Translations under genes and position numbers: made by a program
Notes under the pieces: generated by a model
Databases searched by the model: none
The model's input: the letters and a program-made list of their open reading frames with translations, nothing else
What the model was told of the DNA's origin: nothing
From: Octopus vulgaris
Lineage: Eukaryota
Reading direction: 5' to 3'
Length of the DNA stretch: 64,000 bases
NCBI GenBank assembly: GCA_951406725.2
Contig: OX597816.1
Span: 163,990,001-164,054,000, forward strand
Shown here: positions 1-64,000 of the stretch, in pieces
Numbering within the stretch: the first letter of the stretch is position 1
Layout: each line of letters starts with the position of its first letter

Positions 1-498
1 GCCTTTATCAGTATTTGTATTCGTAATGTGTATATCTGCGTGTGTGTAGATAGCCAGGTACAGATATATTCATACATATATGTATGCGTTATAGCTGTTA
101 TGTATATATATATCTATGTGTCTGTGTTTGTGTGTGTGTGTGTGTGTGTATAGAGTTATGTGTATGTACATTTATGTATATATGTGTGTGTGTATTTTTC
201 CAATAATAATAATAATTAGGGCTTGAGACGTTTGCTTTGCCTTAACGTTTGCTGTCCTGTTTAACAATTATATATATGTAGATATATGTATACATGTGTT
301 TGTGTATGTATAGTTATGTGTGTATGTATGTGTATATGCATAAATTTGTATTTATATATATATATGTGTTTTCAAGCATATATATATATGTGTGTGTGTT
401 TGTGTGTGTGTCCGTGTGTGGGTGTATATATGTATAAAGTTGTATATATATATATATGTGTATATGCATATATATATATATGTATATATATGTGAGTG

Positions 499-542
<44 letters not shown>

Positions 543-572
543 CAGTTGTGTATATATGTATGTGTATATGCA

Positions 573-605
<33 letters not shown>

Positions 606-862
606 GTGTGTATGTATATAGTCATGCGTTTGTATGGATGTGTATATACATATATGTGTATATATATATGTGTGTGTGGGTGTATGTCTGTATAGTTATG
701 TGTATATATATGTATGTATGCATATATATATGTATATATATATGTGTGTGTATGTATGTAGACAGTTATGTGTATATGTATGTGAATATGCATATTTATG
801 TATATATATATATATATGTGTGTGTATGTGTGTGTATCTATACAGTTATGAGTACATATATA

Positions 863-898
<36 letters not shown>

Positions 899-1060
899 TG
901 TATGTGTATATATGTATATATGTATGTATGTGTATATATGTGTATATGTATGCATGTATATATGTATATGTACATGCACACACGAGATGAGTCAGAAAAT
1001 AATGCAAACAGTATTTGCCATCTGACAGGCATAAATACACACATGCATACAAATATATGA

Positions 1061-1113
<53 letters not shown>

Positions 1114-1230
1114 CACATGTGTGTGTGTGTGTACATATGTATGTACGTATGTATTTATGTTGTATGTATAACAGTGTAATACTTTATATTGGAAGATCTG
1201 CTTTACACTTCTGTATTTCATACACATACA
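1..1230. repeat. Compound (TA)n/(TG)n/(TATG)n low-complexity tract
   Basis: Seen directly; contains recurrent TAGTTATGTG/CAGTTATG anchors. All ORFs here are YI/CV/HT low-complexity translations. Confidence 0.95.
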
Positions 1231-1397
1231 ATTAAATACATATTGTAGATGTCCGGCATGTTTATAGACACTCTAGAGTTCATTGGCATTTAATGTACAA
1301 CTGAAGCACGCGCGCACACACACACACATATACACACACACACAAGTACACACACACATACCTACTTACATTCACACACATACTCTCTTGCATATAT

Positions 1398-1612
1398 ATT
1401 TCTTTACTGCCCACAAGAGGCTAAACATAGAGGGGACACACAAGGACAGACAAAGGGATTAAGTCGATTACATCGACTCCAGTGCGAAACTGGTACTTTG
1501 TTTATCGACCCCGAAAGGATGAAAGGCAAAGTTGACCTCGGCGGAATTTGAACGTAACGATAGACGAAATACCGCTAAGCATTTCGCCCGGCGTGCTAAC
1601 GTTTCTGCCAGC
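1398..1612 (-). mobile_element. SINE family B (tRNA-like head; central GCCTTTCATCCTTTCGGGGTCGATAAA block)
   Basis: Near-identical to 30603-30833, with partial copies at 42190-42470 and 47435-47820. The minus strand has a B-box-like GTTCAAATTCC. Confidence 0.85.
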
Positions 1613-1649
1613 ATGTATATATATGTGTGTGTGTGTGCATATATACATT

Positions 1650-2027
1650 ATTTTATTCTTTTAATTGTTTCGGTCATTTGACTGCGACCATGCTGGAGCA
1701 CCGACTTCGGTCGAACGAATCGACCCCGGAATATATTCTTTGTATGCCTAGTACTTATCCTATCGATCTATTTAGCCGAAACGCTCAGTTACAGGGACGT
1801 AAACACACCAACATCGGTTGTCAGACAATGGTGGGGGAGTAACACGCACAAATAAATACACACACATACACACATATACGTCGGGCTTCATTCAGTTTCC
1901 GTCTACCAAATCCACTCACAAATCCTTGGTCGGCCCGAAGATATAGTAGGAGACACTTGCCCAAGGTGCCACACAGTGGGACGGAACCCGGCGCCATGTG
2001 GTTGGTAAGCAAGCTACTTACCACACA
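1650..2027 (-). mobile_element. SINE family A (tRNA-derived, CORE-like CACCTTGGGCAAGTG block, internal microsatellite)
   Basis: Aligns by eye with the full copies at 8138, 15152, 22244, 41267, 48997 and 61302. Confidence 0.9.
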
Positions 2028-2032
2028 CTTCA

Positions 2033-2089
2033 GGCCGACCATAGCCTTGGGAGTGGATTTGGGAGACGAAAACTGAAAGAAACCCGTTG

Positions 2090-2128
<39 letters not shown>

Positions 2129-2129
2129 T

Positions 2130-2185
<56 letters not shown>

Positions 2186-2395
2186 TGTGTCTGCGTCTGT
2201 GTTTGTCCCACACACGCACTGACAATCCCTTGAGAACCGATGTTGGTGAGTTTACCTCCCCGTAACTAAGCGGTTCGGCAAAAGAAACCAATAAATTAGG
2301 TACTAGGCTTACACAGAATAAGTGCTATGGTCGACTTCTTTGACTAAAGGCGCTGCTTCAGCATGGCCGCAGTCAAATGCCTGAAACAAAAGAAT
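2033..2395 (+). mobile_element. SINE family A, 5'-truncated, head-to-head with the preceding copy
   Basis: GGCCGACC...GAAACTGAAAGAA-(TA)(TG)n-...CAGCATGGCCGCAGTCAAATG. Confidence 0.9.
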
Positions 2396-2404
2396 ATGTA
2401 TATA

Positions 2405-2534
2405 TATCAGCCGAAATTACTACGATGATCCGGTTCTTGACTGAAGACTGAGGGTTTCGAATGTCCTGTCCGTGTTTATTGTATCGTCTTCTATGAGTTA
2501 TACGTTCTTGTCCATGTTGTATTTTTCTACATAC

Positions 2535-2535
<1 letters not shown>
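2405..2535 (+). repeat. Short interspersed repeat D (second, longer copy at 56292-56580 on the minus strand)
   Basis: CAGCCGAAATT...ATCCGGTTC.TGACTGAAGA...TTGTATCGTCT...CGTTCTTGTCC is shared with the reverse complement of 56292-56450. Both copies end in (TA)n. Confidence 0.7.
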
Positions 2536-2576
<41 letters not shown>

Positions 2577-2830
2577 AGCACACATTCAACATTTAACATC
2601 ACAAACTCGCGCATATGCATACTTGCATACATACATACGCACAATCATGTCGTTTCACGTGTCTCATGGCTTTTGACTACGGCCATGCTAGAGCAAAGTC
2701 GTAGGTGTTTTTCACTTGACAATAAAAACAACCGACAAAAGAATCCATTTCTGTGTGAGAGATTCTTAATATATCGATCACTATTTTATCGATTCTTGTA
2801 ATCGATGATATTGTGTTGAAGATGTTAAGT

Positions 2831-2869
<39 letters not shown>

Positions 2870-3261
2870 ACATGCGAGTGTATGTAACTATGTGATGGAC
2901 ATAGGGCGGTTTTAACAGACAGGATTAAAATCTCACGGGGGCGATGATGGATCGAACGCCGTTGCATAAACAACAAAACAACGATATAGATCCCCATGGA
3001 TCCCCTGAACCCATGGAGCCAACGGGCACCTGCCCGACGTGCCCATGTCTTGAGACGAGAAAGGATGAACCCACAAAAACTTGTATGTGTGCGAATGGTT
3101 ATATGAACCCATCCCGTCGTGTTGGGATTTGGTTTGCAAGATTCTTTACGTGAATTCGTGTGCACCTGTCGCATTATACACACACACAGATTCATAATAT
3201 TATTTATGTTTCGCTGTTTACATCACCAAACCTATATATACATACCTGTATACATATATAA

Positions 3262-3495
3262 GAATATGCATACCAATCGAAGGAGAGGGGTTTTCTCCGT
3301 CCGGGTTGCGGATCCGTGGAATAAGCTGCCGGACGAGATAGTGAAGATGCCGACGACCGCTCGATTCAAAGTCTCCCTTGACCACAAATGGCCTGAACTC
3401 TTTGAATGAACACCACTCTGTACATAACTCCATGTCCCCCTACATGGCCTTGCTTTTTGTTTTTTGAGCCAAAAAATTAACTTAACTTAACTTAT
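3262..3495 (+). mobile_element. CR1-clade LINE 3' end (ORF2 C-terminus, 3'UTR, (TTAAC)n tail)
   Basis: RRRGVFSVRVADPWNKLPDEIVKMPTTARFKVSLD matches the CR1 ORF2 C-terminal motif RxxFFSxRVxxxWNxLPxxVV...FKxxLD. Confidence 0.8.
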
Positions 3496-3699
3496 ATATA
3501 CACACATGTTGAGAGAGAGAGAGAAACACATACATACATGCATACATACATACGTACGTACATACATGCATACATACATACGTACGTACATACATACATA
3601 CATACATACATACATACATACATACATACATACATACATACATACATACATACATACATACATACGTACGTACGTACGTACGTACGTATATACATAAGC

Positions 3700-4205
3700 G
3701 CAACAGACTTGATATAAGGATTTGATGTAAGCACAACTGACCTAGTATAATGATTTGGGATAGAGAAGGGAATCTGTGCACAGTTGTGGAAATTAGCTGC
3801 CCAGCAGATGTTAATATAAAGCTCAGTGGAAATGAGAATACCTACGCTGAACTATTGAGAAATCTGCAGTTACTCTATCCAGATTACAAGTTCGGGTTTA
3901 TACCTGTAATTATTGGGGCTCTGGGATATGTAACACACTGCCTAAATACTAATCTTGAGAAATTAGTCTTCTCAAAAGCAGAAAGGAGAAAGCTAATTCG
4001 AAGACTACAGATCCAATCCATCACTGGAACTGTAAAAATCTGTAAAACTTTCCAGAAGTTTAGCATTTAAATATATATGAGCATGTCTAGATATGTAGCT
4101 ATATGCATGAAAATACATACATAAAGCAAAACATACTAATTCCAATGAAGGTACCCTGGAGCAATGAAGGTACCTTGGCAAAAAGTTTTGAAATAAAGCT
4201 TGAAA
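3700..4205 (+). mobile_element. R4/Dong-like non-LTR retrotransposon 3' fragment (restriction-like endonuclease domain)
   Basis: CKHN*PSIMIWDRE..CTVVEISCPADVN...YAELLRNLQLLYPDYKFGFIPVIIGALG resembles the HNRPDI...IPIVIGALG RLE C-terminus. Confidence 0.8.
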
Positions 4206-4819
4206 TAAATGACATGCATACGTACCTATATACATATATACATACATATATACATATATACACACATATATTCATACATTCATACATACACACCCTCACA
4301 TATATATAGACAGATAGATATACATAGATAAGCATACATACAGATTCTTCCATTGATGTACGTATAATACATACACGTGTGTGTGTATGAGTGTGTGTGT
4401 ATAAGTGTGTGTGTAGGCATACATACATGTATACATCAACGTATAAGCATTCACGCACAAACAGATCTCATATATTCATGCGCATACTTGCATACATCAC
4501 ATACATACTGATATACACACATTGAGATATACACACCGTGAGACTATATACTTTGTCACGCGAGGGGTTTGTGTATAAACCAAAAGAAAAACAAAAAAAA
4601 AGGAAAAAAAATACGAAGTTATCTGATCAACACGTGACAATAATAGACAAGAAGTATTTAAACTGACACAGACTAGGTTCGAACCAGGATCAAGGAAGCT
4701 GTGATAGGTTTCCAGCCACACTGACTGCGATTATACATAAACACAATAACAGCGAATGAATTGGAAATGCGGGGTGTTGTGTGTATAGGTGAGCGTGTGA
4801 GGAATATATATATATATAG

Positions 4820-4882
<63 letters not shown>

Positions 4883-4947
4883 TAGATAAATAGATGTGTG
4901 TATTTTCCCCTTGTTTATAATTAACACAGAAAAATGTGTGTGTGTAT

Positions 4948-5240
4948 ACCTTGGACAAGTGTCTTCTACTATAACCTCAGGCCAAGTGAAGCCTTTTAGT
5001 AGATGGAAACTGAAAGAAGCCCGTAATGTGTATATATATTTGTTTGCTTGTGTTTGTCCCCTACATCACTTGACAACTTGTGTTGATGTGTTTACATCAC
5101 CGTAACTTATCGTTCGGCAAGAGAGACCGATAGAATAAGTACTAGGCTTACAAAGTATAAGTCCTGGGGTCGACTTGTTCGAGTAAAAAGCGGGGCTCCA
5201 ATATGGCCGCTGCGAAATGACTGAAACAAATAAATGAATA
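4948..5240 (+). mobile_element. SINE family A, 5'-truncated and diverged
   Basis: CCTTGGACAAGTGTCTTCTACTATA ... GAGACCGATAGAATAAGTACTAGGC ... ATGACTGAAAC. Confidence 0.85.
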
Positions 5241-5836
5241 AAGGAATATATGTACATACATATGTATACACACGAATATATGTGTGTGTGTGTGTATATA
5301 TATATGTATGCATATATATATGTATGTATGTATGTATGTATATATGTATGTGTATATATACATGTGTATGTGAGTGTAAAAATAGAACGAAAGTGAGAAA
5401 GAGAGCGAGAGAGAGGGTGGAAGTAAATAGATATAAAGACAGACAGACAGACAGATAAACTATTTGTATATATATATTGCGTGTGAATGTCTGGAGACAC
5501 AGATAGACAGGTGGCTATATGCTCACAGGCACAAAGGACTATATACGTATAAATATGCATATATATATATAAATTTAAAAGGTACATACATGGCGTAGAT
5601 TTCTGTTGAATTTTCTATCACAGAAATACATATACACACATGTTTGTATACATATATATATATATATATATATACACACATGCAAGTAACTTCATAAAAT
5701 AAACACGCACGTAGCACATAGATCCGAGATGCATATATCATACATAAGTCCATATACATGCGTATGCGTGTGTATATGCACATATTTTTGCTTGTATATG
5801 TATGAGCTTGTCTTACATATCTATATGTATGATTGT

Positions 5837-5874
<38 letters not shown>

Positions 5875-6446
5875 CATACATACGCATATACACACACATA
5901 TATATATGAATAGAATATAGAAACGTTTTGATATAAATATTGATTTTTAAGCGATATTCATATGGTATAACGCATGGTATCGCATACTTTATTCACATTC
6001 ATATAAACACACACACTCACAAACACACACACACATTCACATATATACACATATATACAAACGTACTCACACACGCCGCTCGTAGAATGCACAGCTTATA
6101 TATCACAGCCGTAGAACGTATACATTCAGGCCTACACGTTTCCAGGCAGCCACTTAATGTATACCTTGACACACATATACATACATGCGCGTTTAAATAC
6201 ATACATGCGTACATTCATACAGTCATACAAGCAATCATTCCTAAACGCACACATTTACCCATACTATCATTCCTATATGCATACATATATGCTTATATCC
6301 ATGCTTGTATACAAGCAAAAAAATGCACGTACGTACTAAATATACAATATATATTCACACATACACACACATACAAATATTTATATATATATATACATTT
6401 GTGTATGTGTAAATATACATATAAATACATATATATATATATTTAT

Positions 6447-6600
6447 AGTTGAAAGTTATGACAAAACAAAAGATGAAGTCAGGTGTATGAACAACAGGCA
6501 AGTGTATTAGTTTGACGAAAGAAAGTCTTTACGTTTCGAGCCTACGCTCTTCAACAGAAACGAATAGAAAAATAAACGCATAGAGTTCAGTGGTCCAACA
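6447..6600 (-). mobile_element. Repeat family E copy 1 (Penelope-related non-coding element with hammerhead-like motif)
   Basis: GTATTAGT...AAAGTCTTTACGTTTCGAGCCTACGCTCTTCAACAGAAA is shared with the copies at 20218, 43828 and 55671. Confidence 0.75.
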
Positions 6601-6656
6601 TCAGATGCATACATAAGGAAAGATAGGAAAGATAGGTATATATGTATACACCAATA

Positions 6657-6832
6657 TATATATAATATATGGTGATATTATGGAATGAAGTTCATCAATT
6701 TTATTTAAAATGGGGGAGAGAAGTTGTCAAAATTTAGAAGATTAAACTTCTTAACAACTTGTCTCCTCCATTTTTAATAAAATTGATAGGATACATGGAA
6801 CTGCATTCCATAAATACATCATACATTATATA
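6657..6832. repeat. Imperfect ~175-bp palindrome / foldback
   Basis: ATGGAATGAAGTTC..ATCAATTTTATTTAAAATGGGGGAGAGAAGTTGT pairs with ACAACTTGTCTCCTCCATTTTTAATAAAATTGAT..GAACTGCATTCCAT. Confidence 0.8.
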
Positions 6833-7055
6833 CAAGTACTACTTTCATATCTTCGCAAATTTACGCCTGTAAACTACCAGCAAACTATGAAGAATCAGCA
6901 TTAGAAATCTTTTTTTTTAATAAACCTCTAATTAAAGGACGAATCAGCATTCAACCTTTATACACCTATATATATATATGAGACATTTAATTCCCAATAA
7001 AGAGTACAAATAAAGAATAAACTAAAGAAATTAAGTGACAATGAAAGAACAAAGG

Positions 7056-7244
7056 TTATGTAATGAACAATCATTAGCTTACAGTTGTTTCCGCTGTAGG
7101 ATGCAATGCGCTCATTGGGAAGTGCTTCAGTATCGTATCACCTTATAGATTCCTACAACGAACGTATAGGGTGATAAACAGGCACTCAACTGTGAGTGCA
7201 TTGCAGGAGAAACAGATGTAAGCCAAGGGATTTCATTACATAAT
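7056..7244. repeat. Imperfect ~190-bp palindrome with decayed hammerhead-like motifs in both arms
   Basis: TTATGTAATGAA..TGCAATGCGCTCA..TATCACCTTATA versus TATAGGGTGATA..TGAGTGCATTGCA..TTCATTACATAA. Confidence 0.75.
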
Positions 7245-7319
7245 TTCTAGTTACCTTGTCTTTTATATAATCTCCTAGATAGGTTCGTATGTATGTTTCT
7301 CACTCTCACTCTTTCTCTC

Positions 7320-7394
<75 letters not shown>

Positions 7395-7422
7395 TTAGAA
7401 TAAATCAAAACCGTCATACACA

Positions 7423-7458
<36 letters not shown>

Positions 7459-7742
7459 TGTATGACGGTTTTGATTTATTCTAAATCTATATTTATTATT
7501 GAGCATTATTTTCTCAGTTTTTGGTAACCTAAATTTCTTAAACGGGTGTATATAATGATTGTGAGCATGAATATGAACGTCTGTATGTGTAAGTGAATAC
7601 ACACACACACACACACACACATACACACACAAATATAAATATACATATATATATAAATATATACATATACATAAATATATATATATAAAATAGACATACA
7701 TATATAAATATATATATAAATATGCGTATATATATATATGTA

Positions 7743-7778
<36 letters not shown>

Positions 7779-8137
7779 TATATATAGATATACATACATA
7801 CATACATACATACATACATACATACAAACGTAACACATATATGCTAGTTATAGGGTCAACGATAACGTTTCGGAACTAGTCTTTCTTCAGATAGTGGAGG
7901 AAGTCGAATAGAGAACGGAAGAGAGAGAAAGAAGAGGAGAATAGAAGATGAAAAAGAAGAAAGCCGGGGGGGGGGGAACACACGTGTGTGTTTGTTTCAT
8001 AAGTTTGACCCCCAGATTGATGACGAGAGATGCAGACAGAGGAATAACGATAATATGCAAACTCATATCTATATGTAATGCAAATACATTCGTATATACG
8101 TATTTATCTGCGATTGTAGAAATAGAAATGGTAAATA

Positions 8138-8303
8138 GGAGCAGGAGTGGCTGTATGGTAAGTAGCTTGCTAACCAACCACATGGTTCCGGGTTCAGTCC
8201 CACTGCGTGGCATCTTGGGCAAGTGTCTTCTGCTATAGCCCCGGGGCCGACCAAAGCCTTGTGAGTGGATTTGGTAGACAGAAACTGAAAGAAGCCTGTC
8301 GTA

Positions 8304-8355
<52 letters not shown>

Positions 8356-8587
8356 TGTGTGTGTATATGTTTGTGTGTCTGTGTTTGTCCCCCTAGCATT
8401 GCTTGAAAACCGATGCTGGTGTGTTTACGTCCCCATCACTTAGCGGTTCGGCAAAAGAGACCGATAGAATAAGTACTGGGCTTACAAAAGAATAAGTCCC
8501 GGGGTCGATTTGCTCGACTAAAAGGCGGTGCTCCAGCATGGCCGCAGTCAAAATGACTGAAACAAGTAAAAGAGTAAAAGAGTAAAA
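8138..8587 (+). mobile_element. SINE family A, full length
   Basis: tRNA-like head with A-box-like TGGCTGTATGGT and B-box-like GGTTCAGTCCC, CORE-like block, (TA)n insert and (GTAAAAGA)n tail. Confidence 0.92.
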
Positions 8588-8999
8588 CGAGTATGTGTCT
8601 ATGTGTATGTGTGAGCGCGGGAGTGCATTGATCGTTTGAAATCGATTCTCTGAAATCCAAGACGTTTCTGATATTATCAATAAATTCTCGTCGAATACAT
8701 ATACATCACCACCACACCCTACATGTCACCGTATATCGTCACGCCGTGTTGGTCCGCCTTTATGATGCTCACACATACACACGCACACATACATACATAC
8801 ATACATGCACACACGCATATATACGTATCTATGTCAGTGTGTGTGTGTGTGTGTGTGTGTACTGCCTCGTATTTCAATATCACGCAATTTATTTCTCCAA
8901 TGTCATGTCTTCTTTTGTCTGTCTTCAAGTTCTTCTCTCATTCTCTCTCTCTCTCTCATATACGGACACGCCCTAGCTTTCTATCTATCTTTCGATCAG

Positions 9000-9162
<163 letters not shown>

Positions 9163-9321
9163 ATCTATCTATTTATCTGTCTGTGTCTCTGTCTATTTCT
9201 GTGTGCGTGTGTAAGTATATATATAGAAATGTACGTATGTATATGTGTATGTGTGTGTATGTGTATACGTGTATGTATGCATATGTGTATATATGTATAT
9301 GTGTATATATATGTACGTATA

Positions 9322-9364
<43 letters not shown>

Positions 9365-9606
9365 TTGTGTGTATATATATATATTTATACGTGTATATGT
9401 AGATATATATCTGTATATGTAGATATATATGTATTAATGTATATGTATATATGCATATATATGCATATGTATGTATACATATATATGTATATGTGTATGC
9501 GTGCATATATATGAATATGTATGTATGAGTGTGTATATATATATGCATATATATATATGCATGTGTATATATATGTATATATATATATATACACACATAA
9601 GAATAA

Positions 9607-9644
<38 letters not shown>

Positions 9645-9660
9645 TTTTTTTTATATATAT

Positions 9661-10522
9661 CTAGTTTCAGCTCACGAGCTGTGGCCATGCTGGGGCACCG
9701 CCGGTTGGTGTTGATACATAATTTTACTTCACGAATGCTTTTTAGGTATTGACATTTGGTGCATAAGGGAGTTTGATGCCGCTACCCTCATCTGCATCTC
9801 CTGCCGCGAAGTCGGATTATCTCGGACACTTGACAGTGAGCGGTCCAGCTTTATTTTGAAGACACCTACCTCCACCCCATGGAGGTCTCTCAGGTCCTTC
9901 GGGAGGATATTAAAGGGCTATGGACCTCTGAAGCCCAGGCGATTGCAGTATCTTGTCCTATATCTTGATGGCAAATTTGGAGTTCATGGCACTATGCAGT
10001 GGCGCCCAGTTCTAGTATCTGCGTAACTCTCGATGCCAAAGTTTGGGGCAAGTCCTTCCAGGATGTTCCATATTCTATGGCATACCTTTCTCGCCTACGC
10101 TCTAAGGAATAGAGTCTTAATCTCTTTCCCAGTAGCTTATATGCTGCACAGGGGCTATCATTTTCGTGTAGCTTTGTTTGATTGCCTCAAGTTCTGAGAT
10201 TAATTTGACACTGGTTGGTGACATAGCCGAGAGCAATAGTGAAAATGGCTTAGGACAAGTGTCCTCCAGAGGACCATCATGGTTTCCTGATTTTTTGTTT
10301 TAAAAGTTCTAAGAATCCATCCGGTAAGCCGCCTGCATTTCATTGCCAATTTAGCAACATGCACATGGAAGGAGGCATCATTACTCATGTAAATACCCAG
10401 GTCTCGCACTGAGTGTTCCTCTGGGATTGCAATCCCTCCAGGTCCACAGTATTTAATGGATATTGCATTTAGTTGTGCATGCTGATAGCATAAAGCTTGA
10501 AACTTTTCAGCATTAAACTGTA
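9661..10522 (-). mobile_element. CR1/L2-group LINE, 3' part of ORF2 and 3'UTR (decayed)
   Basis: QFNAEKFQAL...SVRDLGIYMSNDASFHVHV...WILRTF...LWRTLVLSHFHYCS; homologous to 18496-19674. Confidence 0.9.
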
Positions 10523-10578
<56 letters not shown>

Positions 10579-10579
<1 letters not shown>

Positions 10580-11702
10580 TACTACTTGACCGTCCAAAAT
10601 CGCAGTTAAACCTTTGGGTGTTGAGAGTCATCTTTGCTTATTTCTCATCCCCCTTAGTGCCACCCTCTGTACAAAATTGATCAGCGTGTCAAATCTCAGC
10701 AAAATCCGAAGAAAAGTTTTAAGGTTATGCCATAAAATAGAATCCATGCGGCCATTTACAGGAAAATATCCCATTGACTTAAATCCCAATACATTATATA
10801 ATTGATGTTTCATATGTCGAGCTGCTTAATTTTACTCAGGGGTCAATTGTCTTCAAAATCAGTTCATTATTTTATTGTGAGTGAATTTTGACGATAATTT
10901 TTTCAATTATTTAATTTTAATTCTACTACATGACTCCGACCATAAACTTTACTTCAATGTCAAATTTCCTCAAAATCGGATGAATTCTGTAAAAGGTACA
11001 GCATAAAAGATTAATCTTATGGATAATTGCATACAAAAAGCCTATTGATTTCTTAAAATCCCTTGCTCACGCGCAATTATCGACGCACAGTTTTTGTCAA
11101 CTCTTCATGCTGGCATCAACTAGTGGACATGAACTGTAATCAAGTGTAAAATTTCTAAAAATCTATAAGTATGTCTCCAAGGAGAAATTTTATTTGCATT
11201 TGTGCCCATTTCAAGCCCTTTTGAATTAAATAGTTACCTTTACCGTCTCCCCCACCATGAAATTTCATTAAAATCCGATAAAAATATAAAAGTTACGGCC
11301 TAAAATATAATCCTTATAGGTATTCGCACGAGAAAAGCTTATTGATTTTATAAAAACACTGCTCAGGCGCAATTATCAAATTTTTTTTGCCAACGCCATA
11401 TACTGACATCAACTCACTGCCATGAGCCTCGCTCACTCATCGAATTTTATCTAAATCGGACAAAAAAGGCAAAAGCTGCAAGAAAAATAACATCGTTATG
11501 GGAATTTCCATTCAAACGCCTGATTGAGCTCACAAAAATCGATGCCAACTGAGCATTATCTAGTTTTCAAAAAATTCCGGCCTTATTTGAACTTCAGAGC
11601 ATGTGATCTACCTATGTACCAAAAATCATTAAAATCGGTTGGAAGAGTTAGAGTAACCCAAACCCACGCACACAGAGACACCATTACACATATTTATATA
11701 GA
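10579..11702 (-). mobile_element. Non-autonomous Helitron-like element with internal diverged tandem units
   Basis: The minus strand starts A|TCTATATAAAT, and its CAACCGATTTTAATGATTTTTGGTAC core resembles the 14581 Helitron. AAATTTC..AAAATC(C/G)G units recur near 10690, 10960, 11145, 11260, 11445 and 11625. The 3' CTAG is not intact. Confidence 0.55.
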
Positions 11703-11785
11703 TATATACAGTTATATATATTTGAATACATATATATGAATATATATGTATATTACGTATAATATATGTGTGTGTATATGTATGT

Positions 11786-11847
<62 letters not shown>

Positions 11848-11865
11848 GTATATATGTGTGTGTGT

Positions 11866-12407
11866 ATCGTCTGCGTAGCTAGCAAGGATGGCTTTCCGGG
11901 CAGCTGAAAGCATATCAGAGAGGGCTACTTTGAAAAGCAGTGGTTCCAAGACAGTACCCTATGGAACACCGCTCACCATTTGTGTTTCCTTTGAGGTGAC
12001 TCCATTGGCTACCACCGCCTGACTTCTGTCTTTCAGAAAATCACGTAACCATTCTCCAATTTTCGCAGCTATGCCGAGATCACGCAGTTTATAGCATATC
12101 ATACCATGATCCTCTTTATCAAAAGTTTTTGCAAAGTCAATGTATACTATGTCCACATTTGAGTTGTCGAGTAACTCCTTCAGTACCCCGTCATAGTGTT
12201 GGAGCTGGGTCAGGCAGCTCCTATATTTCGGGCAGTCCTGTCTGAGGATCTCTTTTTGGATCGATTTTCAGTCTGCTTTGTGGAAATCCATGTTGGAGAG
12301 ATTTTGGATACTTCTTTTAGGCTGTATTTCTTTGGCTACGTTTTGTCCATACATAGACTGCTTCATTATTTTGTGATCAGAAACTAATGTCAGCGTCACT
12401 TTCACAT
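11866..12407 (-). mobile_element. CR1/L2-group LINE RT core fragment
   Basis: DIVYIDFAKTFDKEDHG...WLRDFLKDRSQAVVANG...SGVP*GTVLEPLLF...LASYADDT (RT domains 3-5). Confidence 0.9.
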
Positions 12408-12421
12408 TATGAACGTTGGCC

Positions 12422-12793
12422 TAGTGGGTAGGGCAGCGGACTCGCGGTCATAGGATCGCGGTTTCGATTCCCAGACCGGGCGTTGTGAGTGTTTATTGAG
12501 CGAAAACACCTAAAGCCTCACAAGGCTCCTGCAGGGACTGGTGGTGAACCCTGCTGTACTCTTTCACCACAACTTTCTCTCACTCTTTCTTCCTGTTTCT
12601 CTTGTACCTGTATTTCAAAGGGCCAGCCTTGTCACATTCTGTGTGTCACGCTGAATCTCCTCGAGAATTACGTTAAGGGTACACGTGTCTGTGGAGTGCT
12701 CAGCCACTTTCACGTTAATATCACGAGCAAGCTGTTCCGTTGATCGTATCAGCTGGGACCCTCATCGTCGCAACCGACGGAGTGCTCCTATCC
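12422..12793 (+). mobile_element. SINE family C (tRNA-derived) with 14-bp TSD
   Basis: GGTTTCGATTCCC B-box; flanked by TATGAACGTTGGCC at 12408-12421 and 12794-12807. Head shared with 39337 and 54697, tail shared with 59996. Confidence 0.9.
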
Positions 12794-13265
12794 TATGAAC
12801 GTTGGCCATATTGTTTGTCAAGCACAGATCCAATATGTTATTCGCCTTACTTAATCGGAGCACAATTTGCTCCATGAATGAGGCATTGGTGAGTTTGAGC
12901 AGGAACTCCACTTGTACTTGTTTGCAATGAATCATTCCTGGGATCATGAGGCCCTCGGGCCATTTCACTTCAAATCATCCATAAGAAACACACGCACGTG
13001 ATGTTCCAGTTTTATGAGGGGTCTCTCTTATTCTTTTGAAGCAATCTTTAAACTTGCCTGTGTGGTTTGGAGCATCCGGTGGACGATATGTATTGCATAT
13101 GACTATAGTGTGTTGTCTTATGTATACAGCTTGAGTGTCACATCCTGAATTTGAGTACGACAGTAGGACCTGGGGCGTGAAGTCCTCATGGATGTATACA
13201 TCAAAAGCTTCCATCGATAAAAGATTGAGAACATTGGTTTCTGGAAACATCTGTATGCCAATGAC
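12794..13265 (-). mobile_element. CR1/L2-group LINE apurinic-like endonuclease fragment
   Basis: IVICNTYRPPD and NILDLCLTNN; the frame continues into VSDH on the other side of the SINE. Confidence 0.8.
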
Positions 13266-13500
13266 CAAGACCCCTTTCGTATATGACTATGTCTTTTGGC
13301 TGCTATAGACAGGGTAGGATAATTGTTATGCTGATGACGTCTAGTAAGGAAGAAACACGTGTCCACAGCCCTCCTCTTATCTCCAGACAACAAAACTGTT
13401 CTTTTCACTACTGGGATATCAGTTATGGAGAAATCTTGATTTTTGAGATTGTCGCTCCTTTGCATAAGTAGGTGTTATCAATTGCCATTTCGTAAACATC

Positions 13501-13575
<75 letters not shown>

Positions 13576-13699
13576 AACATATTCCCAATATAAAATAGTG
13601 TATATTTAAAGACAAGAAAAACTACCTTTAACAGGTAGTTTTACACACTAGTCAAAACGACCAAAACCACATTTAAAAGCAATTTCGAAGGGAATGAAA

Positions 13700-13732
<33 letters not shown>

Positions 13733-13770
13733 CTTTATTTAAAGCAGCAGAAAATTCAACAAAATCTGTT

Positions 13771-13805
13771 GCTCTGAGTTTCTCGTTGCCGTTCATCAGA
13801 CAGTT
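13771..13805 (-). ncRNA. Candidate minimal type I hammerhead ribozyme motif (Penelope-type)
   Basis: Minus strand reads ACUGU-CUGAUGA-ACG-GCAA-CGA-GAAA-C-UC-AGAGC. Core boxes are canonical; helices I and II are imperfect. Confidence 0.5.
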
Positions 13806-13895
13806 TTTGTTAGAATGGAACCGATATATCAATTCAATCCAGACTCTTACAAACGCTAAAAAGAAAAACTTGTTTCACATTTATGTGTTTACTCC

Positions 13896-13998
<103 letters not shown>

Positions 13999-14088
13999 TG
14001 TCTGTCTGTCTGTCTGTCCTTTGCCACTCGTGTTCGTGTATTTACGGTCCCGCCATCTAGCGGTTTGGCACAAAATAATTACCAGACA

Positions 14089-14154
<66 letters not shown>

Positions 14155-14156
<2 letters not shown>

Positions 14157-14247
14157 CCCTTATCAGACAGGTAGTCATGATGAGTATACTGGGCTTCGTA
14201 TATTTTACCCCAGTGTCACTTTGATGGCATGCTCTGCTCGCTCACTC
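14155..14247 (+). mobile_element. Short retroelement-like fragment embedded in an (AAT)n array
   Basis: A 93-bp unique island flanked on both sides by (AAT)n, itself inside a decayed SINE A tail (about 14025-14370). Confidence 0.45.
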
Positions 14248-14421
14248 AATAATAATAATAATAATGATAATAATGATAATAAACATTGGGGTCGATTCGT
14301 TCAACTAAAATTCTTTATGGCGGTGCCCCAGCATGGGCGCAGCCTTATAACTGAAACAAGTAAAAGACAAAATAAGTTGTGTTAGTGTGTATGTATGCAC
14401 ACGCACCACTCACAGACACAC

Positions 14422-14454
<33 letters not shown>

Positions 14455-14580
14455 CAATTGTGATTGTATATATACGTTTACAATTATATATATGATATAT
14501 ACGGACATACGCACATACACAATTGTAGTTGCTTATATACATATACAATTATATGTATGGTATATACGTTCATATGCACA

Positions 14581-14963
14581 CTAGCAGTATCGCCCGGCGT
14601 TGCTCAGGTTTGTAAGGGAAATAACTATAAAGCATTTTTAGAGTTATAGCCAAAAAATAGCAAAAAAATGGGAAAAAAATGATGGTAAATTTTTTTTGAG
14701 AGTTAAAAAAGGTGGAGTTGCGTCCCCTAGACGGTCTGTGGTTTGGGTTTCTGATTCTCGACCCCATGTCGAATTTATCGATTTTTTTCAGAACTGGGGG
14801 AACTTTTCAAAATTTTCGCTGCGTTAGTTTTGAATTATGACATTGGGCTATGTGTGTGTCAAGTTTCATCAGAATCGGTTGAAAGCCGTGGTCAGGGTGA
14901 GGGTACGAGAAAACAGACACACAGAAACACGCACAGACAAACTGCCGTTTATATAGAGAGAGA
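14581..14963 (-). mobile_element. Non-autonomous Helitron
   Basis: Minus strand has 5' A|TC..TATATAAA and 3' GCAACGCCGGGCGATACTGCTAG|T, with no TSD. The 3' ~65 bp is shared with 28227-28740. Confidence 0.85.
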
Positions 14964-15151
14964 TAGATACACAACCCGATTATTACGCAACTGAATTTTC
15001 TCAGAATACACTGAATGCTCCAAAACGGAAGTGAATAGATCTTCATATTTCATAGAAACTACTCAGAATGAGGTTTTACGAGTTGTTGTTCTGGTTCGAT
15101 GACTGCTAGTTGGTTGGTAAATAGATTTGAAATTCCGAGAAGAAGAGAGTA

Positions 15152-15370
15152 TACTCTTTTTACTCTTTTTCTTGTTTCAGTCATTTGACTGCGGCCATGC
15201 TGGAGCACCGCCTTTAGTCGAGCAAATCGACCCCGGGACTTATTCTTTTGTAAGCCCAGTACTTATTCTATCGGTCTCTTTTGCTGAACCGCTAAGTGAC
15301 GGGGACGTAAACACACCAGCATCGGTTGTCAAGCAATGCTAGGGAGACAAACACAGACACACAAACACAT

Positions 15371-15410
<40 letters not shown>

Positions 15411-15572
15411 GACAGGTTTCTTTCAGTTTCCGTCTACCAAATCCACTCACAAGGCATTGGTCGGCCCGGGGCTATAGCAGAAGACACTTGCCCAAGGTGC
15501 CACGCAGTGGGACTGAACCCGCAACCATGTGGTTGGTTAGCAAGCTACTTACCACACAGCCACTCCTGCGCC
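15152..15572 (-). mobile_element. SINE family A, full length (same subfamily as 8138-8587)
   Basis: Shares diagnostic variants with the 8138 copy (CTTCTGCTATAGCCCCGGG, CCCTAGCATTGCTTG, GTACTGGGCTTACAAAAG). Confidence 0.92.
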
Positions 15573-15868
15573 TATGTGACAGATTTTTATAAAAGCATAT
15601 AACTTAACACGTACATATGTATATACACATTTCTGTGTGTATGTGTGTGTGTTTGTGCTTCTCTAAAAATCGCTAAATATAAGCGGTGACGTTGTTGTCA
15701 ATGCTCCTGTCAACAAACTGTTTGGTCTTGGTGCGCCTTCAAAGACGTATTGATATATAAAAGATCTTTTTACTAGGAAAACGGTCTCGATATGGAGAAG
15801 CGGATGCAAGACAGAATGAACGAAACTACGCGACCGTTCATGTATGTACGTGTGTGTGTGCGCGTATT

Positions 15869-15914
<46 letters not shown>

Positions 15915-15953
15915 TACATATAAGATATATCTCTATACACAATATATAAATAT

Positions 15954-15988
<35 letters not shown>

Positions 15989-16049
15989 ATATAATGGTAT
16001 GTATGTATACACAAACATAATGTATATATATCAATCATGTACATGAAAA

Positions 16050-17435
<1,386 letters not shown>

Positions 17436-17627
17436 TATGTGTGTGGGTGTAAAGATACCTTTGTAATCGGTCTTTGAAACAGTATCATACAACATTAACC
17501 TATAAATACGATATGGAATGAAAAAGTAACCAATGTGTAGAACGTCTATATGATTTGATTTTGATTTTGTCTGGTAAGTCGTATACACACTTGTCTGTAT
17601 ATAAACACTTATATTTAACTTTCTCTG

Positions 17628-17694
<67 letters not shown>

Positions 17695-17749
17695 CCCTAT
17701 CCATCCATCCCTTCCTCCTCTCTACCTTTCTATCTATCCTTCTATATAT

Positions 17750-18470
17750 AATCGTGGGCTCCAGCTGATATCCGAACATTGTGTTCGTCACTTTCTATCC
17801 AGTCTCCTCGGCAGATGTTTGCGCCGAATGTGACTCTGGATTCCAACTTTGTGCTGTAAGAGTCGTGGGCAGAATTTGCACAGGATGGTTAGTGCGGATC
17901 GTGGAGGTTGAAGACGCTCTTTCTTCTCCTGCATTTGACCACCTCTGTTCTGCTCGAAGGAGCTGGCTCCATTGCGGATGGCAGTCCTCCAGGCTTGTCC
18001 TATCCATGGCAATCTCTTCCCATGAGGATAGCTGGATGTTAGTTTGAGCCAGGGTCTGTTTGAACTGGTCTTTAAAACGGAATTTCGGGCCTTCTCTGGA
18101 CCTTGATCAGATTGCAAGTTCTCCGTAGAGCATGACCCTCGGGAAACGTGAGGACTCTATACGCTCGACATGACCGGCCCAACGGAGACGAATGCGAAGA
18201 ATGGTGACTTAGACGCTTGGTAGTGAGGCGCAGCGAAGAACCTCAGTGTTGGTAATGTGATCTTCGCATCGAATAATGAGGATCTGTCGTATCTTGGATT
18301 GCTGGATGCATTCAAGGCGCTTGAGACTCAGAGTAGAAAAACGAAGCCAGTCGGGGAGTAAATTGTTTGAGGTGATCGTGGCTGCGTGCCGGCTAAGTGC
18401 ACGCAATTGGCCAGGAACTTCCCTGTAGCGGCTCAGGAATTGAGATGTGCAGTCTTGTTGAGGATTGTCG
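17750..18470 (-). mobile_element. RTE-clade LINE 3' fragment with C-terminal C2H2 zinc finger (decayed)
   Basis: IRCEDHITNTEVL...RLRWAGHVERIESSRFPRVMLYGEL...RFKDQFKQTL...WEEIAMDR, then CKFCPRLLQHKVGIQSHIRRKH. Confidence 0.85.
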
Positions 18471-18495
18471 TATATATATATATATATATATATAT

Positions 18496-19670
18496 AAATC
18501 CTTAAATCCTTTAAAATATTTTAGCCCGAAGGCCGCGGCCATGCTGGGGCACCACCGCTGAATGAGCTACACTAATGTGTGAATCCACCTCTGATACGTG
18601 GCACTTGATCAACAAGGGAGTTCGATGCTGCTGCCCGCATCTGCGTCTCCTGTCGTGAGGTAGGTTCATCTGGGACTCCCGACAAGAAGAGATCCAGTTT
18701 AGTTTTAAAGAAACCCAGATCCACACCATGTAAGTCTCTCAGGCATTTAGGGAGGATGTTAAAGAGTTGTGGTCCTCTGAAACCCAAGCTGTTGCAGTAT
18801 CTAGACCTGTATTTTGATGGTGATGTTGGAATCTTTGGCACCATGCAGTGGCGCCCCGTTCTGCGGTTGGGGTAACTTTGAACGCCAAAGTTTGGGACAA
18901 GACCCTCCAGGATTTTCCAGATGTATATCACCGCATATCTCTCCCGCCTCCGCTCTAGAGAGAAGAGGTTTAATACTTTCAGTCTTTCCCAGTAGCTGAT
19001 ATTTTGCATTGAGACGATTTTCTATGTGTAGCTTCTCTGAATTGCTTCGAGTTCTGCTTTTAATTTTATATTGTGTGGTGACCATAGTTGGGAGCAGTAG
19101 TCCAAGCGGCTGAGGACGAATGTTTTCCATAGGACCATCAGTGTCTCCTTCTCTCTTGTTCTGAAAGTTCGGAGAATCCATCTAGCTAGCCGTCTGCATT
19201 TTATCACCAGATTAGTAATATGCAATTGGAAAGATGCATCATTGCTCATGTCAATGCCCAGGTCACGCACTGATTTTGACTCAGGGATTGCAATTCTTCC
19301 TGGGCCAGTGTATCCAGTCTGCACGTCGTTTACCTTTGTGCGCCGGTAGCGCAGGGCCTGGAACTTACCTGCATTAAACTGCATGTTGTTGTCCTCAGCC
19401 CACCTGTATATTGTGTCCAACTCCTGTTGCAGATGTGCAATATTTTCAGGGTTTTATATTGTATGGGAGACTTTTGTGTCATCTGCATAGCTAGCAAGGG
19501 TGGCCATCGTAGCAACTGAAGGCATGTCTGAAAGGGCCACTATGAACATCAGTGGCCCCAAGACAGTGCCCTGTGGGACACCGCTTGTTATTTGTGTTTC
19601 CTTGGAGGTGGCTCCATTGCTCACAACTGCCTGTCTTCTGTTTTTTAGGAAGTTGTGCAGCCACTCTCCA

Positions 19671-19674
<4 letters not shown>
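18496..19674 (-). mobile_element. CR1/L2-group LINE, 5'-truncated, best-preserved copy (RT C-half and 3'UTR)
   Basis: A single frame [71 protein letters not shown] with two in-frame stops. Short AAGGATTT tail repeats; flanked by (TA)n. Confidence 0.93.
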
Positions 19675-19759
<85 letters not shown>

Positions 19760-20217
19760 ATACTCTTACATATATATGTGTGTGTGTGTATATGCATGTA
19801 TATAAATATCTAAATATTTACACATGCAGGAACACACAGACAGACACACACACACACACTCACACACACACTCACACATTGCAAACATAATTATGACGAA
19901 GTAAAAAAAAATGTGTATTAGATTTACGCTCAGGAAACAAATGTGTATGTGTGTGCGAGCTTACGTGTGTGCGTAGTTATATGCATGTACTCATATATAT
20001 ATAGACACGCACATGTCTACTTATTTCCTAACACTTGATATATAATTTCATTAGCAACACATTTAAACTTGAAATAACAAACGGTCGTACCAACCCTAAG
20101 ATCGAAAACGAGGATATATATACATATACTTGCATGCATGTATACAGATATATATATATATATGTATCTTAAATATATGTATATATCTTTGGATGCATGG
20201 ATATATATATATATATA

Positions 20218-20395
20218 GGGAGAATTCATAGAAAAAACAAAAGACAAAGACAGGTGGTGTAGACAACAAACAGATGTATTAGTATAACGCTCGGGAAGTG
20301 AAAAAGTCTTTAACGTTTCGAGCCTACGCTCTTTCACAGAAAGGAACACAGAAAGAAACAGGGAGAGAAAATAAAGAATGTATAGTGGCTAGTGA
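20218..20395 (-). mobile_element. Repeat family E copy 2 (hammerhead-like motif at 20306-20347)
   Basis: GGGAGAATTCA..AAAAGAC.AAGACAGGTGGTGTA..AACGTTTCGAGCCTACGCTCTT; abuts (TA)n. Confidence 0.8.
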
Positions 20396-20577
20396 TACAG
20401 ATGTACGTTAAGAAGCTTGCTTCTCAACCACATCGTTCCGTGTTCAGTCCCACTGCGTGGAAACTTGGGCAAGTGTCTTCTGCAATAGCCTTGTGAGTGG
20501 CATACATAAACAGATATCTTTATAGAATTAAAAGTTTTCCTTATATATTGATGTATTTATGTATGTGTATGTATGAA

Positions 20578-20702
20578 TGCTCGAAATGAGGAGTAGATAG
20601 ACAGCCGACAACTGATGAAGGGTCCTTTCTCTGTGTTTACTTGTCTTGTTTTCCATTTATCTTTTCTTGTTGTTTACGTACTTCATGTTGTTTCCAACGT
20701 TA
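20578..20702 (+). repeat. Short interspersed repeat G (second copy at about 48005-48178)
   Basis: TCGAAATGAGGAGTAGATAG.CAGCCG..AACTGATGAAGGGTCCTTTCT is present in both places. Confidence 0.75.
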
Positions 20703-20804
20703 GTATATATATATATTGATTGATTGATTCTAGTTTCAGCTCATGAGTTGTGGCCATGCTGGGGCACCGCCATTTGCTGGGGCACATATATATATATATA
20801 TATT

Positions 20805-21049
20805 CTTTTGTTTCATTCATTTGACTGCGGCCAGCTGGAGCACTACCTTTAGTCGAGCAAACCGACCCCAGGTCTTTTTCCTTATTCTTATTCTGTCGGT
20901 CTGTTTTTTTTTTGTGCCGAACCGCTAAGTTGCGAGGACGCAAATACGCCAGCATCGATTGTCAAGCGATGTTGGGGGCAAAAACACACACACACTCACA
21001 CGCACACATACACACAAACGCACACATACACACAAACGCACCCCCCCCC

Positions 21050-21091
<42 letters not shown>

Positions 21092-21200
21092 GACGGGCCT
21101 CTTTCAGTTTCCGTCTGCCAAATTCACTTACCCGTGGTGCCACGCAGTGGGACTGAACCCAGAGCCATGTGGTTCGCTAGCAAGCTACTTACCACACACC
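20805..21200 (-). mobile_element. SINE family A, internally deleted
   Basis: Tail, microsatellite and head blocks are all recognisable. A plus-strand head fragment lies at 20405-20500. Confidence 0.85.
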
Positions 21201-21234
21201 CACTTATATATATATATTTACGCATACATACATA

Positions 21235-21285
<51 letters not shown>

Positions 21286-21547
21286 CAGAGAGAAAGAGAT
21301 ATGCGTGTTTATATATTGGGCTTTGATAAACAGCATATTTACTCGACCTGTAATGTTTTGCAATACTGTATTTGCTTATGTGTATGTTTGTATATACATG
21401 TATATATATATGCATAAAAATACATGTATGTATACATATGTAAATACTCACTTACATACATACATACAGACAGACAGACATACATACATATATGTGTATA
21501 TATATATGTATGTGTGTATATATGTGCATATATATATATATATATTC

Positions 21548-21593
<46 letters not shown>

Positions 21594-21628
21594 AGAATAA
21601 TTACTATGAAGCATTGATCCTCCTTTAT

Positions 21629-21671
<43 letters not shown>

Positions 21672-21718
21672 GAAGCCCGGGAGGAAACAAAATATTTTTG
21701 CCGATTTGATCACTATGG

Positions 21719-21763
<45 letters not shown>

Positions 21764-22243
21764 TGTGCATATGTGTGAATGTGTGTGCGTTTGTATAACA
21801 CACGTGTCTATTAACACAAATATGTATTTGTATATCGTATTCTCTTAGCTAATTACTGGTCTTTAAATTGAAAGTCTGAAGTTCTTGCTCGACTACTTAA
21901 AGTGTAGTTAACGCTGAACGCCATTAATATAACATGAACTACTACAGGCTTTGCTCACTCCGGGTTGCCTGGGGCTAAATAAGATCATCATCATCATCAT
22001 CATCATCGTCGTCGGCAATGCTGTCATCGATATCATTACCATTACTAAGAACAACAACAACAAGTTCACCTAAATTCACTCTCCAGATAAGATCTACGAC
22101 CTACATAGATACCTCTGAGCAATACCACTTGTCTTTTTGGTTGGTTAATCAATTCATTAATTAGTTGCTGCTGCTGCTGCCCCTTGTGTAATAATAATAA
22201 TAATTTCTTTTATACGCACAGAAACTGATATATATCTATTATA

Positions 22244-22633
22244 GGCGCAGGAGTGGCTGTGTGGTAAGTAGCTTGCTTACCAACCACATGGTTACGGGTT
22301 CAGTCCCACTTCGTGGCACCTTGGGCAAGTGTCTTCTACTATAGCCTCGGGCCGACCAAAGCCTTGTGAGTGGATTTGGTAGACGGAAACCGAAAGAAGC
22401 CCGTCTTAGATACGTATGTATATATATATATATGTTTGTACGTTTGTGTTTGTCCCCCCACAACTTCGCTTGACAACCAATGCTGGTGTGTTTACGTCCC
22501 CGTAACAAAGCAGTTAGGCAAAAGAGACCGATAGAATAAGTACTAGGCTTACAAAGAATAAGTCCTGGGGTCGATTTGTTCGAATAAAGGCTGTGCTCTA
22601 GCATGGCCGCAGTCAAATGACTGAAACAAATAA
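22244..22633 (+). mobile_element. SINE family A, full length
   Basis: GGCGCAGGAGTGGCTGTGTGGTAAG ... GCATGGCCGCAGTCAAATGACTGAAAC. Confidence 0.92.
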
Positions 22634-22734
22634 ATGTATATATGTATGTATGTATGTATATATATATATATGGAAGTATGTATGTATAGGCTTAGCTACG
22701 TATATGAATGTGTTGATATACATATATATTGTAT

Positions 22735-22880
22735 ACTCTTTTACTCTTTTACTTGTTTCAGTCATTTGACTGTGGCCATGCTGGAGCACCGCCTTTAGTC
22801 GAGCAAATCGACCCCCAGGACTTATTTTTGTAAGCCTAGTACTTATTCTATCGGTCTCTTTTGCCGAACCGCTAAGTTAC
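22735..22880 (-). mobile_element. SINE family A 3' fragment, tail-to-tail with the preceding copy
   Basis: Reverse complement of about 22500-22633, about 100 bp downstream. Confidence 0.88.
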
Positions 22881-24334
22881 ATATATTGTATTGTGTATGT
22901 ATAACTGAACTCAGACAGAATATGTACCACGCTTTAAAAAAAATAACTAAGTATCGGGGTCGATTTGTTCCACTAAAATTTTTCAAGACCGTGCTCCAGC
23001 ATGGCCTGAAATAAAAGATAATCGTTAATATATATACACACACACACACACGTAGCAAAACCTGGACAGTGAGTTTGTTGTATTTATGGCTAGTCGCGGA
23101 AATATGTCAGCGGGTCTCGTTGAAAAATATTGAGCGAAAAGAGAATGACCTATATCGCTGTCCCTTCTATAACAAGTGACTGCTGCCACGGCTAGCGTGG
23201 CCTACTATAGGAACCGTTGAGGGTGTCAGAAATACCTAACCTAGGTTTTTGCCTTCCTAGGAAGCTGATAACATCGTTCATAGCGTGTGGAGTTTAGCTA
23301 GTAAAATGTCGGCTGTAACTCTCTGATTCTTTCTCTCCCTCTCTCTCTATCTCTATTCTGTCTCTTTCGTTCGTTTATAAATTTTCTGAGTCCATCCATC
23401 ATTTAGTTTGTCAGTCTTTCTATCTGTGTGTCTATCGTCTGTCTGTACAAAAATGGTCGTCTGCTTATTAATGATATTATTGTGGCGGGTAGGCGTGATT
23501 GTGTTTGTGAGAATACACACACACGTTATATATTGAGTTGTCATGTAAATTCGTTCGTTTCTTTCCAAAGTCGTGTAGACAAGACACGGCGATTTCCTGC
23601 TAAGACAGTGGAACGTTAGAAAGAAGTTATGAATGATGAAGGGAAATATATTATTGACTGATTTGTGAAAATTGTTGATGGAAAACGAGTTAAAATAAAT
23701 GGTAGAAAACGATCGAATTTCTATGACAACACAATACGTTAATATATACATACACTCACACACATATGCATACATACATACATACATACATTCAGATATT
23801 GACGACACAGAGCTTGACGAAGCAACAACTGAGCAACAACTTCGAAGTTACTGTCAGCCTTTTCCTTATAAAAAAATATGCACACACACACACATACACA
23901 TAAAGACTCGCTGTTTCTCCTTCTCTCTCTCTTTCTCTTTCAATCTCTCACACACACAACATGCACATTCTGTGTGTGTGTGTCTCTCTCACACTCACAC
24001 ACACACTCTACCTCAAACGCATGCACACATTTTATATGTACGTATGTGCGTTGCTGGTTGATTGCGTGTGTATATATCTGCCTAACTTTCTCTTTCTATC
24101 TTTCTATCTTTGTGTGTGTGTGTGTGTGTGCGCGCGCGCGCGTGTGTGTGTGTTTGAATATAAGTGTATGAGAATATTTATCTATGTTAAAGAGAACAGA
24201 CGCGTACACCAGGAACAAGCAGAAATATAGCCATGCGCACTCAAATATATACGCATCAGTACGTCCACAGAATATATCTTATATATTATTCAATGCATAT
24301 ACAAACACACAAGCATATATATATAAATACATAC

Positions 24335-24369
<35 letters not shown>

Positions 24370-25485
24370 AGTGTGAATATTCGTTAAACATGTCTGTATG
24401 TTTCTATGTGTGTGAATATTCATAAACACGTGTGTATGTGTGTGTGTGCGCACACACACTACTTGTCCTGTCTCACACACTTCAAATTAGCCCCCTACTT
24501 GGAACCCGGAAGGTCAACGTCGTGTTAGATGGGTATATTTAAGCACAGCGTATCCCAAATCACTCCGCAAAAGCATGCTAGGTACGTAGATAAGCTTATG
24601 GGGGAACTATTTTCAAAGAACCCCCAACGATAGTCTCTATATTAAGCAAAGACATGCAGACGACCTATATTAGTGAAATCACCTCCAAACAACTGCTGAC
24701 ACTATTGCCGTTATTTATATACTCCGCGAGAAAAAAGGCCCATCTTTCAACTGTTATCTTTTTTATAAAATTGTCAACATGTTTCTCCATAGTGCTGGTA
24801 TAAATAGACAATAAGTGAGATTTCTTATAGGTTGCTAAAAATGTTAGAAGTAACAGCTAAATTTCCACCCAAATCCTACCTTGAATTTTTTTAAAAACAG
24901 AAGCTCTCCATAGCATAGTTGTGTTAGTCCCATATATATGTGTGAGTGTGGGAGAGAAAGAGAGAGAGAGTGTGCGTGTGTGTGTGTGTGTGGCCATGGC
25001 TAGAACGTCTAAAAGACCAGATTAGACTAGACCAGTGCTTTCGCCAGCTTAGCCAAAATTCATATTCCCAACAGATTTTATACCTATAAGTAAAACTATA
25101 AAAAGGTTATATTTATATAAATATATATATATATATACATATGTATATGTATAGATATGTATAAAATATAGCATATGCTATATTTTATGCTATATTTTAT
25201 TTATATTATGTTATGTATATATGTAAATATATATATAATGTACGTATATAAATATGTATATGTGTAAATATATATATATAATGTATATATGTATGTATAT
25301 ATATATATGTATGTATATATATATGTATATATATATATATATATGCATATATATTTATATATATACACATGTATGTATCCTTATGCACATATATGCATAT
25401 ATATATATATATATATATATATGCATAGATTGATGGAGTAATTATAAACCTGGGATATATATCTATATATCTATCTATCTATCTA

Positions 25486-25538
<53 letters not shown>

Positions 25539-25882
25539 GCATACATCCATAAAAATACATTTACATATACAAATATGAGTGTGTGAGTATGTGTCTACGT
25601 GTATGAATATGAATAAGTATGTGTATGTCTATGTATACACACACAAACACACACACATACTCACACATGTATGTATGCATATATCTATGCACATTCTATA
25701 TAAAAGATACATATATATAATAATTCTGTAATATATTATTAAATGTAAACTCAGGTTATTGCCATTTCAAAGCTTCTTTAAGAACAACAATAAAGCATAT
25801 ATTCATGTGAAGCTGGAGGTAAAGATGCTGTGGCGTATGTAGACTCAATTATACGAATTTATTGCAAAACTCAGGAAGACAC

Positions 25883-25916
25883 GGGGAGCTTTCAACGCTC
25901 GTCTTCTTCAGCTTCT
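25883..25916 (-). ncRNA. Candidate minimal hammerhead ribozyme motif
   Basis: Minus strand reads CUGAAGA-A-GAC-GAGC-GUU-GAAA-GC-UC with a palindromic AGCU helix III; helix I is poor. Confidence 0.4.
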
Positions 25917-26009
25917 TTGGTTGAATAAGTCAACAGGCGGATTTCAAGTCTCACTCAACTGCATTGGAACATATTCCACACACACACACACGCACATATA
26001 TATGTATGC

Positions 26010-26052
<43 letters not shown>

Positions 26053-26373
26053 CATTATATATATATTTACATATATACATAATATAATATAAATAAAATA
26101 TAGCATATATATATATACATTATATATATATATATTCACATGCACTCGCGTATATATGTATGTGTGTATATATATATATGTATATATATATATCTATATA
26201 TATATGTATATGTATATATATGTAGATATATTTTTTGTATATATATATGTATATGTATATATATGTATATATATGTATATATGCATATATATGTATATAT
26301 ATGTATATATATATGTATATATGCATATATATGTATATATATAAACATATATGTGTATGTGTGTGTATATATA

Positions 26374-26431
<58 letters not shown>

Positions 26432-26831
26432 ATGAATATTAATATACACACACACACACGTGTGTGTGTGTGTATTTGAGTGTTTCTATATGTAATGTTG
26501 TACATATATGATTACGTACATACATATTCACATATGTTTGTGTGCGAGTATATATATTCATATAATACACACACACATACACACGTTTTGTGTTAATTTT
26601 CCGTTATAATAAAAACATTTAGGAATTTGTTTTGAAAGCTCCTTGGTGTGATATACTGCGTTGAATCTCATATTGTCATACCTGTGGATGGTGATATTTA
26701 GCCAATTAAACACACTCACTAACAGTGCGTGTGTTTAATTGACAAATATCACCACCCCCAAGTCTAACAATATATATATGTATATACATATATATACCTA
26801 CATAAATATATACATATATATACCTACATAC

Positions 26832-26913
<82 letters not shown>

Positions 26914-26924
26914 GTGTAAAGGGA

Positions 26925-27612
26925 CCTGGCTGTGTGGTAAGAAGGTTGCTTCCCAACCGCATATTTCTGGGTTCAGTCCCACTGCGTGGTAACTTGGGCA
27001 AGTGTCTTCTGCAAGAGCCTTGGGCCGACCAAAGCCTTATGAATGGATTTGGTAGATGGAAACTGAAAGAAGCCCGTCGTATATATATATATATATGTAT
27101 ATGTATATATTTGTGTGTCTGTGTTTGTACCACCAACATCGCTTGACAACCCCCGTAACATAGCGGTTCGGCAAAAGAGACCAGTAGAATAAGTACTAGG
27201 TTTACAAAGAATAAGTCCTGGGTCGATTTCTTCGGCTAAAGATGGTGCACCAGCATGACCGCAGTGAAATGATTGAAAAATACGAACGTTTTTATATATA
27301 TTGGCATGTGTATTAGTATGTACATATATGTGTGTGTGTTTGTGTGAGTGTGTGTGTCTATATGTGTGTCTGTTTGTGTGAGTGTGTGAATGTGTGTGTG
27401 TTTGTGTGAGTGTGTTTGTGTGTGTGTCTATCCGTGTGTGTGTCTATCGCTTGACAACCGATGTTGGTGTGTTTACCTGTAACTTAGTGGTTCGGCAAAA
27501 GAGACCGATAGAATAAGTACTAGTCTTACAAAAAATGTCCTTGGGTGTATTTATTCAACTAAAAGGCAGTGCTCCAGTATGGTCGCAGTTAAATGACTGA
27601 AACAGATAAAAG
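26925..27612 (+). mobile_element. SINE family A copy (26925-27280) plus second tail fragment (27445-27612)
   Basis: Family A blocks seen directly. Confidence 0.85.
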
Positions 27613-28226
27613 AGAATAGACGGGAATACACACATACACAGACATCTCTATATAACAGTTAGGTAATCACCCAGTATGATAGAGAGAAGAAAACGAAGCT
27701 ACGTTGGACGAATAACGTTCTTGTAATTACTAATGCACTTCAAGTCAACAAGGTGGAAACCCTACCTGGTCCTTTTCTGTGATGCACATGAAATAACAGC
27801 CAAATCGAGGTCGATTTGCATTTGTAGTGATATGGGAAAGACGATTTGGATTTAGCAGAGGATGGTCGTGAGTGGAAAATAGGTTGCTGTTTTAAGAAAA
27901 AAGTCTGGTATTGTTTAAGTTACATAATCTAGATGTGGTTTGAAGCAATATGAATAAGTGTGTGTGTGTGTGTGTGTGTTTGTATGTATATTGTGTGAAT
28001 GCTGCTGCGATATCACATAATTACGAAACAGCTGTAAACGAAAGGAATAAACATGAGTTCTTTCACTTTATTTGTCTTGTAGGTTTTATTTATATACATT
28101 CTCTCCACCATTTTAACTCCTGGACTTTCTAAGCGACGTGAAGGTTTATCCTAACCTTATGTATGTCGTATGTATGTATGTCAGCATTTGTGTGTGTGTA
28201 CGTGTCGGCGCGTGCGCGTGCATTTA

Positions 28227-28740
28227 TCTATATATATAAAACTGTAGTTGTGTGAGTGTCTGTCCCCTTCGATTTAGATTCCTAACTACTCCCACATTTT
28301 GCGGTGCAGTTTAACCAAATTCGGGTATCTTATAGTCGTGATTCATATCGAGCCCGTCTGAGTATTAGCGCGCGTCTACGATGAGTCTACGATTTTTAAA
28401 ATAATTTAACATCATTTTTTTATTCCATTTTAATGCATAATTTTTCGTGTGTCGATGGCGGCGGAGTTGGCGTCCATGGTTACACCTGCACCTGTTTGCT
28501 TCTCCCCCTTCTTCCCTCCCTCGTGAAGCTGTGGGGAAGGGAGTGTAAGGAAATCAACGTCGTAAAGCGTTGTCAAGGAGACCAGCGTTCTTTTAGAACA
28601 ACGACTTCATGGCTTGAAGACACCAAAACAGAAATGGCTAAGAAAGCCCGAATTGGCATCTATAAGGGAAGTAACTCGCTAAAAATGCTTATATAGTTAT
28701 TTCCCTTACAAACCCGAGCAACGCCGGGCGATACTGCTAG
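28227..28740 (+). mobile_element. Non-autonomous Helitron
   Basis: A|TCTATATATATAAAA 5' end, subterminal hairpin CCCG-AGCAACGC-CGGG and CTAG|T 3' end, inserted at an AT dinucleotide. Confidence 0.9.
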
Positions 28741-29374
28741 TATATATATATTATGATATATGGACTCATGCATTGGTTTCTATAACTTCCGAAAGTTGAA
28801 GTATGACCCTTTATGCTTCCTTTTTCCTGTCTCTTTCCATACCTTATTCTTTTGCTCCCTTTCTCTATGTTGTCATCTTGTTGATATATACCTTTCTCAT
28901 TTTCCATATTTTTTCCTTTCTCTCTCTCTGATGACGGAATATCCCATACTCGGGAATATCCCAGAAACGGCATTATGATTTTGAATTTCTTCCTATAATA
29001 ATATTGTAAATGGCCTTGAGATATTTGCGTTGCCTTAATGTTTGCCGTCCTGTCTAACAATCAAACGCGTGCGTGCGTGCGCGCGCGCGCGCGCGCGCGT
29101 GTGTGTGTGTGTATGTGTGTATGTGTGTGTGTATGTGTGTGTGTGTGTGTGTATAATTAATGAAAAAGACGTGGGTAAAAAAGACAAGAAAAAACAACGC
29201 GAGGACGTTTTACATGCAAAATATTAATAAGACGCTCAGAGAGGGAAAGAATAGGTGGTTGTTTTGCGTTTCAAGCGAAGCTGTTCTTCGGAAGTAGGAG
29301 ACATAGGAAAGTCCAAAAGAAAAGGAAGAAGGAGGAAAGAAATCTCCAACAGTCCACGTGAAGTTACATTTTGG

Positions 29375-29411
<37 letters not shown>

Positions 29412-29473
29412 TCACACACACACGCATACGTACGTATGTATGTATGTATATACATGTATATGTATTCATATAC

Positions 29474-29520
<47 letters not shown>

Positions 29521-29524
<4 letters not shown>

Positions 29525-30111
29525 TCAGGAAGGAAATTTTGGAATTTTACAGGAAAAATTAAATAGTCATAGACCATTTTAAGTTCAACATTAACAATAG
29601 AACGCATAATAGCATTCACCCACAGAAATAACAGCCTGTTATTTCTAGTGGGTGAATGCATATGGCCGTTCCTAATTGTTAATGTTGAACTTAAATGGTC
29701 TATACTATTTAATTTTACTGTGAAATTACAAAATTTGCCACTATTGATTAATTATGAATTTTTGGTTATATATATATTTGCTGCCGATAAATTTGGCGCG
29801 AGTGCGACGATTTGAAAATTTTAGGTCAGATATTGCCTTGGCAGGATTGGGTATGCCTCGTGTAAATATCTGTTCCGACTTGAGCTATTTCTTGCTGAAG
29901 AATCTGAGGGCTTATGGAAGATTGGCTTGATTTAATTTAATCAGGTTAGTTTACCATTAAACAGCAGATGAAACGGTATACCGTACAAGAAATTACAGGG
30001 TAAATGTTTTTTTAATTTTCTCCTGTTTACGGAATTGATCTTTATTTGCGGTAGAAGCTTTGGCTGTTATTTCTAGTGGGTGAATGGCCTATTATGGCCG
30101 TTCCTTAATTG

Positions 30112-30115
<4 letters not shown>
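29521..30115. mobile_element. Foldback element: 115-bp inverted arm + 428-bp unit + partial direct repeat (Penelope-like architecture)
   Basis: Palindrome 29521-29751 centred at 29635. CTGTTATTTCTAGTGGGTGAATG...GGCCGTTCC.TAATTGTTAAT recurs at 30064-30115. (TA)n on both sides. Confidence 0.7.
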
Positions 30116-30148
<33 letters not shown>

Positions 30149-30224
30149 TTATAATTAGACCACTAAGTGAACATTTATTTAGTGGTCATCTCTCTTATAT
30201 GTATTTTTTTTTTATTTCATTTCA

Positions 30225-30480
30225 TCTAGTTTCAGCTTACGAGCTGTGTCCATGCTGGGGCACCGCCATTCGGTGTTGCTATATGATTTTACTTCACGAA
30301 TGCCTTTTAGCAATTGACATTTGGTGCATGAGAGAGTTTGATGCAGCTGCCCTCATCTGCACCTCCTGCCGTGAAGTTGGTTCATCTGGGACACCTGACA
30401 GGAAGAGGTCTAGCTTTATTTTAAAGACATCTGCATCCACCCCAAGCAAGTCTCTCAGGTCCTTCGGGGGGATATTGAAG
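30225..30480 (-). mobile_element. CR1/L2-group LINE 3' end
   Basis: FNIPPKDLRDLLGVDADVFKIKLDLFLSGVPDEPTSRQEVQMRAAASNSL plus the same 3' tail as the 9661 copy. Confidence 0.9.
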
Positions 30481-30602
30481 TAATTTCAGAGACAGAACCA
30501 CCATCTCAATCAACATCGAAAGATTTTATACCCGACCACTCTATAAAATGTAAAAATTAAATGCTATACTAACTATATCTATACTGAATCCTGTATATAT
30601 AT

Positions 30603-30833
30603 ATTTCTTTACTACCCACAAGGGGCTAAACACAGAGGGGACAAACAAGGAGAGACAAAGGGATTAAGTCGATTATATCGACCCCAGTGCGTAACTGGTA
30701 CTTAATTTATCGACCCCGAAAGGATGAAAGGCAAAGTCGACCTCGGCGGAATTTGAACCCAGAACGTAACGGCAGACGAAATACGGCTTCGCATTTCGCC
30801 CGGCGTGCTAACGTTTCTGCCAGCCCGCCGCCT
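30603..30833 (-). mobile_element. SINE family B, full length
   Basis: Near-identical to 1398-1612 and includes the GGCGGCGGGCTGGCAGAAACG head. Confidence 0.88.
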
Positions 30834-30849
30834 TATATATATATTAATC

Positions 30850-31025
30850 ATTACTGTCTGGTCGAGCTCGCTTGGACATTATTAACCTACCATCCATCTC
30901 GGTCCTGTATTATTTGAAGGGCGTCCTCGAGAAGGCATTCAGTGTTTCTGGTAAGTTGATCCACTAAATACGTTGTGTGCTGACCACCTGCTCGAGTACG
31001 GTCATGCTTTGACATCCATAGCAGT
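30850..31025 (-). mobile_element. RTE-like LINE 3' fragment (decayed)
   Basis: LLWMSKHDRTRAG..TYLVDQLTRNTECLLEDALQIIQDRDGW resembles the RTE ORF C-terminus. Confidence 0.6.
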
Positions 31026-31504
31026 AGGTCGCTTTACAGCTCTTGTTGAGTGCAAGCTGCACTCAATGTCACTCAATGCGCAAGCACCTTTCTCTTATAA
31101 TGGCGGAAACAGGCAGATTTCCTTACAGCTGTTTCTTGGTGGGATTAGTTTTCCAAGTTATGCTTACATTCAGGTGTTAGCGTCTTTTCTAGCTTTGATT
31201 CCAGTTCTTTTTTTTTTTTTCTGATATGCGCCCAGGCTGTTGCTCCATGTCTCCGTAATCTAGCGGTTCGACAAAAACGGTCGATAGAATAAGTACGCAT
31301 ACGCATACACAAAAAATATTTCTTAGGGCAGTGCCCCACCATGGCCACAGTCTAATGACCGAAACAAGCAAAAGGATGTAAAAATAATAAATGTACAAAA
31401 TGATGAGTGAAAGAGATTATAAATGGAGTGTTGAGGTAGATTTGTAATTGATGGAATGCGGGTAGGAGAGAGAGAGAGAAATAGATGAGAAAGAAAAAGA
31501 GAGA

Positions 31505-31880
31505 ACGTTGCGATGGGACGAGGAAGGTGCGAGAGGAAACTTTCCCTGAAAAAGATGAGGGATGTTGGTAGGGCAGCTAAGCTTAGAGCTGCTTTCGCTT
31601 GCCAGACACGGTCGAATGCTTTTGCTGCTGTCAAGAGAAACAACATGCTTTCACTGAAATTCTCAAGGGTGAAGTGCCACTGGAGTGTGACGAAGGGCAG
31701 CAATTAAACGAGGAGAAGTCTGGCTCTATACAAAAACCTGAACTGGTGGATACTGTCAAGGAAGCCAACAGATTGATGCGATAAACAAGACGGTTGTTTA
31801 TGACGTGTTTTTCTTTCGCAGTTGGAGTCATTCCACCATCTCTTAAGCTGATAATGCCATTGAAATCAGCATAAAAGCCA
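31505..31880 (-). mobile_element. Jockey/I-like LINE RT fragment (highly decayed)
   Basis: HVINNRLV ... QWHFTLENFSESMLFLL(DSS)KAFDRVW ... SLIFFRESFLS. Confidence 0.65.
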
Positions 31881-32047
31881 CCGGTTCTCACTTCAGATAT
31901 ATATTGTCTTTTATCTTTTATTCGTTTCATTCATTAGACTGCGGCCATGCTGGGGCACCGTCTTGAAGATTTTTCAGTCGAACGAGTCGACCTCAGTACA
32001 TGTCTTTTAAAGCAACTTATTGAATCAGTTGCTTTTGCCGATACAAT

Positions 32048-32153
<106 letters not shown>

Positions 32154-32231
32154 CTATCATTCTCTTTTGCCGAACTTGCTTACCAACCACATGGTTCCGG
32201 GTTCTGTCGCACTGCGTGGCACCTTGGGCGA

Positions 32232-33400
32232 GTGCGCAATATCTCTCGGGTTGTGTATCCTCTGAGAGACTTTTGTGTTATGGGTGTTGTTAGCAAGGTA
32301 GGCTATCTGAACAGCATAGCATGTCTGAGAGGGTCACTATGATTAGCAATGATCCCACGATAGGGTCATGTGGGACACCAGTCATTATTTGTGTTACCTT
32401 GGAGATGACTCCGTTGGCCACCGTTGGTCCCGTAATCATTCAAACGTACTTATTCAAACACAGTTAAACACACAGTCACATATACATAACAGAATAACAC
32501 ACACAATGTCAAAGACCACCACTACTTGACCTCTATCTTTTAGAAAGTCATGTAGCCATTCTCCGAGTTGTCGAGCTATGCCAAGATTCATCATCATCAT
32601 TGTTCGACCGTGGTCGAGACAATGGAACTTACTATGTTACACCAGACTTCACGGTCCATCATATCATTACGGAGGTCCTGTTGCTGGATGTCTGTATCCC
32701 TGGATATTACATCAGGGTAGGAGCGTGTGCGCCCTCTGTAGATGGCTTCCAGAGGAAAAGAGCAGAAATTACCTCGTTTTCAGCTCTACAACAATGTCCA
32801 GCAAACTGAACTTGTCTACCTTTCACAAGAGATGATACAGGTTATAGTTTCCCATATATTTGTACTTTGGTTGGATAACGCTTCCGCGAGAGATTTTCAG
32901 CTCTCATAAGGAGGCGGGTGTAAGTTCCATCCAACCGCCTCTCAAGCTTCTTTGATAACGTCCAGGTTTCTGAGCCATATAGTAGAATTGGTTCGACTGT
33001 GGCTTTGAAGATTTTAAGTTTGTAATCTCTACTTAAGATTACGCAGCTTCTGACCTATCATACCATGGTCGACTTTATCAAAGTCTTTTGCAAAGTCGCG
33101 ATATATCACGTTCACATTGGAGTTGTTGGGTAGCTGCTTTAGCACCCAGTTGTAGTGCTGCAAAAGCTGTGTCAAGCAGCATCTACCTGGTCGAAAACCA
33201 TGCTGGGTATCAGTAAGCATGCCATTCTCTTTAAGGAATGCAATTAGTTTCCTTCGGACTATTCGTTCCATGATTTCGGAGATGTGTGAAGTCAGACATA
33301 ATATATAGACCCACAGTTTTTTAGCATCTGTTCTGCTTCCTCCTTTATTATTAGGATAGATTATTCCTTCTTTCAGTTTCCCTGCAGAGATATTTGATTC
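32232..33400 (-). mobile_element. CR1/L2-group LINE RT fragment interrupted by two insertions
   Basis: LTSHISEIMERIVR..QHGFRPGRCCLTQLL..DFAKDFDKVDHG..KLRNL | GIARQLGEWLHDFLKDRGQVVV | ANGVISKVTQIMTGVP. Confidence 0.85.
32589..33034 (-). mobile_element. RTE-like LINE 3' fragment with (ATG)n tail and 6-bp TSD
   Basis: KIFKATVEPILLYGSETWTLSKKLERRLDGTYTRLL..QFAGHC..MMDREVW; AAGATT at 32583-32588 and 33035-33040. Confidence 0.88.
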
Positions 33401-33637
33401 CTGAAACGGAATGCAATTAAGTGTTTCACCGATGATACGTTGCAATTACGCTCAAAATTCTGAGTTCCAAATAACTGCAGTGGTGAAACGTGCGTAGGGT
33501 CTAATCTATCTGTCTGTCTGTCTATCTATCTATCAACCTATCTATCTGTCCCTGTGTGTCTGACTGCCTGTCTATCTGTCTATGTGTGTTTGCGTATATA
33601 CGCGCGCGCATGCGCACACACATATATACATACATAT

Positions 33638-33683
<46 letters not shown>

Positions 33684-33738
33684 ATATATACACACACATA
33701 AACACACATACATACATTTATGTCACTCTTTATCTATG

Positions 33739-33845
<107 letters not shown>

Positions 33846-34306
33846 AAAGATAGACAAACAGACAGACAGATAATATTTTGGTTTGATTTTATTGACTTTT
33901 CCAGACTCGTACGAGTCATTCCAATAACACCTTGTGATTATATTTCGATTACCATCAATCGTATGTTCACAGCAAACATCACCAATGCTACAGCAGCAGC
34001 AACAACAATATCACCGTTACAGTAACGATAGTAACAACATCGGCAACAATAAACAATGTTCTGATCACCGCTATAACATCTTCAAACACCAATGTTAACA
34101 CGGTTACACGCAGAATTTTATTTCACAATTATTTCGCCTTACCTCAACCAATGCTATTTTCTAAGCCCGCTCTATACTGTGTACATCCATATATGTGCAT
34201 TTGCGTGTGTCTATACATAACTACACACACACATATACACACATATGTGTATATATTTACTTATGAATGTATATATGTACATACGTATATATACACAAAT
34301 ATACAC

Positions 34307-34348
<42 letters not shown>

Positions 34349-34522
34349 TTATATATATGTATATATATATATATACTTATATATATGTATATACATACAT
34401 ACATACATACATACATACATACATACATACATACAAGCATGCATACCCACATACATGTATGCATATATATATACATATATTGCATTGGCCAATTTTCTGT
34501 AAACAAAAGTATAGTCCTTAAT

Positions 34523-34564
<42 letters not shown>

Positions 34565-35142
34565 ACACATGCATGCATGTATACATATATTGCACCAGCT
34601 AAATTTCCTTGAACAAAAGTATAGTGCTCAATAAGTATGTGTATGTATGCACGTATGTATGTATGTATACATGCATGCATACATGCGCGCATATATACAC
34701 GCGCACACATTAGCATCACCAATATATGAAGTAACACATTGTTATCAATACAAGACAGTTAAAAATCCAAACAATATTTTGGTTACAGTTACGTTCCACA
34801 AGCATTCCTTGCACGAAGAGTATTTATATGAATTTCCTACCATGCGCAAAAACAGAACTGGTTCATCCTATTAAAGACCACTTAGCTGAGCTGGATAGTT
34901 TCCATCGGATGGAGAATTCAGATGCAGCCAAGAGGTTTTGGGTGTTTAGATGCATCCTTAATTTTTAGTTTGGTTGCAGTGCAGGAGATTGTAAAAAGAC
35001 TGTAAAGCTGTGGGGGAGTAGGGAAATAAAATGTGAAGGGTCTTGACGAAGACACAAGATAAAAACAAAGGAAGGAATAAATGTGCAATGTGTAATATAT
35101 CAAAATGTGTGTATATATATATGCATGTATGTATATATCATA

Positions 35143-35181
<39 letters not shown>

Positions 35182-36452
35182 CATATATCATATATAGAGA
35201 TAGATATACTTATATGTAAGTATATATATGTATGTGTGTCTGTCTGTATATTTCGTCTGTATTTGTCCTCTACCGCCTTCCGACAACTTGTGTTGGTGTG
35301 TTTACGTTCCCGTACCTTAGCAGTTGTGCGGAAGAGATCGATAGAATAAGTTCCAGGTTTTAAAATAATAAGTAATGAGGTCGATTCGTTCGACTAAAAA
35401 ACAATTCTTCAAGGCGATGCTCCAGCATGGTCACAGTTTAACGACTAAAACAATAAAAAGACCAAAGATAAGGTTTCAAGTTTTTCCTCAAACACAATAA
35501 AAATCTTCAATAAGAACCACGTTTCAGATTTTACCACTTTCAAATTTTTCTGCTACTTACCTCCTGTAATTTTCAAAAATTAATCAAATCTACGGTCAAC
35601 CTGATTAGTGCAGTTTGCCAACATGATGGATACGCCCATCGTGTCTCAAGTTATACATATGAGCTCCATGTCAAACCTGTTCAAACGTCACTGCAAGCGA
35701 GGTAATCACGCATTTAGAAACCAAAAAATGAAGGAAAGACACATCCATAACCGCATTCATCTGGGACCTAAAATACAAACATAAATAAATAAATAAATAA
35801 ATAAGAATTATTTAATATCAAGTCAAGCATCATTATGAAAGCTAATTTCTAGAAGGGAAATAAAGCAGAAAAAAAAAAGAAAAGAAAAATTACGCAATTT
35901 ATGTACCGCAGAATCTTATGAAACGCTCTTACCTAGGAAAAAACAACCACGTCAACAAATATTCTGAAAGAACCTCTTCGTATCGACGTAAAATATATGA
36001 AATATTTAGACATTTTACACAGAGAAAATATCCTCCTAATCGATAATACCATTCTTTGCGGCGCATCATTTCATTCTACTCGTCCACACATTTTTCTTTC
36101 ATTTCCAAACAATCACGGTACTTAGAACAACATTACATGATATTCTGCTCTCGTTAGCCCATTTATACTAATTTCAAGCGCAAACAGGCCACATAATAGT
36201 TTTCTAATGTAAATACCCAAACCCATTTAGATCTTTTACTAACTCGTATATAAGTGAACTTTTAGCGAGTGTGAATGTGTGTGAGAGGGATAAAAATGTG
36301 GTGCAGGGACGTATTCACAGAGAAAGAGGAGAGCTAAAATATAGACAAGCCCACAATTTCCTCCACAAAATAGCTCCCTAACATTTTGAAAAATATTTAC
36401 TCAAAGGTTACAATAACAATCAATTTATTTTAAGGGCGGTATATTAATTATT

Positions 36453-36908
36453 TCGTACTTTTTAATATTCAGATTATATTTCGTAATTTGTTTTTTTCTT
36501 TTCAATTCAAATGCATGAAAATGATGACATAATTCTGTCACATTTTTTCCTCGTTTATCACGGTAGTATGGTTCAAAAAACAAAAAGAATAAACAGTGAT
36601 AAACGAATCAGGTCCATGCATTTTGTAAATGTAACAAATGGTAATTCATTAACACATATTAGTAATTCATCACTAAGCAGTCGTACTTTTTAATATCTAG
36701 ATTATAATATTTCGTAATTTTTTTTCTTTTCAATTCAAATGCATGCAAATGGTGACATAATTCTGTCACATTTTTCCTCGTTTATCACGGTAGCATGGCT
36801 CAAAAAAACAAACAGAATAAACAGTGATAAACGAATCAGGTCCGTGCATTTTGTAAATGCAACAAATGATAATTCTTTAGCACAAATTAGTAATTCATCA
36901 CTAAGCAG
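36453..36908. repeat. Local tandem duplication, 2 x 228 bp
   Basis: TCGTACTTTTTAATAT...TCATCACTAAGCAG at 36453-36680 and 36681-36908, with scattered mismatches. Confidence 0.92.
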
Positions 36909-37427
36909 TGATGAATGAATCAGTGATAAAAGAGGCTACATGTATTAACTGAAGAGATTTGATCAAGTCCGCCTGGAAACGAGAACATAGACAGGCATCA
37001 TGGGAGACACACGCTAACCCACAAGTTTTTACAGCAGATGATCTTTCACTTGTTTCTAGTTGTTGGACTGCGGTCAAGCTGGAGCACCACCTTGAAAGGT
37101 TTTAGTCGAATTGACCCAAGTACTATATTTTTTTAAAGTTTGGTACTTACTCTATCGGTTTCATCTGAACAGACACGCGCACGCACAGTCACGCGCGCGC
37201 GCACACACACTCACATACATGCATACGCACACACACACACACACACACGTTATGTGACTATACTCTTTTATTACCAACATGTCCGAGATTGCCCCTTCTT
37301 CCATGATAAAAAAACTTCATGTTTTAAAGAAATTTCAAGAAAAAACTTACAAATATATATTTCAGTTGAAACACACACACGCACACACACACGCACGCGC
37401 ACTGTAACGTTGTTGACAACAGCATAA

Positions 37428-37679
37428 CTGATGATGATGATGATGATGATGACGATGATGAGGAGCGCATGACAATGATGACGACGAGGATGATGATGAT
37501 GATGATGACGATGATTGCTGTGCTGGAAGTGATTGGAAAATACGTGATGAAGACAATTAGGACAATACTTAATAATAATAATAATAATAATAATAGTAAT
37601 AATAATGATAATAATAATAATAATAATAATAGTAATAATAATGATAATAATAATAATAATAATAATAGTAATAATAATG

Positions 37680-37718
<39 letters not shown>

Positions 37719-37727
37719 GTAATAATG

Positions 37728-37766
<39 letters not shown>

Positions 37767-37784
37767 GTAATAATGATAATAATG

Positions 37785-37853
<69 letters not shown>

Positions 37854-37910
37854 GTAATAATGATAATAGTAATAATGATAATAATAATAGTCGTCGTCGT
37901 CGTCGTCGTT
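37428..37910. repeat. (GAT)n then long (AAT)n trinucleotide arrays with AGT/GAT interruptions
   Basis: Seen directly; the source of the poly-N and poly-I ORFs. Confidence 0.95.
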
Positions 37911-38002
37911 ACCATCGTTATATCAAAACAACAAACAACGACGAAGACTAGAGAGAAAGAATTGGGGAGCGAGGAAAAAAGAGAGAACGAAAGGTAGAAA
38001 TG

Positions 38003-38042
<40 letters not shown>

Positions 38043-38368
38043 GGATCAACGTCATAGTTCACCGTAGGTTGTCATATTATACTATATTATATTATATTAT
38101 ATTATATCATATTATATCATATATTATACTATATTATACTATATTATATTATCTGTTATGATAAGTTGTTTTGTGGGCTTTTTTTTAAACTTTTTACTAT
38201 CAGTTTTCTAGCAATTAGATAAATATTGTTCAGACACAATTTATGTTGATTAATAAACTGAGAGAGAGGGAGGGAGAGAAGGTGGGGAGAGAAAGAGAAA
38301 AGGAGAGACCATGTCAGTTTGTATGCGATTATGATATGTAGATTATGAACACGTGTGTATGTATATAT

Positions 38369-38445
<77 letters not shown>

Positions 38446-38476
38446 CATATATATATATATGCATATATATATATGC

Positions 38477-38508
<32 letters not shown>

Positions 38509-38639
38509 GCATATATATATGCATATATGCATATATATACATATATATGCATATATATATATATATATGCATATATATGCATATATATACATATATATGC
38601 ATATATACATGCATATATATATATGCATATATATATATA

Positions 38640-38680
<41 letters not shown>

Positions 38681-38744
38681 CTCTCTCCATCGTACACACA
38701 CATGCATATATGTTATATGTATGTATACATCTATAGATATCTGA

Positions 38745-38775
<31 letters not shown>

Positions 38776-38894
38776 AGTGTTTATCAGTACACAGGTATGC
38801 ATGACACAGAAGGAGACGGACAGACAGACAGACACAAAAGAAGACAAGCATAAAAAAAATGGCACGTGAGAGCAGGAGAGAAATATTAAAGCGA

Positions 38895-38946
<52 letters not shown>

Positions 38947-39153
38947 CCACAGCATATTTATGAGAAGCGAGAGAGAGAGAGAGGGAGATGGTTATTGATT
39001 ACAGTAATGCTTTCTGAGTGCATGCGTGCGTCTCGAAAGGAATTACGTTCGCCATTGATGAAAATATTGTCATAATTTGTTGTAAAGGAATAGGAAACGA
39101 AATAAAGGAGAAAAAAACATGTCGATTTTAAATGAGATGGAAACATCCATACA

Positions 39154-39198
<45 letters not shown>

Positions 39199-39336
39199 GT
39201 GTGTGTGTGTATGTATGTATATTTGTATGTATATGTATGTATGTATATGTATGTATATGTATGTATATATATGTATGTATATGTATATATATGTATGTAT
39301 ATGTATATATATATACATATATATATATACATATAT

Positions 39337-39545
39337 GGAGGCGCAATGGCCTAGTGGTTAGGGCAGCGGACTCGCGGTCGCAGGATCGCGGTTTCGATTC
39401 TCAGACCGGGCGTTGTGTGTGTTTATTGAGCGAAAACACCTAAAAGCTCTACGAGGCTCCGGCAGGGGGGTGGTGATCCCTGCTGTACTCTTTCACCACA
39501 ATGGCGGTGCCCCAGCATGGCCACAGCTCAAGAGCTGAAACTGGA
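39337..39545 (+). mobile_element. SINE family C head fused to a CR1/L2 LINE-type 3' tail
   Basis: GGAGGCGCAATGGCCTAGTGGTTAGGGCAGCGGACTCGCGG...TTTCACCACA, then ATGGCGGTGCCCCAGCATGGCCACAGCTCAAGAGCTGAAAC. Confidence 0.8.
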
Positions 39546-39635
39546 AAAACAAAACAAAAACAAAAACAAATATATGTATATATTTTATGTATATGTATAT
39601 ATATGTATATATATATATATGTATATATATATATG

Positions 39636-39666
<31 letters not shown>

Positions 39667-39935
39667 GTACATGTATATATACATGTATTTATATATATAT
39701 GTATATATGTATGTATATATGTATGTATATATATATATATATGTATATATATATGTATATATATGTATATATATGTATATATGTGTGTGGGCGCGCATGT
39801 ATTTATGTATCTGGGTATATATGTACCCATGTATATATATATATATGTATGTATGTACATACGTACGTATATATGTTTGTGTGTGTGCATATATATATTT
39901 GTGTGTGTATGTATATATATATGTATGTATATATG

Positions 39936-39968
<33 letters not shown>

Positions 39969-40429
39969 ATGTGTGTGTGTCTGTGCTTGCAGGAGTATGT
40001 ACACACGTAGATACACATTTCTATAATTTGCATTTCTTCAGAGTTGTACATACATAAACACACACATGTATATATTCATACATATCCATATATATATGTA
40101 TATTCTTATACACAAACACACACACACACATATATTTGACTAAGCTTAGTACTTCTGAACTTTGTCAAAGCAATGTATAAAATCCAACAAAACCAAATAT
40201 ACCGAAAACGACTGACACATCTCATACCTACCCACCTTCCAAACGGAACACACCTAAAACTCTACATACATGAATAAATTCTAAACAGTAACGTAATCCC
40301 AAATTTAATCAATAAAAATTTCTCCAAAACACCTCTCCATAACAACCCCCGCACAAACCCACATACCCAAGAGAGAACTCTTGTTATCTAATGATTGTCT
40401 TTAGAGATGTGACATCGATTATCGTTTGT

Positions 40430-41140
40430 TACTGAAAGAGCGCTGGTTCACACATACAAACATTTACATCCCTTGTACACGCACACATATACATACCTAT
40501 ACTCACACAGACTTGAAACGCTGTTTGATTATCTTTCTCGTATCTCCTTCTCCTCCTTGTGCACATGCGCTACATCTTTAGTTAGTATGGAAACAATTTT
40601 CGCCACGGTGATGGGTAAAATACGCGCTTCTGATGTGTTAAAATATCCAAATTTTTCGAATTTTAAAGGCTAATAACTTTTTAGTTATGGATTTATTGCG
40701 AAAATGAATTTCATTTTCATAATTAGTATACAAAACTTAATCCATGTACCAAATTTGAAAACAATTGGAACAAAATTGTAAACAGTGACGAAAACCACAA
40801 AGATCCCATTTTTGTAATACTTTTGTAGCTTTAATCCTCTACTATAATAATAACTCTTGTGTCTTTCTCCGTCACAATACATAAATGAGAAAGACAGGGA
40901 TGATAGATGAATAAGGAAGGAAGGGGTGATGGCAAACTTGGTAGTGGGATGATGGAAGTTCTGCGGTTAAAAAAACAAACAGCGTTTCAACTCTGCGTGA
41001 GTATATGTGTGTGTATGTAAAAGGGAGTCGCGTGAATGCTTTGTGTGTGTGCGCGCGGTGGAAGTGGGATGGTGAACATTGAACGCAGAAGAGAAAATCA
41101 AACAGTATATGTGTATATGTGTGTGTTAGCACAAGGGAAG
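40430..41140. mobile_element. Old DNA-transposon/MITE-like remnant with inverted repeats
   Basis: 40498-40527 is the reverse complement of 40976-41005 (28/30); internal GTACCAAATTTG motif. Confidence 0.5.
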
Positions 41141-41235
41141 TGTGTGAATTTTATGTACCTTATATTGTACCTTATTTATGTATAAAATACTACAAATAGC
41201 CGTCTTTTATGACGGTACGGGGCCAGATAGTAAAG

Positions 41236-41266
<31 letters not shown>

Positions 41267-41436
41267 TACTCTTTTACTTGTTTCAGTCATTTGACTGTGG
41301 CCATGCTGGAGCACCGCCTTTAGTCGACCCCGAGATTTTGTAAGCCTAGTGCTTATTCTATTGGTCTCTTTTGCCGAACCGCTAAGTTGCGGGGACGTAA
41401 ACACACCACCATTGGTTGTCAAACACAGACACACAA

Positions 41437-41497
<61 letters not shown>

Positions 41498-41681
41498 TAC
41501 ATATATATATATATATATACATACATACATTCAGATTCCGTCTACCAAATCTCCACTCACAAGGCTTTGGTCGGCTCGAGGCTATAGTAGAAGACACTTG
41601 TCCAAGGTACCACCCAGAGGGACTGAACCCAGAACCATGTGGCTGGTAAGCAAGCTACTTACCACACAGCCACTCCTGCGC

Positions 41682-41682
<1 letters not shown>
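41267..41682 (-). mobile_element. SINE family A, full length
   Basis: All family blocks present; ends CACTCCTGCGCC. Confidence 0.92.
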
Positions 41683-41736
<54 letters not shown>

Positions 41737-42189
41737 CACTTATATACACTCACACAAAGGTACACATATATTCATACACACATACACACACACACACACG
41801 CTCTCTCCCTCACATACACGATCACAGATTTAGCTTAATGGAGATAAAGTAATCGGAGAACAAGAGGAGATGGAAAACTTTCAGGGAAATGCCTTAAGAA
41901 CCAAAACAAACGACGGAAATACACCGTTTGTGTTATTTGTTGAACGCTGGAAGGAATGAAAGAGAGAATATTAAAAAAGGGGTTCGACCTTATTGAGAGA
42001 GGTTCTGCTTCTTTCGAAGAAACAGAAAGAGGGAGAGGGAGAGGGGGGAAGGAATGCTAGAACAAAGAAAGGAAGAGAACGAATTCTATGGAATTTAAGC
42101 TTGAAGTTGGTTTAATGAGATGGCTTCGTCCTATGAGTCAAGCGAAACGTTAAGTCGTGTAGAGCTGAGTGAAACTGTTATTAAATAAT

Positions 42190-42542
42190 CTTTTGTACTA
42201 TAGGCACAAGGCCTGAAATTATGTGGGAGAGGACTAGTCGATTAGATCGATCCCAGTACGCAACTGGTACTTAATTTATCGAACCCGAAAGGATGAAAGG
42301 CAAAGTCGACATCAGTAGAATGTGAACTCAGAACGTTGCGATGGGCGAAATACTTATTTCTTTACTGCCGACAAGGGGCTTAACACAGAGAGGACAAACA
42401 AGGACAGACAAACGGCTTAAGTCGATTACATCTACCCCAGTGTGTAACTGGTACTTAATTTATCGACCCCGATTTGCTCGACTAAAGGTGGTGTTCCAGC
42501 ATGGCTGCAGTTAAATGACTGAAACGAGTAAAAGAGTAAAGA

Positions 42543-42545
<3 letters not shown>
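42190..42545 (-). mobile_element. Two tandem SINE B fragments followed by a plus-strand SINE A tail
   Basis: AACTGGTACTTAATTTATCG occurs twice; the junction into GATTTGCTCGACTAAAGG is near 42470. Confidence 0.8.
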
Positions 42546-42578
<33 letters not shown>

Positions 42579-42919
42579 GTGAAATGATAAAATATATCAA
42601 TATACGTGTAAAAGAAATTCATGATTATCGAAATGTTTAGTTTGCAGAAGTCTGGGCTAAAAATAGCGTCTGTCGTATTCCTTCTGAAGTAAGGTGACGA
42701 GATATTCAAACAATGCCTACAGGTATTAGAATCACAATAGGCATTCTGAATATAATGAAAAATTCATGGAGAAATTTTGTAAGAAATACAAGTACTTCGA
42801 GACACATATAATAAACAGAATAAACAACTAAATAAATAAACAAACAAGTATAGTTAATATGATGAAACAAAAGCATCTATGTCGTATGTAATTATCGATA
42901 CATATAAGAAAATGTTTGA

Positions 42920-43310
42920 AAATATTTGTCTTGAAAATTTTGTGATTGTATGAAGTTGTTCTTCCCGAATGCTTTTTGAGTGTAAGGATTTTTGCAAAGA
43001 AAATGTTACAGCCCTCTGTAGTATATACATTGCATGGCTTTCTATTTAAGGTAGTTACGATATGGCTCATGAATGGATTTCCCAATTTATTTTTTATAGC
43101 ATGTTTTGATTCTTTCATTCGCAAGTGAATGTTTTCTCTTTCATTTGTTTCTATCTTCCTGTGGCAGTAGAATTGCATCTGATATAGTTTCTGAATGAAT
43201 AGGTATGCTGGTTGTCACTGAACTTCCAGGTGTTAGCAGTAAGGCCAATATATGCTTTGGTAGAACTAGATATTTCTACCATTCCTTCTGTATGAACCTG
43301 TTATGTCATC
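42920..43310 (-). pseudogene. Penelope-like element GIY-YIG endonuclease remnant
   Basis: VEISSSTKAYIGLTANTWKFSDNQHTYSFRNYIRCNSTA, then RKPCNVYTTEGCNIFFAKILTLKKHS. This matches the PLE pattern YIGLT..FK.RY..H..SF and CNLC..EK..I....LNKRSE. Confidence 0.75.
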
Positions 43311-43651
43311 TTCTCCATATAATCATTAGTATGTTATGATATGGCCAAGCTTTCATTATTGTATAATTCAGAAGTAGTACGCTACGTCAGGTTGTTGAAG
43401 ATAAACAACAAGGTCGCTCACCTCAGCTGCTTTATCATCTCAAGATGACAGTGAAGAAAATGTTTCTGATCCTATAGAAATTCTCGTGGTATAACAATAA
43501 ACTGCTAGTGTTCATTATTATCCAGGTTTATAAGAGCGGTGGGCGTCAGAATCGCCACAGTGTGAGAAACAATGCTGTACAGTATGAGTTATTTCTATGA
43601 ATTAATTACGTTCTGTGAGTTTAGATAGTGCTGTACTATTTAGTTTATATA

Positions 43652-44372
43652 GACGCAAAAGTAGCTGCATGGTTAAGAAGCTTGGTTTCCAGCCAGGTGG
43701 TTTCGTGTTCAGTCCTACATCGTGGTATCCTGGGTGAGCGTCTTCTACTAAAGCCTCGAGTTGATCAAGGCATTGTGGGTGAATTAGGTAGACAGAAACT
43801 GAGAGAAGCCAGTCGTATACATACATAGGGAGAGTTTACGAAAAAAACAAAAGACGAAGACAGGTGGTGTACAAAACAAACAGATGTATTAGTATAACGC
43901 TCAGGAATAAAAAAAGTCTTTTACGTTTCGAGCCTACGCTCTTCTACAGAAAGGGACACAGAAAAAACAAGGAAAGAAACAAGGAGAGAAAAAATGGAGA
44001 GAAAAACAAGGAGAGAAAAAAATGTGTGTAGTGGCTAACGATCTATCATGGCGACTGTATGTATCATGTATTCATACATACATACATATCTGTCTGTCTG
44101 TTAGTCTGTCTATAGACAGACAGACAGATAAATATGTGCATGATTGACTTGACATTAGGTGATGATTGTAAACGACTACCACCGTCAAACAAGTGATGTT
44201 GTTTGCTTCCAGTCTTTCATAACAAAAAAAATAATAAAGATGTCTGCATGGAAGCGGGTGGGGTTAAGGGGACGGGAAGAATTATCCGGCCATAGAATAT
44301 CTGCCTCAACGAGAGCCATCTGATCCATACAGACGTAGAAAAGTGGACGTTAAGATGACGATGACGTTGATG
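43652..44372 (+). mobile_element. Diverged SINE A-type head (43652-43820) and RTE-type tail (about 44140-44372) split by an element E insertion
   Basis: Head blocks seen; tail reads ATCCGGCCATAGAA...GAAAAGTGGACGTTAAGATGACGATG. Confidence 0.6.
43828..44053 (-). mobile_element. Repeat family E copy 3 (hammerhead-like motif at 43916-43957)
   Basis: Minus strand reads GUCCCUUU-CUGUAGA-A-GAGC-GUAG-GCUC-GAAA-CG-UA-AAAGAC. Confidence 0.8.
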
Positions 44373-44420
44373 ATTTTCTTTGTGTTGTTTGCAGCTATGT
44401 TTGGATTAGAGGATTGTTTG

Positions 44421-44483
<63 letters not shown>

Positions 44484-44739
44484 CGTGCGTGCGTTCGTTC
44501 GTGCTTGCGTGTAAGATTGGCTTCGCCTCTATTACCACGACCAGATACCCGGTATTGTTCGCTGACAGCTTTTAGCAAAACCTTCTTCACCCGTTTACAG
44601 CGCGTGTATTGATTTTGGCCTACCTAGAATAATAGGTAAGTGTGATTGTATTGTTAGTTAATTCAATCATATCGATCACCAATAATTTAACTAACAGCTA
44701 TAGTGATATTCAATACAAGCACTCCTACACACACACACA

Positions 44740-44870
44740 TACGCAGATCCATCCACACACACACACACACACACGCAGATCCATACACACACACACACAC
44801 ACGCAGATCCATATACACACACACACACACACACACACGCAGATCCATACACACACACACACACACTCAC
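44740..44870. repeat. Minisatellite: CGCAGATCCAT-(AC)n unit x4
   Basis: Seen directly. Confidence 0.85.
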
Positions 44871-45457
44871 ACGGCCACACACCTGCGTGCCCATACCAAG
44901 CTCTCGTCTACGACTGCGCATGTATATGCGCAGAAGCCCCGCACCCGTATACATAGGCGCGTACAAACACCCCACGTAGTTTAAAGTATACGGTATGCCT
45001 TTGTGCGTATCACACACACACACACACACACGCGCGTACTCTTATTTTGTATTTTCTTTAGTCTTTGGACTGCGGCCATGCTGGGGCGCCATCTTGTTTG
45101 TACACGAAAATATATTTGTTTGAGTGCGGGGTGTTACTTATAAAAATATATTTTGTTTCCTAATGGCTGTGTATTTGTAATTCAAAAGATAGTTTTGTCA
45201 TATACTTTGCATTACACTGATTCTTTCCGAGAATTATGGGAAGGGTTCACGTGGCTGTGTGCAATGCCCAACCGCTTACGCGCAAATACTCTGGCAGCTA
45301 AGTCAGCTGATCGAATTTCTGTAACCTCATCGTCGAATGATGTATGTATGTATGTATGTATGTATGTATGTATGTATGTATGTATGTATGTATGTATGTA
45401 TGCATGCATGCATGTATATATGTATGTGTATATGCACATATGTATATATATATATAT

Positions 45458-45562
<105 letters not shown>

Positions 45563-45569
45563 CGCATAC

Positions 45570-45880
45570 ATAGCCTCGGGTCAACCAAAGCCTTGTGAGT
45601 GGATGTGGTAGACGGAAACTGAAAGAAGCCTGTCGTAAACATATATATATATACATGTATATATTTGTGTGTGTATCTGTTTGTCCCTTTACCATCACTT
45701 GACAACCGATGTTAGTGTGGTTACGTCTCCGTAGCTTAGCGGTTCGGCAAAAGAGGCCGATAGAATAAGTACAAGGCTTACAAAGAATAAGTCCTGGGGT
45801 CGATTTGTTCGACTAAAGGCGGTGCTCCAGTATGGCAGCAGACAAATGACTTGAAACAAGTAAAAAAAATAAAAGAATAT
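45570..45880 (+). mobile_element. SINE family A, 5'-truncated
   Basis: Family A blocks seen directly. Confidence 0.88.
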
Positions 45881-45889
45881 ACACTCACA

Positions 45890-46235
45890 TAAAAGGTCTT
45901 GCAGATAAATTGAGACAATTTTTTACGATGTATAAACACTGGTTACAAATACTAAAATAATTCTAATGTAATATTTATTAGAACAAAAACACTTATTACT
46001 CAATATGGCCGCCTTTTTGAGCAATTGTTGCCTTCTTACGCGAACGAAATTTTTTTGCAGTTGCCGCAACCGTCGCCTTTCTGATTTTGCGTGTCGTACG
46101 CACGATGCAATCCTTCACACTGTTAACACTCAGGCGTGGTAAAACATTTGTTCTTGTTTGAAGTACACCCCACAAACAGTAATCGAGTAGGTTGAGATCT
46201 GGGCTATTACTGGGCCAGATGCTGGTCCTCACAAA
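45890..46235 (-). pseudogene. Tc1/mariner (maT/DD37D-like) transposase C-terminal remnant with 3' end
   Basis: WPSNSPDLNLLDYCLWGVLQ...FRSRKKATIAQKGGHIE*. SPDLNPLDY-type third catalytic Asp and a GGHIE terminus. Confidence 0.8.
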
Positions 46236-47183
46236 AATCCTTGAGAGGACGTTGGTGTTACCTTGGTGGAGGTTCGTGTTCTCTGAGTGCTCTTGTTCTT
46301 CTTACATTGATTGTCAAAACTGCAGAAGTCGATCTATTTTTGTAAGGGTTATCCGGTGACTTATAAACGGTTTGACCAAAAGCATATGTGATTTCTGGCG
46401 GTACCCAGGCGATATAAGATATAAATAGAGACAAATGGATGAGTGAATAGATGGAGATTTCTATGCATGGATAGATGGGTGGGGAAAGGGTGGATTGGTG
46501 AATGGAAAAATAGAAGGTGAAAGAGTGGATGGATGAATGGATTGTCAGAAAACTGACCATCCAGTTGATTCGAGGAGTGAGTTGTTAGTAAATTTGCTCA
46601 TTTATAGGCTGGCTGGTTGGTTGTTTGGTTGGTATGTTGGCTGGCTGCCGTATTTGTCCGTTGGTCTGTTGGTGTAATTATAGGTCGATATCAAAGATTG
46701 CCGAAGTGTCTATAGATAGGGTAAATCAATATGGAAAACGGGAAAAGAGAAAGTGAGATAGAGAGAGAGCAAGGAGGAGAGAAAGAAATAGATGAGAAGG
46801 AGAGAGAGGAGAAAGTGCATATGAAAGATAGGATGGGAAAGGAAGAGAGAAAGAGAAAGGAAGAAGCTGGTGTCAAGAAATTGACCCAGAGGTCAATCGA
46901 TGCGAGGTTAAGTTCACGTGAATGTGGCAAATCGATAGAAAGTGGGTTGTGTCAATAGAACAGTGAGTGGCCGGAGGTTGGCGGAGGTAGAGAAGCGATA
47001 ATGTGGATTAACAAGGGAAGGTATGACGAGAGAAAGGGAGAGGGAGGAGGAGGAGAGAGACGAGAAGGTAACTAAATTAGATGTGACCAACCAAGAAGAG
47101 TAAAAAAGGGGAGATAAAGAGAGACGGACAAAGAGATGAACAAAAATGAGAAAGAGAAGGAAGAACTAAATTAGAAGAAGTCA

Positions 47184-47248
<65 letters not shown>

Positions 47249-47943
47249 AAAGACATAACGAGAGAGCTATTGAAGAGATAACGAGAGAGATATAGAGAGA
47301 AAGACGTGTTTGATTGGAGTAAAATAGCGGAGTAAAAACTGCGATTTGAAAAGCTTTAGTGTAAGGTGAGAAGAAATGCATAATATATTCCATCTTGCTT
47401 CTACCTGGAACAGCTCTCAGCTTTATGTAATTCTTTTTTACTATTAGAAACAAGGTCTGCAGTTTTGGGGGCAGCAGTAAGTTGATTACATCAACCTCAG
47501 TATACAACTGGTACTTATTTTATTGATCATCAAAGGATGAAAGGCAGAATGGATCACGACGGAAGAACCGCCGCAAATCGCAGTTTATCCGATGTGTTAA
47601 AGATTCTGCCAGTTCGCCGCCTTGGTTTCTCATATAACATTGACTTCAAATTTTGGCACAAGGCCGGAAATTTCAGGTGAAAGTGTAAGTCAGTTACCTC
47701 GACCTCAGTACGTGACTGGTATTTATTTTATCGAATCCGAAAGGAATCTGAACGTAAAGACGGACAAAATGCCGCTAAGCATTTGGTCCCACTTGGAAAC
47801 GTTTCCACCAGGTCACCGTCCTTAACATCTCTATATAATAATTGACATTACTATTGGTTGGTTGGCTGGTTGATTTCTTTTTCTAGGTATGCATTATATA
47901 TATATGTGTGTGTGAGTGTGAGTGTATGTATGTGTGTGTGTGT

Positions 47944-47998
<55 letters not shown>

Positions 47999-48606
47999 GC
48001 TGAATGTTCGAAATGAGGAGTAGATAGTCAGCCGGGAACTGATGAAGGGTCCTTTCTGTGTTTGCTTGCCCGGTTTTCCATTTTTTTCTATCCTTGTTGT
48101 TTACGTATTTCACTTTTTTCCCCTCGTTTGTTTACATATTTTGTGTTATTTGCACCGTTGGTGACGTCCTATACCTATATATATATATATATATATATAT
48201 TTATAAAAAAAAGAAATTTGAAAACGCCACTATATAAGATAAATTTTCTTAGAGGTTTTACATGTTTCGGTTCTTCTTGAAAAAACCAACCTTATCAAAA
48301 ATATTTTAAAAAGTTAAGTGTAATAAAAAAGTTCATAATTGTTTCTTACCAGTCTCAATAGAGTTCACGTGGTGATATTTTGTGGTGGGGAGCATAATGG
48401 CTGTCTTGTGCGTTGACTAGATTCGTTGGCTGTAAGTATGAAAATGACCAGTTGCCGAAATAGCAGTAGTAGCAATGACTGTTGGTCATGTATGTGTGTG
48501 TGTATGTATGTATGTATGTATGTATGTATGTATGTATGTATGTATGTATGTATGTATGTATGTATTTATGTATGTATGTATGTATATGTATACACACACA
48601 CTCATA

Positions 48607-48819
48607 CGAGGGGACACTGAAAAGTTCCTGGCTTTAAGGATATCAGGAAAGGCCTGCTTGGAGGTCCAACCTTCCGAGTTCTTTTGCAGGGCATAGAACA
48701 ACTGAAGAACCGCTGAAATAAGCGTGTGAATCTGAGAGGAGAATATGTTGAATACAGTCAAAACTGATCTTCCTGTATTTTCTTTTACTCACTGCCAGAA
48801 ACTTTTCAGCACACCCTCC
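48607..48819 (+). mobile_element. Mariner-derived MITE (internal deletion derivative)
   Basis: TA|CGAGGGGACACTGAAAAGTTCCTGGC ... GCCAGAAACTTTTCAGCACACCCTCC|TA TIRs; internal GIEQLKNR*NKRVNLRGEYVE matches the mariner transposase C-terminus. Confidence 0.82.
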
Positions 48820-48996
48820 TATGTATATCTTGGTCGGAGTCCCTTAAAATTTTCAGGCTCTAGACATGTGGTACTCCATCATTTCTTTCTCTATGGAATC
48901 CCTTATGATTCCCATTTTCCTCGGGTGGACCCTCGTAGCCATTCGGTGTCTCTAGAAAGTCCTGTTATATTTTCTTAATTAAATATAATATATATT

Positions 48997-49158
48997 GGCG
49001 TAGGAATGGCTGAGTGCTAAGAAGCTTACTTACCAGCCACATGGTTCCGGGTTCAGTCCCAATGAGTGGCACCTTGGGCAAGTGTCTTCTACTATAACCT
49101 CGAGCAGACCAAAGCCTTGTGAGTGGATTTGGTAGACGGAAAACTGGAAAAAGCATGT

Positions 49159-49200
<42 letters not shown>

Positions 49201-49395
49201 TCTGTGTTTGTCCCTCCGCCATCGCTTGACTGGTGTGTTCACGTCCCCGCAACTTAGCGGTTCGGCTATAGAGGCCGATAGAATAAGTACTGGGCTTATA
49301 AAGAATAACACCTGAGTCCGATTTGTTCGACTAAAAGGCGGTGCTCCAGCATGGCCGCAGTCAAATGACTGAAACAAATAAAAGAATAAAAGAAT
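48997..49395 (+). mobile_element. SINE family A, full length
   Basis: All family blocks present; (ATAAAAGA)n tail. Confidence 0.9.
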
Positions 49396-49870
49396 AAATA
49401 TTAAAAATTATATGAAAAAAACCAGTTAAAATATTTTGTGCATTATAAACAATATATTGTCGATAATTTTAAACAGTGTAATTTTACATGGATTCCCAAG
49501 GGCCTTGTGGACCCACAAAAGCCAAATGGACCCCGGTTGAGAACCACTAGTCGAGACTCGCAGCCTGCCAAGCCTACCGAAACTTGTAGCTTACGAAAAT
49601 CCGGCACCGATCGTTTTGGTTTCTGTGCAGATGATTGAATTTTAGAAACCTCGTTTTAACTCGCTGCAAGGAATTGAAATAGAGCGCATACATTCGAGAA
49701 TGGTCGGTCAGTCGTGATGTCCAGCAGTGGTCTTTGGCACCAAGTTCCAGTTGTAATTTGCTGTTTGTGATTATAAATTGTTTGAGATGGTTGGCTGATA
49801 TCCAACAGAGGTTAAATTGATGAGGGGCTTTCAGACCTCGTCAGCTCAAAACCACACAGTACAATTCCAC

Positions 49871-49926
<56 letters not shown>

Positions 49927-50439
49927 GAAGGAATAGAGAGAAAGAGAAAGAGAGGGAAGAAGATTAAATGTTCTGTATGACGTAAGATAGGAAGCGGCTA
50001 CAAATATGTAAAGAGTGTGAGCGGTGTGAATGCCTAAGAGTGCGTGTGAGCGTGTGCATATATATGTACGTATATATATGTACATACACGTGTGTATTGT
50101 AGACCCACACATATTCGTATGTATATATATGTATGTATATATGTGTGTGTATGATTATATATATATGTATGCGTATATATATATATGTATATAATTATAT
50201 ATATACTCACACACAAATGGATGCATATTCTTTTTATTTATCTCGCGTCCCTGACCTTTTTGTACAAACGCCCCCACCCCATCCGAACAGAGCAAGGTAC
50301 CCGTTAAGGGTCACATTCCATCAAACCCCACCCCTTCACTACCTTACCCTCTACCACCACTACTACCACTACTGCTGCTGCTGCTGCCGGTCCATTGCTT
50401 TTATCTGTTTATCTAAGAGTCACAAACCTTTGCACAGGC

Positions 50440-50841
<402 letters not shown>

Positions 50842-51011
50842 GCACTCAACGCACGTATTACTAACATTAATACGCAACCATATACACACAAACACATACA
50901 TGCATATGTATATATACATAATTGTGTGTGTATATATATATATATATATGAATATACATACACACATATATATATATATATATATATATTCAAACAAACA
51001 TATAAGTAACA

Positions 51012-51170
51012 TACGATGGGCTTCTTTCAGTTTCCGTCTACCAAATCCACTCAGAAGGCTTCGGTCGGCCCGTGGCTTTAGCAGAACACACTTGCCCAAG
51101 GTACCACACAGTGGGACTGAACCCAGAACCATGTGGCTTGTAAGCAAGCTACTTAACACACACCCACTCC
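51012..51170 (-). mobile_element. SINE family A 5' half
   Basis: CTTTCAGTTTCCGTCTACCAAATCC ... GTAAGCAAGCTACTTA. Confidence 0.88.
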
Positions 51171-51251
51171 TATATATATATATATATATCTTTACATGTG
51201 TTACGTCATCACGCTTTTTTTTTTTGTCTTTTCTCCCTTTTTTTTAATTAA

Positions 51252-51302
<51 letters not shown>

Positions 51303-52475
51303 TATATATATAAACAAGACACCGCTATGTTGTATCAACCGTTGTCAAGCACATACCAATATACACACATATATGCACACACACACACACACATACACAC
51401 ACACGTGCAAAAATCCAAACATTCCACACTCACACACACACACTCTTATACGAACAAACAGACCCCCTAGTTAACAAATGCTAAGGCACGCACACACATA
51501 CACACATACACACAAACACATACACACAACCACACACACACATACACACAACCACACACACACATACACACAACCACACACACACTCTTAGATATAAAAC
51601 CATTCTTTGTCCACACAGCTAAGTACACATTCTAATGAATTTCCCTGAAAAACCAAAGCATTTATCTTTGTTTCCGCCGAAACAGACACACACACACGCA
51701 CACTCACATACGCACACACGCACGCACACATAGGTAGATGCACATACGCGCACACACACACATACGCATACACACATATACACGCATACGCAAACACACA
51801 TACATACGCGCGCACATGCATACGCAAATACACATACACTCACATATGCACACACACTCACACACACACAAACTCACATACGCCTACTCACGCCCAAACA
51901 CATACGCATACACACACATACGCACTCACACGCACACATACGCACAATCTCACACACACATACGCACACGCACACACACACACCTGCACACATAAGCACA
52001 TATACACACACAGATATGCACGCACACACATACGCACACACACACACACATGTACGGACAAAATCAAAGACACAAAGTTACACACACACAAATAGACAAA
52101 TACACACACACACACACTATTTGCGTGTGTATGGGTGTGTATGTATTTGTGTGCGTGTGTGTGTGCATGCCAGTATGTATGAATATATGTGTACGTATGC
52201 GTGTGTCTGAGTGTCTGTGTACGTAACTGTATGCTTGTATGTGAGTATGTGTGTGTCTGTGCGTGCGCGTGTGCATGCGAGTGTGCATGCGAGTGTGTAT
52301 GGATGAATGTGTGCGTATATCTGTGTAAGTGTATGCTTGTCAGTGTATGTGTACGTATGTGTATGCATGTGTGTGTGGGAGGATGAATTTATGTGTGTGT
52401 ATATATATATGTGGGTGTCTGCCAGCATGTCTGTGTGCGTAGGGGTGTATGTTTGTGCGCACATATGTTGGTGTA

Positions 52476-52549
<74 letters not shown>

Positions 52550-53317
52550 TACTCCGAGTTCTCGGGTCCTCATTTTATAAGACAGCTAGAAAAAGGCATT
52601 TCTTAGTAAAAAAACCCACAAAACCCCGAGTAGCAACTCTTTCTCTCCCTCTCCTTCCTCCTCTCTCTCCCTCTCTCTCCCACACACAGCTTTAAATAAA
52701 TATTATTACACTATAACAACATTGAAGGCATTCTTTAGCTTAATTGCTGTTCACAGCAGTGTGATACCAAGGCCTCCAATCCTTTCAGAAACGTGTGTCC
52801 AACAAAATATATTTTGTGCGACGCACCGTCATACATTAATCCTCTTCACACTCAGACTCCTAACATTGAATCCTTTATTAAATGACTTGATCACGTTTCT
52901 ATGTTCACCTAAAACAAAGATATGTACACAATCAAAACATCATAAATGTGAATGAACTATATGTCTCCAAAATATATATATTACAATATTATTCTCATTA
53001 AATTCCAATCCGACACGTGTTTCTGGTACACAGGTGTCCTAATGATTTTGATGTAGCATCTATGTGCGTTTAGTTGCTTCAATTACAAGGTAAACATTTC
53101 TATGCAGCTTTGTTCAAGGTTTGACCCATCCTGGTTTTATATTTATGTATGTATGTGTGTATGTATGTATGTATGTATGTATGTATGTATGTATGTATGT
53201 ATGTATATATGTTATTTTCTGTTTTTTATTAATTTCTTCCTCAGAGGACGGAGATGGTTTGTAACAAAGTTCCATCGTTGGAATATAGATAACGAAAACA
53301 ATGTCACATTTTGAACT

Positions 53318-53497
53318 TGAGAAAAGTCTTGCATAATTTTACTGTTCCACTTAGAGATTGTATTATTGTAATGTACGAGTTAGTTGGTCGATTTCTTTTT
53401 CTGAAAATCCAAGCTTATCCAGATTGCCACTTAGGCATTTGCTCACAAAGCCACGTACACCAATTATTGTTGGTATAAATCTGAATTTATAATCTCT
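53318..53497 (-). mobile_element. R4/Dong-like LINE 3' fragment (second, diverged copy)
   Basis: DYKFRFIPTIIGVRGFVSKCLSGNLDKLGFSEKEIDQLTRTLQ..SLSGTVKI is homologous to 3880-4060. Confidence 0.8.
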
Positions 53498-54385
53498 ATG
53501 TATGCACGAATGTATGTATATTTGTATTGATAAGAAATGAAGAAAGCGTAATTGAATTTTTAAAAATTTTCTATGGCATAAGCGTGTTTTTACAAGCCAC
53601 TTCTCGTTATCACGCAAGTCTACTGGACCACTGTACAATCCATTTGGTACACTTCCTCGGTGTTATCTGCATAAAACACTATGCGATGTTTCTTACATAC
53701 CGTCTCAACACATTTTTAAATCGTATCTATAAATATACGAATGCACACACACACACACACACACACACCGCACACATACTGTCGCACAGGCGCGCGCGCA
53801 TACATACAAATTGGTCTTCAATGTATTGATTATAAACAGACATTTTCGCTCGTTAAGCACTCAAGAATTCTTACATACATGGGAATTATGTGTGTTATCA
53901 TTCAGCTGTTCCCCGTGAATAGATGTATATAACCGCGAGTCGTCAGTAAAGCCATTACTTATTGGCAATTAGAACTGCCTGTTCTTTGAGGTCGAGGCAA
54001 GTTACGTGGCCGAAGTAATTTGCAAGCTCTGAATCGAAGAATTAGGATACAAAAGAGATTGACTGGCGTCGTCGAGTTCGATGGATATGGAGACAAGAGC
54101 GTTTACTCTGCGTGCCATCCATAGTTTGCACTCTCGAAATTGCAACGTTTGGAATAAGTTCTTCTGACATTTTGAGATATCTAAAGAGGAAAGTCCGCCT
54201 GTGATAATATTTAGACAATAGTTCGGATTTCTATTACCAATCTATCACTCAATCAATCAATCAAACAATTAATCAATAACTCTATCTCTGTCTACCTATT
54301 TAGGCATCGCAACAATGGCTTAACTGACAGAAACTTCGAAGTCACTGTCAACGATATTCTTGTCTGTATCTGTCTGTATAACTAC

Positions 54386-54515
<130 letters not shown>

Positions 54516-54696
54516 GCTCGTCTGTCTGTACGTCTGTCTGTCTGTCTATCTATCTATCTACCTGTGTCTCCAGCTAGCTAGCTGTCTTCTCTCTGTCTCT
54601 CTATTTATCTATCTATCTCTATATGTCTATCTTTCTATTTATTTCTCTATCCATGCATCTATCTCCCCACTCCTTTTTTTATCTGTCTATCAATAT

Positions 54697-54957
54697 ATCA
54701 CCGTGACCACCGTGACCGACCAGGCAATCAGATGCTGCTACACATCGCTGGTCACAATGTGCTTCGCATTGTTTTAGCCTTCAAATGACGCCACCCCGCT
54801 GGCTAAGCGAGCAGGCCAACAGAAGAAAGAATGAGAGAAAGTTGTGGCGAAAGAGTACAACAGGAAACTTTAAGTGTTTTCGTCAATAAACACTCACAAC
54901 GCCCGGTCTGGGAATCGAAACCGCGAGTCCGCTGCACTGGGCCACTGTGCCTCCACC
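54697..54957 (-). mobile_element. SINE family C head with an alternative 3' tail
   Basis: Head GCAGCGGACTCGCGGTTTCGATTCCCAGACCGGGCGTTGTGAG, then TTGGCCTGCTCGCTTAGCCAGCGGGG...GGTCACGGTGAT. Confidence 0.8.
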
Positions 54958-55072
54958 TATCGATATACATACATATATGTATATATATACATATATATAT
55001 ATTTATATACATGCATATATATATATATATATATACATTTACATGCTATATATATATATATATATATATACA

Positions 55073-55116
<44 letters not shown>

Positions 55117-55127
55117 TATATACATGT

Positions 55128-55164
<37 letters not shown>

Positions 55165-55606
55165 AGCATATACATATATATATCTATATATATATTATGT
55201 AAATATCTATATGCATACATACATGCACACACGTATACCTCTGTAACAACCCGCCTCATGCGTGCTTCCTTCCCATCTGCTACTCTTCATCTCCCACCTA
55301 AACAACCAGCTCCAAAATGAAAATATAAAATTTGTTATTATTGCAACTGCTGATGAATTGCTACATGTGTGCTGCTAATCAGTTGCACATGCTTCCAAAA
55401 TTCCAAACTATCTCTAAAATGTAGACTATGGGAAATAGTTCTGACTTAATTCTGACAGTCGCACATCAGTTTCCCATTGTTTTCGCTCACCATCTTGATG
55501 CAGATCTGCAGAAACTTGCTAGTTCTTCATTTAGATAATATTTGAATCTTGCGCATACCACGTCTTTTACGGTCGGTGCTTCTCCGTACTTGAATTTCAT
55601 CGAGTT

Positions 55607-55670
<64 letters not shown>

Positions 55671-55671
<1 letters not shown>

Positions 55672-55864
55672 GGAGAATTCACAAAAAAAAAAAACGAAAG
55701 ACGCAGACAGGTGGTTTAGACAACAAATAGATGCATTAGTATAACGCGCGGGAAGTGAAAAAGTCTTTAACGTTTCGAGCCTACGATCTTCGTAGAAAGG
55801 AACACAGAAAGAAACAAGGAGATAAAATAAAGAATGTGTAGTGGCTAGCGATCTATCATGGCGA
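55671..55864 (-). mobile_element. Repeat family E copy 4
   Basis: Same sequence as 20218 and 43828; (TA)n on both sides. Confidence 0.8.
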
Positions 55865-55870
55865 ATTTAG

Positions 55871-56107
<237 letters not shown>

Positions 56108-56209
56108 GATAAATATGAATTTGCATCCCCGTTTTTTTTGTGCTAGGTCGCTTGGTGTTAAAATAAGGGTATTATTGAATTAATATCTATAATTTTATTC
56201 ACCCTCATT

Positions 56210-56247
<38 letters not shown>

Positions 56248-56291
56248 AGAGCAAAGTGTACGTACGCCGATATATATATATATATATATAT

Positions 56292-56580
56292 ATAATACAA
56301 AATGGGACAAGAACGCAAAACATCAGACAACTAGGTGATACAAAAGGGACAACAAAACATCCAGATAGACGATACAAAAAAACAAGGACGGGTCTCTCGA
56401 AGTTTTCTATCTTCAGTCATGAACCGGATTATCCTCGCAATTTCGGCTGATTATTCTTGAGATTGCTTCAATCTGGCCAGCCCCAAGGAAAAACTAAGCT
56501 AAAGGCATTAGATTCCTTGGAAGAAAGCATCGAATGTATACAAAAACAAAGACGGAAAAAACGGATAATGTTACACAATA
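56292..56580 (-). repeat. Short interspersed repeat D, longer copy
   Basis: Homologous to 2405-2535. Confidence 0.7.
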
Positions 56581-56706
56581 CATACGTACGCACAAACCAT
56601 CTGGTTTCCTATTCTCTATCCCATGGTCGCACTGAATCATCATCATCATCATCATCATCATTATTATTATTATTATTATTATCATCATCATCATCATCAT
56701 CATCAT

Positions 56707-56738
<32 letters not shown>

Positions 56739-56952
56739 TATAATTCATTTGTCCGTAATTGAATGTGTCAAACGTACAATATTTTTCTTTCCTATCAAAA
56801 CTTGTTAAGAGTTGATAAAAGTTGAAAGAATTTTACTTTTGAATAAATAAACCCTGATGTACGAAGAAGACAGCCAAAGAAAAAGGACAATAAAAGCCAG
56901 TAGAGGAAAGAAATGGGAGGGCTTCAAATATTCGTAGAGTATGGGGTAGGCC

Positions 56953-57022
56953 ATTTTGAGGTGGAACCCGGATTAAATTATATCTAAGAGATATAAATTT
57001 ATCCGGGTTCCCACCCCAAAAT
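56953..57022. other. 70-nt near-perfect hairpin
   Basis: ATTTTGAGGTGGAACCCGGATTAAATTATATCT-AAG-AGATATAAATTTATCCGGGTTCCCACCCCAAAAT. Confidence 0.8.
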
Positions 57023-57415
57023 ATAAACAATAATTCCGTTTGTAAGTGATTTTAAGGCGCTTGCTCCTGTTCTGTGATTGGTTGGTATGTCGTTTAAATT
57101 GTTATTTATTGCTAATATCTACATATGGTACCGATATGAGATGCCCCTTGAAATGCGCTAATAGATAAGTTGCATTGGCGCTTTCCCAATGTAAATGAAT
57201 AATGCTAGTGTTTTATTGGTTTGGCATATATGTGTGTGTATGTGTGTGAGTATGTGTGTATATGTATACATATGTATATATGTGTATATGTATGTATGCA
57301 TGTATGTATGTATGTATGTATGTATGTATGTATGTATATGTAAGTATGTGTATATATGTATGTATGTAAGCATATGTATATATATATATAGATATATATA
57401 TATATTTATTTGTAA

Positions 57416-57448
<33 letters not shown>

Positions 57449-58041
57449 ATGTAAATAGATATATGTATGTATATGTATATATTATATATATATATGTGTG
57501 TGTGTGTGTGTCTATGTATGTATAAGTATGTGTGTATATATAGATATATGTATGTATGTATATATATATATATATATGTTTGTATGCATATATGTATATA
57601 TATATATGTATATGTAAATAGATATATCTATATTTATCTATATATGTATATAGATATATGAATGTATGTACATATGTGTGTGTGTGTATGTATGTATGTA
57701 TGTATGTATATAGATACATGTATGTTGTACACATGTATGTTTAATAAAAATATGGAACGTAGATAAGGTAATGTTGGTTTGAGTTTAATGGAAGAGCATA
57801 AACATCAATCCATATGAACCCGCACCCGTTCATACAGACACACAGTTCATGTATTTTTCTATATTTATGTATTTATGTTCATTTTTATCAATTTTCTTTT
57901 CTTTTTTTATATTACATTTTTATTTAATTATTAATTACTGACCTACTTTAGAATTTGAAATATAGAGCAACTATTGTTTTCGCCAAATATTTGAGGGCAT
58001 TAATTAAGAATATCAGATTTCGGAAAATATATGTCTTTTGT

Positions 58042-58290
58042 GGAGGCACGTGGCTTAGTGGTTAGGGTGTCAGCATCATGATCGTAAGATTGTGGTTTCG
58101 ATTCCTGGACTGGGCGACGCGTTGTGTTCTTGAGCAAAACACTTCATTTCACGTTGCTCCAGTTCACTCAGCTCGCAAAAATGAGTAACGCTGCGATGGA
58201 CTGCCATCCTGTCCAGCTGGGGAACACATACGCCATTGAAACCGGCAAACCAGGTCCATGAGCCTGGCTAGGCTTTAAAAGGGTGCATTT
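58042..58290 (+). mobile_element. tRNA-derived SINE family F
   Basis: A-box TGGCTTAGTGG, B-box GGTTTCGATTCC, TTGAGCAAAACACTT block, CTGCGATGGACTG.CATCCTGTCCAG block and a (TTA/TTTA)n tail. Confidence 0.8.
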
Positions 58291-58379
58291 ATTATTTATT
58301 TTTTTATTTAATAATGCCTTGTAGAGAAAACTACAGTTCAAGCAATGTAAAATAAAAACAAAAATTGTTCAGGAACTTA

Positions 58380-59990
58380 GTCAATTGCACTTAGCAAAAA
58401 ACAATATATATATATATTTGAAGTTGAGCAAAATATTCACCACTAATTCGTATTAATCCCATCAAAAATACATATAAGAGATCAAACTGAACACTTAAAT
58501 GTGATCAGAAGGCTATGTCAGAGCTAGATATAGGCGACGGAACAGAACCTGTATCATTTCTGTATCAAACTTTACACTTAAGGAGCACAAACCAAACTTC
58601 GAACATAAACTCACTATACATCTGATAGATCTCACTAAAACTGATAAGCGTGCCAGCAGTAAGCATATATTAGACGATTCATAGCCTAAAATTAAAGAAA
58701 CAACAATACCCATATGGAATAACACAATAACCTTTATTGCATGGTTTAGGTCTATTCCCAACAAACCTAACCAAATTTCTACAATTCGACATGGCGGACT
58801 ATTACCCATTGATCTCTAAATTATTAGTCAGAAATAGTTTTGCTGTATCAATTTCAAATATTAATGTCGATGAAATAGCAATTATATTACACGTAAAATA
58901 TACTATACTCAGTTATGACCAATACGTTGAGATTAAAACTTTTTTTCTGATTCTGCCTTTGATGTCAGTATGGGTGAATGATTTTGCTGAAATGAGTGAT
59001 CTCATAGGAATATTAATCGAACTTATCAAACAAGTTGCCTTATTGTAATGGAGGCCTCTATAGAGATGATGGTCTCCTTCTGTATAATATTGCCAACCTC
59101 AAAAAAACGGAGAGACTCATAAAAGATTTGTATCTTTTTTTTAAAAATGATTAATTACAAATAATTACAAACGCTTAGCGTACCACTACTAACTCCGTGA
59201 ATAACACTTTAAATTTGAATAACGATTCATGCTATCCTTACCGAAAGTCAGATGAAACTTTAAAATAAAAGAAACTATTTAGTCATACAGTTTACGTTAA
59301 TTAAAACATCCCATTTTGACTGTTAGTAACTGTATGCCAACAAGAAATTCTTTCACAAACATATAAAAAGCTACGATGACGACCTTTAAAAAAGCGAAGA
59401 CACCAATAAAATGCAACCTACAAAAACAGAAAAACGAAATACCTGTTATCAACTCCCTTTTAATTTATCTGCCGCCATTCCAGTAACGGACAGCATTCAT
59501 TTACTTACTCAGGAAGATTTAAAAACACGATTACAATATCTTAGTTTATCGTTTCCTCTTTGGGCAGGCTTTTAACTCATTTAGCCTACCTAAATTATTA
59601 CATCGCAACTAACAAAAGAAAAAAGCAACAACTAATTCCTACCACAGAAAACCTAGTATTTGCCTGTAAAGCCAACTGTTTAGTTAAAGATGTAGCATAC
59701 AAATGCACCATACATAGAAATAATTCTTCTATCAGATACATTGAACCCGTTCATTACCCATTCAAAACAATTCATGCTTCCATATTAAAACCAAACACAG
59801 AAGTATAAACATTTTGTTCTCCAGTTGTATTTACAGTTTGGAGAAATAAAGAAATTATAATTTAAATTGGCCGACTTTTCAACGCAAAATTATAAACCGG
59901 AGAAAAACATGCAACATATGCACGATAGAGAGATTTGAAATATTTCTGCGTTTAAATATTACTCAACCAACACTCAAAAAGAAACTTCAA
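58380..59990 (+). pseudogene. Decayed Penelope-like retroelement (RT + GIY-YIG)
   Basis: TLKEHKPNF..KFLQFDMADYYPLIS..FDVSMG..AEMSDLIG..GGLYRDDGL (YRDD at 59059-59070), then NCLVKDVAYKCTI..RYI..TCNICTIERFEI. Many frameshifts and stops. Confidence 0.88.
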
Positions 59991-59995
59991 TTGCC

Positions 59996-60170
59996 AACCT
60001 AACAGGCATTCCATCGGTTACGACGACGAGAATTCCAGTTGATACGATCAACTGAACAGACTGTTTGTTTAAATTAGCGTGCTAGTGTTCTCAAGGAGCT
60101 TCAGTGTGACACAGAATGTGACAAGGCTGGCCCTTTGAAATACAGGTGATTTTTGCCAGCCGAGTGGTTA
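59996..60170 (-). mobile_element. SINE family C 3' fragment
   Basis: Reverse complement of about 12605-12785 (TTTCAAAGGGCCAGCCTTGTCACATTCTGTG, GTTGATCGTATCA, TCGTCG.AACCGA). Confidence 0.75.
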
Positions 60171-61094
60171 AAGATACAAAAGATTTAAAATACTTTCTCA
60201 CATAGACGTAGCCGCATTGATAAACTAGTACTTTCTGGTGAATTACTCTAGTCTTACCTTAATCACTTCTTATTTCCATACATCAGATTTTAGCATTTAC
60301 AGCAGAACCCGTCGTCATCATCATTTATTGTCCATTTTTATTGCTGCCATGAGTTGGACACCCCACTTAATCTACAAACTGCGTAACGATGAATTACCGA
60401 CAAAAATTAGGTTAAAAATCTGGGAGTTTCTTATACATGGATAGTAATATAATCCCTTACAAAACCTTTTTTTTCCAAATTTTAAGCCCAAAATTTTAGG
60501 GGTTCCTTATACACGTTAAAACATGGCACATACCAAATGATACCTCGTTTTCTTTCAAACTACTTTAATATGTTCAAGTGATCCCATTATTTTCCCAGTC
60601 ATTCCAAATGAAAGCTTATCTGTTGAACGTTGGTGACTCGTGTAAATATTCACGGCTCACCCTTAAAATATAGATTCTATATATTTTGTCCGTAATATGC
60701 TGTAATCTATCGTTTATATCTTGTCTTCTGCAATTTATTAATGCTATTTTTTTATTCTCTCTACACATTTTTTATCAACTATAAATTTTGTGAACATATC
60801 TGTTCTTATTGCTCTCTCAGTGAATATGTGCCACCATCTTTGTATGACTGCATGTATGCACTAAATCATACGCTAAAAAAAATTATTCAGTTTTCTTCGG
60901 GAAAAATTCCGATTCAAAAACTTATCTATTAACATGCTTAAAGCACCACCTCACAGCGTTTCCATGGAGATATTAGTAATGAAATATAGTTTAGCTGACA
61001 TGCCCTACGGATAACAAAATAGGACACTTCGTAATATAATTAACAAACAAAACTATAGTTTCTTTCCTAAATATATAGATAAATTTGCTTATCA

Positions 61095-61471
61095 TTTACT
61101 TGTTTCAGTCATTAGACTGCGACCATGCTGGGGCACTGCCTTGGGGGAATTTTAGTCGAACAAATTGATCCCAGTACTTTCATTTTGTTAAGTCTGGTGC
61201 TTATTCTGTTAGTGTCTTTTGCCAAACGTCTAGGTTATGGAGATTTACACACACCAACTTTCTTCCCCCTACCACCACCACGAAAGAAGAAAAGAAACAT
61301 AGGCGCAGGAGTAGCTTTATGGTAAGTAGCTTCCTAAACAGCCACAAGGTTTCAGGTTCAGTCCCACTGCGTGGCACCTTGGGCAAGTGTCTTCTACTAT
61401 AGCCTCGGGCCGATTAAAGTCTTGTGAGTAGATTTGGTAGACAGAAACTGAAATTAGCCTGTCGTATATAT

Positions 61472-61540
<69 letters not shown>

Positions 61541-61738
61541 CGTGTCTCCAACATCGCTTGATAACTGCTGCTACTGGTGTGTTTACATCCCCGTAACAAA
61601 GCGGTTCGGTAAATGACACCGATAGAATAACTACTAGTCTTACAAAGAATAAGTCCCGAGGTCGCTTTGCTCGACTAAAGGCGGTGCTCCAGCATGGCTG
61701 CAGTAAAAATGACTGAAAAAAGTAAAAGAATTAAAGAA
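61095..61738. mobile_element. SINE family A minus-strand tail (61095-61260) and full plus-strand copy (61302-61738)
   Basis: Family A blocks seen directly, in opposite orientations. Confidence 0.88.
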
Positions 61739-62334
61739 TATATGCATTGACACAGGCTTCGAAGTTTTGGCTTGCTCGAATTCTTCAGAATCGCAAACAA
61801 GGCAAAATTTCGAAGACAATTTACGACTTTTCATTATAAAAGTTTAATACACCTATACTATATTAAAAAGTATTGACTAATCCTTCAGATTAATCTTAAA
61901 TCGTTTTTAAATATAACTCGGCATGAAAACAAACATTAATATTCATTAAAATAATTTGTTCACAAAAATGGCGGATAGCTGTATTCGACGAGGTCTTTCG
62001 AAATCTACCGTTTTGTTTCTCTTGTAATTTTCATTTCTTTTCTTTCCTCTGGAAGCTCATGCTGCACTTATAAATAAGGAGAATTTCTTAATTTCAATCA
62101 ACGCATGACAAACGCCGGTAGCAGAAAAAGATATTATACTTGAAATTCGGAGTGTGAAGTTCTGGAAAAGTCGATTATGAATTGAGAAACATTATTGTTT
62201 GAAACTACATGGGGAGAAAAAACAAACCAATATGAAAATAGAGAAATTTAAAATAAAATCGATAAAACTTGAACACTGTCATATATTTAATGATACACGC
62301 ACACACCAATGCTTGTATCTATATCGGTGTATAA

Positions 62335-64000
<1,666 letters not shown>

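Follow-up and report, generated by a model that had tools for sequence, protein, structure and literature searches.

Nearly all Penelope-like elements (PLEs) carry hammerhead motifs, which cut weakly in vitro and, in the sole system that has been reconstituted, are not needed for insertion. The metazoan minimal hammerheads are already weak cutters in vitro (Cervera and de la Pena 2014, PMC4209133). In Anolis, the hammerhead of Poseidon_Ac is reported to cut only in the presence of protein, the insertion substrate is uncut RNA, on which reverse transcription initiates internally, and catalytic mutants are without effect on insertion in vitro (Frangieh et al. 2024, PMC11167929). In a type III hammerhead, every single change in the CUGA turn led to low activity, and among the double mutants only the C3/G8 swap gave rescue (PMC9901934). 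Natural variants of this turn include A6C, which cuts slowly (kobs below 0.1/min), and a viroid U4C, which stays infectious (Perreault et al. 2011, PMC3088659). For the hammerheads of viral UTRs, weak cutting has been argued to balance intact against processed RNA (PMC13725137). Among PLEs, a Cys-rich Zn-finger-like linker between RT and EN is the mark of Neptune and Nematis, and the pseudo-LTRs (pLTRs) of Penelope contain the transcription start site (Craig et al. 2021, PMC8557442). The octopus lineage described here has been active recently; selection has maintained its hammerhead fold, and yet a substitution that is predicted to cripple catalysis has become fixed.

We analysed a stretch of 64,000 nt from contig OX597816.1 of Octopus vulgaris (hereafter, the window), in which a first-pass annotation had placed four minus-strand copies of a short element, starting at 6447, 20218, 43828 and 55671. 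All four were recovered by a window scan with a 19-nt motif, which matched each of them with 0-1 mismatch and gave one further weak match (3 mismatches) at 10084; the chance expectation was 0.00 (100 shuffles). Three subfamilies are represented among the four copies. Copy 1 (6447..6585, minus strand) belongs to an old subfamily, with the core CUGUUGA at 6557-6551 and a damaged helix I. Copies 2 (20215..20397) and 4 (55671..55866), both on the minus strand, belong to the G7 subfamily; the core of the former, CUGUGAA at 20339-20333, combines U6 with G8A, which breaks C3-G8, while in the latter both the core and helix II are damaged and long (TA)n flanks the copy at either end. Copy 3 (43828..44056, minus strand) belongs to the A7 subfamily and is the 5′-truncated pLTR end of a Neptune-clade PLE. 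U6 is present in copies 1-3, and the site is GUA in copies 1 and 3 and GUU in copies 2 and 4, so the earlier reading of U6 in three copies and of GUU in copies 2 and 4 stands on the sequence. Helix II, described as preserved across the copies, is intact in copy 3 and not in copy 4.

In copy 3, the predicted minimal type I hammerhead occupies 43918..43953 of the minus strand and reads CUUU, the core CUGUAGA, an extra A, GAGC-GUAG-GCUC, GAAA-CG-U-A and AAAG. The 5′ strand of helix I is placed at 43953-43950, the core at 43949-43943 with U6 at 43946, the extra A at 43942, helix II at 43941-43930, GAAA at 43929-43926, the palindromic ACGU at 43926-43923, H17 at 43922 with the predicted cut 3′ of it, and the 3′ strand of helix I at 43921-43918. 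The features of the minimal type I hammerhead are all found, i.e., helices I and II, an extra base after A9, a palindromic ACGU and an NUH site. The core, helix II, ACGU and GUA site are those first described; the register of helix I had to be changed, and in place of a bulged GUC-CC-UUU helix the subfamilies conserve a 4-bp CUUU/AAAG helix. The folding energy of the 61-nt regions was no better than that of shuffled sequences (z -0.66 to +0.43), and an Rfam scan of copy 3 alone found no hammerhead match; thus, the hammerhead call rests on the motif and its conservation among subfamilies.

The density of the element was 6 copies per 200 kb in 20 arbitrarily placed 10-kb stretches, and four copies per 64 kb is an ordinary density for this genome. 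The same figure suggests a genome load of about 80,000 copies, with a wide error. Genome-wide, 8,476 copies lie in the forward and 8,381 in the reverse orientation; therefore, the shared minus strand of the four window copies looks like chance. In the window, a repeat finder returned microsatellites only, and microsatellite miRNA matches dominated an Rfam scan, among the 150 of 532 matches listed. No host gene or PLE ORF was found within the window, and no host gene exon was recognised. By eye, minus-strand fragments at 10200-10637, 18572-19453 and 33029-33445 resemble LINE-type RT frames.

The parent of these copies was sought in the 2.8-Gb genome. Used as a DNA query, copy 2 yielded 2,800 candidates, of which 40 were scored; 3 of 30 loci from this search extend further 5′, and L022 runs into a GIY-YIG frame at its C-terminal end. 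A search with the 97-aa GIY-YIG piece gave 8,048 candidates, of which 150 were scored. In 25 of 30 loci chosen for GIY-YIG, a hammerhead lies 302-993 nt downstream of the ORF end, and it carries U6 in 25/25, with C (13), U (6), A (4) or G (2) at N7. A layout of hammerhead, ORF and hammerhead was present in 5 of 20 fetched long-ORF regions (L101, L102, L103, L115 and L120), with full-length units of 4.4-4.6 kb in the four that were measured (L101, L102, L103 and L115); the full-length copies carry the hammerhead in both pLTRs. In L102, L103 and L115, the 5′ and 3′ pLTRs share 99.7-99.9% identity over 645-1035 nt, which shows that copying of the PLE is recent; in L101, they share 88.8%.

The open frame of L101, 1098 aa long (968 aa from the first Met), comprises RT, linker and GIY-YIG, and it matches Pfam RVT_1 with an E-value of 8e-8. 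In L102, the GIY-YIG match (E 0.0057) falls under the Pfam cut-off; nevertheless, the motif is clear in the translation. The GIY-YIG is preceded by a CSRPCCRTC linker of the CxxxCCxxC type, comparable to the Neptune rows in the PMC8557442 supplement. We assign the element to the Neptune clade by this motif only, and Nematis has the same linker. The organisation is that of an EN+ PLE, i.e., a single ORF with RT and C-terminal GIY-YIG within partial-tandem pLTRs. A protein homologue search returned 726 relatives; of the 120 matches listed, most lack a name, and the best are 52-58% identical. In L101, a pyrimidine-rich leader of about 610 nt (L101:2413-3026), open in frame for 130 codons and possibly an intron, separates the 5′ pLTR from the first ATG. 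More distant PLE-like frames at L109:1638-2396, L174:2126-3028 and L207:2190-3014, 26-29% identical to the protein of this family (family A), represent other families of the same genome.

The window copies are 5′-truncated pLTR ends of an autonomous PLE with RT, Zn-finger linker and GIY-YIG. Copy 3 is 97% identical over 174 nt to a copy linked to GIY-YIG (L073), and the copies are dispersed and continuous with the PLE 3′ UTR and ORF, an organisation that does not fit a non-LTR retrozyme or SINE. The Penelope-type minimal type I hammerhead was therefore correctly recognised in the first-pass annotation, since the GIY-YIG-linked loci and the copies with two hammerheads carry the motif, and the PLE sharing the sequence that it had proposed to look for exists, with an RT/GIY-YIG ORF flanked by the same hammerhead. 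Its further proposal, a separate non-autonomous element, has to be abandoned. That the 200-nt copies could be such an element, a SINE or retrozyme borrowing Penelope RT, is suggested by the shortness of most copies and the clustering of their 5′ ends (33/86); we regard it as very improbable, because every main subfamily is also attached to a GIY-YIG ORF end, the lengths are continuous up to full length and the copies examined are dispersed and not in tandem arrays. Among 138 copies, we saw no short-copy subfamily with diagnostic changes missing from all ORF-linked copies.

The core CUGANGA...GAAA with A6, expected of a minimal type I hammerhead, is not the form found in this family. Based on exact 26-mer counts in the genome (16,568 in total), U6 occurs in 15,954 and any other base in 614. 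The first 100 of these 614 have C (70), A (20) or G (10), spread across all N7 states, as decay of copies of a U master should produce. Genome-wide, 50 exact matches to the canonical form CUGAUGA were counted. In old-subfamily rows chosen by flank sequence only, U6 is present in 27 of 30, the other 3 being truncated before the core, and among 86 copies chosen by their downstream flank it is present in 69 of 72 detectable motifs (2 A, 1 G). In contigs of four DNA runs with four organism labels, variants at 5% or more were seen at N7 (3/4 runs), at H17, at one CpG and at one helix I base, and none was seen at U6. A6U is fixed lineage-wide, and the earlier view that it was already in the amplifying master agrees with these counts and with the ORF-linked loci.

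All 44 legible motifs of the 56 in Fig. S3 of PMC4209133 have A6, although the search descriptor used there fixed the catalytic boxes. Among the entries listed from the PMC8557442 supplement, those from octopus belong to Naiads, and a search of that supplement did not find the helix II motif. Literature searches showed no description of A6U in a PLE among the papers listed. A6U is a well-supported and apparently unpublished fixed core variant of a known element and motif type.

Two further hammerhead families occur in the genome. Family B, a sister family with a homologous pLTR, has the helix II loop UCC (L156, L151, L155; about 1500) and 12,135 exact matches; the first 100 of these mostly have the core CCGACGA (U4C), and other subfamilies keep CUGACGA. 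Its youngest-looking copies combine U4C with a helix I mismatch, which suggests relaxed catalysis. A diverged relative of family B lies in the window at 29193-29348 (minus strand). No coding partner of family B was found in the loci of this genome that were examined. Family C (L211-L240 and L331-L360; e.g., L238 at about 1360-1620) has a canonical minimal hammerhead after an (AAT)n spacer and 6,180 exact matches, many of which form inverted pairs. By eye, its head is tRNA-like with A- and B-box-like motifs, while none of 8 loci gave an ARAGORN tRNA call; the family resembles a Pol III SINE that carries a PLE-type tail. The idea that all hammerhead families here have broken U-turns is ruled out by the canonical core of family C.

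To compare the ribozyme with its surroundings, as had been proposed for helices I and II, we clustered 138 copies, each with a 22-mer match of no more than 3 mismatches, by flank columns alone; clusters of 5 or more copies supplied the consensuses for comparison, smaller clusters and 20 loci chosen for A6 (L031-L050) being left out. Among the six subfamily consensuses, which are 1-14% diverged, 2 of 36 columns vary in the ribozyme and 56 of 131 in the flanks (p 9e-6 by a Fisher test, which treats the columns as independent although they are not). The ribozyme is thus far more conserved than its flanks, and the downstream flank alone gives 30 variable columns of 90 (p 0.001). Whichever of the four clustering levels is taken, the two ribozyme columns that vary are N7 and H17, with all four bases at N7 and U, A and C, never G, at H17; these are the free positions of the published hammerhead consensus (PMC4209133, Fig. 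S3), and N7 also wobbles in the canonical-core family C. The chance that C3, G8, G12 and U16.1, the most catalysis-specific bases, would all stay invariant at the flank rate is about 1 in 10, and loop II (GUAG) varies no more than the catalytic bases do. The outer helix I pair, C-G in family A, is G-C or G-U in family B, in one event seen in five rows. In 10 sequences, 98.8% of cells are paired, with one compensatory pair, and family B keeps the helix II sequence under its different loop.

Because the ribozyme columns vary far less than the flanks and the exceptions are those free in canonical hammerheads, the fold is under selection with U6 in place. The same comparison bears on the view that the motif is a dead relic carried neutrally, its uniformity reflecting shared ancestry only. 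The free decay of individual copies once inserted and the lack of a folding signal above shuffles agree with such a relic; nevertheless, 43% of the flank columns changed among the same masters, which largely refutes it, and we give it hardly any weight. The invariance of loop II also fits recognition of a specific sequence by protein or DNA. In the pyrimidine tract of most subfamilies, motifs complementary to the loop (CUAC/CUGC to GUAG) occur 45-55 nt upstream of the family A core, and GGA, complementary to the UCC loop, occurs about 25 nt upstream of the family B core. These motifs could form a pseudoknot and are absent from two family A subfamilies.

The ends of the 86 copies chosen by downstream flank were mapped. 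No copy (0/86) has its start in the 10 nt around the predicted cut, on either side, and 77/86 start upstream of it; thus, the inserted copies derive from uncut RNA. In the canonical-core control family, 0/30 ends fall at its own predicted cut site, so uncut templates do not single out U6, and the absence of 5′ ends at the cut site as proof that U6 is dead is ruled out. The 5′ ends cluster at a hot spot marked by CGCCATG (44047..44053 on the minus strand in copy 3), a motif conserved in all subfamilies and found with no more than 1 mismatch in 20 of 21 reference copies: 33/86 copies start within -8 to +5 of it, at a per-base rate of 0.049 vs 0.006-0.010 just downstream. Transcription would start in the pLTR near this motif, which we take to resemble a YY1 site. 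By eye, the 5′ ends of family B copies seem to lie about as far from the cut site, on another sequence.

The 3′ ends lie about 114 nt downstream of the cut site, where full-length copies read TTATATAT before (TA)n, and (TA)3 is near the 3′ end in 71 of 86 copies. In copy 3, the element runs into TA-rich target DNA at 43816..43830 (minus strand), the likely start of reverse transcription; the microsatellites into which the 3′ ends had been said to run are here reduced to a TATG run of just 12 nt. Copy lengths form a continuum up to full length. This pattern is consistent with reverse transcription that begins internally on uncut RNA, in the manner shown for Poseidon_Ac. A splice acceptor at the polypyrimidine tract or at the AG of loop II was considered and rejected, there being no conserved donor and no GT-AG joint in four contig runs (501 nt). 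Sequence runs guessed to be RNA span the junction of pLTR and 5′ UTR and were not counted as evidence of expression.

Taken together, the window copies are truncated PLE pLTR ends, and we consider it likely, with a probability of roughly 0.55, that their conserved A6U minimal hammerhead is a slowed ribozyme that depends on dimer formation or on protein. Transcription would start some 105 nt upstream of the cut site, within the pLTR, and RT would prime on nicked (TA)n and copy from about 114 nt downstream of that site; the abundant 200-nt copies would arise when priming takes place in the 5′ pLTR, and the longer ones when it takes place in the 3′ pLTR. The slowed ribozyme would cut a small share of the transcripts, as an ACGU dimer or with the help of the protein of the element, and such weak cutting would spare the uncut template yet keep an occasional processing step, a rationale adopted from the balance argument for viral UTR hammerheads. 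Residual activity is favoured by the conservation pattern, the slow natural A6C, the infectious U4C viroid and the protein-assisted cutting in Anolis, whereas from the published mutagenesis a substitution at position 6 is expected to leave little activity. Somewhat more tentatively, and at less than even odds, A6U may have been selected as a working core, in which the CUGA U-turn is broken to tune cleavage down or to impose dependence on protein, a state retained over the entire history of the subfamilies, the sister lineage having taken the same path via U4C. If true, Penelope hammerheads are tuned rheostats between intact template and processed RNA.

Against the slowed ribozyme, folding predicts that two separate monomers are more stable than the active dimer. 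A rod in which U4-G5-U6 pairs with ACG could lock the U6 monomer in an inactive form; in a short context, its pair probability is 0.34-0.98 with U6 vs 0.00-0.23 with A6. This rod is absent in 3 of 5 wider contexts, is worth 0.2-2.1 kcal/mol and is not shared by U4C, and on these grounds it was set aside and is kept as a weak lead.

Given the low activity of CUGA-turn mutants and the weakness of minimal hammerheads, A6U may abolish cutting altogether. The fold could then be kept as a non-catalytic signal, such as an RT/EN binding site or a part of the pLTR promoter or 5′ UTR, with U6 as a tolerated knock-out. The lack of copies starting at the cut site, the normal insertion of the Anolis catalytic mutants in vitro (PMC11167929), the invariant loop II, the CUGA-turn mutants (PMC9901934) and the fixation of U4C in the sister family would all suit this account; we nevertheless hold this main rival to be less likely than not, as the sole variable columns are those free in active hammerheads, H17 avoids G, and the canonical control leaves no ends at its site either. 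The opposite account, a fully active U6 rescued by dimerisation, a tertiary contact of loop II or protein, would explain the strong conservation across a long subfamily history, and loop II is invariant and could pair, by eye, with the upstream CUAC/CUGC in most subfamilies. It is improbable: no double mutant but the C3/G8 swap restored the CUGA turn (PMC9901934), a compensating core change is absent here, and efficient cutting would destroy the 5′ pLTR template. The slowed ribozyme thus remains our preferred reading. A genome with an A6U family, U4C and U4 sister subfamilies and a canonical family offers a natural series for asking whether cutting or the fold is selected, and in genomes of this kind a search descriptor with CUGANGA held constant overlooks motifs by the tens of thousands.

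Compared with known systems, the octopus motif is closest to the minimal type I hammerheads of PLE pLTRs (PMC4209133), with which it shares the place in both pLTRs, a short helix I, the extra base after A9, the G10.1-C11.1 pair, a palindromic CG between 15.1 and 16.1, the NUH site, a U-rich 5′ flank and mostly dispersed single copies. The difference lies in position 6, A there and U in octopus; the core variant reported there is U3-A8. With the Neptune EN+ PLEs (PMC8557442), the element shares a single ORF with RT, Cys-rich Zn-finger-like linker and C-terminal GIY-YIG, as well as partial-tandem pLTRs and an insertion bias to (TA)n, whereas its long C-rich 3′ UTR (0.3-1 kb) and non-canonical hammerhead core set it apart. 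Poseidon_Ac (PMC11167929) has in common the pLTR hammerhead, the uncut inserted template, and a fixed copy end downstream of the hammerhead in AT-rich DNA; it belongs to another clade, and its ORF starts inside the hammerhead, whereas the first ATG in octopus is about 750 nt downstream. The animal non-LTR retrozymes (bioRxiv 10.64898/2026.07.22.740005) share a PLE-related type I hammerhead but are non-coding tandem arrays, whereas the octopus copies are dispersed ends of a coding element. Finally, A6C of phage Bcep176 and U4C of a viroid (PMC3088659) are likewise natural substitutions of the CUGA turn with low detectable activity; these are rare single cases in full-size ribozymes, whereas the octopus A6U is fixed in tens of thousands of minimal ones.
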